Source: an uncultured delta proteobacterium (GTDB taxonomy: Bacteria; Desulfobacterota; Desulfobacteria; Desulfobacterales; Desulfosalsimonadaceae). Taken from it: DNA of 64,000 nucleotides. The position numbers and the translations under genes are program-made. Below are positions 1 through 64,000 of this stretch, piece by piece. The DNA is taken from assembly GCA_963826785.1 (NCBI GenBank), contig CAWGYD010000003.1, positions 192,001-256,000 on the forward strand. The letters are read 5' to 3'. The notes under the pieces were generated by a model. It was not told the origin of the DNA. It ran no database searches and saw only the letters and a program-made list of their open reading frames with translations. Within the stretch, counting starts at the first letter, position 1; each line of letters starts with the position of its first letter.

Positions 1-215
1 TTGCGCATCACCAGGGCAAAGGCGTCCCCCTTGCCGATTCCCGCCTTTTTCAGCTGCCGGGCCACCTTGCGGCCCTGGATGACGATGTCCTGAAACGTTA
101 CGACCTCTTCGGCAAAATCCCCGTTTTCAAACGTCACGATTTTAAAGTCCGGCTGGGTTTCGGCCCGGCTGTCCAGTTCATAAGCGATATGGCCCGGGAC
201 TTTGCTTTCAGTCAT
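1..215 (-). CDS. AMP-dependent acyl-CoA synthetase/ligase, N-terminal part (runs off the window)
   Basis: Manual translation MTESKVPGHIAYELDSRAETQPDFKIVTFENG...VTFQDIVIQGRKVARQLKKAGIGKGDAFALVMR resembles the N-terminus of adenylate-forming enzymes. RBS AAGGGGG upstream. Confidence 0.7.
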   Translation of the reverse strand, partial: MTESKVPGHIAYELDSRAETQPDFKIVTFENGDFAEEVVTFQDIVIQGRKVARQLKKAGIGKGDAFALVMR

Positions 216-277
216 GGCACATGCCCCCTTTCAAGATGTTCATATGATAGTAGACTCCATTTTCGTTCAAGGGGTTC

Positions 278-676
278 TCATTCCGCGGGCAGGCCATGTT
301 TTTTACAGAATTCCGGAAATTTATCGTAAACGGGTTTTAAGGCCGGCAGCATTTTCAGCACCTTGGGGATAGGCCCTTTGGCCTTTATTTTGCGGGTGGC
401 CAATGCCACGGGAAGGGAAAGCTTCTTCATCCAGAAGTTCCAGATGGTATCGCCGGACAGTTCCATGGTGATCACCGCGGTGCGGTTCGCCTCCTCTCCG
501 GTGATCACGTTTTCCGGATCCACGTACAGATAGCCGTCCGGGTCGGTGATGACATACTTGTAGCTGACCTCGTACTCCTGCATTTTTTCCTTCAGACCTG
601 ATTCAAATACGATATATTTCCACAAATCCTCCAGAAAAACATACATCTGCTGTTGATCTTTGAAAATCTCGCCCAT
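278..676 (-). CDS. SCP2 sterol/lipid-carrier domain protein (132 aa)
   Basis: C-terminal ...LSLPVALATRKIKAKGPIPKVLK is typical of SCP2. Start moved to MGEIFKD, which follows the RBS AAGGAG. Confidence 0.75.
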   Translation of the reverse strand: MGEIFKDQQQMYVFLEDLWKYIVFESGLKEKMQEYEVSYKYVITDPDGYLYVDPENVITGEEANRTAVITMELSGDTIWNFWMKKLSLPVALATRKIKAKGPIPKVLKMLPALKPVYDKFPEFCKKHGLPAE

Positions 677-761
677 TTCGGTCTCCTTATCGATTGGTGT
701 TTCGGTTGACGCCGGCCCGATGTCCTCCGGCTGAACGGCGATTGACCCCATCAACATTGTT

Positions 762-777
762 TGCAATTCATATGCCA
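762..777 (-). promoter_or_regulatory. sigma54 (-24/-12) promoter for the SCP2 / acyl-CoA ligase operon
   Basis: Minus strand TGGCATATGAATTGCA fits GG-N10-GC. Divergent from a sigma54 activator gene. Confidence 0.85.
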
Positions 778-793
778 TGATTTCCTTGGTATA

Positions 794-806
794 TAACCAA
801 TTGATT
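794..806 (-). promoter_or_regulatory. IHF site
   Basis: Minus strand AATCAATTGGTTA matches WATCAANNNNTTR and lies between the sigma54 promoter and the UAS. Confidence 0.65.
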
Positions 807-872
807 TTTAATTTAAATAAATTTAGACGGGTTTCGAGATGTCCGCATAAGGTCATTTCGGTGCGGCAGGAG

Positions 873-888
873 TGTCCGGATACGGACA
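873..888. promoter_or_regulatory. Candidate enhancer (UAS) for the adjacent bEBP
   Basis: Inverted repeat TGTCCG-N4-CGGACA (TGT-N10-ACA form), with a weaker copy TGTCCGCATAAGGTCA at 840-855. Confidence 0.6.
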
Positions 889-939
889 ATACGATTGACA
901 GGAAATCGGAAACCGGGATAAGATGGAAAAAACACCCAA

Positions 940-3751
940 ATGGATCAATCCCCGGAGGAAAACATGGCAACTCCTGCTTCCCGCCCCCCGGCCGCCAATG
1001 GCGAAGCGGCCCTGCAGATCGAAAAGAACCTGGCCCGAAAGACCCTGGCCTCAGGAGACCGGGACACCGCCTGGCATCACCTGCACCATCTTGCGGTGAG
1101 GCTGCACAAGGCAGATGCGGGAAAGGAACGCGATGTCCTGTTTATTTCCACCGTGCTGGAACTGGCCAACGTCAGCTTCGTTCTGGGCAAGGGGTTTTCA
1201 GACCTTGCCGCCATGCTGGAAAATGCCATTGGCGCCGCCGGACGGATGGGCGATTGCCGGTCTTCAGCCATTCTCCGGCTCCACCTGGGGCGGCTCTTTT
1301 ACTTTGCCGAACAGCGCGACAAGGCCATGGCCCTGTTTTCCGCCGGCAAAACCGAGGTGGAGGCACTCGGGGACGAGGACATCGCCACCCAGGCCGCGGA
1401 ATTCATCGGGCTCTATTTTTTCATCCAGGGCCGTTTCCGGGAGGCGATTTCCTATTTTGAAGGAGCGGCGCAAAGCTTCGAATCGGACTTGCGCGGCCGC
1501 GTCATCAATACTTCCGGACCGCTGTGGCTCTGCTACAGCGCCGCTTTCCTGGGCCAATTCCACCACGCCATCGGCACCCTGGACTATTACCGCCGCCTGG
1601 CCCTGGAGGGATCGGACCGGGGGCTGGCAACGACGCTTCGGGCAGCGCTGGGGATCATCCTGTCTGGGCATCAAGCGCAACAAAGAAGCCTATTTTCACC
1701 TTTCCGGCGCCTTTCAGGAGGCGGTTGCCAGCAAGAACGCCCTGGCCGGGTATTTTGCCAAGGGCGGACTGGCCATCCATCATTTTACGGAAGGCCGGCT
1801 CAAGGAAGCCCAGAACTGGATCCAGCAGACCACCTCGGAAGGGGCCGCCACCGGGCTGATCAACCAGTATGCCTCGCCCATTGTGCTGGAAACCCTTTTC
1901 GAGCTGCACCGCAAGGGATTTCTCCATGTCGCGCATATGAACTTTCCCACAGAGTTTGAACGGATCATGCGCGAGCAGAATGTGCACCTGCGGGGTGTGG
2001 CATTGAGGTTAAAATCAGTGGATGCAATAGAAAACCACGGTGCCGCCGATGGCGCCCAGGCCGATCTGAAGCGCAGCGAACAGCTGCTGATTCAGTCCGG
2101 GGACCCGGTCCAGCTGGGTAAAACCCGGCTGGAGATGGCGCGGCTGAACCTGCGCCGCGGCGATGAGACGAGCGCCCGCAATATGGCGGATGCGGCGCGC
2201 AAGGATTTCGGCAGCTATGTGGATGTCTTTTTCCCCGATGATCTGCGGCCGCTGATCACGCTGAAAAGCGACCTCGATCTTTGCCGTCAGAAAGACAGCC
2301 CTTTGCTGGATATGTTTGCCGACGTGATCCAGGAGCTTTCCCCCAGTTCGGATTTCGACCATTTGCTCGCCCGCACCGTCAAATCCACCAACCGGTTTTT
2401 CGGGGCGGAGCGCGGCGGCATTTTCTGGTTTCGAAGGCACGGCACCCCCAAAGGGCCTTCCCTTCGGGGGCCCTGCAATCTGTCCCCCGCCGATGTCGGT
2501 GATGAGGAGTTCAAGCAGAGCCTGGCCCTGGTCTTTAAAGCCTTCCGCGAAAACAGCCCCCAGGTGGTTCGCCGGGAGGATTTCAATTTAAATCCCAGCC
2601 GTGTCAAGGCCATGCTGTGCGTGCCGTTCGAGGTGGAAGGCCACGTCCGGGGGATCCTTTACCATGACAACTCCTATGTCCGGGATTGCTTCGACAGTTT
2701 TTCCACGGTGCAATTGTCCCAGATGGCCCGCTGGCTGACCAGCTATATCGGCCATATCTTTCAGTTCAGCCGGCGCCTGGAGAAGAACGCGGCGGACCGG
2801 ATCGGGCAGATGGAGCCATCAGACCCCTCGGAAATCATCACTAAAAGCCCGGTGATGAAAACGATGCTGGGGCAGGTCCGCCGTATCGCGGACTCGGACA
2901 GCACCGTTCTGATCCTGGGGGAAACCGGGGTGGGCAAGGAGCTCCTGGCCCGGCAGATCCACCAGATGAGCCGCCGGAACAGCAATCCCATGGTGATCAT
3001 CGATCCCACCGTCATTCCGGAAAGCCTGGTGGAAAGTGAACTGTTCGGACACGAAAAAGGCGCGTTCACCGGGGCCGACCGCCAGAAGAAGGGACGCCTG
3101 GAACTGGCCCATAACGGCACCCTTTTCATCGACGAGGTGGGGGAGATCCCCCCGTCCATCCAGGTCAAGCTGCTGCGCGCTATCCAGGAAAAAACCATGC
3201 TCCGCATCGGCGGCAGCAAGAGCATCTATTCCGATTTCCGGCTGGTGGCGGCCACCAACCGGGATCTGGCGGAAGAAGTGGCGGCCGGAAGATTCCGGGA
3301 GGACCTCTATTACCGGCTCAACGTCATCCCCATCACCCTGCCGCCCCTGCGAAAACGGGCCGAGGACATTCTCCTGCTGGCAGGGCATTTCCTGAACCGC
3401 TTTGCCGTCAAATACAACCGGGAACCCCTGGACCTCTCCCCCGAAGATCAAAACCTGCTTGCAAGCTATCCCTGGCCGGGAAACATCCGCGAGCTGCAGA
3501 ACGTGATGGAGCGCGCGGTGCTGCTCGCTTCAGACGGCCGCCTCCACCTGGACCTTCCCGCCGGGCAGAGCGCCTCCCCGAGATCCTATTTTACGGATCT
3601 TCCCACCCTGGACGACCTCCAGCGCCAGTACATCCAATACGTCCTGGAAAAAACCGGGGGCAAGATGAGCGGAGCCGACAGCGCCGCCCAAATCCTGGGC
3701 ATGAAGCGCACCAGCCTTTACAACCGAATGAAAAAACTGGGAATGAGATAA
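940..3751 (+). CDS. sigma54-dependent transcriptional activator (helical N-terminal region, GAF-like, AAA+, HTH); frameshift at ~1663
   Basis: GETGVGKE Walker A, ESELFGHEKGAFTGA, WPGNIRELQN and a C-terminal Fis-type HTH. Removing one extra T in ATC CTG T CTG GGC joins the two ORFs. Confidence 0.9.
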
Positions 3752-3934
3752 ATAAGAGACTCAACCGTGGCCTGGCTGTTTTCTTTACGGCTGATTTTTT
3801 CCCCACTCCGCTTATTATATACTTAAAGCCGCTGCTTCTTGGTAATTGACGCAGCGGCGCCCAATGCAATTTCAAGATTTTAGGTTTTCGCGACCATTAA
3901 CATAATTGGAAACACTTCAATTCAAAGGATCGAA

Positions 3935-4216
3935 ATGGCCACCATTCGCGAACAGATCATGGAACTGCTGACCCGTGAAGAAAGCGATGCCCGCAGCGCA
4001 TCCCAGACGCTGGGCATCAAAGAGAAGGAATTCTACAGCCACCTGCCCCATATCATGAAAACCGCCGCCGCCCAGGGCAAAAAACTCACCGGCACCCCGC
4101 CCAAATGCCTGTCCTGCGGATTTACCTTCAAGGAGCGCAAGCGGCTGTCCAAACCCAGCCGGTGCCCGTCTTGCAAAAGCGAACGGATCGAGGCCCCGGC
4201 GTATCGGGTGAAATAG
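3935..4216 (+). CDS. Small HTH plus Zn-ribbon transcriptional regulator (COG3357-like)
   Basis: N-terminal HTH, then CxxC...RCPxC (CLSCGF, RCPSCKSERI). Confidence 0.75.
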   Translation: MATIREQIMELLTREESDARSASQTLGIKEKEFYSHLPHIMKTAAAQGKKLTGTPPKCLSCGFTFKERKRLSKPSRCPSCKSERIEAPAYRVK

Positions 4217-4221
4217 AGAAA

Positions 4222-4259
4222 GGGCAGCCGAACCGGGCGATTATGCCGTTCGGCTGCCC
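4222..4259. terminator. Hairpin between convergent genes
   Basis: GGGCAGCCGAAC...GTTCGGCTGCCC inverted repeat with a weak U-tract. Confidence 0.55.
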
Positions 4260-4290
4260 CTGGATTAAGATTTTGCATCAGAGTCCGCGG

Positions 4291-6658
4291 TCAATCAAAA
4301 AGCGGAAATTCTCTGTACTGAAAATAGTCGAAATAGGGGGTCATACTGAAGAAATTGGGGTCAAAAATCGGCTCATAGCCCGGCCCCATCCGGATGTCAC
4401 CCGATTCGCCCAAGGGAAACATGCTCTCGATCCGGTCCGGGCCGTTTCTGCTGTATCTTACACAGTGGGCATAGGTGGAACGGGAAGAAAACGGCATGGT
4501 GTGAATCGTTCCGAGAAAATCATGTTTGAAGGGAATCACTCCGCGCGTCCCGATGCCCCAGGGTTGATCCCCCAACCGGGCCAGCACATCGGCCAGGGCG
4601 GCCACGATGATGGCATCGGGCGTCTGGGGAGCGCCGGGATCGGACAGGTTGGCAAACCAGTTGTAGTTGTTGTCAATGCCCGGGTAGCGGCCCAACCCGT
4701 GCAGGAGGACATTGAACAGCAGGGTGTTCGGCTGGGTCAGCACCAGCTGCCCCTCGTCGTTCGGGGCACCGAGTTCGTCCATGAAGGTAAGCTCCAGGAC
4801 GCGCCGGATCCATTTATCCATCAGCACCCAGGCATCGGCCCGGTCGGTGCCGGAAACCCACTGATCCGGCCCGCCGGCCACGAAATGACCATCCCAGCTT
4901 GCCAGCAGATCCAGGCAGCCCGCGTATTGCGCAGCATTGGCCGAGGCTTCCACGGCTTCGGTAAAATCCTGTGCCACAAATTTCCAGGGATTGCCCCCGC
5001 TGCCGAAGGAATCGGTGGTGGCAATGTAGAGCGCAAGATCCCGGACCTCATTGAATTTGATCCTGCCGCCGTCGGCGAACTTCGCGTCAAAGTAGTCATA
5101 GAGGACATGGGCCCGGTGGAAAGGCCCGTAAATGTCGCCCACGGAATTAAACCCGCTGGGATAGGAGGCGCTGGTCTTGTTGTTCCATCCCGTATACCAT
5201 CCCCGGGGGGAATTCTCGTCATGGGAGAGCGGCAGGACGTTCGATGCATCCCATTCAAGCTGATATCCCAACAGTCCCTGGGGCAGCCGCCATTCGCCAG
5301 GATCCCGGACCGGATCCCGCCCGGACATCCAGTAGGCGATGTTGCCGTCGCGATCAGCGTAGCAGAAATGCTGGCTGACACCCGCCTGCCGGAGGCCCTC
5401 TCCGAACTCTGCCATGCTGGTGGCCCTGGCCAGTTTCAAAAAGGCGGTGATGGTGTCAAATTCATATCCCCAGTGGGCGTACTTCCAGGCCACCATTGGA
5501 CTTTGACTGATGATGGGCCCGTGCGCGGACCTGAATACCGGCAACTGTAACATCTGCTCCGCCTGCGACCTTGATGACTTCTAACCGGTCCAGGTGAACA
5601 TTGGCCGGATCTTCGAAATAATAGTCCGTGGTGTGGGCGTGCCCCACCTGCATCGACCAGGCGTGGTGGGGGGTGCGGCCGATGACGATGCCCGGCAGGC
5701 CCGGCACATTCATGCCGGAGACATTATACCCGCCCGCCCGGATGGACCCCTCGGCCACGATCGCCGGCACGGAAAAGCCCATCTGGGGGCCTGAATAGAC
5801 GATCGGCTTGCCGGTGACCGTGTGGTCTCCGGAGACGACCCAGGCGTAGCTTCCCATTTTAACGTAGGCATTTATTTTTTTCAGATTCTCGATGATCTTT
5901 TTCCGGTTGTCGACAATGTCTTTGACGGCTTTATCAATCTTGCCCCTGGGGACGGATACGGAAATTTCGCCCGGAGCGGAAACCGAAGCGCCGACCGGCA
6001 GGTTGTAATCGATGTAGGTGGGTGCCGCCGGGTCGTTTGTCCAGCGCAGGTCGTTGAACATCCCCATCCCGGTGGCCGGTCCGAAATGGCCCTGCAGGCT
6101 CCCCAGCAATGCGGCATTTTCCAGCTGGGCGGTATCGAGCGCCTCCGGATCGAAAAAGCGCTGCATGGTGGCGGTCCAGGCCAGAACATCCTTTTTCGTC
6201 CAGGGTTCGGGCGCATAAATGCCAAGGGCGAGAAACTCAAAGGGGACCTTATCCGTATAGCGTATTTCGGCTATTCTCTGGTTGATGCCGGCGACATATC
6301 CCAAAATGACCTGCTGGCTTTCCGGTTCCATGGCATCGAAGCCCGCATCGATCTCACCATCCGAGTACCCGATGGTTCTCATGAACATGTCGCTTTCCAG
6401 TTGATCGGGGCCCAGTATCTCGGACAGCCGGCCGGTGGACTGGCGCCGGTACAGTTCCATCTGCCAGAGCCGGTCCGTGGCCACCGCATACCCCACGGCC
6501 TTGAAAATATCATAGGTGGCGGCATCATCGGGCCCGGTGATGAACCAGACGCCCTGCTCGTCTCGCTCTGTCTTGATCTTCTGTTTGGCAAGGCCTGGAG
6601 TGGCGAATAAAAAAGCAAGGCAGATTATCATCATCATGCAAATCCATCGATTCTTCAT
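4291..6658 (-). CDS. Penicillin acylase / Ntn-hydrolase family protein (secreted); frameshift at ~5546
   Basis: Signal peptide, GYAVATDRLWQM, and beta-chain start G|SYAWVV (catalytic Ser). The two ORFs join at one extra base. Confidence 0.85.
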
Positions 6659-6720
6659 TTTACGATTCTCCTGTTTGATGTCATCGAAGGGAAAGGGTCG
6701 GCCATTTTTTATAAGAAAAA

Positions 6721-6760
6721 TTCCGGCTCCCGCCCCGATTGGATGCGCCGGGAGCCGGAA
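6721..6760 (-). terminator. Intrinsic terminator-like hairpin downstream of the porin gene
   Basis: TTCCGGCTCCCG...CGGGAGCCGGAA followed by a T-run on the minus strand. Confidence 0.55.
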
Positions 6761-6892
6761 TAAATAAATTTGAGTCGTTTTCCCATATCTGCGGGTGCAC
6801 AATTCGATGCCTTTTGGTTTCTCATCAGCTCATACTCTGGCAAGGGGATAAAAAAAGCCGAACCGCCTGTATTTTCGATTGAACAAATGGAA

Positions 6893-8350
6893 TTAGAACA
6901 ATCCGGGCAATGAAAATGGATATATGACGGCAAAACGGTTATCGATAAATGGCCCGGTGGGAGAATTTGCATAATCCCGGATTCCGATGGTGTTTTTAAC
7001 CGTCAGGGTTCTGGTCTCTCCCATCTTGAAGTGATATGCGGCGCCCGCATCCACGGCCCATTGGGACTGGTTTTTCACCGGTTCGGCGTCTGGAAACCCG
7101 AAGGGGCCGTCCGTTGCATAGGCGGCGCCTCCGAAGCCGTACTTCGCCCGGTAGAAAACATAGCTCAAACTCAATTCGACCGGGTGGTTTACGGGATTAT
7201 ACCCGGCTTTTATGCCGAGCGCGTAAGAAGGCCCGAGATTTGAGATCCCGTCATTCATGGTATCGGTAAACAGGGTCCCCGACAGATCGTTATACGGGTG
7301 CACCATTCCGCCGTGCCGAAATGAACCCCTGTTTTCGGGCGACCAGTTGCCCACCAGGCACAGCGTTCCCTCCGGAACGGAAAAACCCGCAAGCGCCCCC
7401 AATACCTGCGCATCCACAGACCCCAGCCGGCGGGAACCGGAGTTTCCTTCCGCTACGAACTGAAAACCGAACAGCGGAGATAAACCGGAGTCATCGCCCC
7501 CCGGTTGATAGCGGCTTTCCAGGTAGGCCAATTGCGCAAAATCATAAAACGCGTAGAACCAGATCCGGGTGAACAATTCCCGGTCTGCAAGCGGCTGGTG
7601 CCAGTCGATCCCGCAGGTGAAAAACCCGTCGGTGCGCCGGTCCGTGTAGCGGTTGCCGGAAGTGAAGACATCATTAAACCGGCTTTCATAACGAAACATC
7701 CGGGCGGCAAAAACGGACAGGGCCGGCTTTTCCTCACCCTTGGAAGCGGCCGCATCGGGCCCGGCCGGGTTGATCTCGCGGCCGGTTTCATGGGTCTCAA
7801 ATTCGGGGCGCGCATTGAACGAACGTATCCATTCGAGTGGTTTGACGGTGGTCGATATGCCTTCAAATGCCCTTGGGAGCATGGTAAACATGTCCCCCCG
7901 GGCCCAGGGCGTGTCGATCAGCTGGCGGCCGCCGCTGGCCAGCACATGGGGGTTCTTGTACTGGAGATAGGCTTCGGCCAGGGCTTCGAGGTGATGGTCC
8001 GGCCCGACCAGGACCTCGTTTACCCGCAGGCCCGTGGGAATATTCCGGGCCGTATAAAACCCGAGCCCAAGGGAAAATCCGGCCAGGCTGCCGGATGTGG
8101 CGACCACATCGCCGCCGGCGGCAAGCGCGTTGTTGTCTGTCGGCGTGCCGCCGTCATTGATCCGTGCGTAGTCATACAGACGAAGGTGGCCGGAAACCGC
8201 AGTGTCCGCAAGCGCTTTATACCAGGCGGGCGTGCTTTCACCGGCCCTTGCCCGGGAGGGGATCAATGCGGCCGAAGACAGCACACAGATCAGCCCGATC
8301 AACATTGGCGCACATAACCGTGACCGGGTCATCCGGGCAGCCCCCTGCAT
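6893..8350 (-). CDS. Outer-membrane porin, OprD-like
   Basis: Signal peptide, GRQLIDTPW motif of OprD-family porins and amphipathic beta-strands. Starts directly after the MFS stop codon. Confidence 0.7.
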   Translation of the reverse strand: MQGAARMTRSRLCAPMLIGLICVLSSAALIPSRARAGESTPAWYKALADTAVSGHLRLYDYARINDGGTPTDNNALAAGGDVVATSGSLAGFSLGLGFYTARNIPTGLRVNEVLVGPDHHLEALAEAYLQYKNPHVLASGGRQLIDTPWARGDMFTMLPRAFEGISTTVKPLEWIRSFNARPEFETHETGREINPAGPDAAASKGEEKPALSVFAARMFRYESRFNDVFTSGNRYTDRRTDGFFTCGIDWHQPLADRELFTRIWFYAFYDFAQLAYLESRYQPGGDDSGLSPLFGFQFVAEGNSGSRRLGSVDAQVLGALAGFSVPEGTLCLVGNWSPENRGSFRHGGMVHPYNDLSGTLFTDTMNDGISNLGPSYALGIKAGYNPVNHPVELSLSYVFYRAKYGFGGAAYATDGPFGFPDAEPVKNQSQWAVDAGAAYHFKMGETRTLTVKNTIGIRDYANSPTGPFIDNRFAVIYPFSLPGLF

Positions 8351-9731
8351 TTATGAAGTCCACTGGGATTCGATTTCTTCCAGGGTCTTGCCCTTGGTTT
8401 CCGGCACCCAGGAGAAGGAGAACAGGAGTGCGACGACACCGATGGCCGCATATATCCAGAAGGTGATACTGCTTCCGGCGACCGCGATGAGAATGGGAAA
8501 CGTAAAGGCGATCAGGAGGTTGGAGCCCCAGTTGCTGATGGTGGCCACACTCATGGCGCGGCCGCGGATTCTCAGCGGATAAATTTCAGATATCATCAGC
8601 CAGAAAATCGGCCCCAGGCTGAAGGCGAAACACCCCACGTAGACCATCAGGCAGATCACGGCGATCCAGCCGCGGTGGCTGCTGACCACCATGAAATCAA
8701 ATCCGAGGACGACCAGCGCGACAATCATCCCCGCGATCCCCGCCAGCAGGAGCGGACGTCGGCCCACTTTGTCGAGCAGGATCATGGCCACCACGGTCAT
8801 GATGACGTTGATCACGCCCACGCCGACGGTGGCCAGGATCGAGACGGCATCACTGCTGAAACCGGCGGTTTTGAAAATGGTCGGGGCGTAATAGATCACC
8901 GTATTGATGCCGATGAACTGTTGAAACATTGCCAGCCCGATGCCCACGATGAGCGGTATCCGCATGCCGGGCCTGAGCAGTTCGCCCCAGTTCGGCTTCT
9001 CGCGCTCCTTGGCTTTTTCGATCTCACCGATTTTTTTCTCCTTTTCTTTTCTGCCGGCGATTTTCAACAGCACCTTCCGGGCTTCTTCTTCATACCCCCG
9101 GTTGACCAGGGAGCGCGGACTGTCCGGCAGCGCGCCCATTCCCAGTGCCAGCATCGCCCCGGGTATGACGGCCAGCCCGAACATCCAGCGCCACCCGCCG
9201 GGATAGGCGAACACCCAGTCAATCACATAGGAAATGACGATGCCGATGGTGATGGCCAGCTGGTTGGTGGTCACCAAAGCGCCTCTCACCGCTGCCGGTG
9301 CGGATTCGGAAATGTAGAGCGGAGAGGTGTAGGATGCGATGCCGATGCCGAAACCGACGACGAACCGGCCGATGACCAGCCACCAGATCGCCTGTGCGAA
9401 AGCGGTCATGATGGCGCCGGCGATAAACAGAATGGCGGCGAAGATCAGCATGCTGCGGCGGCCGAACCGATCCGCCATGTTTCCGCTGGAAGCCGCTCCG
9501 ATGGTGGCGCCCGCCAGCACCGCAGCGGTGACAAGACCCACCATGGTCGGGGAAAAGTCGAAATTCCTGTTTTAAAAACAGCAGGGCGCCGGAAATCACC
9601 CCGGTATCATAGCCGAAGAGAAACCCGCCGATGGCGGCGACAATCGCCAGGAGCAACACGTAAAAACGGCTGTATTCTTCAGGGTCATCATCTCCGAAAG
9701 GGATCTTGCCCTTTGCATTGCGCGCGGACAT
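8351..9731 (-). CDS. MFS sugar porter (SP family); frameshift at ~9555
   Basis: GGFLFGYDTGVISGA, DRFGRR, QQFIGINTVIYYAP and PETKGKTLEEI motifs. One extra T in a T-run separates the N-terminus. Confidence 0.9.
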
Positions 9732-9955
9732 GCAGGCACTCCTTTTCTTTTGGATTAAGGGACTCAGCTGCCGGAATCTGTCATCTTTCAATGATTAACA
9801 AGTAGGAGCAGCCATCGCGGTCTGTCAAACCACAGCGCGGCAGAATCGACATTTGATTGACAGGGGCGCCGTTCATAGGGTATTTCAATATATGGAATCC
9901 ATTGGGAAAAACCATATACACCCGCAACCCTTTATCCGATCGGACGATACACCAC

Positions 9956-12934
9956 ATGAGTCGACAAAAGAAGATCGCAATCGTTATCGGCGCCATCCTT
10001 GCCGTTTATTCGCTGGCCGGGTTTGTGGCTGTTCCGCTGATACTTCAATCCATGCTGCCGAAAAAATTAGCCGAGGCACTGCATCGGCCGGTGACCATCG
10101 ACAAGGTCCGCATCAATCCGTTTTCCCTGACCGCATCTGTCGATGGGCTGGTGATCACGGACAAGAACCAGACCGCCCCTTTTGTCTCCTTTGATAAGCT
10201 GCTGATCAATATCCAGGCCGTATCCTTATTCAAGCTGGGCCTGGTGGCAAGGGAAGTGCGCCTGGAAAAACCCCGTGTCCATTTTACCCGAACCGCGCAA
10301 ACCGAATTTAACTTCTCCGACCTGATCACGGGAAAAAAGCCCGAATCCGAATCCGAAGAAACCAAACCGGCCGGGGAGCCGTTTCGGTTTTCCATTTCAA
10401 ATATCGCCATCATCGACGGGAGCGTTGTATTTGAAGATAAACCGGTCAAAGAAGAACACGTCCTGTCCGCGATCAATTTCCGTCTGCCCCGGATCTCCAA
10501 TTTCCAAAAGGACATCGACTCCTATTCGACGCCCGTGCTGACGGGAGAGCTGAACAAGGCGCAGATAAACGTCAACATGGATGCCAAGCCGTTTGAAAAC
10601 AGCCGGGAAACAAAGATCGATTTTTCGCTTTCAGGACTTGAGATTCCCTATTATTTTGTCTATGTACCTGAAAAAAAACTGGGTTTTAAAATCAGCAACG
10701 GCCGCCTGGATATTCAGGCACGGGTATCGTTTCAGGAAAAGAATAATGCGCCGGATGTCACGGTTGAGGGCGTCATCGGTATTGCCGGTCTCAAGATCAC
10801 CGGGCGAGACGGCAGCCCCATTTTGAATCTTACGGATTTAAAGATCGAGGTGGCCCCTTCCCGCCCGCTGGAAAAACAGCTGACCCTTGCGTCCGTCCAC
10901 ATGGATTCGCCGGAACTCTCCGTTTCCCGAAATCCGGAGGGCACGATCAACCTGACGACCCTGGCGCCGGAAAAACCGGCTGAGACAGGAGTGGATGCAT
11001 CGGCAAAGATCACACCGGCCCAATCAACTCCCGGACAGAATCCGCCTGAAAAACCGTTCACGATTGCCATTGATGAATTTTTGGTAGACTCCGGCAAAAT
11101 CTCATGGACCGACCGGGCGGCGTCAAAAACGCGACAAGCCGGGCCGGTGGAAATGTCTGTCGATGGTATTGGCATCAAGATCTCTGATTTTTCCAATGCC
11201 CCGGATCAAACCGCGACATACGATATTCATGCCCTGATCAACAAAAAAGCCGCCGTTTCCGCCGCCGGCCGCGTGGGCGTTGCCCCGCTTCAGGTTCAAA
11301 GCGATTTTGAAATTCAGGACATCAAGCTGGCCTGGGGTCAGCCCTACATTCCCGAAACCGTTCGCCTGGTGATAAATGACGGCAAATTCAGCGCCTCCGG
11401 GCATGCCGCCATCGCCACCGCACCGGAGGGCGCGCTTACGGCAGCGGTATCCGGAAAGGCGGCCGTCGATGAATTTGATTCCATGGACGGGTTAAAAAAC
11501 CAGCCGTTTGCCTCGTGGCGCACGTTTTCGGTTGACGGAATCGAAGTGTCGGTAAATCCCTTGCGCATCAGCACGGATAAAATTCTGCTGAGCGATTTTA
11601 AAAACCACCTGACCTTATTTACGGGCGGGGGATCAAATATGGCGGCAATATTTGCCGAACCTGAAAACCCGACTGGAGCCGGGCAGGAAGCAAAAGCGGC
11701 TGCGGCGGCAGATACGCAGACGCCATCTCCGGTCATCCCCATAAAGATCGGCGAAGTGCTTCTGGAAAATTTTAATGTCGAGTTCATCGACGGCAATATC
11801 GAACCCGAATTTTCCACCGGGTTGAACCTGTCGGAATTGCGGGTCACCGGATTGACCTCCGAGGGCTTCAATGCCGCGGATCTGGATGCAAACGGCCAAA
11901 TCGACAATTACGCACCGATAAAAGTGAACGGCAAAATCAATCCGCTCAAAAAGGACCTGTTCGTTGACCTGACCTACAGCCTGGACAACCTGGAACTCAG
12001 CCCGCTATCGCCGTTTTCCGGAAAATACATCGGCCGGACGATTGAAAAAGGCAAATTCAGCACGAGCGCGGTGTACAAGATCAATCAGAAGGTGATCCAC
12101 GCCGAAAACAAGGTACTGCTGGACCAGTTCACGCTGGGCCGGAAGGTGGACAGCCCGGATGCCCTCGACCTGCCGGTGGGCCTGGCCATCGCCCTGCTCA
12201 AGGACCGCAGCGGAAAGATCAAGCTGGACCTGCCGGTATCCGGAAGGACCGATGACCCGGATTTCGGAATTGGAAAGCCTCTGCTGGCAGCCCTGAAAAA
12301 CCTGGTGATCAAGGCCGCTGCATCGCCCTTTGACCTGGTCGGTTCCATTGTCGGCGGCGGCGAAGAACTCCGCTACATCGAATTTAATCCCGGCAGCGCC
12401 ATGATAGACGATGCAGCCGCCCGGAAACTCGACGCCATCAAAAAGCTGCTGTACGAGCGCCCGATTTTAAAACTCGACATTTCCGGCTATGTTGATCAGG
12501 CGGACAGGGACGCCCTTGCCGACCGGAAGCTGGCGCAAAAAATCAACGACCGACTGGCGAAAAATGGCTCGGTCAAAGACGGTGCGTCCCTGGATGAAAT
12601 CGCGCTGCCGCCCGAAGCATATGAAAAACTGCTCAAGCAGGTGTATGCGCAAGAGGTCCTGTCCGACCCGGATAAGGCAAAGACGCAAAAGCCGTTGGAT
12701 GATCCCGGCCTGACCCCTAAAGAAATGGAATCGCAGATCCGCAGTCAGATCACCGTCTCAGCAGACGAATTGCGCCAGCTGGCCCTCGAAAGAACCCGAC
12801 AGGTCAAGGATGATCTGCTGCACGACAACCATATTGCGGCCGACCGGCTGTTTCTCTTGCAGTCCCATCCCCTCTCCCCTGTCCAAAAAGATAAATTCAA
12901 AGCCTCCCGGGTTGAACTGACCCTGAGGCAGTAA
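9956..12934 (+). CDS. DUF748 / AsmA-like envelope protein with a C-terminal OmpA-like region
   Basis: N-terminal TM anchor, repeated beta-rich units, LPVGLAIALLKDRSGKIKLDLPVSG motif and C-terminal RVELTL. Confidence 0.8.
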   Translation: MSRQKKIAIVIGAILAVYSLAGFVAVPLILQSMLPKKLAEALHRPVTIDKVRINPFSLTASVDGLVITDKNQTAPFVSFDKLLINIQAVSLFKLGLVAREVRLEKPRVHFTRTAQTEFNFSDLITGKKPESESEETKPAGEPFRFSISNIAIIDGSVVFEDKPVKEEHVLSAINFRLPRISNFQKDIDSYSTPVLTGELNKAQINVNMDAKPFENSRETKIDFSLSGLEIPYYFVYVPEKKLGFKISNGRLDIQARVSFQEKNNAPDVTVEGVIGIAGLKITGRDGSPILNLTDLKIEVAPSRPLEKQLTLASVHMDSPELSVSRNPEGTINLTTLAPEKPAETGVDASAKITPAQSTPGQNPPEKPFTIAIDEFLVDSGKISWTDRAASKTRQAGPVEMSVDGIGIKISDFSNAPDQTATYDIHALINKKAAVSAAGRVGVAPLQVQSDFEIQDIKLAWGQPYIPETVRLVINDGKFSASGHAAIATAPEGALTAAVSGKAAVDEFDSMDGLKNQPFASWRTFSVDGIEVSVNPLRISTDKILLSDFKNHLTLFTGGGSNMAAIFAEPENPTGAGQEAKAAAAADTQTPSPVIPIKIGEVLLENFNVEFIDGNIEPEFSTGLNLSELRVTGLTSEGFNAADLDANGQIDNYAPIKVNGKINPLKKDLFVDLTYSLDNLELSPLSPFSGKYIGRTIEKGKFSTSAVYKINQKVIHAENKVLLDQFTLGRKVDSPDALDLPVGLAIALLKDRSGKIKLDLPVSGRTDDPDFGIGKPLLAALKNLVIKAAASPFDLVGSIVGGGEELRYIEFNPGSAMIDDAAARKLDAIKKLLYERPILKLDISGYVDQADRDALADRKLAQKINDRLAKNGSVKDGASLDEIALPPEAYEKLLKQVYAQEVLSDPDKAKTQKPLDDPGLTPKEMESQIRSQITVSADELRQLALERTRQVKDDLLHDNHIAADRLFLLQSHPLSPVQKDKFKASRVELTLRQ

Positions 12935-13065
12935 AGGCAAGCCCTTAAAAACCATTTAACCCGGTGCGCCCGGCAAGCGTTTCACTTGACATCGCACCGC
13001 GCTCAAAATAGATAAAAAACAAGTCAATCCTGCGCGAACCAAATCAATCAAGGAAAAAGTACTTC

Positions 13066-16000
13066 ATGCCCATAGCGTTTCGCCCCCGAAAATTTTGGCT
13101 GGCAGCTCTGTTGATCATCGCCGGACTCATCGGCAACGCGCTGAACCTGCCGCTCATGCTGGGGGTCGATATCCTTTTCGGAAGCATCTTCACGCTGATC
13201 GTTCTGAAACTGTTCCGCTTGAAAGCGGGCCTGTTGGCCGCAATTCTGGCGGGAAGCTATACCCTTTTTTTGTGGGGACACCCCTATGCGCTGGTGATCC
13301 TGGTCTGTGAAGCCCTGTTCGTGGGTGTTCTGCTGGAAAAATTCAAGGAGGGCGAACTCGTCACCTTCGATATGATCTATTGGGTGGTCATGGGCATGCC
13401 GCTGGTCTGGATCTTCTACCATCCGGTTCTGGGCATGACGACCAAGGCCACGCTGGTGGTCATGCTCAAACAGGGGATCAACGGCATATTCAATGCGGCC
13501 ATGGCCTCCATCATCCTTAACTATACCCCCCTTGCCGCCTGGGTCAAAGCGCCCGGTTACAAACCGGATAGGCCTTCCGGCATGCTGTCTTTGAAATCCA
13601 ACTTTTCCCAGCCGATCATCTCCGGGGTGATCCTGTCCATATTCATACTGCTCAACATCACCGGCAAGATCGAATTCAACCAGCTTGAAAAGGAAGTCAA
13701 ATCGGAGCTTGGGAACAATTTGGCCTTTATTTCCGAATCTCTTGATCTCTGGGTGGGCCAACACACGGATATCGTGCAATGGATTGCCGCCCGTGCCGGG
13801 CAGACAGGGGGTCTGTCCACCCGGGAACTGACCGGAATGCTGGTGACGCTCAAAGCCTCGGATTCCGACTTCCTGGATCTCGCCGTGGGAGATGCGCAGG
13901 GCCGGATCCTGAACGGCACCGCAGATATGCGCGGTCAGGAAAATACGCCCGCACAAATGAAACCGGCCGTTCAAACTTACTTTCAGGCATTCAAGTCCGG
14001 CCAGAAGACCGTTTTGTCCGATACGTGCGAAACGCTCATGGGAAAATCCACCCCTCAGCCGGTGGCTGTAATTGCCAGCCCGATCCGTATCGACGGGCAT
14101 TTTGCCGGATACGTCGCCGGAGCACTGAGACTGGACAGCATTGCCCGTGTCATTGCCGGCAATTCGGGGAAAAGCGGCGAAAACTTCATGATCCTGGACA
14201 GCCGCAAGCGCATTGTGGCATCATCGTCCGGGGTACAGCCGGTCCCCAGGATGTTTCGATCTCCCGAAGGATCTCAGATCCGGCGCCTGGATGACCGCAC
14301 ATACCTGCGTATGCCCGCCCTGAAGACGAAAAATCCCATGCAGAAGTGGTTTCAGTCATTTTATATCATCGAAGCGCCGCCAAAGGGGAACCAACTGTGG
14401 ACACTGATCGGCGAAATTCCGGCCGCCCCTTACCGGGATCGGCTTTATACGTTGTATATTACCCATTTAATCATTGCACTGATGATCATCATGGTGGTGG
14501 TCTTCCTGACGGAATTCGTCAGCCGGCGGGTGGCTGCCCCCATCGTGGATCTGGATGCACTGGCGGTCCGCCTGCCCCATTCGCTTGATTCACCCGACCG
14601 GTTTTCATGGCCGAAAAGCAGCATCAAGGAAGTCAGTTCACTTGCCTGCAGTTTTCAGGAGATGGAGGATCTGCTCCGTCAGAAATTCCAGGAACGCAGG
14701 CAGATCGGGATCGAACTTCTGCGGGCCAAAGAGCAGGCCGAAGCCTCCAATCATGCCAAAAGCGAGTTTCTGGCCAACATGAGTCACGAGATTCGCACAC
14801 CCATCGGCGGCATCATGGGAATGGCGGATATGGCGCTGTCCCTGTGCACGGAAGAGGAACAACGGGAATGCCTGCAGTTGATCAAGGATTCGACCGCTTC
14901 TTTACAGGGCATCGTCAATGATATTCTGGACCTTTCCAAGATCGAAGCCGGCAAACTCGATCTGGTGCCCGTCAGTTTCGATCTTCGATCGCTTCTGGAC
15001 GGCATCATGAACACCTTCAAGGTCCTGGCCCAATCCAAGAATCTCGTGCTGAAAGCCAAAATCGCCCCTGACCTTCCCGCAAGCCTCATTGGCGACCCGG
15101 ACCGGATCCGGCAGGTTCTGGTCAATCTGGTGGGAAATGCATGTAAATTTACAAAGCAGGGAGAGGTCGAAATTACGGTCACGCACATCCGAACCGGAGA
15201 AAAAGGGACAGATGATGCGAATGCGCCCATCAAGCTGTTTTTCTGCGTGACGGACACGGGCATCGGCATCGCTTCTGAAAAACAGGCGGCTATCTTTGAA
15301 AGTTTCAACCAGGCCGATCAATCCATCAGCAAACGCTATGGCGGAACCGGACTCGGGCTGTCCATCTCCCGGAAGCTGGTGGAAATGATGGGGGGTGAAA
15401 TATGGCTGGAGAGCACCGAGGGGAAGGGATCATCCTTTCATTTTTCCATCCTGGTTGCAGAAGCGGGTACTGAAACGGACGCCACAACATTCAATTCCCC
15501 GGCAGCCGGTACGGAATCGATCCCTGCCCTGCGGATTCTGCTGGCAGAAGACAATCAGATCAACCAGCGGTTTATCGGCTACTTCCTGACCCGGGCGGGG
15601 CACCATGTGGTTTGCGCGGCCAATGGAAAAGACGCCCTGGCGGCGCTGAAAGAAAAACGGTTCGATCTCATCCTCATGGACATGCAGATGCCGGAAATGG
15701 ACGGCATGGAAGCGATCCTGCGCATACGGTCATCCTCGGAGAGCCATTTCAACCCCCAAATCCCCATCATCGCCTTGACGGCATACGCCATGAAAGGCGA
15801 CCGGGAGTCCATTCTGGAATCGGGCGCCAACGAATACCTGGCCAAGCCGGTGGAGATCGATGCCCTTTTTTCCACCATCTTCAAAGTTGTTTCCGGGACG
15901 CCAAAAGGCGTAACGCAACATCTGGCGGAAGCGGTGAATCTTGATCAACTGGCCGCCGATTTTGGCGGCCATCCCGGTTATGAAGTCGTGATCGAACAGC

Positions 16001-16278
16001 TGGTGACGATGTTTCTGTGCGAGACACCGGACCTGGTGGAGGAACTGCGCCGGGCCGTGTTATCGGATGATGCCCGGGAGATATCCATACTGGCCCACAA
16101 ATTGTGCAATTCAGCCGCCGTGATCAAAGCCGATGGCATACTTGATATCGCCCGGCAAATCGAATCGGCGGCCCGGACAAACCGACTGGAAGTCGTCCGC
16201 AATTGTTTCAAAGAACTGCCACCTGAACTCGACCGGGTGGAAAGGGTCTTGAAAACACAGTTCCCGGAAAAAAATTAA
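13066..16278 (+). CDS. Hybrid sensor histidine kinase (membrane domain, Cache-like, HisKA, HATPase, REC, Hpt)
   Basis: [13 protein letters not shown]-box, N/G1/F/G2 boxes, ILLAEDN...LMDMQMP receiver and AHKL Hpt. Confidence 0.92.
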
Positions 16279-16302
16279 GAACCCGGTTGAACCGCTCGTT
16301 TT

Positions 16303-18078
16303 TCAGGCGGATTTCTTATATGTTTCCTTGTTCGCGTCCGCACCCGCCTGATTTTCAGGACGCGCCGGCCGCAAAGGTGCATGCCAGGCCAGGTGAAACC
16401 CCTCCCCGGTAACCACCGACGGATCGGTGACCGCGACGTTCCCGTCTTCCGGGAGCACCACCCGCATGGGGCAGTCCGTCATGATGTCCTTTCCGATATC
16501 CACCCCGGGCATCACCTCTATGAGCATCATGCCCTTCGGGGTCAGTTTGAATACGCCCACATTGGTGATATACAGGACCGTCTTTCCTTTTTTGAGTGCC
16601 TGTTGGCCGCTCATGGTAATCTCACTGACGCTTTGAACGAACTTGTGCGGCCCGGGTTTTTCAATCACCAGGCGGCCGTTGACGATCGCCATTGTTGAAT
16701 GGGCCATCCAGCTGCCGACGAAAAGGATGGTGTCGGCCGCGGCGCAGAAATCAGGGAAACCGCCCGGCCCCACGTAATTCAGGGGGCCGTCTCCGCGCTT
16801 GGAGACATTGAGATTCCCCTCGCTGTCGGCTTCCAGAATGCCCAGGATGGCGGCATCCAGGTGCTCGTAGCACAGGTGGAAAATCTGAGCCGAAGACATG
16901 ATCTCACGGGGATTGATGGATGCGCCGAAGAAGATCCCGGGGGCGGGCAGTCCGCCCACCACGCCGGTCTCGGACATAAAGGTCACGTCTTTGAACAATC
17001 CCCCCTCGTAGATCAGCCGGGCGACTTCCTCGGGCATTCCCACCCCGATGATGATGTTGCAGCACTTGTGGACATAACGTGTGAATACCGAAGCCGCCAG
17101 CCGGGCCAGGGCGTTTTCCACCCGCCCCCGCTTGGGCGTGATTCGGAGCACTTCATTGATAAACCGCAGTTTTTCCATGGCGGGATCGATATCAACGTTT
17201 GCCCCTTCGGTGAACATGGGCCAGTATTTGCGCTGGGGCACCGACCCGGTCTGCTCGTTGTACGGATGAACCACCACCGCATCCACCATGTCCGCCGGCA
17301 GAAAAATTTCATCCGGGCGCTTCTCCACGATTTCAGCCACACTGACCAGCACCCGGCCGCCGTTGGCTTTAGCGGCTTTTGCCGATTCATGATTCTCGGT
17401 GTACAGGCAGCAGTTCCGGACATAGATGTTGCCCTCCCGGTCGGCGGACGGAGCGACGAACAACGCCACATCGACGGGCGGAAGATGATAGCGCAGCTTG
17501 TCTCCGGCGGCATCTGTCATGCTTTTCCCCCTGCCGGGGACCACCACGGTCCCGTTTCCCACCCGGGGGTCTAAAAATGTGCCCACCCCGGTTTCGGATT
17601 CCAGTGCATAAACCCCGTTTCCCTGCGCTTCGATCAGCATGGCTTCGATCCCCTGGGGGAAGGTGTGCAGTTCGACCAAACCTTTTTCGGCCAGCTTCAG
17701 CATGCTCCGGACGGTTTCATGATGCCCGGCGATAAACCGGGTGACCAGCCCCTCGTGTTTCCCGAGTTCCTCCACGGTGCCGGGCACCCGCCCCCGGCCG
17801 CCCTGGGCGCCGACGATGATGTGGGTCAGCCCCCGGGGGTGCCCGGTCTCCCGAAAGGAGCGCTCGATGGCCCAGAACCACACAGATGGGCGTGCATTGG
17901 CCGCCATGCCGCAGGAAAAGGAGACCGCCCCGTCCCGGATCAACCGGACCGCTTCCATGGCCGTCATGAATTTCGGGTTGGACACGCCTTCGGGTATGTA
18001 ATCGAGATCCTTTCGCTCCCAGGTCAATCGCCACTTTGCGACGTGGGCCAGCAATTGCAGCCGGGCAAACAGATTCAT
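16303..18078 (-). CDS. Family I acyl-CoA transferase (fused alpha/beta, Pct/YdiF-like)
   Basis: ETGVGTFLDPR, IGVGMPE, catalytic SETG and GPGGF motifs. Confidence 0.85.
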   Translation of the reverse strand: MNLFARLQLLAHVAKWRLTWERKDLDYIPEGVSNPKFMTAMEAVRLIRDGAVSFSCGMAANARPSVWFWAIERSFRETGHPRGLTHIIVGAQGGRGRVPGTVEELGKHEGLVTRFIAGHHETVRSMLKLAEKGLVELHTFPQGIEAMLIEAQGNGVYALESETGVGTFLDPRVGNGTVVVPGRGKSMTDAAGDKLRYHLPPVDVALFVAPSADREGNIYVRNCCLYTENHESAKAAKANGGRVLVSVAEIVEKRPDEIFLPADMVDAVVVHPYNEQTGSVPQRKYWPMFTEGANVDIDPAMEKLRFINEVLRITPKRGRVENALARLAASVFTRYVHKCCNIIIGVGMPEEVARLIYEGGLFKDVTFMSETGVVGGLPAPGIFFGASINPREIMSSAQIFHLCYEHLDAAILGILEADSEGNLNVSKRGDGPLNYVGPGGFPDFCAAADTILFVGSWMAHSTMAIVNGRLVIEKPGPHKFVQSVSEITMSGQQALKKGKTVLYITNVGVFKLTPKGMMLIEVMPGVDIGKDIMTDCPMRVVLPEDGNVAVTDPSVVTGEGFHLAWHAPLRPARPENQAGADANKETYKKSA

Positions 18079-18147
18079 GGCAGCCTCCTCATTGGTCGAT
18101 GAATTTTTTTCTCGGAAACGACGACGGTCAATTCCGGATATGAGGAG

Positions 18148-18163
18148 TGCAATCGATGTGCCA
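18148..18163 (-). promoter_or_regulatory. sigma54 promoter of the CoA-transferase gene
   Basis: Minus strand TGGCACATCGATTGCA is a near-consensus -24/-12 element about 70 nt upstream of the ATG. Confidence 0.85.
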
Positions 18164-18661
18164 GATCATGAAAGCTGAGGTGATGGCCTGTGTAAAATCA
18201 GAAATTCAGGGCTTTTTCGAAGATGCGAGGCTTTCATGCATTGAAAAACGGGAGGTCTGAATACCGGCGGGATGCTTACATCCCGGATTTACAAAATTTC
18301 AACAATGATCCGAAGGTGACTGCGAAGGCGGTGTCGGATGATTTTTAAGGAAAATATCATGTCAAAAAATCCGGCAGGTTGTAAAAAACGAAGAACGCTT
18401 TTTATTCCGGAGGCAAAGGGGGAAGTGTTTCCCCAGGCGGTCTTTCCAGATTGCCGCCCGGCGGGTCCGGCGCTGCTGAAAACCCTGTCAACTTTTTTGA
18501 GCTGGATTGATTGCCCCCCACCGCGTGCCGGCAATACTGGAAAAGGGCCGCCGGGGGCCAGGAAAAAAAATCACCCGGGTAAACGGCGTGGAGGTGATTG
18601 TCATTAAGCCGGGGATCAGATCGGCCATGCAGCCGCAGGGCGGCTTTACAGGCAAAGCCGG

Positions 18662-18859
18662 TCAGGCATCCACCGCCACCAGGCTGATCCCCAGTTTCTG
18701 CTCGAGATGCTGCAGCTTTTGCATTTTACCGTCATCCAGACTGGCCGGATTGAGCGAATGGCAGGAAAAGGCCAACAGGACCGTTCCCAGTTCCTGCTCC
18801 ATCCGGTTGATTTCGGTGATGTCATTTTCGGTAAGGGTGGTGGACAGGCTGCATAGCAT
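18662..18859 (-). CDS. Small hypothetical protein (65 aa) with an internal two-fold repeat
   Basis: RBS AGGAG. The two halves end ...EQELGTVLLAF and ...EQKLGISLVAV. Confidence 0.65.
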   Translation of the reverse strand: MLCSLSTTLTENDITEINRMEQELGTVLLAFSCHSLNPASLDDGKMQKLQHLEQKLGISLVAVDA

Positions 18860-18991
18860 GGCAAATTCTCCTTTGGGCATTTTTTGTCATTTGAAAACAG
18901 TCATATAAGGTCCGGGTACCATCGCCCTAAATATATATTCAGGATTATGACTTCGCCATATTCTAAATTGATTTGAGAAAAAATACCTATA

Positions 18992-20011
18992 TTATTCAAA
19001 TAGTTGTTTGATATCAGAAAAAGAAATCGGCTCCACCACGGCCTTTCCGATGGCGGACAGCAGAACAAAATGAATAAACGCCCCTTCGCGCTTCTTGTCC
19101 CGGGCCAGGGCATCGAGCACCCGGTCCTTATCCAGGGCGATGTCCACCGGCAGGTGAAACCGGTTGAGTAAAGTGATAATCCGATCCACTTCGTTTCGGG
19201 TGATCATCTTCCGCGCGGCGGACAGCTTCGCGGCCGCCGCCATGCCCACCGCCACCGCTTCGCCGTGGGAAAGGCCGGTGGTTTTTTCCACGGCATGGCC
19301 CAGGGTGTGCCCGAAATTGAGCTTGCGGCGCTCCCCTTTTTCGGTTTCATCGGCGTTGACCACCGCGGCCTTGATGGTCACGGAATCCGATATCACCTGC
19401 TCCATCACCCCGGGATCCAGGGCGAGCGCTTTTGCGTGATGGTCTTCGAGATAGGCAAAATATTCCGCATCGGCAATGGCGGCATGCTTGATGATTTCGG
19501 AAAATCCGCTGGAGCGCTCCTTTGCCGGCAGTGTAGGCAAAACAGCGGGGTCGCAGAGCACGAATTCCGGCTGGGAAAACACCCCCACCATGTTCTTGTA
19601 TCCGGCAAAATTCACGCCGGTTTTGCCCCCCACGCTGGCATCCACCTGGGCCAGCAGTGTGGTGGGCACGTAGCCGAAGGACACCCCCCGCAGGTAGGTG
19701 GAGGCAACAAACCCGGTGATGTCGCAGACGATGCCGCCGCCGATCCCCAGCAGAAACACGGACCGGTCCGCCTCAAGATCGATGAGGCGAGCATAGATGT
19801 CTGCAACCGTATCTAACGTCTTGATCGGCTCCCCTGCCCCAACGACAATCACCTCGGCCTTCGGAAACGCATGCCCATAGAGGCCGGCTACGGTCTGATC
19901 GGTGATGATCACGGTCCGGCCGGACGGCAGGTAATTTCCGGCCCGCTCCAGCCGTTCGCCCACCACAATCCGGGAGTGGCCGGTTTTTCCCGATATTTCA
20001 AATGTTTTCAA
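18992..20011 (-). CDS. aroB: 3-dehydroquinate synthase
   Basis: GGGIVCD, PTTLLAQVDASVGGKTG, LNFGHTLGHA and HGEAVA motifs. Confidence 0.95.
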   Translation of the reverse strand: MKTFEISGKTGHSRIVVGERLERAGNYLPSGRTVIITDQTVAGLYGHAFPKAEVIVVGAGEPIKTLDTVADIYARLIDLEADRSVFLLGIGGGIVCDITGFVASTYLRGVSFGYVPTTLLAQVDASVGGKTGVNFAGYKNMVGVFSQPEFVLCDPAVLPTLPAKERSSGFSEIIKHAAIADAEYFAYLEDHHAKALALDPGVMEQVISDSVTIKAAVVNADETEKGERRKLNFGHTLGHAVEKTTGLSHGEAVAVGMAAAAKLSAARKMITRNEVDRIITLLNRFHLPVDIALDKDRVLDALARDKKREGAFIHFVLLSAIGKAVVEPISFSDIKQLFE

Positions 20012-20130
20012 ATGATCCTCCTCATGATGCGCTGTAAATGAATTTCGCTTTCAAAGGCGCGCGGGATCCAAAAAGGGTATCTGATTTTCCTTGTTCGTTC
20101 CTTTTTCTTTGGCGGGCGCTTTTTCCCAAT

Positions 20131-21146
20131 TCACTCAGCCCGGGGTCTGAAAATATCTTCGATGAGCCGGATCTCCCGGCACAGGGCCGCAAACTGTTGC
20201 GGGTACAGGGACTGGACCCCGTCGCTCTTGGCGTTTTCGGGTTCATGATGGACTTCGATCATGATGCCGTGGGCATTCACCGCAGCAGCCGCCCGGGCGA
20301 GCGGGACCACCTGGTCCCGGTACCCGGCGGCATGGCTGGGGTCCACCACCACGGGCAGATGGCTTTCCCGCCGCACCACCGGCACGGCGGACAGGTCCAG
20401 CGTGTTGCGGCTGTGGCGGGCAAAAGTCCGCACGCCCCGCTCGCAAAGGATGACATCGGGGTTGCCTTCGGCCATGATGTATTCGGCCGCCATCAGCCAC
20501 TCGTCCACTGTGGCCGACATGCCGCGTTTTAACAGCACCGGCTTTTTGCTTTCCCCGGCCCGGCGCAGCAGGGAAAAATTCTGCATGTTGCGCGTGCCGA
20601 TCTGAACGACATCCGCGTATTTTTCCACCATGTCGAAATGCGACAGGTCCATTACCTCGGTGACTACCGGCAGGTCGAACTCGCTTCTTACCCTGGCCAG
20701 GATTTTCAATCCCTCCTCACCGAGCCCCTGGAATGAATAGGGAGACGTTCGCGGCTTGAAGGCGCCGCCCCGGAACAGGTCCCCGCCCGCTGCCTTGACG
20801 TGTCCGGCGATGGTCAGGGCCTGCATTTCGCTCTCCACCGCACAGGGTCCGGCGATAATGGCCAGACGATCCCCGCCGATGACGGCGGTTCCGGTCCGAA
20901 TGACCGTATCGGCCGGCCGGGTCTCGCGGCTGACCAGCTTGAACGGCCGGGTAACGGTGATGGCCTCTTTCACCCCGGGCAGCTCCTGAAAATAGGTGGC
21001 GTCCACCGCCCCCTTGTTGAACAAAACCGCTATGGATACCCGGTCTCCCCCGGGATCGGCCGGGCCTCGTATCCTTTTTCCCCGATCGCGGAGATGACCG
21101 CATCGATCTGTTCCCGGCCGGCGTCTTTGCGCATGACAATCAGCAT
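20131..21146 (-). CDS. aroF: DAHP synthase, type I-beta; frameshift at ~21050
   Basis: IAGPCAVE, GGAFKPRTSPYSFQG and DPSH motifs. The N-terminus MLIVMRKDA... is in another frame and is restored by one extra G in a G-run. Confidence 0.9.
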
Positions 21147-21172
21147 ATTGCAACCCCCTTTTGGTTAGGAAT

Positions 21173-21214
21173 AAAAAAAGACCGTGGGGCCTTCAAGCGG
21201 CCCTCACGGTCTTT
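21173..21214 (-). terminator. Attenuator terminator upstream of aroF
   Basis: Minus strand AAAGACCGTGAGGGCC-loop-GGCCCCACGGTC followed by 7 T, about 27 nt before the aroF start. Confidence 0.85.
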
Positions 21215-21241
21215 GTCGTGGTATAAATGGGATCTAAAAAA

Positions 21242-21328
21242 CTAATCCGACGCCGGCCAAAAGGCACGCCCTGATATGTCGCCTTTCCGCCACCAGTTTC
21301 CAAATTGTCGAATTTGCATTGAATTCAT
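21242..21328 (-). CDS. Attenuation leader peptide MNSMQIRQFGNWWRKGDISGRAFWPASD
   Basis: 28-codon ORF with tandem TGG TGG plus F and FW, ending about 27 nt before the terminator. TTGACA at 21386-21391 upstream. Confidence 0.75.
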   Translation of the reverse strand: MNSMQIRQFGNWWRKGDISGRAFWPASD

Positions 21329-21651
21329 CTTCAGATATCCATATTCTTCCCAATGTTCATTTTATCTATATGAAAAAAAAGGGCTTGTCAATTCCTGAAA
21401 TATCCGCAATGAAACGTTTTTTCAGGCGAATCCCTTTGCAGTCCCGACCGCCCGCAGGGGTGACGGACCCTTGCGGATAACGGCAAATCCGATGATTCTT
21501 GACATGGATATATCTTTTGACCATATATTTATCAAAAACGCCTGCCGGGCAGATGACGGTGCCGGTTTAGCCACAAGACCGGCTTTTGGTCCAGGCACGA
21601 AAACCCAGTGCGGTTTACCATATTTTCAGAACACTTTTCAGGAGGTAGGAG

Positions 21652-23778
21652 ATGGCGGAAGACCTCGGCATCGATACGGGGGAATTACTGATCCACCCGG
21701 ACATCCATAAAATGACGTCCCACTGCAACACCGTACTTCAGGAGCGCCTGAATTTCCAACCCGATACCTGCAGGGTGTTCGATCACGCCATCTACCGGCT
21801 GCAGGATGATCGGGATTACGATTTCCAGATTCACCCGTCTGCCCGGGAAATGCTGCCGGCCATCATCGACAACTGTGTTCAGCAGGTGGTCCGGGAACCC
21901 GATCCGGCAGCGGAACTGCAAAATCGGTATCGGCAAAAAAGAAGAATCGGCATCGTCTTTTCCGGCGGGCCGGCGCCCGGCGGCCATAATGTCATTGCCG
22001 GGGTTTTCGACGCCATGAAAAAAGCCAATCCGGACAATATGCTGCTCGGGTTTCTCCTGGGACCCGACGGAATTCTCGAAAACGACTACGTGGAAATCAC
22101 CAAGGAAATGGTGGATTCATACCGGAACCTGGGCGGATTCACCATGATCAAAACCGGGCGGACCAAGATCGACACCGTGTCCAAAATGAGACTGGCCCGG
22201 GAAAACTGCCTGAAGCTCAACCTCGATGCACTGGTGATCGTGGGGGGCGACGACTCCAACACCAATGCCGCGTTTCTGGCCCAGGCCCTCTATGATGACG
22301 GCATCCAGGTCATCGGCGTGCCCAAGACCATCGACGGCGACATCCAGGTCCGGGACAAGAACGACAAGCTCATGTGCGCCATATCGTTTGGCTTTCACAC
22401 CGCGGCCCGGGCGTTCGCCCAGGACATCAGCGGACTGTGCGCCGACTGCAGTTCGGACGTGAAATACTGGCATGTCTGCAAGGTGATGGGGCGGGTGGCC
22501 AGCCATCTGGGCCTGGAAGTGGCGCTGCAGGTGCATCCCAACATCGTGCTCATCGGCGAGGAGATGGTCGATTACATCGACACCGACCGGGTGAAAAAGG
22601 CCGATGAACAAGGCACTGTCGATTACACCGCCTATGGCATGACCCTGCGCCATGTGTCGCGCATGATCTGCGACGGCATTGTCCGCCGGGCGCTCATGGG
22701 GAAAAACTACGGCATCATCGTCATTCCCGAAGGGGTCCTGGAGTTCATCAATGAAATCCAGGTTTTTATCATCAAGCTCAACACCATCATCGCCGATCAC
22801 AACTCCACCCATGACCGTGACTTCCACAGCGCATTCCCCACTCTCGAGGAAAAACTGGACTATTTGCGCCGCCTGGCCCGCCAGACGCGGGAGGAAAAAA
22901 CCTTTTCCGTGTGGAATACCCGGGATGACGACCTCTTCAATGTCCTCCCGCCTTTTTTCCAGGAAGGTCTGCTGACCGAACGGGACAGCCACGGTAATTT
23001 CCAGTTTTCCCAGGTGCAGACCGAAAAGGTGATCCTGGGGCTGGTGAAGGACTACCTCAAGATCCTGCAGGAACGGGGGGAATACAAGATCGGCCTCTCC
23101 CGGGAATGGTACCGGCGGACCATGGAGCGGGGCGGACTGGATCCGGGGCAGTTCGCAAAGGCCCTGTTCAAAAATTACGCCTCCGACGACCAGTTCCTGC
23201 TGGTCAAGAACAGCATTGTTTCGGTCAAGACGCTCAAACAGGAGCTCAACCGGGAAGGCGTGCTGTGGAAAACCGAAGACCTGCCGTCGGCCATTCAGAA
23301 GGTGTACCAGGCCTCCGTACCCAAATTCAAAACCCAGGAGCATTTCTACGGCTACGACGGCAGGGGAAACGACCCCACCTGGTTTGACTGCACCTACACC
23401 TACAACCTGGGGCTGACGGTGTTCGCGCTCATCGCCAACAGCGCCACCGGCCAGATGGCGGCCATCCGGAACCTGGAGAAAAGTTTCGACCAATGGGAGC
23501 CCATCGGCATCCCCCTGGGTCCGCTGATGCACCTGGAGGAGAGAAAGGGAAAGCTGGAACTGGTGCTGGAGCGGTCCGTCGTGGACATCGAATCGCCTGC
23601 ATTCAAGGTGTTCAAGACCCTGCGGGATCGGTGGCTGGGCATCCACCCCGGGAATGACTGCTACCGGCGGCCCGGCCCGGTCCACTTTACCGGAGACGGC
23701 GAGGACGACCGCCCCCTGACCCTGGTGCTCAACAACCTGGCCAATCACCGGCATCCGGAGGGGCAGGCCGAAGGCTGA
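21652..23778 (+). CDS. pfp: Pyrophosphate-dependent phosphofructokinase (long form)
   Basis: SGGPAPGGHNVIAG, GGDDSNTNA (Asp typical of PPi-PFK), PKTIDGD and MGR motifs. Confidence 0.9.
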   Translation: MAEDLGIDTGELLIHPDIHKMTSHCNTVLQERLNFQPDTCRVFDHAIYRLQDDRDYDFQIHPSAREMLPAIIDNCVQQVVREPDPAAELQNRYRQKRRIGIVFSGGPAPGGHNVIAGVFDAMKKANPDNMLLGFLLGPDGILENDYVEITKEMVDSYRNLGGFTMIKTGRTKIDTVSKMRLARENCLKLNLDALVIVGGDDSNTNAAFLAQALYDDGIQVIGVPKTIDGDIQVRDKNDKLMCAISFGFHTAARAFAQDISGLCADCSSDVKYWHVCKVMGRVASHLGLEVALQVHPNIVLIGEEMVDYIDTDRVKKADEQGTVDYTAYGMTLRHVSRMICDGIVRRALMGKNYGIIVIPEGVLEFINEIQVFIIKLNTIIADHNSTHDRDFHSAFPTLEEKLDYLRRLARQTREEKTFSVWNTRDDDLFNVLPPFFQEGLLTERDSHGNFQFSQVQTEKVILGLVKDYLKILQERGEYKIGLSREWYRRTMERGGLDPGQFAKALFKNYASDDQFLLVKNSIVSVKTLKQELNREGVLWKTEDLPSAIQKVYQASVPKFKTQEHFYGYDGRGNDPTWFDCTYTYNLGLTVFALIANSATGQMAAIRNLEKSFDQWEPIGIPLGPLMHLEERKGKLELVLERSVVDIESPAFKVFKTLRDRWLGIHPGNDCYRRPGPVHFTGDGEDDRPLTLVLNNLANHRHPEGQAEG

Positions 23779-23790
23779 AGGTAAAAAATT

Positions 23791-23832
23791 AAAGCCCGCC
23801 AAAAAGCATGAAGATGCTTTTTGGCGGGCTTT
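23791..23832. terminator. Bidirectional intrinsic terminator
   Basis: AAAGCCCGCCAAAAAGCAT-N-ATGCTTTTTGGCGGGCTTT between convergent genes. Confidence 0.85.
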
Positions 23833-23921
23833 GCTTTTGGGCAGTTGGAATAATAAAATGTTTAAATGATGGGTCCGTTGATCCCCGGCATTCCATCATT
23901 CCATTACGCCAATCCTTTCTT

Positions 23922-24788
23922 TTATCCGGCCTTGGGCGCTTTTTCCCCCAGCAGTTCCACCAGCCTGGCGGCAATATCGGCAAACGCCTGGGCGGCCGGG
24001 CTCCCCTTGAATGCGTCCTGGTATGATTTGCCCGAATCGCCGGCTTTGACGATGTTGGGATCAAAGGGGATCCGTCCCAGAAAGGGGATATCAAACTGCC
24101 GGGCGGTCTTTTCTCCGCCGCCGGTGCCGAAAAGTTCCGCCGTCTGGTTGCAGTGGGGGCAGACATAGCCGCTCATGTTTTCCACCAGGCCCACCATGTC
24201 CCGATTGAGTTTCTTGCAGAAACTGATCGATTTTCGAACATCGGACAGGGCCACTTCCTGGGGTGTGGTCACGATGACGGGGCGGGCGTCCTTGATGGTC
24301 TGGGCCACGCTCAAGGGTTCATCCCCGGTGCCCGGCGGCGAATCGATGATCAGAAAATCGAGTTCGCCCCAGTCCACGTCCGATACGAACTGGGTGATGG
24401 CCGAATGCTTCAGCGGCCCGCGCCAGATGACCGCATCATCCCGGTTGGGCATGAGGTTTTCGATGGAGATGGCCTTCAGGTTGTCCGAATAGGACATGGG
24501 GGCCAGCTTGTCATTGCCGCCGGCAGTTGCCAGCCCGCTCAATCCCAGCATCCGGGGCACGTCGGGGCCGTGCAGGTCCACGTCCATGAGCCCCACTTTA
24601 TATCCCCTGGCGGCCAGGGCGATGGCCAGGTTGACCGACACGCTGGTTTTTCCCACCCCGCCTTTTCCGCTCATCACCATCAGCTTGTATTTGATTTTGT
24701 CCAGCGAATCGCTGAGCTTTTTCTGCTGTTCCTGCGCCGCCATGTCCTGCTGGATCGAAACGCCGGAATTGCCTTTACAATTTGCCAT
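23922..24788 (-). CDS. Mrp/NBP35 (ApbC) Fe-S cluster carrier ATPase
   Basis: SGKGGVGKT, IWRGP, DSPPGTGD and ENMS..CPHC motifs. Confidence 0.92.
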   Translation of the reverse strand: MANCKGNSGVSIQQDMAAQEQQKKLSDSLDKIKYKLMVMSGKGGVGKTSVSVNLAIALAARGYKVGLMDVDLHGPDVPRMLGLSGLATAGGNDKLAPMSYSDNLKAISIENLMPNRDDAVIWRGPLKHSAITQFVSDVDWGELDFLIIDSPPGTGDEPLSVAQTIKDARPVIVTTPQEVALSDVRKSISFCKKLNRDMVGLVENMSGYVCPHCNQTAELFGTGGGEKTARQFDIPFLGRIPFDPNIVKAGDSGKSYQDAFKGSPAAQAFADIAARLVELLGEKAPKAG

Positions 24789-24915
24789 TTCCGCTCCTTT
24801 GAATTGAAATTCTACTGTTTATTTAAAACGTTATTTCTCGCCATGGCGCAAAGATTCCAGACAGTTTTTCTCATGGAATGAATGCATCTGTGATTTTGCA
24901 CACGGCGTATTTTGA

Positions 24916-25353
24916 TCAGCAGCCTGCCGGTTTGACGGATTCGGCGTGCGCACGATGGATATTGGTATCGCCGCAGGCCGGACATTTATCCGGCCGCCCC
25001 GTCCCGCAGGTTTCATGCCATTCATATTCACATGTTACACATTTAAACAGCCGCTCCGTGGAGCAGAACTGGTAGTTTCCCCCCTCCACATTGATGGCCT
25101 TGCCGTTGATCAACGCATCGGCCACGTGCCGGCGGGCCTGCTCCAGTATGCGGCCGAAGGTGGCTCTCGACACCCCCATCCGGTTTCCCGCATCCTCGTG
25201 GGAAAATCCTTCCAGATCGGCCAGCCGCAAAGCCTCCCGTTCGTCTATGGCCAGTCGGACTTCTTCCAGTTCCACCATGGGAATGCCCCGGGGCTTGAAA
25301 TAACAAACCCCCGGATTGAAACCCACCAGCCTTTTCTTATGTGGTCTTCCCAT
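24916..25353 (-). CDS. DUF134 HTH protein with a C-terminal Zn/rubredoxin-like ribbon
   Basis: MGRP...FKPRGIP...EALRLAD...MGVSRATF...IEGG pattern, then CxxC...CPxC. Confidence 0.85.
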   Translation of the reverse strand: MGRPHKKRLVGFNPGVCYFKPRGIPMVELEEVRLAIDEREALRLADLEGFSHEDAGNRMGVSRATFGRILEQARRHVADALINGKAINVEGGNYQFCSTERLFKCVTCEYEWHETCGTGRPDKCPACGDTNIHRAHAESVKPAGC

Positions 25354-25480
25354 ACGCTCCCCTGAAAAGTTTTAAACATATGCTCACAAAAATAGAAGCC
25401 GTAGCATATTTGTCAACCCATATTTTGCCCCACCACGGGACACGGTATTTTCTTTTGTTTCTAAAAATTTCCCCGGCCGC

Positions 25481-26791
25481 TTATTTCTTCAGATCCTCCA
25501 GGCGGACCCGGACCGAGCCGGCGTGGGCGCCCAGGGCTTCTGTTTCCGCCAGGCGGATGATATCTCCGGCCTCATGTTCGAACGCCGCCCGGGAATAATG
25601 GATCAGGCTGGTCTGTTTCACGAAGGTGTCCACGGAAAGCGCCGAGGAGAACCGGGCCGTCCCCCCGGTGGGAAGCACGTGATTCGTGCCGGCGATATAG
25701 TCGCCCACGGGTTCCGGGGTGTATTCCCCCACGAACACCGCACCGGCGTTTCGAATCTGTCCCAGATGGACAAAAGGGGAATCGATCATCAATTCCAGGT
25801 GCTCCGGGGCGATCCGGTTGGAAAGGCCGATGGCGGCCGTAATGTCTGCAACCACCAGGATGGCGCCGAAATCCGCGAGCGACTGGCGGGCAATGTCCTG
25901 ACGCTCCAGCGCCGAAAGCTGTTGTTTGATTTCATTTTCCACCGCATGGGCCACTTCCGCCGAGTCCGTGATCAGCATGGCCGAAGCCAGAATGTCGTGC
26001 TCGGCCTGGGAGAGCATGTCCGCGGCGATAAAACGCGGGTTGGCGGACTTGTCGGCAATCACCAGAATTTCGCTGGGACCGGCGATCATGTCGATTCCCA
26101 CGGTGCCGGAAAGCATTTTCTTGGCCAGGGTGACATAGATATTTCCCGGCCCCACGATGACATCCACCTTGGGGAGGGTTTGCGTGCCGTAGGCCAGGGC
26201 CGCGACCGCCCAGGCGCTCCCCGCCTTGTAGACCGCATCGATGCCCACCCGCCCCGCGGCGGCCAGCAGGTGCGGATTGATATCGCCCGCCCGGGTGGGC
26301 GGCGTCACCATCACCGTGCGGCCCACCCCGGCGATTTTGGCCGGGATCGCCCCCATCAGCACGGAAGAAACCAGGGGCGTGAGCCCGCCCTTTGCGCCGG
26401 GCACGTAGATGCCCGCGGCATCCACGGGTGAAAACAGCTGCCCCAGCATCACCCCCGGGCGCGAAGTGGAGATCCATGAATTTCGAACCTGTCGCTGGTG
26501 AAATTGCCGGATCTGTTCGATGGCCCGATCCAGGGACGACAGGAATGCGGAATCGACCCGGCCCAGGGCGGCCTCCATGTCAGCCGGGGTGATTGCCATC
26601 TGCTCAACGGTCAGTTCAGGGGCGTCAAACTGCCGGGTGTATTCAATCAGTGCTTCGTCACCCCGCTCTTTTACGTCTGATAAAATGGCGGCGACCCGGT
26701 CATACACCTCGCCCTTGATGTCCAGGCTCCGGTTGATGATGGAAGCAAGCCTGTTTTCCGCCTCGTCGGAAGGATACGTGAGAATATTCAT
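25481..26791 (-). CDS. hisD: Histidinol dehydrogenase
   Basis: GIYVPG, GPGNIYV, IDMIAGPSE, QAEHD and APEHLE motifs. Confidence 0.96.
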   Translation of the reverse strand: MNILTYPSDEAENRLASIINRSLDIKGEVYDRVAAILSDVKERGDEALIEYTRQFDAPELTVEQMAITPADMEAALGRVDSAFLSSLDRAIEQIRQFHQRQVRNSWISTSRPGVMLGQLFSPVDAAGIYVPGAKGGLTPLVSSVLMGAIPAKIAGVGRTVMVTPPTRAGDINPHLLAAAGRVGIDAVYKAGSAWAVAALAYGTQTLPKVDVIVGPGNIYVTLAKKMLSGTVGIDMIAGPSEILVIADKSANPRFIAADMLSQAEHDILASAMLITDSAEVAHAVENEIKQQLSALERQDIARQSLADFGAILVVADITAAIGLSNRIAPEHLELMIDSPFVHLGQIRNAGAVFVGEYTPEPVGDYIAGTNHVLPTGGTARFSSALSVDTFVKQTSLIHYSRAAFEHEAGDIIRLAETEALGAHAGSVRVRLEDLKK

Positions 26792-26948
26792 TTGAATGCC
26801 TCTGCTGTTTGAAAGATAAAAGTATCTGAGAATATACTCATATCACATATTGACATCAACAGAAAATTTTGGCATTGTAGCCAATTTAATCGATGCTGAC
26901 CACTGCAAGGGTTTTTCACATCATATATAAAAACTGGAGGGAACATTC

Positions 26949-28037
26949 ATGACCGAAAAACGGATCGTCAACTTCAACCCGGGACCGGCGGCGCTTCCCC
27001 TGCCCGTCCTGACGGAAATTCAGGAATCTTTTTTGAATTTTAAAAACAGCGGGATGTCCATCACCGAAGTCAGCCACCGGTCCAAATGGTTCGAAGCGGT
27101 TTTAGAGGATGCCATCGCCCGGACCAGGCGGCTGCTCAAACTTGACGACCGTTACCACGTCCTGTTTCTCCAGGGCGGCGCCAGCATGCAGTTTGCCATG
27201 ATCCCCATGAACCTCATGCCGGCTGGAAAATCAGCTGACTTTGTAAACACCGGCACCTGGTCCACCAAGGCCATCAAGGAAGCCAAAATCCAGAAAAAGG
27301 CGTACAAAGTGGTGGCCTCTTCCGAAGACCGGGATTTCTGCTATATTCCCAAAGACATCGCCTTCAGCAAAGATGCCGTGTTTGCGCATATCACCTCCAA
27401 CAACACCATCAAGGGCACCCAGTGGGCCGCGTTTCCGGATACCGGCCGCGTTCCCATCATCTCGGACATGTCTTCGGATATCATGTCCCGCCGCTTCGAT
27501 GCCGATAAATTCGGCATGATCTATGCCGGCGCCCAGAAAAACATCGGCCCGGCCGGCGTCACCATGGTCATCCTTCGAAAAGACATGCTGGATCTGATCC
27601 CCGAAGGGCTGCCCTCCATGCTGGATTACAACACCTACGCGTCCAAGAATTCCATGTATAACACCCCGCCCTGCTTTGCCATCTACACCGTTCAGCTGGT
27701 GCTCAAATGGCTGGAAGAGACCGTGGGCGGAATCGATGCCATGGAAGCGGTCAACCGGGAAAAAGCGGCGCTGCTCTATGATTTCATCGACGCCTCGGGT
27801 TTTTACCGGGGCACCGCGGACAAGGACAGCCGGTCGCTCATGAACGTCACTTTCCGGCTTCCAGATGAAGACCTGGAGAAAAAATTCATCGGCGAAGCTG
27901 CTGCCGCCGACCTGGGCGGGCTCAAGGGCCACCGGTCCGTAGGCGGCTGCCGGGCCTCCATCTACAATGCCATGACGGTAGATGGCGTTAAAAAGCTGGT
28001 CGATTTCATGAAGCAGTTTGAGAGCAAAAACGGGTAG
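26949..28037 (+). CDS. serC: Phosphoserine aminotransferase
   Basis: NFNPGPAALP, AGAQKN (PLP lysine), YNTPP and GHRSVGG.RAS motifs. Confidence 0.96.
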   Translation: MTEKRIVNFNPGPAALPLPVLTEIQESFLNFKNSGMSITEVSHRSKWFEAVLEDAIARTRRLLKLDDRYHVLFLQGGASMQFAMIPMNLMPAGKSADFVNTGTWSTKAIKEAKIQKKAYKVVASSEDRDFCYIPKDIAFSKDAVFAHITSNNTIKGTQWAAFPDTGRVPIISDMSSDIMSRRFDADKFGMIYAGAQKNIGPAGVTMVILRKDMLDLIPEGLPSMLDYNTYASKNSMYNTPPCFAIYTVQLVLKWLEETVGGIDAMEAVNREKAALLYDFIDASGFYRGTADKDSRSLMNVTFRLPDEDLEKKFIGEAAAADLGGLKGHRSVGGCRASIYNAMTVDGVKKLVDFMKQFESKNG

Positions 28038-28230
28038 CATGAATTTACTCTTGAAACCAAAGGGAAAATTTATATATTAAATAAGTTGTTCTCGCAAAGG
28101 CCCTTGAACAAAGTTTTTCGCGGCCTTTGCGGGAGCATGCTGTTTAGCGCCATGATGCAAGCCGGATCGTTCTTCCCCAGACGCGAGCGCGCGGCCGGAA
28201 AAATTGCAAATTCAACAAAACGAGAAGCAG

Positions 28231-30995
28231 ATGAACCCAAATACCCTCACCATCAACGGCAATTCTTTTGCCTTCCAGGAAGGTGAAACCATTCTGGAAG
28301 TCGCCCGGAAAAACCATATCGACATCCCCACGCTCTGCTACCTGAAAGGGGCCACCCCCACGGGGGCCTGCCGGATCTGCGTGGTGGAGGTCGAAAACGC
28401 GCGCAGCCTGATGCCCGCCTGCTCCACCCCGGCATCGGCCGGCATGAAAGTGCTCACCGAATCCCCCCAGGTGGTGGAATCCCGGAAAATGACGCTGCGG
28501 CTGCTCCTGTCCTCGGGAAACCACAACTGCGCGGTCCGGGGTTCGGATACGGGCAGCTGGACGGCGTTTCAGCTCAAGGTCCACCAGCAGGACGGCAGCG
28601 AGGACCTCTGCCCGGTCTGGGGCGACTGCGAACTCCAGAACCTGGCCTACCGTTACCAGGTCTCAGGGGATCAGCTTCCTGCCACCCGCACCCGCTATCC
28701 CATGGAAACCGTCAACCCGTTTATCATCCGGGATTTTTCCCGGTGCATCCTGTGCGGCAGATGCGTCCAGGCCTGCAACGATGTCCAGGTGAACAACGCC
28801 ATCAGCTTCGGCTACCGGGGGGCGGACACCAAGATCGTGGCCGCCGGCGACCGGCCCTTAAAGGATTCCGACTGCGTATTCTGCGGGGAATGCGTCCAGG
28901 CCTGCCCGGTGGGCGCCCTGGTGGAAAAGGATGCCCGTTACCGGTGGCGGCCCTGGGAAGTAAAAAAAGTCCGCACCACCTGCAGCTACTGCGGCGTGGG
29001 CTGCCAGATCGAACTGCAGGTCAAGGACAACAAGGTGGTCAAGGTCACCGGCGTGGATGAGCCCCCCAACAACGGCAGCCTGTGCGTCAAGGGCCGCTTC
29101 GGGTTTGACTTCATCGGCGCAAAAGACCGCCTGACCACCCCGCTGATCAAGGAAAACGGAAAATTCAGGGAAGCCACATGGGATGAGGCCCTGGATCTTA
29201 CCGCCCGGCGCCTCACCGAAATCAAGGAACAGTACGGCCCCGATGCTATCGGGGTGCTCACCTCGGCCCGGGTCACCAACGAGGAAAATTACCTGGCCAA
29301 CAAGTTCGCCCGCGCAGTGATCAAGACCAACAACATCGATCACTGCGCCCGCCTCTGACACAGCTCCACCGTGGCCGGTCTGGCCGCAGCATTCGGGAGC
29401 GGGGCGATGACCAACACCATCGCAGACATTGAAACGGCGGATGTCATCCTGGTGACGGGTTCCAACACCACGGAAAACCACCCGGTCCTGTCCAGCTTCG
29501 TCAAGCGGGCCAAGACCTTCCGGGGGGCCAAACTGATCGTGGTGGATCCCCGGCGCATCAAGCTGGCCGAAATGGCCGATCACTGGCTCCGGCCAAACCT
29601 GGGCACGGACGTGGCCTGGATCAACGGGCTGATGCACGTGGTCATCAAGGAGGAGCTTGCGGACAAGGAATTTATCAAAAAGCGCACCACCGGACTTTGA
29701 AGCCTTGAAGAAGGTGGTGGAAAAATTCACCCCGGCGTACGTGGAAAAGGTCACCGGCATCCCCGCCGGCCAGATCATCGAAGCGGCCCGGCTGTTTGCC
29801 AAAGCGTCTGCCGGGGCCATCCTGTACTGCATGGGGATCACCCAGCACACCACCGGCACGGACAACGTGAAATCCCTGGCCAACCTGGCCATGCTGTGCG
29901 GCCACATGGGCAAACCCGGCGGCGGGGTCAACCCCCTGCGGGGCCAGAACAACGTCCAGGGGGCCTGCGACATGGGCGGCCTGCCCAACGTGTTTACCGG
30001 ATACCAGCAGGTCACCGATGAGGCCGTGCGCCAGAAAATGGAAAAAGCCTGGGATGTCACCGGCCTTCCGGCCAAACCGGGGATGACCGTCACGGAGATG
30101 GTCCCAAAGGCCCATGACGGTGAAATGAAGGCCATGTACATCATCGGGGAGAACCCGCTGGTCTCCGACCCGGACCTCAACCATGCGGAAAAAAGCTTCT
30201 CACACCTCGATTTCCTGGTGGTCCAGGACATCTTCATGACCGAAACCGCGCTGACGGCCGACGTGGTCTTCCCCACTGCCTGTTTTGCGGAAAAGGAAGG
30301 GACGTTTTCCAATACGGAGCGGCGGGTGCAGCGGGTGAGAAAAGCAGTCGATGCGCCGGGATCGGCGAAAGACGACTGGCAGGTCACCTCTGAGATCGCC
30401 ACCCGCATGGGATATCCCATGAAATACAACAGCGCCGAGGAAATTTTTAATGAAATCGCGGCTGTGACGCCCTCTTATGCCGGCCTCTCCTATGAGCGCA
30501 TCGAAAAGAGGGGCATCCACTGGCCCTGCCCCACCGCGGATCACCCGGGAACGCCGATCCTGCACACCCAGCAGTTCACCCACGGCCTGGGGGTGTTTCA
30601 CGCCATCGACTTCATCCCGCCCGCGGAGCAGACAGACGAACAGTACCCGCTTTATCTCACCACCGGCCGGGTGCTCTACCAGTACCACACCGGCACCATG
30701 ACCCGGCGCACCGACGGGCTTAAACGAGCGGGCCCCGGGGTCATTCGTGGAAATATCGCCGGCGGACGCCGAAAAATACGGACTGGCCGACGGCGAGGTA
30801 ATCAACATCGCCTCCCGCCGGGGCGAAATCAAGGCCCAGCTCAAGGTCTCCGAAAAAGCGGTGACCGGCACGGTCTTCATCCCGTTTCATTTTGCCGAGG
30901 CGGCTGCCAACCGGCTCACCAACGCAGCACTGGACCCGGTGGCCAAGATCCCGGAGTACAAAGTCTGTGCGGTGAAGCTGTCCAGGGCTGCCTGA
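28231..30995 (+). CDS. fdhA: Selenocysteine-containing Mo/W formate dehydrogenase alpha subunit with a NuoG-like Fe-S N-terminus; Sec UGA at 29356-29358; frameshifts at ~29692 and ~30723
   Basis: IPTLC..., CILCGRC, CVFCGEC and CSYCGVGC motifs, [28 protein letters not shown] and C-terminal IPEYKVCAV. Confidence 0.92.
29359..29390 (+). promoter_or_regulatory. Bacterial SECIS element
   Basis: GTGGCC-GGTCT-GGCCGC hairpin starts about 12 nt after the UGA and resembles the E. coli fdhF SECIS apex. Confidence 0.8.
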
Positions 30996-31039
30996 GTTTT
31001 AAGCCCGTGCATGGCTGAATCGGCAGATCAACTGTAAAT

Positions 31040-31088
31040 AAAGCGGCCCGTATTTCCCCAAACCGGAAAATACGGGCCGCTTTGTTTT
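31040..31088. terminator. Bidirectional intrinsic terminator after fdhA
   Basis: AAAGCGGCCCGTATTT...AAATACGGGCCGCTTT. Confidence 0.85.
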
Positions 31089-31123
31089 CTCATCGCCGAT
31101 GGGTGGAATAGAACAAAAAAAAA

Positions 31124-31215
31124 TGAGGCAACCCTGCTGCCATATCTCTTCTTTTCAAAAGTGACTTAGGCCAGTGGCTTTGCGTCCCATCCTTTCGGGT
31201 GGTTTGCTTTTCTCG
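31124..31215 (-). ncRNA. GEMM-I (c-di-GMP-I family) aptamer, A20 variant, copy 1
   Basis: Minus strand GAGAAAAGCAAACCACCCGAAAGGATGGGACGCAAAGCCACTGGCCTAA...ATGGCAGCAGGGTTGCCTCA matches the Vc2-type core (GCAAACC, GAAA tetraloop, GGGACGCAAAGCC, CCTAA/ATGG receptor). Confidence 0.9.
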
Positions 31216-31563
31216 ATTTAAATTATTGTCCAGTCTTCTTTTGCACGTCAAACCGAACGCCCTCAAATTGCAGATGTCTGGTATTTCCTGCTGAGTCCTG
31301 CCATGGTGCGTTTCAATTAAAAAACAAGTCAATGTCAATAAGTCTATTTTCCGTTTCCGAATAAAAAAAAAAACAAATTAGAAAAAAATCAGTCAACCGC
31401 TCCCGTTTGCCGCACTGTGGAAGCGGCAAAATCGCATGGTTGGATAATTTCGGAAAAGATGCTATTGAAGGATACAATCATATTTCATAAGCAACTCTGC
31501 AAAGCAAAGCTCCGAAACAATTTCGATCGCAAATTATTTAAATTGGGTACTTGGAAAAATTGA

Positions 31564-33762
31564 GTGATAGAAAAACGCTTTGACATTGCCTTTATTGCAC
31601 AACTGGCCCTGCGCGAAAAGCAAATCCAGCAGAATTTCAGACCCATTATAGCCGTACATAAATGGTTTGCCAGAAGGCCGGGCACCCTCTTTCGCGGACT
31701 GTTGCTCTCTGAGTTTATTGACAAGCCTCTTCCCGAAACCTTTTATCAATTCAATTACCTGAAAGGCAAAAAGATAGCCGACCCTTTCATGGGCGGCGGC
31801 ACGCCATTGCTTGAGGCGAATCGACTTGGCTGCGATGTCATCGGATTCGATATTAATCCAATGTCCTATTGGATTGTAAAACAAGAAATCGAACACCTTA
31901 ATTTAGATGATTATGTTCAGGCCGCAAACAACTTGCGTCGCAACTTGGAGATGCAAATCGGCCATCTTTACCGAACCCGCTGTGTCTGCTGTGGAAATGA
32001 GAATGCTCATGTTAAGTATTTTTTATGGGTGAAGGTCTTGCACTGCCATATATGCCATCAATCCGTTGACCTGTTTCCGGGATATCTGATTTCGTCTGAT
32101 GTTCGACATCCGAAAAATGTTTTCATTTGTCATGCCTGTGGCGAAATTACCGAAACCGAAGATAAAAAAAATCCCGGTTCATGCAATCATTGTGGTGAGC
32201 TTCTCAAACTCGAAGGTCCGGCAAGAAGAAGTCGCTGCGAATGCCCGGGATGCGGAACCATTAACTTATTTCCCCAAAAAAATCCACTTCCTCCCAAACA
32301 CCGGCTTTTCGCCATCGAGTATTACTGTCCTGCATGCAAAAATGGACATAAAGGAAGGTTTTTTAAAATACCCGATGCACGGGATCTGAAAAATATAATC
32401 GAGGCGGAGAACAGATGGGAGAAAACCCTTTCGCAGTTTGTGCCGGAAGATGAAATCCCCGCGGGTGATGAAACCAATCGCCTTCACCGCTGGGGATATA
32501 CCCGGTATCATCAAATGTTTAATTCAAGGCAGCTGCTGGGGCTGGAATTATCTGCACATATGATTTCAAAAATAACTGATGTGCGTGTCCGGAATGCACT
32601 TATAACCAATCTTTCCGATCTGCTGCGATACCAGAATATGCTCTGCCGGTATGACACGATGGCTTTAAAATCACTTGATATTTTTTCGGTGCATGGATTT
32701 CCGGTCGGGTTGATTCAATGCGAGTCCAACCTTCCCGGTATTATCGAAGCCCCAAAAAATGGGTGTGTCGGAAGCGGCGGATGGGCAAACATAGTTGAAA
32801 AATTTAAAAAGGCCAAGGCGTATTGCGATCATCCTTTTGAAGTCAGATATCGTGGGGCTAAAAAGGAAATCGTGCCGATCAAGGGAGAATGGATTGGCGA
32901 CACGCTCAACGGTAAAACCCGGAGTGTGGAGATTAACTGCAAAGATGCCGCCAAAATCGAGTTTCCCGCATCCAGTTTGGATGCGGTGTTTACTGATCCA
33001 CCCTATTTTGGGAATGTTCAATATGCCGAATTGATGGATTTTTGTTATGTTTGGGTTCGACGAATAATGAACGGGGAAACCGAGGAATTTAAGAGTCCGT
33101 CCACCCGCCATGCGCAAGAGTTGACTGGCAACGAAGCAATGGGCAGAGGCCTCGATCATTTTGCCGGCGGACTGTCATCAATCTTTCAAAAAATGGCAAC
33201 TGCATTAAAGCCGGGGGCACCACTGGCATTCACCTATCATCATAATGACATCGTCGCCTATTATCCGGTTGCAGTAGCCATTCTTGATGCGGGACTGGCC
33301 TGCACAGCATCCATACCATGCCCGGCTGAAATGAGTGCTTCCATCCACATAAATGGCACCGGATCATCTATTATCGATACTGTTTTTGTGTGCCGGTCAA
33401 CAGGTACCATGCCGAGGAGATGGATTGTTGATTCAATCGAAGGAGTGGTGCAATTGATTAAGAATGATATTGCGCTGCTCGAATACGGCAAGGTGAAATC
33501 GACACCGGGCGATATCCGATGTATTGCTTACGGCCATTTGATTCGCCTGGCCATATGGAATCTGCGGTTGCAATGGGACAAGACTGCAGACATCAAAAAA
33601 CGATTGTCCATGGTTTCATCATGGCTGCTCAATTTCGGCACTTGGAGCGAAATTGAAAAAATTCTTCATGATTTGCCATTTAAGCCCATAGACCGGCCCC
33701 TTTTGACCGTGTGTGAAACCCATAAAACATATGGAAATGTTGATGCCGAAGTATCCTTTTGA
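31564..33762 (+). CDS. Amino-DNA methyltransferase with multiple Zn-ribbons (COG1743/DUF1156-like)
   Basis: HKWFARR, motif I DPFMGGG, motif IV TDPPY and six CxxC pairs. Visibly AT-richer than the flanks. Confidence 0.85.
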   Translation: MIEKRFDIAFIAQLALREKQIQQNFRPIIAVHKWFARRPGTLFRGLLLSEFIDKPLPETFYQFNYLKGKKIADPFMGGGTPLLEANRLGCDVIGFDINPMSYWIVKQEIEHLNLDDYVQAANNLRRNLEMQIGHLYRTRCVCCGNENAHVKYFLWVKVLHCHICHQSVDLFPGYLISSDVRHPKNVFICHACGEITETEDKKNPGSCNHCGELLKLEGPARRSRCECPGCGTINLFPQKNPLPPKHRLFAIEYYCPACKNGHKGRFFKIPDARDLKNIIEAENRWEKTLSQFVPEDEIPAGDETNRLHRWGYTRYHQMFNSRQLLGLELSAHMISKITDVRVRNALITNLSDLLRYQNMLCRYDTMALKSLDIFSVHGFPVGLIQCESNLPGIIEAPKNGCVGSGGWANIVEKFKKAKAYCDHPFEVRYRGAKKEIVPIKGEWIGDTLNGKTRSVEINCKDAAKIEFPASSLDAVFTDPPYFGNVQYAELMDFCYVWVRRIMNGETEEFKSPSTRHAQELTGNEAMGRGLDHFAGGLSSIFQKMATALKPGAPLAFTYHHNDIVAYYPVAVAILDAGLACTASIPCPAEMSASIHINGTGSSIIDTVFVCRSTGTMPRRWIVDSIEGVVQLIKNDIALLEYGKVKSTPGDIRCIAYGHLIRLAIWNLRLQWDKTADIKKRLSMVSSWLLNFGTWSEIEKILHDLPFKPIDRPLLTVCETHKTYGNVDAEVSF

Positions 33763-34774
33763 AGTCTCATTTGATGAAATTTACACTAATGCGGAACCAT
33801 ACGTGGATGCCGTCTTCTCATGTCTTGAATCAGAATTTCTAATCATGCCCAAGGGAGAAGGTTTTATCGAATACGCGGTATTTGAACGGGGCTATGAAGC
33901 TTTGAAAGCGGCGACTAAAGGTTTTTCTCAGATCGACACACAAGGGGTATGTTCGGTTGTATTGGCGGAGCCCATTTCTTTGATTGTATTGCGAGCCATG
34001 CTCGGGTTTACGCCCCCGGAATGGGGTTATATCACCACTCAGTTGACAGGGGTTAAGGTTAGCCAAGGGTTTGCTCGTTCTATCGATCGGAAAATACGGA
34101 GATCACCTGAATCTCCGATATATGCCAATGGTTTATTTACTGAGAGGCTGAAGGCATTGATCACCTCAGCCTGTCAATTGATTTCAGAAGGCATGCCACA
34201 AGTGCAAGAGAAATTCTTGCATCGCTTGAACAAAGCCGATACCCGGCAAGGAACAGACAGTCTCAAAAACATTTCTCAAATGGGTGCTCCCTATGCCATG
34301 CTTCTATATGAACGTTTTCTGGGCCGACCATTTGCTGGTCACAGGGACTCCGTAAGTGAACTTGTAGGTGAAAGCCTTGAATCCGCAATCGAAGATGTTT
34401 TAACAAATGCGGGAATCAGCTATCGAAAAACCAAAAGGGCTGAACGAATAGAAGGATTCGACCAAGTTCCGGATTTTATTGTCCCGAGTGAATTCAATCC
34501 CCAAGTGATCATAGAGGCGAAAATTACGGAAGATGACGGCACCGCCCGAGATAAAGTAACCCGCATTCAGCATCTCGGTCATTTGAGCCTTGTTGGGCGA
34601 TCTGATGACAATCCAAGGTTTGAGGTGATTGCCTGTATCGACGGTCGTGGTTTCGGTGTTCGGCGTGAAGACATGAAAAAAATGCTTCTGGCTACAAGGG
34701 GGAAGGTTTTTACGCTGAAAACCCTGAGCCAAATGATTGATTTTACTAGTTTGAAAAATTTTAGATCTAAGTAG
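33743..34774 (+). CDS. Putative Type II restriction endonuclease (PD-(D/E)xK)
   Basis: VPDFIVP...IIEAK motif. Overlaps the MTase stop and lies in the same AT-richer block. Confidence 0.65.
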   Translation: MPKYPFEVSFDEIYTNAEPYVDAVFSCLESEFLIMPKGEGFIEYAVFERGYEALKAATKGFSQIDTQGVCSVVLAEPISLIVLRAMLGFTPPEWGYITTQLTGVKVSQGFARSIDRKIRRSPESPIYANGLFTERLKALITSACQLISEGMPQVQEKFLHRLNKADTRQGTDSLKNISQMGAPYAMLLYERFLGRPFAGHRDSVSELVGESLESAIEDVLTNAGISYRKTKRAERIEGFDQVPDFIVPSEFNPQVIIEAKITEDDGTARDKVTRIQHLGHLSLVGRSDDNPRFEVIACIDGRGFGVRREDMKKMLLATRGKVFTLKTLSQMIDFTSLKNFRSK

Positions 34775-34895
34775 TCTTAGATTTACACCGCGCATTGCCC
34801 CGATCATGAAACAGCTTATTATGTAATGTAGATGTTATCCGTGCACTCCTTGTGCAGGAGAATGCCAGTGAATCTTTCATCAGGGGATTTTGCTC

Positions 34896-37166
34896 ATGCG
34901 CGAAGAAGATGTTCTGTTCTATCACAGTGCGCCTCGACCGGGAAAGATCGAGGTGGTGCCTACCAAATCCTGCGTCTCCCAGTCCGACCTGTGCCTGGCC
35001 TATACCCCCGGAGTGGGTTTTCCCTCCCTGGCCGTCCAGAGGGACCCGAATCTCGCCTATGAATACACCGCCAAAAGCAACCTGGTGGGGGTGGTCACCA
35101 ACGGCACGGCCGTGCTGGGGCTGGGCAATATCGGGGCCCTGGCCGCCAAGCCGGTCATGGAAGGCAAGGCGGTGCTGTTCAAGCGGTTTGCGGACCTGGA
35201 CGTATTCGACATCGAGGTGAACACCACCGACCCGGACGAGTTTATCCGCACGGTGAAATCTCTGGAACCGACCTTCGGCGGCATTAACCTGGAAGATATC
35301 AAGGCGCCGGACTGTTTCTACATCGAAGAGAAGCTCAAAAAGGAAATGGGGATTCCCGTGTTCCACGATGACCAGCACGGCACCGCCATTATCTCAGGCG
35401 CGGCCCTGATCAATGCCTGCGCCCTGACCGCAAGGACGCTGGAGCATCTTAAAATCGTGATCAACGGGGCGGGGGCGGCGGCCATTGCCACGGCCAAAAT
35501 GTATATCCACCTCGGCGTAAAGAAATACAACCTGATCATGTGCGATTCCAAGGGGGTGATCTACAGGGGAAGGCAAGCCGGCATGAATCCCTACAAGGCG
35601 GAATTTGCCGCAGATACGGATCGGCGAACCCTGGAGGACGCCGTTGCGGGCGCCGACGCCCTGGTGGGGCTTTCGGTCAAGGGCGCCTTTACCCCGGATC
35701 TGTTAAAGCGAATGGCCGAAAAACCGATCATCTTCGCCCTGGCCAACCCGGACGCGGAAATCGGGTACTGGGAAGCCAGGGAAGCCCGGCCGGATGCCGT
35801 CATCGCCACCGGCCGCTCGGATTATCCCAACCAGGTCAACAACGTGCTGGGATTTCCCTTTATTTTCCGGGGTGCGCTGGATGTACGGGCATCGGCCATC
35901 AACATGGAAATGATGGTGGCGGCGGTGCGTGCCCTGGCCGAACTGCCCCGTGAAGACGTTCCGGACGCAGTGATTCGTGCATACGGCAGCGAGCCCATCC
36001 GGTTCGGCCCGGAATACATCATCCCCAAACCCCTCGATCCCCGGGTGCTGCTCAAAGTGGCCCCGGCCGTGGCCCTGGCCGCGGTGGAAAGCGGCGTGTC
36101 CCGGATCCGGCTGCCCAAGCGCACGGCCTACATCCAGTCTTTGGAAGCCCGTCTGGGTCCGGAGCGGGAAATCATGCGCAAAATCATCGTCCGGGCCCAG
36201 CAGGATTTCAAAACCATTGTGCTTCCCGAAGGGGACCATCCGGTAATTCTCCGGGCGGCCAGCCATGTGGTGCGCGAGCGCATCGCCCGCCCCCTGCTTC
36301 TGGGAAAGCCGGTACAGATCGAAGCGGCGGCCCGCCAGTTGAATGTTTCCCTCGATGATATCGAAATCATGGATCCACTGGAAAGCCCGGTGTTCGACCG
36401 GTTCGCCCAAAGCCTGCACGAGGCCCGGGCCCGCCGGGGGTGGGGAATGGCCGAAACCCGGCGGCAACTGCAGAACCGCTATGTTTTCGGGGCCATGATG
36501 GTCAAGGAGGGGCTGGTGGACGGCCAGGTCCACGGCATCAGCCGGCCCTACCCGGATGCCATCCGCCCCGTCCTGCAGGTCATTGCCCGGCGGGAGGGGT
36601 TCTCAAGAGTGGGGGGCGTCTACCTGATGATATTCAGGGACCGGATCCTGCTGTTTGCCGATGCCACGATCAACATCCGGCCCGATTCGAATGACCTGGC
36701 CGAAATGGCCATCCTGTCTTCGGAAATGGCCCGCTTTTTTGATATCGAACCCCGGGTGGCCATGATCTCGTTTTCCAACTTCGGCAACACCCGGCACCCG
36801 GATGCCAAGCGGGTGGAAGAAGCGGTAACGATTGCCCGAAAACGGGCGCCGCACCTGGTCATTGACGGCGAAATGCAGGCCGACACCGCAGTGGTCGGCG
36901 ATATTCTGATGAAGGACTACCCGTTCAACCGCCTGGGCGGTCCGGCCAACGTGCTGATCTTTCCGGATCTCGACGCGGGCAACGCATCATACAAGCTTCT
37001 GGTCCACCTGGGCGGCGCCAAGGCCGTCGGGCCTCTGCTCATGGGAATCAGCCGGCCCTTCAATGTGGTGCCACGGGGAACGGATATGGAAAACGTGGTC
37101 AATGTGATCGCCATCACCGTGGCCCAGGCCCAGGAGCAAGACCGGAAGAGACTAAAAAAGACATGA
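34896..37166 (+). CDS. maeB: NADP-dependent malic enzyme with a PTA-like C-terminal domain
   Basis: [39 protein letters not shown] and DGEMQAD motifs. Confidence 0.95.
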
Positions 37167-37249
37167 ATCAGATTAAAATCCACGCATGAATCTGTCAAAC
37201 AAAGCAAAAGAGGGGGAAAAACATGGCGGGGGGGAAAAAACAAAAAAAA

Positions 37250-37356
37250 TGAGGCAACCCTGCTGCCGTATTGTTTTTCTTAAAGTTTCCTCTTTAAAAA
37301 ACAACTTAGGCCAGTGGCTTTGCGTCCCACCCTTTCGGCATGGTTTGCTTTTCTCT
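37250..37356 (-). ncRNA. GEMM-I (c-di-GMP-I family) aptamer, A20 variant, copy 2
   Basis: Minus strand GAGAAAAGCAAACCATGCCGAAAGGGTGGGACGCAAAGCCACTGGCCTAA-[AT-rich hairpin]-ACGGCAGCAGGGTTGCCTCA followed by 8 T. Confidence 0.9.
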
Positions 37357-37362
37357 GATTAT

Positions 37363-37391
37363 AAAATATGTACGGCCTGCAGAGGTGTCAA
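37363..37391 (-). promoter_or_regulatory. sigma70-type promoter directly upstream of aptamer copy 2
   Basis: TTGACA-N17-TATTTT. Copy 1 has TTGACG-N18-AATAAT at 31222-31251. Confidence 0.6.
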
Positions 37392-37512
37392 ATCAATTAG
37401 CTGAAATTTATGAGGTTTATTATCATTAGATGATTTTGGAATTTCATCTTTACAACATAATCTCAAAGGCCTGCGAAAAAGCATCCCCCCAAAAAAAAAT
37501 TATGTCGTTCGG

Positions 37513-38064
37513 CTATTTTTTTGAAATGAAGGGATTGTTCTCGATATAAAAACGCAGAGGCTTTATGGCCCAGTCACCGGCATAATCGACACCGATGCGT
37601 GGTTTTTCAATGATGTTAAAAGATCGCGTATCGGGGATTTGGGCAATATAAAAATCGTCGCTGATCAGGTCGTGCCCGTTGAGGGACCGGTCGATGTGCA
37701 TGGCGGCGCACAGCAGGCCCGGACCGCGGGTGTTGCCATCGATGCGGGAAACGGGCTCCAGTGCCCGGATCAAAACGGCGGATGCATGCCCACCCGGTCC
37801 GGTCACCACATTGAAGCAGTGATGAAGGCCGTAGACCAGATACACGTAGGCATGCCCCGGGGGGCCGAACATGACCTCGGTGCGTTTCGTCCTTCCCCGG
37901 GCGGAATGGGCCGCCAGATCGTCAGGTCCCAGGTAGGCTTCCGTCTCCACGATGCTTCCGATCCGTGGGGTCTTACGCCATACCCGGACCAGATATTTCC
38001 CCAGAAGGTTTCGGGCCGCATCATTTGCATCCCGATCATAAAACGCACGGGTGAGTTTTTCCAT
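37513..38064 (-). CDS. 3-methyladenine DNA glycosylase (AAG/MPG family)
   Basis: IVETEAY, YVYLVYGLH, VLIRALEP, GPG.LC and RIGV motifs. Confidence 0.92.
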   Translation of the reverse strand: MEKLTRAFYDRDANDAARNLLGKYLVRVWRKTPRIGSIVETEAYLGPDDLAAHSARGRTKRTEVMFGPPGHAYVYLVYGLHHCFNVVTGPGGHASAVLIRALEPVSRIDGNTRGPGLLCAAMHIDRSLNGHDLISDDFYIAQIPDTRSFNIIEKPRIGVDYAGDWAIKPLRFYIENNPFISKK

Positions 38065-38089
38065 CTCACATCTCAGCCCAGCGGCTTGA

Positions 38090-38575
38090 TCACCACCGGC
38101 TCATGACCTCGATGCCCCGCTTCTTGGCGATTTCATCCTGAAGCTGTTGAAACTGGGTCCCCACCACCTCGATCAAATAGGACATGACGCGAAAACCCAG
38201 ATCCGCATCCTTGTCGAAAAGCCCCAGGAGGTCCTCCCGGCCCAGCCGGATCACCTTGCAGGAACGTGAGATGCAGTAGCCCGAGAGCTGGTAATGATAA
38301 GGCGGTACAAAGCAGGTCCATCCGAAGGCATGGGCCGTGGACATGAACGAGACTTCCGGCTCTGCGGCAGAAGACTGATTTTCCGCCGGTTCGGTCCTCA
38401 ATTCCACATCGCCCTCCACCACGATCCAGACACTGACCGCATCTTCGCCCTGGGCGAATATCCGCTCTGTGCGCCTGAACTCGACGATTTCAGCGCAATC
38501 CTGAATCATCCGGAGCTGATCATCGCTCAGCTGCTTAAAAACATCCACTTTATCCAGAAAGTCAATGCTAATCAA
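38090..38575 (-). CDS. Stand-alone cyclic-nucleotide-binding domain protein
   Basis: IFAQGE...VVEGDV...FGW beta-barrel pattern with no HTH. Confidence 0.8.
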   Translation of the reverse strand: MISIDFLDKVDVFKQLSDDQLRMIQDCAEIVEFRRTERIFAQGEDAVSVWIVVEGDVELRTEPAENQSSAAEPEVSFMSTAHAFGWTCFVPPYHYQLSGYCISRSCKVIRLGREDLLGLFDKDADLGFRVMSYLIEVVGTQFQQLQDEIAKKRGIEVMSRW

Positions 38576-38594
38576 TCGCTTCCCCTTTCGAATC

Positions 38595-39074
38595 TTACGA
38601 ATCCGTTTGCTTTACCGGTGTCTTTAAAACCGCGGTCTCCTGCAGCTTCTGAAATCGCGCCCCGACGATCCGCAGCATCGCCGAAAGCACACGATAACCG
38701 ATGCCGGGATTTTCCTTGAGATAGGCCATCAACTGCTCCCGTTCAATCAGGAGCACCCGGACTTCAGGTGAGGCGCAATACGCGCTCAGTTTGTACTGGT
38801 GGGGCGGAATCAGGCTTGACCATCCCATGATCCTGTTTTCATGGACGGAAGAGAGAGTGCTTTCCCCGGAGGTTTCCCGGCCCGGCAGGTCAAACCGGAG
38901 ATCGACCCGCCCCTGCCTGACCACCCACAGATGATTTGCGGTTTCCCCTTCTTTGAAAAGCTGCTGCCCCTGCTGAAAACTCTTTTCGGTAGCCGCTTTT
39001 TCGATGACGGTCAGCTGCGCGTCCGTCAAATCCTGAAAGGCTTCGACTTTCTTTAAGAATTCGAGATAGGCCAA
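38595..39074 (-). CDS. Stand-alone cyclic-nucleotide-binding domain protein (paralog)
   Basis: LFKEGE...VRQGRV...MGWSSL pattern, similar to the neighbouring gene. Confidence 0.8.
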   Translation of the reverse strand: MAYLEFLKKVEAFQDLTDAQLTVIEKAATEKSFQQGQQLFKEGETANHLWVVRQGRVDLRFDLPGRETSGESTLSSVHENRIMGWSSLIPPHQYKLSAYCASPEVRVLLIEREQLMAYLKENPGIGYRVLSAMLRIVGARFQKLQETAVLKTPVKQTDS

Positions 39075-39185
39075 TGACGCCTCCTTTTATTAGAGTTGCA
39101 CACCCGCATCATTTATCTGTCTTTTTCGGAAATGACGAACTCTCCGATTTCCGGCAAAGCCGATAATTTTGGAATACCAAATTTT

Positions 39186-39554
39186 TCAGGCGCTTTCCAG
39201 CGTAAAATCCGCCTGGACCTCTCCCCCCAGCACATGGCGTTGAAACACGGCGCGCATTTTTTCCGCATTCATGTGCCTGTAGACGGTGGGCGGTTCGCCT
39301 TCGATCTCAACGGTCACCATGGGTTCGTTTTCGCATGCGCCCGGACATTTCGAGGCCAGCGCCCGGATATCCGCCCGGTCGACCCCGGCGATCTCCTCCA
39401 TCAGCGCCTTCATCACCTCCCGCGCACCCGCCTCGATGCCGCATGCGCCCATGTGAACGGTGATGTTGATTTTGGCGATGCCGTACCGCAGGGAGATGTC
39501 CCTGGCGGTCTTTTCCCTGATCCGTTTGAGATCATCGATGGTCTTTTTTGGCAT
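39186..39554 (-). CDS. Thioredoxin-like [2Fe-2S] ferredoxin (HndB-like)
   Basis: MGACGIEAGAR...CPGACENEPMV. Confidence 0.85.
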   Translation of the reverse strand: MPKKTIDDLKRIREKTARDISLRYGIAKINITVHMGACGIEAGAREVMKALMEEIAGVDRADIRALASKCPGACENEPMVTVEIEGEPPTVYRHMNAEKMRAVFQRHVLGGEVQADFTLESA

Positions 39555-39770
39555 ATATTTCCCTTTTTGTTTTGATGTTCACCCGTTCATGGAAAATAGA
39601 ATCAATCCGGATAGGTGTCAATGAAATTTGCCTGCATGCGCATATCGTGGCATCGCGGCCAAAAACAACCGCCGCACGGCCTCTGATCATTGACATTTCC
39701 CATTGATTATGGAAAAGTCTGTATTCATTTGTTTTGATGCCAAATGCCAAAAACCGCCATTGGAGTGAAC

Positions 39771-40265
39771 ATGCCGCCACGCCATACCTTTTCCCACCCG
39801 GACGTCACCCCGGAAATGATAAAACAGGTTGACCAGATCCTTGCCGATCACCGGGATGCCCCGGGGACGGTGATTCCCGTTCTCCGGATGTGCCAGGAGG
39901 TCGTCGGGTACCTCCCCGTTGAACTGATCGATTACATCAGCGCCGGATTGAACCTTCCGCCCAGCACGGTCCTGGGCATCGCCACCTTTTATTCCCTGTT
40001 TTCCCTGGCGCCCAAGGGTCGGCACACCATCAAGGCCTGCCTGGGAACCGCCTGCTATGTAAAGGGGATCAAAGAGGTGATGAGCCGCATCAAAAGCGAG
40101 TTCAACATCAAAGAGGGGGAAACTACCGTTGACCGACGTTTTTCACTGGAGGCGGTGCGGTGCCTCGGCGCCTGCGGACTGGCGCCCGTCCTGGTCGTGG
40201 ATCAGGACACCCACGGCATCGTATCGCCGGAACAGGTCAAAGGCATCTTAAACTCCTATGAGTGA
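39771..40265 (+). CDS. NuoE/HndA-like [2Fe-2S] subunit
   Basis: CLGTAC...CLGACGLAP and ATFY motifs. Confidence 0.92.
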   Translation: MPPRHTFSHPDVTPEMIKQVDQILADHRDAPGTVIPVLRMCQEVVGYLPVELIDYISAGLNLPPSTVLGIATFYSLFSLAPKGRHTIKACLGTACYVKGIKEVMSRIKSEFNIKEGETTVDRRFSLEAVRCLGACGLAPVLVVDQDTHGIVSPEQVKGILNSYE

Positions 40266-40314
40266 CGCATCCCTGCTGTTTCCTTAGAACCGAACCTTAC
40301 ATCCGGAGCACACT

Positions 40315-42102
40315 ATGGTTAAAAATAGAATACAACTGATGCTGTGCGGCGGCACGGGGTGCAGGGCCAGCCACAGCAAGGCCTTTCAGGAAGCCCTGCA
40401 GAACGAGCTGGTCCGCCGGGACCTGGACAGGGAAATCGGCATCATCGAGACGGGATGCAACGGCTTCTGCGCGGTGGGCCCGGTCATGCTGGTGCAGCCG
40501 GAAGGAATCTTCTACCAGAAACTCTCCGTCAAAGACGTCCCGGAGCTGGTGGAGGAGCATTTTTTGAAAGGCTGTCCGGTCAAGCGCCTCCAGTACATCG
40601 ATCCCGCCAACCGGCAGACCATCCCCAAAATGAAGGACATCCCCTTCTTCGCCCACCAGATGTTCTGGGTCATGCGCAACAAGGGGCTGATCGATCCGGA
40701 AAGCATCGACGAATACATCGCACGGGACGGCTACTTTGCCGCGGTCAAGGCCTTGACGGAAATGACCCCGCAGCAGGTCATCGAGGAGATGAAATCCTCG
40801 GGGCTGCGCGGCCGGGGCGGGGCCGGATTTCCCACCGGAATCAAATGGGAGTTCGCCTCCAGATCCGATGAAAAGATCAAGTACGTCCTGTGCAATGCGG
40901 ATGAGGGGGATCCCGGCGCCTTCATGGACCGCAGCATCCTGGAGGCCGACCCCCATGTCATCCTGGAAGGGATGATCATCGCCGCAAGGGCCATCAACTC
41001 CCCCCAGGGATACATCTACTGCCGCACCGAATATCCCCTGGCCATCCACCGGCTGACCCTGGCCATTTCCCAGGCCCGGGATTACGGGCTGCTGGGAAAA
41101 GACATCCTGGGATCGGGGTTTGACTTCGACGTGGACATCTACCAGGGAGCCGGCGCGTTCGTGTGCGGGGAAGAAACCGCGCTCATGCGCTCCATCGAGG
41201 GAAAGCGGGGCATGCCCCGCCCCCGCCCCCCCTTTCCCGCAAAGCACGGGCTGTGGAACAAGCCCACGGTGTTGAACAACGTGGAGACCCTGGCCAACGT
41301 GCCCCGGATCATCTTAAACGGCAGCGACTGGTTCTCCCGCGTGGGGACCGTGACCAGCAAGGGGACCAAGGTATTCGCCCTGTCCGGCGATATCAACAAC
41401 ATCGGACTGGTGGAAGTGCCCATGGGGATTACGCTGCGCAAAATGATCTATGATATCGGCGGCGGCATCCCCAACCGGAAGAAATTCAAGGCCGTTCAGC
41501 TGGGGGGGCCTTCGGGCGGCTGCGTGCCGGAACAGTATCTCGACACCCCCGTCGACTACGAGGCCATCGCCAGGGTGGGGGCCATCATGGGATCGGGCGG
41601 GGTCATCGTCATGGATGAAAACACCTGCATGGTGGACATGGCCCGGTTCTTTCTCGATTTCATCCAGGAAGAATCCTGCGGAAAGTGCACCCCCTGCCGG
41701 GAAGGGACCCGGCGGCTGCTGGAGATCGTGGACAAGATCACCCAGGGACACGGCACCCCGGCCGACCTGGACACCCTGGAAGAGCTGTCCCGCATCATCA
41801 AGACCTCCTCCCTGTGCGGACTGGGGCAGACCGCGCCCAATCCGGTGCTGTCCACCCTGCGATATTTCCGGGATGAATACCACGCCCACGTGTATGAAAA
41901 ACGGTGCCCGGCCAAGCGGTGCGTGGCCCTGCTCAAATTTGAAATCGATGCCGACAAGTGCCAGAAATGCGGACTGTGCTTCAAGACCTGCCCCGCCGAC
42001 GCCATCACCTGGCAAAAAAAGGAAGTGGCGAAAATCGACCGGGAAAAATGCATCCAGTGCCTGTCCTGTTTTGAAAAATGCAAGTTTGACGCCATCTCAT
42101 GA
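40315..42102 (+). CDS. NuoF/HndC/HydB-like FMN/NAD-binding subunit with C-terminal 2x[4Fe-4S]
   Basis: GLRGRGGAGFP, NADEGDPGAFMDR, CGEETAL and CGKCTPCREG motifs, plus two C-terminal CxxCxxCxxxC. Confidence 0.94.
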   Translation: MVKNRIQLMLCGGTGCRASHSKAFQEALQNELVRRDLDREIGIIETGCNGFCAVGPVMLVQPEGIFYQKLSVKDVPELVEEHFLKGCPVKRLQYIDPANRQTIPKMKDIPFFAHQMFWVMRNKGLIDPESIDEYIARDGYFAAVKALTEMTPQQVIEEMKSSGLRGRGGAGFPTGIKWEFASRSDEKIKYVLCNADEGDPGAFMDRSILEADPHVILEGMIIAARAINSPQGYIYCRTEYPLAIHRLTLAISQARDYGLLGKDILGSGFDFDVDIYQGAGAFVCGEETALMRSIEGKRGMPRPRPPFPAKHGLWNKPTVLNNVETLANVPRIILNGSDWFSRVGTVTSKGTKVFALSGDINNIGLVEVPMGITLRKMIYDIGGGIPNRKKFKAVQLGGPSGGCVPEQYLDTPVDYEAIARVGAIMGSGGVIVMDENTCMVDMARFFLDFIQEESCGKCTPCREGTRRLLEIVDKITQGHGTPADLDTLEELSRIIKTSSLCGLGQTAPNPVLSTLRYFRDEYHAHVYEKRCPAKRCVALLKFEIDADKCQKCGLCFKTCPADAITWQKKEVAKIDREKCIQCLSCFEKCKFDAIS

Positions 42103-42977
42103 GATACGAGGGACAGATCTACCGGCCCTTCAGCGAGGCCGACAGCTACCTGCTCCAGTGCACCATCGGGTGCTCCCACAACCAGTGCACCTTCTGCGGC
42201 ATGTACAAGGACCGGAAATACCGGGTCCGCAGCCTGGAAGAGATCAGGATCGACATCGCCATGGCAAAAGAGCAGCTTTGCGATGCCCGGAAGGTGTTTC
42301 TGTGCGACGGCGATGCAGTGGCCATGGACACCCCGGTCCTGATCGAAATCCTGAAATCACTGTACGGAGCATTTCCCTCCCTGCGGCACGTGGGCACCTA
42401 TGTGGGGCCCCAGAGCACACTTTCAAAAAGCCTGTCCGAGCTTTCGGCTTTGCGGGCTGCGGGCCTGACCAAGGTCTACCTGGGAGTGGAGACCGGAGAC
42501 GACCGGCTGCTGGCCGAAATCAAAAAAGGGGTGAATGCGCAGCAGATGCTAAAGGCCGGTCAGAACCTGGTCAATGCCGGATTCAATCTCTCCTCCATGG
42601 TCATGCTGGGCATCGCCGGCACGGGGGAGCGCTCCCGGGAGCACGCCCTGGCCACCGCAGAGATCACCAACGCCATGAGGCCAAGCTACATTGCCGCCCT
42701 GACCTACACCCCCGTTCCCCACACCCCTCTCTACTCAAAAGTCGCCCAGGGCCGTTTTATCCTGCCGGACCCCTTTGAAACGCTTGCCGAGATGAAGGTG
42801 ATGATCGAAAACATCACCATAGCGCCCATCAAATTCATCGGCGCCCATGCCTCCAATTACCTGCCGGTTTCCGGAACCCTGCAGAAAGACCGCGCCGGCA
42901 TGCTTTGCGCTATCCAGTCCGTTCTCGATTCACGCGATATGTCCGCCCTCAGGCCCGAGCACCGGAGGGGGCTGTAA
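42099..42977 (+). CDS. Radical SAM protein
   Basis: CSHNQCTFC (CxxxCxxC). Overlaps the NuoF-like stop codon (ATGA). Confidence 0.85.
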   Translation: MRYEGQIYRPFSEADSYLLQCTIGCSHNQCTFCGMYKDRKYRVRSLEEIRIDIAMAKEQLCDARKVFLCDGDAVAMDTPVLIEILKSLYGAFPSLRHVGTYVGPQSTLSKSLSELSALRAAGLTKVYLGVETGDDRLLAEIKKGVNAQQMLKAGQNLVNAGFNLSSMVMLGIAGTGERSREHALATAEITNAMRPSYIAALTYTPVPHTPLYSKVAQGRFILPDPFETLAEMKVMIENITIAPIKFIGAHASNYLPVSGTLQKDRAGMLCAIQSVLDSRDMSALRPEHRRGL

Positions 42978-43086
42978 CCCCCCATTTTGCCAATCGGAGA
43001 AGATGACGTTATTTTTATTGTACAGCGGAGTCCATCCGCAGGTATAATCTATATTTGCGCGATCAATTGGGGGGGGAGAATACGAT

Positions 43087-43893
43087 ATGTCATTTAAAGA
43101 AAATCTCAAACGCAAGATCAAAATCGACCGGCTGGCGCACCAGGTGATCAATCCGTTGATGCCGACTGGAGATTACGGCCGGAAAATCGATAAGGGGGCC
43201 ATGCGCGCCCTGCTGGAAGCGGCCGGATATAAAGTACGGGTCGAACGGGATGTGGAAATCCACGCCCATGATTTTACTTCGACCGGATCGGACAAAGTGG
43301 TGCTGGACAATGAACTCAAGGATTATCAGACCACGGTGGACGATCTGGTGCTGCGCAAAAACCCGGTGGTTAAAGAAATGATCAGCATCAAAAATGCCAT
43401 CAAGATCTTAAACGACAAGGATGTGGTGGTGGCCAGCGGGCTCGATACGGTGAAGAAAATCCAGCAGGAATGCATCGATCAACTGGATCTGACCTACACG
43501 GAGGCCGATATCACGGCCCTGGCCGAAGACGGCCGGCGCGCCTTGAAATCGCAGGATGTGACCCAGGTGGAAGAAATCCTGGATCTTTTTGGTGAAATTC
43601 TGGATTTAAAACCGCCGCCTAAAAAGGCACGTAAAACCGCTTATAAGATCCTGGGCGGACAGGCAAACGATGCCGACGGCCGGGAAATATATGGACCGGT
43701 GGTCATCTATAATCGGCTCGACAACAAACTGGTCCTGGTGGATTCGGATTTTCAAATGACTGAGCTGCAAGAACCGGCAACGTCCCGGGACCTGGTTTCC
43801 GGCAAAATTTTACCGGACATGGAAGGCGAGGGTATTTTCGATTTTCTGAGAAAAAAGGTGCTGACGCTTCCCGGAAAACAGGTGGCCGCTTAG
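43087..43893 (+). CDS. Hypothetical protein
   Basis: 268-aa ORF with an RBS (GGGAG) and host-like codon usage. No motif recognised. Confidence 0.65.
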   Translation: MSFKENLKRKIKIDRLAHQVINPLMPTGDYGRKIDKGAMRALLEAAGYKVRVERDVEIHAHDFTSTGSDKVVLDNELKDYQTTVDDLVLRKNPVVKEMISIKNAIKILNDKDVVVASGLDTVKKIQQECIDQLDLTYTEADITALAEDGRRALKSQDVTQVEEILDLFGEILDLKPPPKKARKTAYKILGGQANDADGREIYGPVVIYNRLDNKLVLVDSDFQMTELQEPATSRDLVSGKILPDMEGEGIFDFLRKKVLTLPGKQVAA

Positions 43894-43910
43894 AAGCGCT
43901 CCAAAACCCT

Positions 43911-45410
43911 TCAGCAGGAGGCGGGCAGATAAAAACGGACCGCCGTCCCCTCACCCGGGGATGAAGCGATGCTGATATCGCCCCGGTGCTGCTTGATAAC
44001 CGCATACGCCCGGCTGAGACCGAATCCCCGTCCTTTTTCGGTGAGCCGCTGTTTGGTGGAAAAATAGGGATCAAACACCTTGTCCAGATCCCCGGCGCTG
44101 ATCCCGCACCCCTGATCGGAGATGCTGACTTTGATATACCGGCCGGCCGGCAGCGCGGTTTCCTCGGCCAGCCGGATTTCGGTTTCCGCCTCGATTTGAA
44201 TGGTTCCCCCTTCCGGCATGGATTCTTCGGCATTGTCCAGCAGCGATTCGATCACCTGCAGGATCTGGTCGCGCACGAACCATGCGGGGGGAAGATCCGG
44301 TGAAGGCTGGGCCAAATAGGTGTAGCGGCTGTCCCGGTCCATGCGCGCAGCCGTTGCCTCCTCGATCAATTGGGTCATGGATTCTGATTTACGGGTAAAC
44401 ATGGAATCGGACTTGAGTTCGAGGAACCGGTGGATCAATTTCTTGGCTTCCATGCAGGAATGGTGCGCCCGGGAAAGCTGCTGGAGCTGGGATTCCGCTG
44501 CGCTGTGTATCGCCAGTTCCACGCTTCCCATGATGGAAAACAAAAGATTATTGAAATCATGGGCAATCCCACCGGCAAGGGTGGCGACCGCCTCCATTTT
44601 CTGAGCCTGGCGGAGCCTGGCTTCCAGCTTTGCCCGCTCCTTTTCCGTGTGCTTCAACTCCGTCACATCCTGGATGACCCCCTGGTAGCCGATGACGCCG
44701 CCGGATTCATCAAAAACCGGCACCACGGTGATCCGGGTGTGAATGATCGTGCCGTCCTTTTTTTTCATGTCCACCGGATGCTGATCGACAAAGCCGGCAC
44801 TTTTGATCATGGCGGTCAATTCAGCCCTGGCCGAAGCGTCCCTGTACAGATGCTGCACCGGTATGCGCGCCAGTTCCTCCCGTGAATCGTATCCGAACAT
44901 CTCCACCGCAGTGTCATTAAATTCCAGCGTGCGGCCGTCAAGCGAGGTCATGTAGACGCAATCCCGGGATGTCTTGAAAAAATTGCGGTATTTTTCCTCG
45001 CTCTGGCGGAGGGTTTCCTGAATTTCAAGCAATTCCGTGATGTCGATGGCAAAGCCGAGAAATCCGATGACTTCGCCGGTCTGATCCCCCAGGGGCATTT
45101 TCCACATCCGGGCTTTTCGGCTTCCCGTCTTGCCCTGGTAGGTGACCCGAAAGTAACTTTCGGGACCCGCAGGGGCATCCGGAAAATCCGAAGCCTTCGG
45201 GAAAATCGCATCGGCTGGTTTTTCATCAAAATAGGCACGGGACAAGCCGAATGCGCGGGCAAGGGACTGGTTGACGAAAAAGATCCGGCCCTGAAGATCT
45301 TCGCAGTAGATCAGTGCGGGAATCGCATCCAGCACATCCTCCAGGGACACCTTGAGCCGCAAGGCCCTTCGGACCGGGTTATCGGGACTGTTGGAGACAA
45401 TTTCGGTCAT
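43911..45410 (-). CDS. Cytoplasmic PAS-PAS sensor histidine kinase
   Basis: Two PAS/PAC regions, LAGGIAHDFNNLL H-box, DQGCGI, FDPYFSTK and G.GLS. Confidence 0.9.
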   Translation of the reverse strand: MTEIVSNSPDNPVRRALRLKVSLEDVLDAIPALIYCEDLQGRIFFVNQSLARAFGLSRAYFDEKPADAIFPKASDFPDAPAGPESYFRVTYQGKTGSRKARMWKMPLGDQTGEVIGFLGFAIDITELLEIQETLRQSEEKYRNFFKTSRDCVYMTSLDGRTLEFNDTAVEMFGYDSREELARIPVQHLYRDASARAELTAMIKSAGFVDQHPVDMKKKDGTIIHTRITVVPVFDESGGVIGYQGVIQDVTELKHTEKERAKLEARLRQAQKMEAVATLAGGIAHDFNNLLFSIMGSVELAIHSAAESQLQQLSRAHHSCMEAKKLIHRFLELKSDSMFTRKSESMTQLIEEATAARMDRDSRYTYLAQPSPDLPPAWFVRDQILQVIESLLDNAEESMPEGGTIQIEAETEIRLAEETALPAGRYIKVSISDQGCGISAGDLDKVFDPYFSTKQRLTEKGRGFGLSRAYAVIKQHRGDISIASSPGEGTAVRFYLPASC

Positions 45411-45588
45411 TTGGCCATCTCCGCCATAATTGAATGCGAAATGATGCCAGAGTCCGGCAGCACCCGCAGAACATGCAGAAAAGCAGAATATGATTGACTA
45501 TAACCGCTGAAATTCTCATTATATTATCAATTCAATAATAGGACTTCAACACTTATAACGCTTTATGCAGGATGCCCTGAAAGGAAAA

Positions 45589-46452
45589 ATGATGCACAGC
45601 CAGCCCCCCCGTATTCGCCGGAACCCGCGGCGCCTCCTGATCGTCATCGCCCCATTGGCCTTTTTCCTGGCGGTGGCCGGATGCCAGACGTTGAGCCATA
45701 TGATCCAGAAACCCGATGTCCGGTTCAACCGGATGGAAATGTCTTCGATGTCCCTGCTGGAAGGCACGCTGCTGTTTTATTTCGACGTTCAAAACCCGAA
45801 TCCGCTGGGGGCCAACCTCGACCAGGCCTCGTATAAACTAACGGTTGACCGGCAGCTGATGGCCGAAGGCATCATGGACCAGGGGGTGCGCATCGGCGCA
45901 GGGGCCACGGAAACGGTGAAGGTGCCGGTCACCATCCACTATCTGGATGTGTTCAAGTCTCTTTCGGATCTGGCCCAGAAACAGGAAATACCGTACGACA
46001 TCAGCGGAATGTTTTCCGTCCTGGGCTTTAGTCTGCCCTATAACGTGACCGGTCAGCTGCCCGTTCCCAAGGTGCCGTCGATTTCATTGCAGGGGGTGAA
46101 ATTTTCAAAACTGTCCATGACGGGGGCCACCGCCGACTTCAAGGTGATGATCGAAAACCCCAACCCCTTCGGATTGCCCATAGACGGCCTGGAGTACGGC
46201 ATCGATTTGAACGGAATCCGCCTGGCATCGGGCAAAACCAGTCAGAGCGCGGTGATTTCCCAGAACGGCCGGACCACCATCAAGATCCCTGCCCAGATCA
46301 ACTTTGCGGACATGGGAAAGGGCGTCTATCAGCTGCTCTCCGGAAAATCCGCCGATTACAGGATGGAGGGGAACATGATCTTTGATGCGGCCGGAGGGGG
46401 AAAGCAGACGTATCCATTCACCCGGCAGGGGGAAGTATCACTGGGCAAATAG
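45589..46452 (+). CDS. LEA type-2 (WHy) domain lipoprotein with two repeats
   Basis: Lipobox VAGC and two NPN motifs (VQNPNP, IENPNP). Confidence 0.8.
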   Translation: MMHSQPPRIRRNPRRLLIVIAPLAFFLAVAGCQTLSHMIQKPDVRFNRMEMSSMSLLEGTLLFYFDVQNPNPLGANLDQASYKLTVDRQLMAEGIMDQGVRIGAGATETVKVPVTIHYLDVFKSLSDLAQKQEIPYDISGMFSVLGFSLPYNVTGQLPVPKVPSISLQGVKFSKLSMTGATADFKVMIENPNPFGLPIDGLEYGIDLNGIRLASGKTSQSAVISQNGRTTIKIPAQINFADMGKGVYQLLSGKSADYRMEGNMIFDAAGGGKQTYPFTRQGEVSLGK

Positions 46453-46462
46453 GCGCCGAAAC

Positions 46463-46504
46463 AAAAAAAAAGGGTGTTTCCGCTTTCGAAGAAACACCCT
46501 TTTT
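46463..46504. terminator. Bidirectional terminator
   Basis: A-run, AGGGTGTTTC...GAAACACCCT, T-run. Confidence 0.85.
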
Positions 46505-46523
46505 GCGTTTTGAAAAAAACGAA

Positions 46524-46724
46524 CTAGATAACGGTAACGTTTTTCGCTGACGGGCCTTTGTTTCCCTGCTCAACGGTAAAGGTTACGCGGTCGCCTTCGT
46601 GAAGGGTTTTAAAACCCGAGGCATTGATGCCGGTATGATGGACAAACACATCGGTTCCATCTTCCTGCTCAATAAAACCGTAACCTTTTTTCTCGTTAAA
46701 CCACTTTACAGTTCCATTCGCCAT
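46524..46724 (-). CDS. Cold-shock protein
   Basis: GTVKWFN..KGYGFI and VFVH (RNP1/RNP2). RBS GGAGG. Confidence 0.96.
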
Positions 46725-46944
46725 AGTGACACATCCTCCTTTCAAAAAAAAATTCTCTTGGTCCCAAATCTTCAGGTGCCACCAAAATGGAACTACCTTT
46801 GGAAAGAAACCGGCCCGCCATATGGTCGGAACCCTTTAAAGATTGAAAAAACAATAGCCGTTTCTTTATTAAAGTCAAGCTTTTATTTTCAAATTTCCAT
46901 CATTATTTTAAAAATTATAAGATGTTATCATCTCATAATTTTTT

Positions 46945-47445
46945 TTAGGCCTCATTTACCTCACTGGCCTTGTTGATCACCACGGGCGTTAGCGGTACGT
47001 CACTGTGCATCCCTTTCCGGCCGGTGGGAACCGCCTTTATTTTGTTGACTACCGGATGGCCTTTCACGACTTTTCCGAAAACCGTATATCCCCAGCCTTC
47101 CGGCGTTTTGGCCTTGTGATCCAGAAAATCGTTGTTTTTCACGTTGATGAAGAACTGGGCGGTGGCGCTGTGGGGGTCCGAAGTCCGGGCCATGGCCACC
47201 GTGTAGGCGGCATTCTTTAGCCCGTTGTCGGCTTCGTTTTCAATGGGCGGTCCTACCGGTTTATCCTTCATATCCGGGGTCATGCCCCCGCCCTGGATCA
47301 TGAACCCGTCGATCACCCGGTGGAAAATAGTACCGTCATAATGCCCGTCTTTGACATACTTCAAAAAGTTGGCCGCCGATTTGGGCGCCTCTTTTTCAAA
47401 CAGTTCAAGCACGATGTCTCCCATGCTGGTTTCGAGTTTGACCAT
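46945..47445 (-). CDS. ppiB: Cyclophilin-type peptidyl-prolyl isomerase
   Basis: [19 protein letters not shown] and QFFIN motifs. Confidence 0.92.
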
Positions 47446-47567
47446 TTGTCTTCCTCCTTATTTAGGTGAATGGCATTTTTCGTTTCAGATCGGGCTGTAA
47501 TATCAGGTGGCGCTATTTATTGTCAACCCGGCAATTTGATGAAGTTGAGCAATCCCCTTTCCTGAGT

Positions 47568-49115
47568 TTAGCCCCTGTGGGCAGGCATGACAAAGAACGG
47601 GGCGTGATTGGAGGTAAAAAACGGCGGATCGCGCTGCACAATGTTTCGGATGGGCAGCGGCCGCTTGAATTTTTCGGATAAAAACTTCCGGACCCGGTCC
47701 CGGTTCCACCCGGACGGGTGGTCAAATTCCCGGTAGAGGGACAGGTCGCCGGGATAGAATGGATGTGTGGCCAGCGTTTCCGCGCTATCGCTGTTTGCCG
47801 GCAGGTTGAAGATGGCCAGGTTCAAAAAATCGATCGCGTGGGCATGGGCCAGGGCGAAATCAAGCGTCTTGCCGGCAGCGGCCTCGTTTTCCGCCGGTGT
47901 GCCGAACAGCAGGTAAACATACGTGGCGATGCCCGCCCGATGCAGATTTTTCAGGGCCGCGGATGCCACGGCAAGATCCATCCCCTTGTCAAGCGCATCC
48001 AGAACCCCCTGATCCCCGGATTCCACCCCCAGCTTCAGCATCACGCACCCGGAAAGCTTAAGGCCGTTTACAAAATCGGGATCCGCCAGGTGCCGTGTGA
48101 TCCGGACAAATCCGTACCAGGGGCGGCCCGGCGGGTGGGCGATGAGCCGGCGCAATGTCCTGGGGGACAAGGCATTGTCGGTGAAATGGATCAGCACCGG
48201 CTGCATTTGAGAAACCAGGCGGCGGATATCGGCAAGTGCGGCGTCCATGTCATCGGGTTCATACCCGCTGTTTTCGGACCGCTCGGGACAGAAGGCGCAT
48301 TTTTTCCAGTAGCATCCCCGGGAAACCGCATAGGGCAGGATCGGCCCGGGCGAGAGGTAATCCATCGCCGCCGTATCGCTGAAGTCGTATCCGACACCCG
48401 TCTCCGGGACGCGCTTTTTCGCGCACAGGGATATCAGCGCATCCTCGCCGGGGCCGCAGACCAGCTGATCCACCAGCCCGGAAAACGGATTGGCGAACCC
48501 GGGGGTGTTCATCCAGGAGGTCACCAGGCCGCCGCCCATCACGATCCGTATTTCCGGATAGATCTTTCGCACATAACCGGCCATGGCAAAGGCGCACAGG
48601 GCCTGGCTCATAAAATTAAGAGAAAATCCGATGACATCCGGGCTGTCGAGTTCGACCAGCGATGGCAGCCGATCTTTAAAAAAGGGGAAAAACGGGTTTT
48701 TAAAATGCAGATCCGCTGAAGCCAGCAGGTCTGCGCTCTTGACCGGCGAAAGCGCGCCGGACTGGTAATCGGACAGGGAAATGCGGGCGTTTTCTTTGAC
48801 TCCGGCCGCATGCAGCACCCGGTTGATGTCGTTTACCGCCCGCCGGTACCGGTCCGGGCTGGCATAAAGCGCGTTTGAGCGCACGGCGGCCAGATGGTCG
48901 GATACATGCGCTGCCGCCCGCCGGGTCCAGGTGTCATCGCCAATGACCGGCTGTTTTAAAAGATAGAGCAGCCCTTCCAGGTTGGCATCCCACACCCGGC
49001 AGGGGATGTGATGCTGACGAAGGGCATAGGCCAGTCGGGCCGCCCCCGGGGGCGGTTCGCAGGGTTTTGAGACCGGGGGATGGACCAGGAGAATGGATCG
49101 GCGGGTTGCATCCAT
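47568..49115 (-). CDS. B12-binding radical SAM protein
   Basis: LLVHPP, GGG cobalamin-domain features, RGCYWKKCAFC and GVESG. Confidence 0.85.
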   Translation of the reverse strand: MDATRRSILLVHPPVSKPCEPPPGAARLAYALRQHHIPCRVWDANLEGLLYLLKQPVIGDDTWTRRAAAHVSDHLAAVRSNALYASPDRYRRAVNDINRVLHAAGVKENARISLSDYQSGALSPVKSADLLASADLHFKNPFFPFFKDRLPSLVELDSPDVIGFSLNFMSQALCAFAMAGYVRKIYPEIRIVMGGGLVTSWMNTPGFANPFSGLVDQLVCGPGEDALISLCAKKRVPETGVGYDFSDTAAMDYLSPGPILPYAVSRGCYWKKCAFCPERSENSGYEPDDMDAALADIRRLVSQMQPVLIHFTDNALSPRTLRRLIAHPPGRPWYGFVRITRHLADPDFVNGLKLSGCVMLKLGVESGDQGVLDALDKGMDLAVASAALKNLHRAGIATYVYLLFGTPAENEAAAGKTLDFALAHAHAIDFLNLAIFNLPANSDSAETLATHPFYPGDLSLYREFDHPSGWNRDRVRKFLSEKFKRPLPIRNIVQRDPPFFTSNHAPFFVMPAHRG

Positions 49116-49116
49116 A

Positions 49117-49581
49117 TCAGCGCTGCCGGGCGGCACCGGAAGCAAAGCGGGACGCATCGGCGTCATCGGTGACGGCAGCTGTTTTTTCCCAGGCGGCGAA
49201 CCGCTCGACATCGGCTTTTATGGATTTTACCGTCCAGGCGATCAGGGCCGCATCATCGGCAAGTCCCACCCCCAGGATAAAATCGGGAATGACATCGAGG
49301 GGCATCATAAAATAGATAACCGCGCCGGCAATCGCCACCAGGGTTTTCACCGGCACCTGCCGGTACTCGCCCCGGCCATAGGCGGCCAGCATCCGGAAGC
49401 AGGTCATCAGGCCATCCCACACTTCCCGGAGGGGCCCGCTCTTTTTCGATTCGGCCTTTTCCCGGGCCTCGTCCACCAGATCTCGGAGCCGTTCGGGATG
49501 GCCCACCATTTCTTCCGCCTGCTGCCGGGCTTCTTTGAAAAACCGGCTGTTGTATATGAATTTGAGTGTTGGTTTCAGCAT
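49117..49581 (-). CDS. YkvA/DUF1232 family protein
   Basis: YFMMPLDVIPDFI.GVG.ADD motif. Confidence 0.85.
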   Translation of the reverse strand: MLKPTLKFIYNSRFFKEARQQAEEMVGHPERLRDLVDEAREKAESKKSGPLREVWDGLMTCFRMLAAYGRGEYRQVPVKTLVAIAGAVIYFMMPLDVIPDFILGVGLADDAALIAWTVKSIKADVERFAAWEKTAAVTDDADASRFASGAARQR

Positions 49582-49731
49582 GATTGATTTTTACGTTTTA
49601 TCAGACCCGGTCGGGGTAAAGGTTTGCGTGGTTTGCTTTTCTAAGGTATCCAAAGGATTTAGGATCTCTTTTGAGCCCTTATTTGGCAGTGAATGATGCC
49701 AAACCAGAGAATAATGTGCAACCGGATTTTG

Positions 49732-50925
49732 TCAATCCACTCTTCCGGTGAGCAAAGACAGCTGCAGGCCGCCATGAAACAACGGGTGGACACCGGCCCT
49801 GAGGCCGCAGCCGTCCATGATTTTCCGGTCTGGAACGATCAGGGCGAATTTAAACCCTGAAAAATCGGACTTCAGCTTGCGGCAGATGGCAATAAAAAAT
49901 TTTTTACCCTCTTCTGCGGCCAGCCGTTTCCCATAGGGGGGATTGATCACCACCAGCCGGTCGGCTGCAGCAGATGCCGCCGGAAAGTCGTCGGCCGACA
50001 GTTCAAAAAAATCCCGGGCCGCCACCGACAGGGTCTGCGACAGATCCTTTTTTCCGACGGTCTGTTCCAGCAGTTCGACGCTTTGCCTGTCGATATCCGA
50101 GGCAAAGATCAACGGCCGTAAAGGCGGGGAAATCATTTTTCCCGCTTCGGCCCGGATATGTCCCCACCGGGCCGGCCGGAAGCAGGGCCAGTCCATGAAG
50201 GCAAATTCCCGGTACCAGCCGGCCGGAATATGGCTGGCCATCATGGCCCCTTCCAGGGAAAAGGTGCCGCTGCCGCACATGGGATCCACCAGCACGTCAC
50301 CGGCCCGGAAACCGGCGGTCATCAGGATGGCCGCGGCGATGGTCTCCCGGATGGGGGCCGCCCCGCCATGGGCCTTCAGTCCCCGCCGGTGCAAAAGATC
50401 CCCGCTGCTGTCCAGTGACACGATAAAATGATCCTTGAGACACCGGACAAATATCTGCTGGCAATATCGCTTTTCGCCCGGGTTCTTAGGGGCATCCGGC
50501 TGCAGCCGCTGCGCCACTGCCTCCCGGAAATGTCCGGCAATGGCTTCCGTGTGGATGAGCCGGGACTGGCGGCTGGTCGCGTGGAATTGGACATTTGCGC
50601 CACTGCCCAGATACAGCTCCCAGGGAAACCGGCGCGCTTTTTTCTCCAGCTGCCGGAAGTTTTGCGCTTCAAAGGCGTCCAGGCGCATCAATACCCGGTT
50701 TGCGGTTCTCAGCATCAGATTGGCCGCATATCCGTCATGCACCCGCCCCGCAAAGGCGACCCCGCCTTTTTCAACCACCCCTTCCAGGGCGATATCTCCA
50801 AGTGCGGACAGTTCATCTGCGCACAGATGCTCCAGCCCGGGCAGGGCCGATACGTAAAAAGACCGCTGCCGGCCCAGCACGTGCCGCTTGACCCGTTTTT
50901 CCAGATTGATTGTGTTTTCCATCAT
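49732..50925 (-). CDS. THUMP-domain RNA methyltransferase (RlmL/YpsC-like)
   Basis: LHRRG, APIRET.AAA, DPMCGSGT and NPPYG motifs. Confidence 0.9.
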   Translation of the reverse strand: MMENTINLEKRVKRHVLGRQRSFYVSALPGLEHLCADELSALGDIALEGVVEKGGVAFAGRVHDGYAANLMLRTANRVLMRLDAFEAQNFRQLEKKARRFPWELYLGSGANVQFHATSRQSRLIHTEAIAGHFREAVAQRLQPDAPKNPGEKRYCQQIFVRCLKDHFIVSLDSSGDLLHRRGLKAHGGAAPIRETIAAAILMTAGFRAGDVLVDPMCGSGTFSLEGAMMASHIPAGWYREFAFMDWPCFRPARWGHIRAEAGKMISPPLRPLIFASDIDRQSVELLEQTVGKKDLSQTLSVAARDFFELSADDFPAASAAADRLVVINPPYGKRLAAEEGKKFFIAICRKLKSDFSGFKFALIVPDRKIMDGCGLRAGVHPLFHGGLQLSLLTGRVD

Positions 50926-50999
50926 TGACAAGACCTTGCCGGCGCCTGTAAGAACCCCTATGATTTTTTAATCCCATATCCGAATGGAAAGCGCAACTC

Positions 51000-53294
51000 A
51001 TGAAAGATGCCATCGATTTTTCCGCCCAGATCGCACAGGAGCAGCAGATCCAGTCCCGGCAGGTTGCCGCAGTGGCCGCCCTGATCGATGAAGGGGCCAC
51101 CATCCCCTTCATCGCACGCTACCGCAAGGAGGCCACGGGCAGCCTGGACGAAGTGGTGGTCACCGCCATCCGGGACCGGCTGGCTCAGCTGGCCGAACTG
51201 GCCGCCCGCAAGGAAGCGGTTTTAAATTCTCTGGAGAAAAACGGGCACCTCACCGATGAATTAAAAGACAAGGTGCTTTCGGCACAAACCCTGGCCGCGG
51301 TGGAGGATATCTACCTCCCTTACAAGCCCAAGCGCCGGACCCGGGCCGTCATCGCCCGGGAAAAAGGTCTGGAGCCGCTGGCGTTGGCAATTTTTAAACA
51401 ATCCGGCATCCATCCGGAAACCGCAGCCGCCGCATTTGTCGATCCCGAAAAGGGTGTGGAAACGGCAGAAGATGCCCTGTCCGGCGCAAGAGACATTATC
51501 GCGGAAATGGTCAATGAAGACGAGACAGCCCGGGCGGCCCTGCGGCACCTGTTTCTCTTTCGGGCGAAAGCCGTCAGCCGGGTGGCCAGGGACATGGAGG
51601 AAAAAGGGGCCAAATACCGGGATTACTTCGATTGGAGCGAACCGATTTCAACGATCCCCTCCCATCGTCTCCTGGCCATGCGCCGGGGCGAGGCCGAGGG
51701 GTTTCTCTATTTCAGCATTCTGCCGGAGGAGGCGGAAGCCATCGATATCCTGGAGAAATTATTTGTAAAAACAGGCGCCGATGATGGAATACAGGTGGCA
51801 CAGGCAGTCAGGGATGCGTACAAAAGGCTGCTGTCCACCTCCATGGAAACCGAAGCCCGGATGCAGTCCAAACAGAAGGCCGACCTGGAGGCCATCGCCG
51901 TTTTCGCCCAAAACCTGCGCCAGCTCCTGCTCGCCCCGCCTTTGGGGCCCAGGCGGGTGATGGGGATCGATCCGGGTTTCCGGACCGGGTGCAAGCTGGT
52001 GTGCCTGGACCGGCAGGGAAAACTCCTGCACCATGACACCGTCTTTCCCCACATGTCTGAAAGCCGGACGGCCGCAGAAGCCGGCAAGGTCAAAAAACTC
52101 TGCGAACAGTTTGCCATAGAGGCCATTGCGGTGGGAAACGGCACCGCCGGCCGGGAGACCGAAGCCTTTGTCCGGGCCATTCCCCTTTCCCCGCCCCTTC
52201 CGGTGATCATGGTCAATGAAAGCGGTGCCTCCATTTACAGCGCCTCCGAGGCGGCCCGGGAGGAGTTTCCGGACCTTGATCTCACCGTGCGGGGCGCCGT
52301 GTCCATCGGCCGCCGGCTCATGGATCCTTTAGCCGAACTGGTCAAAATCGATCCCAAATCCATCGGGGTGGGCCAGTACCAGCACGACGTGGACCAGCGG
52401 GCGTTAAAGCAGGCTTTAGATGACGTGGTCACCAGCTGCGTCAATGCCGTCGGCGTCGACCTGAACCGCGCCAGCGCCCAGCTGCTGACCTATGTTTCAG
52501 GATTGAACAGCACCATTGCCAGAAACATCGTGGCCCATCGGGAGGCAGGCGGCCCCTTTGGCTCACGGACGGAGCTGAAAAAAGTCTCCCGCCTGGGTCC
52601 CAAAGCCTTTGAGCAGTGCGCCGGGTTTTTAAAGATTTCCGGAGGGAAAAACCCGCTGGATGCCAGCGCCGTGCACCCGGAAAGCTATCATATCGTCGAT
52701 GAGATGGCCAAAGACCTGGGTGCGGATGTGGCGGACCTGATGAGAAATTCAGCACTTCGGGACAAGATCGACATGAACGCCTATGTCACGGACACGGTGG
52801 GTCTTCCCACCCTGAAGGATATCATGGCCGAACTGGCCAAGCCGGGACGGGATCCGAGGGAACCCTTCGAGATCTTTTCCTTTGCCGAGGGGATTGAAAA
52901 AATGGAGGACCTGGTCCCGGGGATGAAGCTGCCCGGCATCGTGACCAACATCACGGCATTCGGCGCCTTCGTGGATATCGGCGTGCACCAGGACGGCCTG
53001 GTCCACATCAGCCAGATGGCAGACCGGTATATCAAGAACCCCGCCGATGTGGTCAAGGTCCAACAGAAGGTAATGGTCACCGTTTTGGAGGTGGACCTTC
53101 CCCGGAAACGGATTTCGCTTTCCATGAAAGCCGACGCCGCCGCATCTGCATCAGGGGCAGCCGGAGAAAAAGAAAAAAGAGCCCCGGCGCCTAAAGCAGC
53201 GGGCGCATCGGCCCCAAAAAAGCAGAAGGCGGGCAAAGACAGCAAACCGCAGGGCGCGCTGGCCGAAGCCCTGCGAAAGAGCGGGATCGAGTAA
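51000..53294 (+). CDS. tex: Tex transcription accessory protein (S1 domain)
   Basis: TIPFIARYRKE, DPGFRTGCK, SIGVGQYQHD and a C-terminal S1 domain (FGAFVDIG). Confidence 0.95.
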   Translation: MKDAIDFSAQIAQEQQIQSRQVAAVAALIDEGATIPFIARYRKEATGSLDEVVVTAIRDRLAQLAELAARKEAVLNSLEKNGHLTDELKDKVLSAQTLAAVEDIYLPYKPKRRTRAVIAREKGLEPLALAIFKQSGIHPETAAAAFVDPEKGVETAEDALSGARDIIAEMVNEDETARAALRHLFLFRAKAVSRVARDMEEKGAKYRDYFDWSEPISTIPSHRLLAMRRGEAEGFLYFSILPEEAEAIDILEKLFVKTGADDGIQVAQAVRDAYKRLLSTSMETEARMQSKQKADLEAIAVFAQNLRQLLLAPPLGPRRVMGIDPGFRTGCKLVCLDRQGKLLHHDTVFPHMSESRTAAEAGKVKKLCEQFAIEAIAVGNGTAGRETEAFVRAIPLSPPLPVIMVNESGASIYSASEAAREEFPDLDLTVRGAVSIGRRLMDPLAELVKIDPKSIGVGQYQHDVDQRALKQALDDVVTSCVNAVGVDLNRASAQLLTYVSGLNSTIARNIVAHREAGGPFGSRTELKKVSRLGPKAFEQCAGFLKISGGKNPLDASAVHPESYHIVDEMAKDLGADVADLMRNSALRDKIDMNAYVTDTVGLPTLKDIMAELAKPGRDPREPFEIFSFAEGIEKMEDLVPGMKLPGIVTNITAFGAFVDIGVHQDGLVHISQMADRYIKNPADVVKVQQKVMVTVLEVDLPRKRISLSMKADAAASASGAAGEKEKRAPAPKAAGASAPKKQKAGKDSKPQGALAEALRKSGIE

Positions 53295-53385
53295 ACTTAT
53301 TTTCCGGCAGCCATGGAACAGGTCAAAGGATGCGTTTGTCCCGGATATCCGGCCAGTCGGATTGGCTGGCGGCTTTTGAGCATCA

Positions 53386-54282
53386 TCAAAACCCCTTATC
53401 CTTTAAACCGCTCACGATATCCACATAAAAATCCGGTGCGTTAAAGCCCGGCGTCACACCGAACAGATGCCCGATGACGGCCAGGTGATCGCAGCCGGGG
53501 CTCCACCATGTTCCGGCTTCAGCGCCCTGAAACTCCCCCCACTTGGCGCTTTCCACACTCACGAGGCCGTCATTTTCGCCTTCCTGCGGCAACAGGAGCA
53601 GCCATGTGGGTTCGAGCACTTTGTTGGGACACGCATATCGCACTTTGGCCGCCCAGCTCTGGTAATAAATATCCGGCATGTCGGGCGTGCCGGGATTAAA
53701 CACATCCCGCATGTAGCCCCGGGTCACGTCATAGGCGTTTGCAAGGCTGTCCGGGTCGGTGTCGCCGAAAAAACAGGCAAATATGAAATTCAGCTTTTCC
53801 GAGACGGACTGCTGGATCGAAGAAGGTGTTTTTGAAACCAGGAGATCGGCAAGTGCCATCCCTTTATGCGGCCCGGCGATGCTGGTATAGCTTTGAACAA
53901 AGGGGGAAAGCCCCAGGTTGGTGATGGCATACCGCGTGTATAATGCGCCGTGGGAATGCCCGATAATGTTAAATTTGGATGCACCGGAAACGGCCTTGAT
54001 TTCCAGAAACCTGGCCTTAAACGCAACGGCCTTGTCGATGGTGCCATCCATTCCGTTGACTGTGGGGACATAAACTTCCGCACCGTTTTTTTCGAGCGCT
54101 TCCGGAATTCCCCACCAGTAGTCGACAAGCCCCAAAATTTTCTCCGCCCCGCCCGTGCCATGCGCAAGGATTATCGGATATTTCGTATCGCAGCTGCATG
54201 TCATCCCGGCAGCAAATGCCGCAGCACCGGTAAACATGAGAAAAAGAACCAAAATGGCCATAACGATTCTGAGACACTTCAT
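53386..54282 (-). CDS. Secreted triacylglycerol lipase (family I-like)
   Basis: Signal peptide, YPIILAHG, GHSHG nucleophile elbow, NDGLV and DH. Confidence 0.88.
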   Translation of the reverse strand: MKCLRIVMAILVLFLMFTGAAAFAAGMTCSCDTKYPIILAHGTGGAEKILGLVDYWWGIPEALEKNGAEVYVPTVNGMDGTIDKAVAFKARFLEIKAVSGASKFNIIGHSHGALYTRYAITNLGLSPFVQSYTSIAGPHKGMALADLLVSKTPSSIQQSVSEKLNFIFACFFGDTDPDSLANAYDVTRGYMRDVFNPGTPDMPDIYYQSWAAKVRYACPNKVLEPTWLLLLPQEGENDGLVSVESAKWGEFQGAEAGTWWSPGCDHLAVIGHLFGVTPGFNAPDFYVDIVSGLKDKGF

Positions 54283-54633
54283 GGTTTGACTCCGGTTGAC
54301 ACTGTTTGTATTTCAGGGGCGGTTTTAAGGGCGATACGACCGCCACCGCCTTTTGCACGGGACAGACTCATATGATGAGAAAACAAATCTTGCTTTCAAG
54401 CCAAAAAGTATGACAACAATCCACTGAATGTCAAACAATAAAAAGGACTTCTCTTTTGGGTCACTGGAGGCGGCACGGCAATGCGAAAATTTGAAAGACA
54501 ACCCCGTTGACCTGATTCCGCAATCTCCATCTTTTCGATTCCAAACGCCGCACGTCCATTTTGTGAATCTTTGCAAAGCCGCGTCATATCCGATTTCATC
54601 TTGATTCCGCCGCCCTTCTCCCCCAATTTTTCC

Positions 54634-54661
54634 TTGACATTATTTTCATGCCCCCTATACT
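54634..54661 (+). promoter_or_regulatory. sigma70 promoter of sahR-ahcY
   Basis: TTGACA-N16-TATACT. Confidence 0.65.
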
Positions 54662-54672
54662 TTTCAATCAAC

Positions 54673-54692
54673 TTATCAAGATATACTGATGA
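54673..54692. promoter_or_regulatory. SahR operator
   Basis: TTATCAAGATATACTGATGA resembles the ATCAAG-N4-CTTGAT palindrome of SahR regulons and lies just upstream of the ATG. Confidence 0.7.
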
Positions 54693-54698
54693 ATACAT

Positions 54699-55625
54699 AT
54701 GGAACATTTGATCTATTTCAAAGCACTGGCGGATGAAACCCGGCTGCGGCTGATGAACATCCTGCTGCATCATGAACTGAAAGTGGGCGAACTGGTGTCG
54801 GTCATGTCAATGGGCCAGTCCCGGATCTCCCGGCACTTGAAGATCCTGTCCGACGCGGGACTGGTGAAAAGCCTCAAGACCGGCGTGTGGGGGCTCTATT
54901 TCGTGGCGGACGACGGTCCCGCCCGGAAGTTCATGGATGCGGTGTCCTACCTGTTTGAAACCGATCCCGTATTTAAAAAGGATCTTCAACGGACGGCGGC
55001 GGCAATCGAAGAACGCCGGTCCCAGACGCTTAATTTCTTCAATGATGTCGCCTCCCGCTGGGACCTGCTGAAGCGTGAAATCATCGGCGGGTTTGACTTG
55101 AACCGGGCCATTTTCAAGAATGCCGGCGCCTGCGAAGTGGGGGTGGATCTGGGGTGCGGCACCGGGGACCTGCTGCCCGGCCTGAAACAGCACGCGGCCA
55201 AGGTCATCGGCGTGGACAGTTCCCCCCGCATGCTGGAAGAGGCCCGGAAACGGTTTTCCAGCGGCGAGAACATCGAAATCCGCCTGGGAGAAATCGAGCA
55301 CCTTCCCCTTCGGGATGCGGAAGCCGATTTCGCGGTGATCTCCCTGGTGCTCCAGTACCTTTCACGCCCGGAGAACGCCTTTACCGAAATCAGCCGGGTC
55401 CTGCGGCCGGGGGGCCGGTTCATCGTTGTCGATTTTGAATCCCACCAGGACCGGACCCTCAAGGACAAATACGGCGCCCGGCGGCTCGGGTTTGACCGTG
55501 TGGAAATCGAAAAATGGCTTTCCCAGAACGACTTTGCCGTAGACAGCGTCGAAGCCCACAAACTGGACAAGGGTTTGACTTTAAATATTTTTCAATCAAC
55601 CAAAACACCATCATCCCCATCATAG
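54699..55625 (+). CDS. sahR: ArsR-HTH plus methyltransferase-fold regulator of the SAM cycle
   Basis: [11 protein letters not shown]...SRHLKIL ArsR domain and DLGCGTG SAM-binding fold. Directly upstream of ahcY. Confidence 0.8.
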
Positions 55626-55644
55626 ACGAAAGGAAGTATTTGTT

Positions 55645-57090
55645 ATGCTGAATGGAAACGAAAAAAACAACGCCATTGTTCCGGAACTTGACCTCACCCT
55701 TCCCCACAAGGTCGCGGATATGTCCCAGGCCGCATTCGGATTCAAGGAAATGGAACTGTCTGAAAACGAAATGCCGGGACTGATGGCCATGCGCGAAAAA
55801 TACGGCCCGGACAAGCCCCTCAAAGGATTCAAGGTCACCGGCAGCCTGCACATGACCATCCAGACCGCCATGCTGATCGAGACCTTGAAGCAGCTGGGGG
55901 CAGACATCCGCTGGGCCTCATGCAACATCTTCTCCACCCAGGACCATGCGGCCGCGGCCATTGCCAAGTCGGGGTCTGCCGCGGTGTTTGCCTGGAAGGG
56001 CGAATCCCTGGAAGATTACTGGTGGTGTACGGAAATGGCCCTGACCTGGCCGGACGGCAGCGGGCCGGACCTGATCGTGGACGACGGCGGGGATGCCACC
56101 CTGTTCATCCATGAAGGGGTGAAGATCGAGGACAACCCCTCCCTGCTGGACAAGGAATATGAAATTCACGAGTACCAGTGCATCATCAACCGCCTCAAGG
56201 CGGCCTACGAGCGGGACCCGCAGCACTGGCACAAGGTGGCCGCAAAAATCCGGGGCGTTTCCGAGGAGACCACCACCGGCGTCAGCCGCCTGTATCAACT
56301 GGCCAAGAAAGGGGAGCTGTTGTTTCCGGCCATCAACGTCAACGATACCGTGACCAAGTCCAAGTTCGACAACATCTACGGCTGCCGGGAATCTCTGGCC
56401 GACGGGATCAAGCGGGCCACCGACACCATGATCGCGGGAAAAATCGTGGTGGTGTGCGGCTACGGTGATGTGGGCAAGGGATGCGCCCAGTCCATGCGGG
56501 GTTTCGGCGCCCGGGTCGTGGTCACCGAGATCGACCCCATCATCGCGCTCCAGGCGGCCATGGAAGGATACCAGGTCTCCACCATGGAGGACATGGCCCC
56601 CATGGGGGATGTATTCGTCACCGCCACCGGCTGCTGCGACGTGATCACCGGCGCGCACATGGAGCAGATGAAAAATGAGGCCATTATCTGCAACATCGGC
56701 CATTTCGACCACGAGATCCAGATGGAATACCTGGAAAAGAACTGTGAAAAGACGCGCATCAAACCCCAGACGGATCAGTGGCACCTCAAGTCCGGCCGGT
56801 CCATCATCGTGCTGGCCGAGGGCCGGCTGGTCAACCTGGGCTGCGCCACCGGCCATCCCAGCTTCGTGATGAGCAACTCCTTCACCAACCAGAGCCTGGC
56901 ACAGCTCAAACTGGCCGCCGAGGACCTGGAAAATAAAGTCTACACCCTGCCCAAGGAACTCGACGAGGAAGTGGCCCGGCTGCACCTGCCCAAGCTGGGG
57001 GTCAAGCTCACCACGCTGACGCCAAAACAGTCCGAATATATCGGCGTCCCGGTGGAGGGGCCGTTCAAGCCGGATCATTACCGATATTAA
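55645..57090 (+). CDS. ahcY: S-adenosylhomocysteine hydrolase
   Basis: [28 protein letters not shown] and GHPSFVMS motifs. Confidence 0.97.
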
Positions 57091-57143
57091 AATGTCCACC
57101 ATAAATGGCTAATTTGGACGGACATCCGGACTGCTTCACAAAG

Positions 57144-57168
57144 AAAAGCCCCTTAGCAGGGGCTTTTC
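57144..57168. terminator. Terminator after ahcY
   Basis: AAAAGCCCC-loop-GGGGCTTTT. Confidence 0.75.
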
Positions 57169-57384
57169 CATTACGCCTGGGAAGTGATGGGCGGCACAAT
57201 CCGGACCCTGAATTTTACAGAATTCGGTGGCTTTGAAATCGAAATCCGGGAAAAAAGCCGAATGGCCAAAAACTCCACAATGGCTATATTTTAACGAATC
57301 TGGTAAGCATAATGTTTGGAACTGGGACTGATCATTCGGAGAATAGCGATTAGACTAATCTCAAAATCACAAAGGATGAATGCA

Positions 57385-57698
57385 ATGGATCCAAACAACA
57401 TAAACATTGCCAGGGAGCTGCGATCGAACATATCCCGAAAGTATGTGATCCGCGATTTTAAGTTGTTCGGCTCGTCCGCGCGGGGGGATCAGCGGGGGGA
57501 TTCAGATATCGATATCCTCATCCAATTGCCGGAAGTCAATGCCGCCATTGAGCAGGATTTGTTCGACATGGCCTATGACATGGAGCTTGCCCATGACTGC
57601 CTGATCGACTTGATTGCGGTGAGCGATGACGACATGAAAAACCATGAGAAAAAATTCCGGTTTTCTTGAATATTATTTCGGAAGGCATCCCCATATGA
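57385..57698 (+). CDS. Minimal nucleotidyltransferase (MNT); probable single-A indel at ~57650
   Basis: LFGSSARGD...SDIDI. Adding one A to the A-run restores the typical ...PVFLNIISEGIPI end, with an ATGA overlap to the next gene. Confidence 0.8.
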
Positions 57699-58087
57699 AT
57701 CCGGATGAAATCAAGGCCGTGGTTGATTACCGCCTTCAACGGGCGGCGGAATCTCTTGATGCCGCAATAATAATGCGTGAAAACCGGATGTTTATATTTG
57801 CAATGAACCGGATTTATTATGCGATGTTCTATGCCGTCCAAGCGCTTCTCATGTCTGAGGGGGTTGTTTTTTCTAAGCATGGGCAGGTAAAGGGGTATTT
57901 TAACCGCGCATTTATCAAAACGCGCATTTTCCCATTGGAATTGGGAAGAATCTATAACCGTGCCTTCGAATATCGACAGAAGTTTGATTACATGGATTTT
58001 GCGCAGCCGGAGGAAGAAACGGTTTCACAATTTATCGGATACGCAAAAGAATTTTTATCGAAACTTTCCGATTATCTTGAAAGATAA
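57695..58087 (+). CDS. HEPN domain protein (MNT-HEPN pair)
   Basis: NRIYYAMF, KHG and R-x4-Y (RQKFDY) motifs. Coupled to the MNT gene. Confidence 0.82.
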   Translation: MNPDEIKAVVDYRLQRAAESLDAAIIMRENRMFIFAMNRIYYAMFYAVQALLMSEGVVFSKHGQVKGYFNRAFIKTRIFPLELGRIYNRAFEYRQKFDYMDFAQPEEETVSQFIGYAKEFLSKLSDYLER

Positions 58088-59125
58088 TGTCCGAAACTGC
58101 CTCACCTTCGGGTCGATGACTTTTTTCCACAGGGGCGGTACCAGCGCCAGCAGAATCATGCCCGCGTAGCCGGTGGGGAGCTGCGGGCTTTCGTCATGGT
58201 GCCGCAGCAGCTGGTATCGGCGGCCGGGCTGAAAATGATGGTCCGAATGCCGCTGGAGATTGAACAAAAACCGGTTGGTCAGCCAGTTGCTGGAATTCCA
58301 GGAATGCACCGGCCTGACCGGCCCATAGGTGCCGTTTGGCCTCAGTTCCCGCAGCAGGCCGTAATGTTCGATGTAATTGACCGCTTCCAGCAGGGTAAAT
58401 GCGACCACCCCCTGGGCGATGATAAACGCCACCGCCCCTGCGCCGAATACCAGCGCAGCGCCCAGCAGCAGGGCCACTTCTGCCGCCAGGGAAACGGCCA
58501 TACGGTTATAACGGCTCCACACCGGCCTGCCTTTCTTCCGGACCCGCCCGGTTTCAAAATCCCAGGCGCTGTTGAATCCCTCAAAGACGGTCCGGGGCCA
58601 GAACCGGTAAAAGGATTCCCCCAGCCGGGCCGTGGCCGGATCTTCCGGGGTGGCCACGTTCCGGTGATGCCCCACCACGTGCTCCAGACCCCAGTGGGTG
58701 TAAAAAACCGTCCAGAGCATGATCTTCGACAATGCCGGCTCAAACCGGCCGTTCACCCGGTGGGTGAGTTCATGGGCCACGTTGATGCCCATCACCCCGG
58801 ACGAAATCCCCATGGAAAGGGTAAACCCGCCCAGTTCCAGCAGGGAGAGTCCGCCGCGGCTCACCACCCAGGCGCCCCAGAAAACCACCAGCACCTGCAG
58901 CGGCGCGCACACCCAGGTCAGCACCCGGTATCGCAGGTCTTTTTCCAGCACCGGTTCTTCATCCGGGGAAGGATTTCGCACATCTGCTCCGATGATCGCA
59001 TCGAGCACCGGTACCACCCCGAAAACGAACAGCGGCGTAATGAAAGTAAAAAAACCACCCATCAGATAACCCGTCACCACACTGACGGGCACGAGATAGA
59101 CCACAGAAAAAGACAGGAAATTCAT
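58055..59125 (-). CDS. alkB: Alkane 1-monooxygenase (AlkB, membrane di-iron)
   Basis: All His boxes present: HELTH, EHVVGHH, NYIEHYG and LQRHSDHH. Also TPEDPATAR and PQLPTGY. Confidence 0.9.
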   Translation of the reverse strand: MNFLSFSVVYLVPVSVVTGYLMGGFFTFITPLFVFGVVPVLDAIIGADVRNPSPDEEPVLEKDLRYRVLTWVCAPLQVLVVFWGAWVVSRGGLSLLELGGFTLSMGISSGVMGINVAHELTHRVNGRFEPALSKIMLWTVFYTHWGLEHVVGHHRNVATPEDPATARLGESFYRFWPRTVFEGFNSAWDFETGRVRKKGRPVWSRYNRMAVSLAAEVALLLGAALVFGAGAVAFIIAQGVVAFTLLEAVNYIEHYGLLRELRPNGTYGPVRPVHSWNSSNWLTNRFLFNLQRHSDHHFQPGRRYQLLRHHDESPQLPTGYAGMILLALVPPLWKKVIDPKVRQFRTLSFKIIGKFR

Positions 59126-59454
59126 TTCATCTCCTCATACGGCAATCGTGCCGGGAAAATGCATATGCACCTGATTTGAAAAGTAAGATCCGGGGTCTAA
59201 AAAGGCAAGCCGCTTCAGGTCTGCCATCCCCCTGAAACCGCGGGAGCGGACATGCCGGCGCCATTAAATCCGAACCCATGCTCGTTTTCTAACCGATACT
59301 ACTTGATTATTCTTCATTTTTTAAATACATTAATCCTGATTTTTAAATCAAAATGAAAAAATTCATTTAGTTGAAGAAGCGGCAAAAACAGCTTCGGGGT
59401 CTGATTTTAACGCGTGCCCGTTTTCAGTGGGCACAACTGATGAATGGGTAAAAG

Positions 59455-60225
59455 ATGACTGAAAATACGTATCGTATTTTATGTTCCGGCAAAGTGGCCG
59501 CAGGAAAAGATGTCGAAGATGTCAAAAAGAAAATGGCCGCGCTCTTTAAAACCTCCGTAGACAAAATTGACCCGCTGTTTAAAAAGCCGGGGATCATCCT
59601 CAAGCGGGATCTGGATCTTGCGACCGCTAAAAAATACGCCCGGGCCATCGAAGCCACCGGCGCGCTCTGCCGGATCGACCCGCCGGAGCCGGAGATCAAA
59701 AGTTCCCCGACGGAAGTTGTCCGTGTGCCACGGGCAGCGGAAAGCCCTGCGGAACCCCAGGTGGTGGTCATTGCCCTTTCAGCCAAGCCGGACCCCAGGT
59801 TTTCCCCCCAGGTTTGCCAGAAGCTCACCGGTTCGGCAGACCACCTCAATTTCAACGAAATGGATGTTCCCGAAATTGCCATGGATCAACTGGTGGCAAT
59901 GGCGGTGTTTAGTGAAACCGAGAAAAACAAGGATATCACCAAGGTGATGATGTTCACCAAACTGAGCCGGCGGCCTTTCAACTGCGATATCAACAGCATC
60001 GCCTATTCGGATTTTCTCGATCCGGTGGGGGCCAGCACCATGGCTTCATTTCGCGGTTTCCTCTATTTTCTCTGCCGGAAAAACCCATCGGTGATCATCG
60101 AGGAAAGCACCCTTGATTTCCTTTCCGGAAGCACCCCCCAGAAACTGGATCAAAACAAGGTCCAGAAACTGGCCACCGGCATCGGAAACCTGCTCGAGTC
60201 CGGCGATATCGCCGCACAGACCTGA
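59455..60225 (+). CDS. Hypothetical protein
   Basis: 256-aa ORF with host-like codon usage, followed by a terminator. Confidence 0.65.
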   Translation: MTENTYRILCSGKVAAGKDVEDVKKKMAALFKTSVDKIDPLFKKPGIILKRDLDLATAKKYARAIEATGALCRIDPPEPEIKSSPTEVVRVPRAAESPAEPQVVVIALSAKPDPRFSPQVCQKLTGSADHLNFNEMDVPEIAMDQLVAMAVFSETEKNKDITKVMMFTKLSRRPFNCDINSIAYSDFLDPVGASTMASFRGFLYFLCRKNPSVIIEESTLDFLSGSTPQKLDQNKVQKLATGIGNLLESGDIAAQT

Positions 60226-60228
60226 AAC

Positions 60229-60266
60229 AAAAAGACGGATTTTCCGCATGCGGAAAATCCGTCTTT
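60229..60266. terminator. Bidirectional terminator
   Basis: AAAGACGGATTTTCCGC-AT-GCGGAAAATCCGTCTTT. Confidence 0.85.
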
Positions 60267-60326
60267 GATCTTTTTTCGTATCCTTTTTTACTTATCCTTT
60301 CTTTCGGGTCCCTTCTTACGCCCTCC

Positions 60327-61994
60327 TCAGGATTTATAAATATCCTTGTACTGCTCCCGGATGACCTTCTTGTCGAACTTGCCCACGCTGGTCTTGGGGA
60401 TGGCATCCACAAACAGGACCGCTTCGGGAAGCTGCCATTTGGCGAATTTTTTAGCCAGATGGGCGATGATATCGTCCTTGCTGATCCGGCCTTTGGCCTC
60501 TTCCCGTGGGACCACCAGAACCACCGGGCGCTCCTCCCATTTGGGATGGGCCACGCCGGTGACCGTGGCTTCGAGAACATCCGGATGGGCCATGGTTTCA
60601 TTTTCCATGTCCACCGATGAAATCCATTCCCCGCCGCTCTTGATCAGGTCCTTTACCCGGTCGGTGATTTTGATGTACCCTTCCGCGTCCATGGTGCCTG
60701 CATCCCCGCTTCGCCAGTAGCCGTCATCGGTGAACTGGGCTTCAGATCCGGGGGCATTGTAATAGCTGCCGGTGATCCAGGGTCCCCGGATCAGGATCTC
60801 TCCGGGGGTTTTGCCGTCCTGGGGCACCTTTTTATCCTCGTGATCCACGATTTTGACATCCAGGCCCACCACCGCATACCCCTGTTTGCGCTTGAGATCC
60901 CATTTCTCATCCTCGCTCAATTCCTTTTCCAGCCAGGGCTTGAGACGGTTGATGGTCACCAGGGGAGTGGTTTCGGTGGCGCCGTAGGCATGGACGATTT
61001 CCGCGTTGATCAGGTCCTTGTATCCCTTCATCATGGTCAAAGACGGCTCGGACGCGCCGGACAGGAACCGGGCGCCGGTCAGGTCCGGCTTCTTGTCCAG
61101 TTTCCGGATATATTCGAGCATGGGCATGAACAGGGCGGGCGCCCCCGCGCTGACGTTTACCCCTTCGCTCACCAGGGGTTCGGCCAGGCTGCCCAGATCC
61201 GCGATGTTATACATGCCCGGAAGAACGTATTTCGCCCCCACCAGGAAGGTGGCGTGGGGCATACCCCATCCCAGGGCATGAAACATGGGGACCAGCTGAT
61301 AAAAGCAGTCCCGGTTGGAAATTTCGGAATTGGTGCCGATGCACAGGGCATGAAGGTACACATCCCTGTGCGAGTAGTAGACGCCCTTGGGCCGTCCGGT
61401 GGTGCCGGTGGTGTAACAGGCCCCGTAGGCCGATTTTTCATCCAGGACCGGCCAGGTGATTTCCGGGTCGGCTTTTTCGAGCAGTTCTTCATAGCTGTAT
61501 ATGGGGGAAAGGCTGGTCTTGATGTCGGAAAGCTTCTTGTCCGTAAGGATGACGTATCCCTTGACGCTCTTGCACTGCCCGGCCACCGATTCGGCGATGG
61601 GAATCAGGGTCTCATCCACCAGGATGTATTTGGCCTCCGCATGGTTGACCACATAACTCAGATCCGTGGGCGAAAGCCGGATGTTTAGCAGCAGCATCAC
61701 CGCCCCGGTCCCGGGGATGCCGAAATACGCTTCCAGGTGCCGGTGGGTATTCCAGTCGAGCACCCCGATGCGGTCTCCCACCTGGGCGCCCAGCCCGGTC
61801 AGCGCGTTGCCCAGCCGCCGCACCCGCTCATAGATCTGCTGGTAGCTAAAGCGCCGCCGGCTGCCGTCCAGCCGCATGGAAACCACCTCCTGGCGGCCAA
61901 AACTCCTGGCGGCATGGCGGATGATGTTGGTGACATTGAGCTGGTAATCGTCTTGTGACGTGGACGGAAATCCCATGATCGGTTTGGTTTTCAT
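60327..61994 (-). CDS. Medium/long-chain fatty acid-CoA ligase (AlkK-like)
   Basis: YTTGTTGRPKG, VPMFH, YGATET, KSGGEWISS and PKTSVGKFDK motifs. Confidence 0.92.
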   Translation of the reverse strand: MKTKPIMGFPSTSQDDYQLNVTNIIRHAARSFGRQEVVSMRLDGSRRRFSYQQIYERVRRLGNALTGLGAQVGDRIGVLDWNTHRHLEAYFGIPGTGAVMLLLNIRLSPTDLSYVVNHAEAKYILVDETLIPIAESVAGQCKSVKGYVILTDKKLSDIKTSLSPIYSYEELLEKADPEITWPVLDEKSAYGACYTTGTTGRPKGVYYSHRDVYLHALCIGTNSEISNRDCFYQLVPMFHALGWGMPHATFLVGAKYVLPGMYNIADLGSLAEPLVSEGVNVSAGAPALFMPMLEYIRKLDKKPDLTGARFLSGASEPSLTMMKGYKDLINAEIVHAYGATETTPLVTINRLKPWLEKELSEDEKWDLKRKQGYAVVGLDVKIVDHEDKKVPQDGKTPGEILIRGPWITGSYYNAPGSEAQFTDDGYWRSGDAGTMDAEGYIKITDRVKDLIKSGGEWISSVDMENETMAHPDVLEATVTGVAHPKWEERPVVLVVPREEAKGRISKDDIIAHLAKKFAKWQLPEAVLFVDAIPKTSVGKFDKKVIREQYKDIYKS

Positions 61995-62099
61995 TATGAC
62001 CCCCTTGTGTAATGGTTATTGCCTGCTGAAAAAGCGCATCTTTTGGCCCGATACTGCGGTCCCGGGCTTTTTTTGTTCTCAGTCTGCGTTTAAAAATCC

Positions 62100-63315
62100 C
62101 TGGGCCTTTTTTTTGAACCCGAATCTGCGCTTCGTTTTCCAAATACGATGAAACTTCTACCAGTTTACGGATCTTTTCGGTCAATTTGCTGGGGACCAGC
62201 GGTTTGCTGATAAAGCCGACCGCTTTTAACGGTTTCTGGGCATGAATGTCAAAATCGCTGTAGCCGGACATGAACAGAACCCGGGCACCGGGATAGCGGC
62301 GGGCAAATTTTTCCGCCAGTTCCCGGCCGTTCATGACGGGCATGATCACATCGGTCAGCAGAAGATCGATCTTTCCAGCGTTTCGCTGGGCGGTCTCCAG
62401 GGCGTCCTGTCCGTTCCTGGCTTTCAGGACGGCATATCCCAGCGGACTGAGAATGTCTCCGATCAACTGCCGCACCGTATCGTCATCGTCGACCACCAGG
62501 ATGGTTTCCGTTCCGGCGTTCAGCTTGTCCGGGGCAGCGGCCTGTATTTCGGGTCGGTCAATCGCCCATCCGGCGCGGCAATGAAGTCTGCGGTCAGGTC
62601 TTCCTCAAACAACCGCCGGTATTTGGCCTCACTGGTTCGAAGGGCGTTTTCGCTTGTCTTTCGCCGCCGGATGTTGACCAGCAGGATGACAATCAGCGCC
62701 AGCAGACCGGCAATCACGCCACCGGTGGCCCGGATCACTTTCCGATATTGAAAATACAGGCTGGCCGGCCGATTGATGATCCGGCTGTTTTCCGGGAGGG
62801 CGGACAAAAAGATGCCAAACCGTTTCAACTGGCGGTAATCGAATGCGGGCGCATAGATGGCGGGCATGATGGGAATCTTTCGGGCGGGGGTCCCGTTTAA
62901 AACCTCGATGGCCATCCGGGCGGCCCTCTGCCCGTGGCGGGCCGCATCATTGACCATGCCGCCGACAATCCCGTAACCCAGTTCCACCCCCCACTGGCCG
63001 TAAATGGGGACCGGGCATATGCGGCTCATGACCGGAAGATCATCCGTGTAGGAAAATCATTTCATAATAATCTGCATCGTCGCGTTTGCGGCTGTCCATG
63101 TATTCGATATAGACATTTTCTCTCGGAATGGCGCGCGCCAGTTCTTTAGTGATGGCATCTACGATCTGATCGGTCCAGTTGTATTGCGCGTGATAGGAGT
63201 TTAACACCAGAATGCGGGCATCGGGATGGTCCAGGGCAGAAACAGGTACTGCCTGAAAAAAAAGGATAAGGAGAATGAAGCGGCTGGCCTGCCGGATACA
63301 TGCGGCAAAAAACAT
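62100..63315 (-). pseudogene. Remnant of a hybrid sensor kinase (periplasmic sensor, TM, start of PAS, REC) with internal deletions
   Basis: ILVLNSYH...EYMD jumps with a frame change to FSY...VPIYG. The PAS start then jumps with a frame change to ETILVVDD REC. No HisKA/HATPase. The 3' boundary is approximate. Confidence 0.7.
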
Positions 63316-63365
63316 GCGTTATTCCCCGAAGTTTACATAGAGGTGATCGCTGGATGTGGACCTGA

Positions 63366-64000
63366 TCACTTGCCCCGTGTTTCCCTGGCGGCGGTTTCCG
63401 GGTCGACCTTCCAGGTAAACAGGGGGGAGAGCACATACATCAGCATCTGGGTAAACACCAGATATCCGAAAAAAGGAGTAAATACAAACACCAGCATCAG
63501 CAACAGGTTTACCCAGGTAAACCAGGGATTCCGGTCCATGAATCTTCCCATGTGCAGATATCGGACCGGATACAGATTCATCAGAAATGCGGTGAACAGG
63601 ACCAGCCCGAACGCGAAAAATCCGATAAACCGCCCCCAGTCGCCCATGGCAGCGTCCGCGCCGCAGACCACCAGCAAGGGGGAGGTCACGAACAGGGCGG
63701 CGGCCGGCGTGGGCATTCCCTTGAAGAAACCGGGGATCGGCGAACGGTCCATCGTGAAATAGATCAGCCGTGCAAATCCCGCAAACACATAGGTAACGGC
63801 TGCAAGGGCCACCGGCAGCGCGCGCACATCCGGGTCCGGATGCATAGACAGGCAGATGTAGAAAATCCAGGCCGGGGCGATGCAGAAACTCATTCCATCC
63901 GCGACATCATCCATAATGCCGCCGAAGGTCACGTGGCCATGCTTCACCGTATCCGGAAGGGGTTCGGTCAGGCCCAGTCTCCGGGCCATGGCACCGTCGA
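63366..64000 (-). CDS. CDP-alcohol phosphatidyltransferase (PssA-like), C-terminal part
   Basis: DG..AR...GG.MDD.AD.MSF.IAPA and FFKGMPTPAAA motifs. Confidence 0.82.
   Translation of the reverse strand, partial: DGAMARRLGLTEPLPDTVKHGHVTFGGIMDDVADGMSFCIAPAWIFYICLSMHPDPDVRALPVALAAVTYVFAGFARLIYFTMDRSPIPGFFKGMPTPAAALFVTSPLLVVCGADAAMGDWGRFIGFFAFGLVLFTAFLMNLYPVRYLHMGRFMDRNPWFTWVNLLLMLVFVFTPFFGYLVFTQMLMYVLSPLFTWKVDPETAARETRGK

Follow-up and report, generated by a model that had tools for sequence, protein, structure and literature searches.

EutX/Rli55 is a riboswitch-containing RNA with an output other than the gene that lies behind it. Further cases are cited in work on c-di-GMP riboswitches, namely a SAM riboswitch transcript that acts on prfA in Listeria (cited in PMC8583004) and a riboswitch-controlled antisense RNA (cited in PMC3627812). 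An earlier case of a c-di-GMP riboswitch sRNA with no gene behind it is merRNA of Bdellovibrio bacteriovorus, for which Karunker et al. (2013, PMC3627812) proposed a role as a store or sponge of c-di-GMP, a model that is unvalidated by the authors' own account. Canonical GEMM-I RNAs (RF01051) occupy a 5′ regulatory position in 297 of the 309 GEMM instances reported by Weinberg et al. (2007, PMC1950547), and 12 of the 309 are recorded there as non-cis and left without explanation. In Geobacter, GEMM-Ib riboswitches that respond to 3′,3′-cGAMP (PMC6140456, PMC6456294; Kellenberger 2015 and Nelson 2015 as cited in these) are described as terminator-bearing ON-switches that precede cytochrome, pilus and polysaccharide genes; their partner is the Hypr GGDEF protein GacA (Ser348). 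The original prediction for the DNA analysed here, which proposed two GEMM-I aptamers with no gene to regulate, did not contain the merRNA precedent.

Both aptamers are real, intact GEMM-I RNAs. Using cmscan and Rfam 15 (gathering score for RF01051, 35), we scanned the window, that is the whole 64,000-nt stretch of DNA under analysis, and found exactly two matches above the gathering score, both to RF01051 (c-di-GMP-I) and both on the minus strand. Copy 1 lies at 31124–31218 (76.6 bits, E 2.7e-13) and copy 2 at 37250–37359 (68.8 bits, E 2.2e-11), each with a full-model covariance score over model positions 1–87; the coordinates first proposed (31124–31215 and 37250–37356) are within 3 nt of these matches. 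The two copies had been called near-identical, with a conserved core and a variable distal hairpin, and indeed they agree at 87 of 101 aligned positions between the predicted start and the T-run, while the second helix, in its distal hairpin, holds the 20 gapped columns between them. Their alignment contains the tetraloop, a receptor-like CCUAAG/UAUGG (the name of the motif follows PMC1950547), and A and C at model positions 38 and 83; in copy 1 the GNRA tetraloop, linker and receptor of GEMM-I are represented by a GAAA loop, CGCAAAG and CCUAAG...UAUGG, respectively. At model position 11 of the RF01051 alignment there is an adenine rather than a guanine in both copies (31208 in copy 1 and 37349 in copy 2, minus strand) and in 24 of 24 aligned members of the family described below. 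Model positions 11, 38 and 83 would correspond to G20, A47 and C92 of Vc2, a putative mapping based on a constant offset of 9.

Each aptamer is preceded by a σ70-like promoter, as the original prediction had it, that was found by consensus scan (10/12 for each copy) and finishes 4 nt upstream of the aptamer match. The copy 1 promoter (31222–31251, minus strand) has TTGACG at −35, an 18-nt spacer and AATAAT at −10, and the copy 2 promoter (37363–37391, minus strand) has TTGACA, a 17-nt spacer and TATTTT. Shuffles of the region yield about one comparable promoter-like site by chance, so support for these promoters rests on conservation in relatives, where the TTGA of the −35 box and positions 2 and 6 of the −10 box are invariant or nearly so among 24 aligned family members. 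At the other end of the unit, the U-tract of 8–9 nt that had been noted is present as T9 in copy 1 (31115–31123, minus strand) and T8 in copy 2 (37242–37249, minus strand), each one base past the last aptamer position, and the T-run is kept in the family. Two structures could cause termination at the U-tract. One is the aptamer itself, closed by a predicted 3-bp helix whose 3′ strand, CUC (31125–31127 in copy 1, minus strand), pairs with GAG at 31212–31214 and is followed by an A and then the T-run; in copy 2, GAG at 37353–37355 pairs with CUC at 37251–37253 (minus strand). This helix is paired in 24 of 24 members (GC in 24 for one pair, AU in 18 or GU in 6 for the next, GC in 23 or GU in 1 for the third), with no double change in its pairs among the 24, and it appears in the unconstrained MFE fold of the copy 1 RNA from its start to CUCA. 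The other is a local hairpin, GGCAGCAGGGUUGCC, that is built from 3′ residues of the aptamer and flagged as terminator-like at 31127–31141 in copy 1 (−7.7 kcal/mol) and at 37253–37267 in copy 2 (both minus strand). Specifically, GGCAGCAGGGTTGCC followed by TCATTTTTTT is flagged as an intrinsic terminator in both copies and folds at −7.7 kcal/mol. Its stem is short (6 bp), and UCA, the first three bases of the tail, separates the hairpin from the U-run. Across the family 98.6% of the cells of the local hairpin are paired, with weak covariation (reached by 24 of 500 shuffles). The aptamer fold and the local hairpin are mutually exclusive, and folds that contain the local hairpin are less stable than the aptamer secondary structure, by 2.3 kcal/mol on average (20/24 members). 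Efficient constitutive termination is thus not assured, because the local hairpin is short, spaced from the U-run by UCA and less stable than the aptamer fold.

No sense gene lies behind either copy, in agreement with what had been proposed. Downstream of copy 1, a C-rich, G-poor tail (31088–31114, minus strand) follows the U-tract and leads into a bidirectional hairpin terminator (31036–31087; 19 bp, an inverted repeat with 23-nt arms that are 91% complementary), beyond which lies the stop codon, at 31018, of a convergent molybdopterin oxidoreductase (fdhA-like) gene (3′ part, 29657–31018, plus strand; PF00384, 5.7e-44). This second terminator has a hairpin of −31.2 kcal/mol followed by a T-rich tail, and the 90-nt stretch folds at −39.1 kcal/mol (z −6.1). 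Downstream of copy 2, the C-rich, G-poor tail (37170–37241, minus strand; C 16 and G 5 in its first 40 nt) runs to the stop codon, at 37166, of the convergent maeB gene (malic enzyme with a PTA domain; 34890–37166, plus strand; PF01515 1.5e-96, PF00390, PF03949), and no second terminator (hairpin plus T-run at ≤ −9 kcal/mol) was detected between the two. The only minus-strand ORFs near the copies, 31090–31338 (82 aa) and 36917–37243 (108 aa), overlap the aptamer or lie antisense inside maeB, and neither has a Pfam match. Neither copy, then, sits in the 5′ UTR of a controlled gene with an expression platform. The copies are not flanked by inverted or direct repeats such as a mobile element would have; all repeats found around them lie within the unit itself.

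The two copies are part of a wider family of sulfate-reducer-type bacteria, of which we found 27 distinct members, both in metagenomes and in MAGs labelled as Desulfobacteraceae or Desulfobulbaceae. Two are in this window, two in a genome of the same GTDB family as the host (G003, contigs titled Desulfobacteraceae bacterium LH_M58), five more in five MAGs and one in G228; the rest are in metagenome contigs, one of which carries three members within 3.2 kb. The family is rare: when 401 genomes of the order were searched for the exact pattern, only G000 and G228 contained it, and we count this rarity against the sink function proposed below. Homology in the two alignments (A1 and A2) spans the −35 box, with its invariant TTGA, to the T-run; the loci are unrelated, and no conserved sequence or synteny was found among the members beyond the T-run. 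The aptamer fold is paired in 98.8% of 504 cells, with six pairs doubly changed, a result reached by 0 of 500 shuffles, and slid controls are paired in only 33–49%. Compensatory changes thus preserve the aptamer helices. The conserved nucleotides all correspond to GEMM-I core positions, the loops being variable. The Infernal search with RF01051 that the original prediction had suggested matches both copies and gives nine GEMM-I RNAs in the host genome; the other seven have an SD-ATG at most 260 nt downstream and a G at the position equivalent to G20, and among the nine only copies 1 and 2 combine an A there with a T-run directly after the aptamer. In no relative did we find a regulated gene where fdhA or maeB stands here, nor did we find synteny. 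Judged from the alignments, copies 1 and 2 are not local relics and belong to a conserved family, and comparison across that family strongly supports the self-contained unit of promoter, aptamer and U-tract with no gene to regulate.

Most family members lack a sense gene that they could regulate. The 24 members with at least 600 nt of flank divide into 17 with a convergent gene downstream, 4 with a sense gene (at +140 to +479) and 3 of unresolved context. The bias of 17 convergent to 4 sense contexts (binomial 0.007, with kin that are not independent) is not predicted by a free sRNA gene. When contexts were called blind by the longest ORF, the family came out as 10 sense, 12 convergent and 3 with none, as against 22 of 22 sense for the remaining A20 GEMM-I RNAs from that scan (Fisher 6e-5, for 10 sense versus 12 convergent). 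The convergent genes are unrelated to one another, and include fdhA-like, maeB, LOG/AAA_33, GltD-like, DinB_2, histidine kinase, encapsulin, methyltransferase, GSDH, HNH, LysR and Dabb genes. The T-run is degenerate in five members, four of which have another, separate terminator (−20.7 to −23.7 kcal/mol) 52–101 nt past the aptamer, and ending the RNA right after the aptamer therefore looks like a selected trait. In four members (L068, L070, L077 and L062) a terminator follows the aptamer directly, with no visible complementarity to it. The C-rich, G-poor skew after the T-run is also family-wide (12.4 C versus 6.6 G per 40 nt; C exceeds G in 20 of 25 members) and suggests that read-through transcripts may exist and matter.

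The adenine at the G20 position, a point absent from the original prediction, is the GEMM-Ib signature and is found in both copies and every family member. It is described as the mark of cGAMP-binding GEMM-I (PMC6140456), and taken alone it is not decisive: Vc2 G20A and Cbe 1-2 are reported to bind both c-di-GMP and cGAMP (PMC6140456). In the 87.8%-complete host assembly we found no Hypr GGDEF (Ser at the specificity position), all 16 GGDEF domains having Asp, and no match to SMODS (PF18144); searches for these two synthase types thus gave no cGAMP synthase in the same genome. Among 70 GGDEF domains in five other carriers (10 low-scoring matches set aside), Asp is found in 63; of the other seven, 6 are degenerate and a single domain has Ser, next to a non-canonical Asn as its partner. 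That A20 points to cGAMP while no Hypr GGDEF was found is something we count against the sink function.

The explanation we favour, at about an even chance, is that the copies give rise to stand-alone aptamer sRNAs, which serve as a sink for a cyclic dinucleotide. Each copy would be transcribed as an independent RNA of ~99 nt (copy 1) or ~113 nt (copy 2), with a predicted 5′ end, from promoter spacing, at the invariant G of GRGAAAAGC 7–8 nt past the −10 box (about 31214 and about 37355) and a 3′ end in the U-tract. Termination would come about either through the 6-bp local hairpin or through the entire aptamer, with its 3-bp GRG/CUC closing helix directly next to A+U8–9. The free RNA would bind c-di-GMP and/or 3′,3′-cGAMP in trans and serve as a sink or buffer for the messenger instead of a gene switch; promoter and copy number would set the level of the RNA and hence the amount of free messenger left, and bound ligand would be freed only upon degradation of the RNA. 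The very strong second terminator past copy 1 is in keeping with the sink function, which is itself something we purely infer.

Rather unlikely, in our judgment, is that the units are ligand-gated terminators without a gene behind them, in which the aptamer determines whether RNA polymerase halts at the U-tract or continues in the direction of the convergent gene, so that the element tunes this gene through antisense RNA or polymerase collision. Ligand could switch such a device OFF, by stabilising the GRG/CUC closing helix next to A+U8 and causing termination, or ON, by locking up the strands of the local hairpin and allowing read-through. The two exclusive folds are only ~2.3 kcal/mol apart, as is typical of a switch, and 17 of 21 resolved contexts are convergent, but the convergent genes are unrelated across the family and no sequence is conserved downstream. 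While copy 2 and several other members showed no second terminator ahead of the convergent gene, read-through would be blocked by strong terminators at copy 1 and at L024; gated antisense transcription into fdhA is accordingly unlikely, because of the very strong bidirectional terminator in between, and into maeB it is possible. Overlap of a terminator with the second hairpin, on its 3′ side, is reported as common in GEMM (78/322, PMC1950547), and an Atribacterota RNA (L037) has a 4-bp closing helix, then U8, before a sense gene at +135, so that the aptamer as terminator also occurs in cis. The terminators directly behind the aptamers of L068, L070, L077 and L062, however, cannot be gated, for want of visible complementarity to the aptamer; the C-rich, G-poor tail resembles a device that stops read-through rather than one that exploits it, and Rho is present in 5/5 other carriers. 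The family-wide data thus appear to fit a free ligand-binding sRNA better than gated antisense transcription.

It is unlikely that the units are regulatory RNAs acting in trans with an output beyond ligand sequestration, whether because ligand-bound and free forms differ in how they bind a protein or a further RNA, or because the C-rich tail of a read-through isoform is a seed against Shine-Dalgarno regions. Such a tail adjoins the T-run in 20 of 25 members, and at copy 1 read-through to the next terminator would yield an RNA of ~190 nt that combines a single-stranded UUCCACCC stretch with a strong terminator hairpin; yet the tail is kept in composition only, the three members whose aptamer leads straight into a terminator have no C-rich tail, and the candidate seed loops vary, leaving the GEMM-I core as the only conserved nucleotides. 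Prematurely terminated c-di-GMP riboswitch transcripts of C. difficile are reported to co-purify with Hfq, and action in trans is raised there as a possibility (PMC8583004), whereas Hfq (PF17209) was found in none of six genomes (the host and five other carriers). Least probable, and in our view very improbable, is that the units are relics or neutral passengers, either because the regulated gene was lost or because the repeated element is merely a terminator or insulator between genes. The patchy, rare distribution and the 12 unexplained non-cis GEMM of 309 (PMC1950547) are compatible with this, and on the plus strand of copy 1 the complement of the first aptamer hairpin, with TTTGCTTTTC behind it, is flagged as terminator-like, so the element could end convergent transcripts. 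A decaying relic, however, would not be expected to keep promoter, all putative ligand-contact positions and compensated base pairing in 27 copies at unrelated loci; no relative was seen to have a regulated gene in place of fdhA or maeB, no synteny was found, and the repeats are limited to the unit, with no flanking repeats of a mobile element.

The stand-alone sink RNA that we favour can be set beside each of the described systems. With canonical GEMM-I the units share a full-length, high-scoring match, both hairpins, the GAAA tetraloop with its receptor and the AAA linker, and they differ in that 17 of 24 face a gene that is convergent, a separate expression platform is lacking and A replaces G20. 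That adenine is shared with the Geobacter GEMM-Ib riboswitches as described, which differ in having a regulated gene and a Ser-type GGDEF, neither of which is found with the units in this assembly. Like the riboswitch RNAs reported to act in trans or as antisense, the units have an aptamer whose output is not the gene behind; those RNAs also control a gene in cis or carry an effector part (a seed or a protein-binding site), whereas here no part outside the aptamer is conserved. As in merRNA, a c-di-GMP-I aptamer would be carried on an sRNA without a conserved downstream ORF, sequence conservation stopping at the T-run. According to its report, merRNA is 445 nt long, was defined by massive expression in attack phase and is not conserved outside Bdellovibrio, whereas the units here, known from sequence, are predicted to be ~100 nt, essentially a bare aptamer up to the U-tract, have A at G20, occur in multiple copies (2–3) and form a family across Desulfobacteraceae- and Desulfobulbaceae-labelled MAGs.

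Rfam 15 yielded only two matches above the gathering score anywhere in the window, both of them full-length matches to RF01051 (c-di-GMP-I, GEMM-I) on the minus strand, at 31124–31218 (copy 1, 76.6 bits) and 37250–37359 (copy 2, 68.8 bits). Upstream of each aptamer we located a sigma70-like promoter (TTGACG-18-AATAAT at 31251..31222 for copy 1; TTGACA-17-TATTTT at 37391..37363 for copy 2), and one base past the last aptamer position lies a run of nine Ts in copy 1 (31123–31115) and of eight Ts in copy 2 (37249–37242). The original prediction of two GEMM-I aptamers, each with its own promoter and a U-tract directly behind it, is thus borne out, as is its claim that no sense gene lies downstream. 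The order and strands of the neighbouring genes mean that both aptamers aim at the 3′ end of a convergent, plus-strand gene: a molybdopterin oxidoreductase (fdhA-like) gene (28204–31018) faces copy 1, with a very strong bidirectional terminator in between (31036–31087), and maeB (34890–37166) faces copy 2, which is preceded by a methylpurine glycosylase gene on the minus strand (37513–38064). Between the two units, on the plus strand, are a gene for a 732-aa DNA-methyltransferase-like protein (31564–33762) and, adjoining it, a 353-aa ORF of no known family (33713–34774).

We note several features of this neighbourhood. The fdhA-like gene contains an in-frame TGA (29356–29358) that is read through in the selenocysteine-type motif HCARL-U-HSS, and near 29690–29700 it shows an apparent one-base frame change (...KKRTTG to FEALKKVV), for which mis-assembly, a pseudogene or recoding could account. 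The methyltransferase-like protein matches the PADLOC models HmaB, DUF1156_MTase and PglX (E 1e-23 to 1e-25), the 353-aa ORF has no match in Pfam or PADLOC, and the pair may be a defence-island fragment. Just upstream of the glycosylase gene, two adjoining minus-strand genes (38090–39074) encode cyclic-nucleotide-binding-domain proteins of 161 and 159 aa. On the plus strand at 31187–31202, the antisense of the first aptamer hairpin together with TTTGCTTTTC was flagged as terminator-like, so that the unit could also stop transcripts from the convergent gene.

Counting RF01051-type aptamers genome-wide, as the original prediction had proposed, gave nine in the assembly (11 contigs, 87.8% complete), and the seven other than copies 1 and 2 each have a Shine-Dalgarno sequence and an ATG no more than 260 nt downstream. 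In four of these seven a terminator of the classical type follows, with its 5′ strand in competition with the 3′ strand of the second aptamer hairpin, and in every one of the seven the base immediately ahead of the first helix is G. Only copies 1 and 2 among the nine have A there (GAGAAAAGCAAACC), and only these two have a T-run directly after the aptamer.

We found the conserved core in 14 of 61 related genomes by DNA search and the whole unit only in G003, a genome of the same GTDB family (contigs titled 'Desulfobacteraceae bacterium isolate LH_M58') that carries it at two loci. An exact pattern (core ... GGGYTGCC, 2–6 nt, T7) run over 185,579 species, one genome each, matched 16 loci. Seven are members of the family, all with the 5′ half bearing A at G20 of Vibrio Vc2 (A20) and a promoter-like TTGAC, from MAGs labelled Desulfobacteraceae, Desulfobulbaceae or delta proteobacterium; eight lack the 5′ half and were judged on inspection to be chance matches; and the last, L037, is a G20 aptamer with a gene behind it in an Atribacterota MAG. 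A pattern for the A20 5′ half matched 52 loci in metagenome contigs, about two fifths of them with the family 3′ half and T-run. In total the family comprises 26 distinct members plus one in a further genome, G228, and one metagenome contig (19001–24440) holds three members (L056–L058) in a span of 3.2 kb, all oriented alike and each in an intergenic space of its own. The family is rare: among 401 genomes sampled from the order, the exact pattern matched only this genome and G228.

Two other kinds of GEMM-I locus came to light in these searches. In L037 (1501–1563, minus strand) the aptamer is closed by a 4-bp helix (GUUG/CGAC) that abuts U8, and a sense gene lies at +135; to judge from this layout the locus appears to be an OFF design in a cis setting in which the aptamer is the terminator. 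Six loci from relatives in the same family (L012–L017; G055 and genus g3) share their core with copy 1 (up to 98% over 49 nt) and carry roughly 100–140 extra nt in the distal second hairpin, A/G20 and the 3′ strand lying 205–237 nt apart. Downstream of L012–L015 there is a sense ORF or a Shine-Dalgarno sequence with an ATG; in L016 the longest downstream ORF is convergent and the sense ORF has only 120 aa; and the 3′ part of L017 was looked for and not located. Four of the five loci L012–L016 therefore look cis-regulatory. We had considered the five as possible larger gene-less RNAs and set them aside since, judged from ORFs and Shine-Dalgarno/ATG pairs, they are not clearly gene-less.

In alignments of 4 and of 24 sequences, identity starts at the −35 box, in which TTGA is invariant, and ends in the T-run, and the flanking genes vary from locus to locus. 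Positions 2 (A) and 6 (T) of the −10 box are kept, as are an invariant G in GRGAAAAGC and the aptamer. This G, 7–8 nt past the −10 box, is the likely transcription start (~31214 and ~37355), which predicts RNAs of about 99 and 113 nt. When the Rfam helices and a 3-bp closing helix (GRG/CUC) are laid over the 24 sequences, 98.8% of 504 cells are paired and six pairs are changed on both sides; none of 500 shuffles reached the observed values, and slid partners paired in 33–49%. L024 shows a clean swap in the second helix (CUG to CUC, CAG to GAG). On the evidence of these alignments, the aptamer structure is under selection. The closing helix varies on one side only (AU 18, GU 6) and so fits the model without proving it.

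Three other accounts of the units were set aside. A deleted gene finds no counterpart in any relative with a GEMM-I and a gene at these positions, the copies in G003 being at other loci; a mobile element is at odds with the finding that the repeats shared by the two loci do not extend beyond the unit; and, against a small-ORF reading, the minus-strand ORFs at 31090–31338 and 36917–37243 have no Pfam match and overlap the aptamer or, in antisense, maeB. Downstream sequence is conserved nowhere in the family alignments.

To assign the downstream context we used ORF maps and Pfam for the 24 members with enough downstream sequence (L050 and L093 were left out for their short flanks, and L098 lacks a Pfam assessment). 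A convergent gene follows in 17 of the 24 (in L029 and L056 called by ORF length alone), and a sense gene in four: Rrf2 at +335 in L035, a glyoxalase-type gene at +479 in L054, a lycopene-cyclase-type gene at +140 in L057 and DsrE at +385 in L062. The remaining three, L055, L058 and L060 (the last with a 96-aa signal-peptide-like ORF at +39), were assigned to neither class. As a control, a blind rule taking the longest ORF in the first 600 nt gave a sense gene for 22 of 22 other A20 GEMM-I of the same metagenome scan, whereas for the family it gave 10 sense, 12 convergent and 3 none (Fisher 6e-5, a rough value since kin are not independent); Pfam overturns four of those ten sense calls (L030, L068, L070 and L080). 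The original description of GEMM gives 12 non-cis cases out of 309 (PMC1950547).

The 3′ end can be modelled in two ways. On one reading, flagged in both copies, a local hairpin (GGCAGCAGGGUUGCC; 6 bp, −7.7 kcal/mol) is followed by UCA-U8/9; both of its strands consist of aptamer residues, and it therefore excludes the aptamer fold. This hairpin is 98.6% paired in the family and has one co-varying pair (CG 12, UG 6, UA 5, one mismatch), a covariation that 24 of 500 shuffles also reached, so that the stem is neither proven nor excluded. On the other reading the whole aptamer is closed by GRG/CUC, with a single A before the U-run. The unconstrained MFE structure of copy 1 from the start to CUCA is the aptamer fold including the closing helix, and in 20 of 24 family members the aptamer fold is more stable than the best fold with the local hairpin, the mean difference being 2.3 kcal/mol. 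In these models the RNA would end by either route, and both stand. The T-run has decayed in five members, and four of them (L062, L068, L070 and L077; not L060) have an independent hairpin terminator 52–101 nt past the aptamer (−20.7 to −23.7 kcal/mol); these predicted signals show a stop right behind the aptamer to be a trait kept in the family.

Beyond the T-run, the first 40 nt of the element strand are rich in C and poor in G (12.4 C vs 6.6 G), and 20 of 25 members have more C than G there; at 40–80 nt the skew weakens, by +120 it is gone, and it does not occur upstream of the promoter. Four exceptions to the C-rich tail are L035 and the three members in which a terminator comes straight after the aptamer. 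Rho prefers C-rich, G-poor RNA. We found Rho in all five other genomes that carry family members, and did not find it (PF07497) in the 87.8% complete assembly of this genome. As a putative back-up stop for read-through, the C-rich tail fits a self-contained RNA; alternatively, a longer isoform could use it as a seed.

Model positions 11, 38 and 83 probably correspond to G20, A47 and C92 of Vc2, by a constant offset of 9; for the roles of G20 and C92 in GEMM-I we follow PMC6140456. Copies 1 and 2 have A at G20, the signature of GEMM-Ib. According to the same paper, cGAMP-binding GEMM-Ib riboswitches have A for G20, and both Vc2 G20A and a Clostridium example bind c-di-GMP as well as cGAMP. Hypr GGDEF enzymes, which make cGAMP, have Ser at an Asp position (PMC6456294). 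At that position this genome has Asp in each of its 16 GGDEF domains, and no SMODS-type CD-NTase was found in its assembly. In the five other carriers we examined 70 of 80 GGDEF matches: Asp is present in 63, six are degenerate and one, L158 (G228:C446:12636-13106; GHINGS ... GGDEF), has Ser, with Val replacing the guanine-contacting Asn. No second Ser case occurs among the 86 GGDEF domains inspected in six carrier genomes. These genomes pose a puzzle, having cGAMP-type aptamers and no recognisable cGAMP synthase. Given A20, the precedents for mixed binding and the lack of a Hypr-type synthase, the ligand may be c-di-GMP bound via A20, cGAMP from an unrecognised source, or both.

What might such RNAs do? 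The reading we prefer, to which we give an even chance, is that these stand-alone aptamer RNAs act in trans: by binding the messenger they would lower its free concentration or buffer it. Each promoter would yield a free receptor RNA of ~100 nt, a bare GEMM-I aptamer, that would titrate a cyclic dinucleotide in trans, and the capacity of the sink would depend on how active the promoters are and how many copies are present (2, 2 and 3 seen). More tentatively, and as something a little short of an even chance, we propose conserved, multi-copy 'aptamer-only' genes in Desulfobacterota (promoter, A20 GEMM-I, terminator) that buffer the messenger and have a C-rich, Rho-type back-up stop. The orientation bias toward convergent genes favours ligand-gated read-through against the gene that the aptamer faces, the antisense role raised in the original prediction; the convergent genes are, however, unrelated to one another, and terminators intervene or are ungated, and we consider this role unlikely. 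A trans-acting RNA with another partner seems less likely still: Hfq was not found in any of the six carrier genomes searched, on which ground we rejected an Hfq-dependent sRNA. That the units are relics or mere terminators we regard as very improbable.

Riboswitch aptamers are nearly always interpreted as cis regulators. If buffering is correct, the family would be the first among riboswitch aptamers to have second-messenger buffering, in place of gene control in cis, as its conserved role; RNA would join proteins as a bacterial second-messenger buffer, and annotation pipelines that assign every GEMM-I match to the following gene as its riboswitch would misjudge this class. The family should be of real interest to those who study riboswitches and second messengers. 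Publications already cover the aptamer class, the A20 variant and the sponge idea; we found no description of a conserved, minimal, gene-less GEMM-I family in the literature searched, which leaves most subscription journals out of reach. One proposal of a c-di-GMP aptamer RNA as a messenger sponge is merRNA, put forward for a single lineage and not validated (PMC3627812). A small gene-less family offers a clean test object for this idea, an RNA of ~100 nt with defined (predicted) ends, and the sink logic we invoke for it is the same as that proposed for the 445-nt merRNA of Bdellovibrio.
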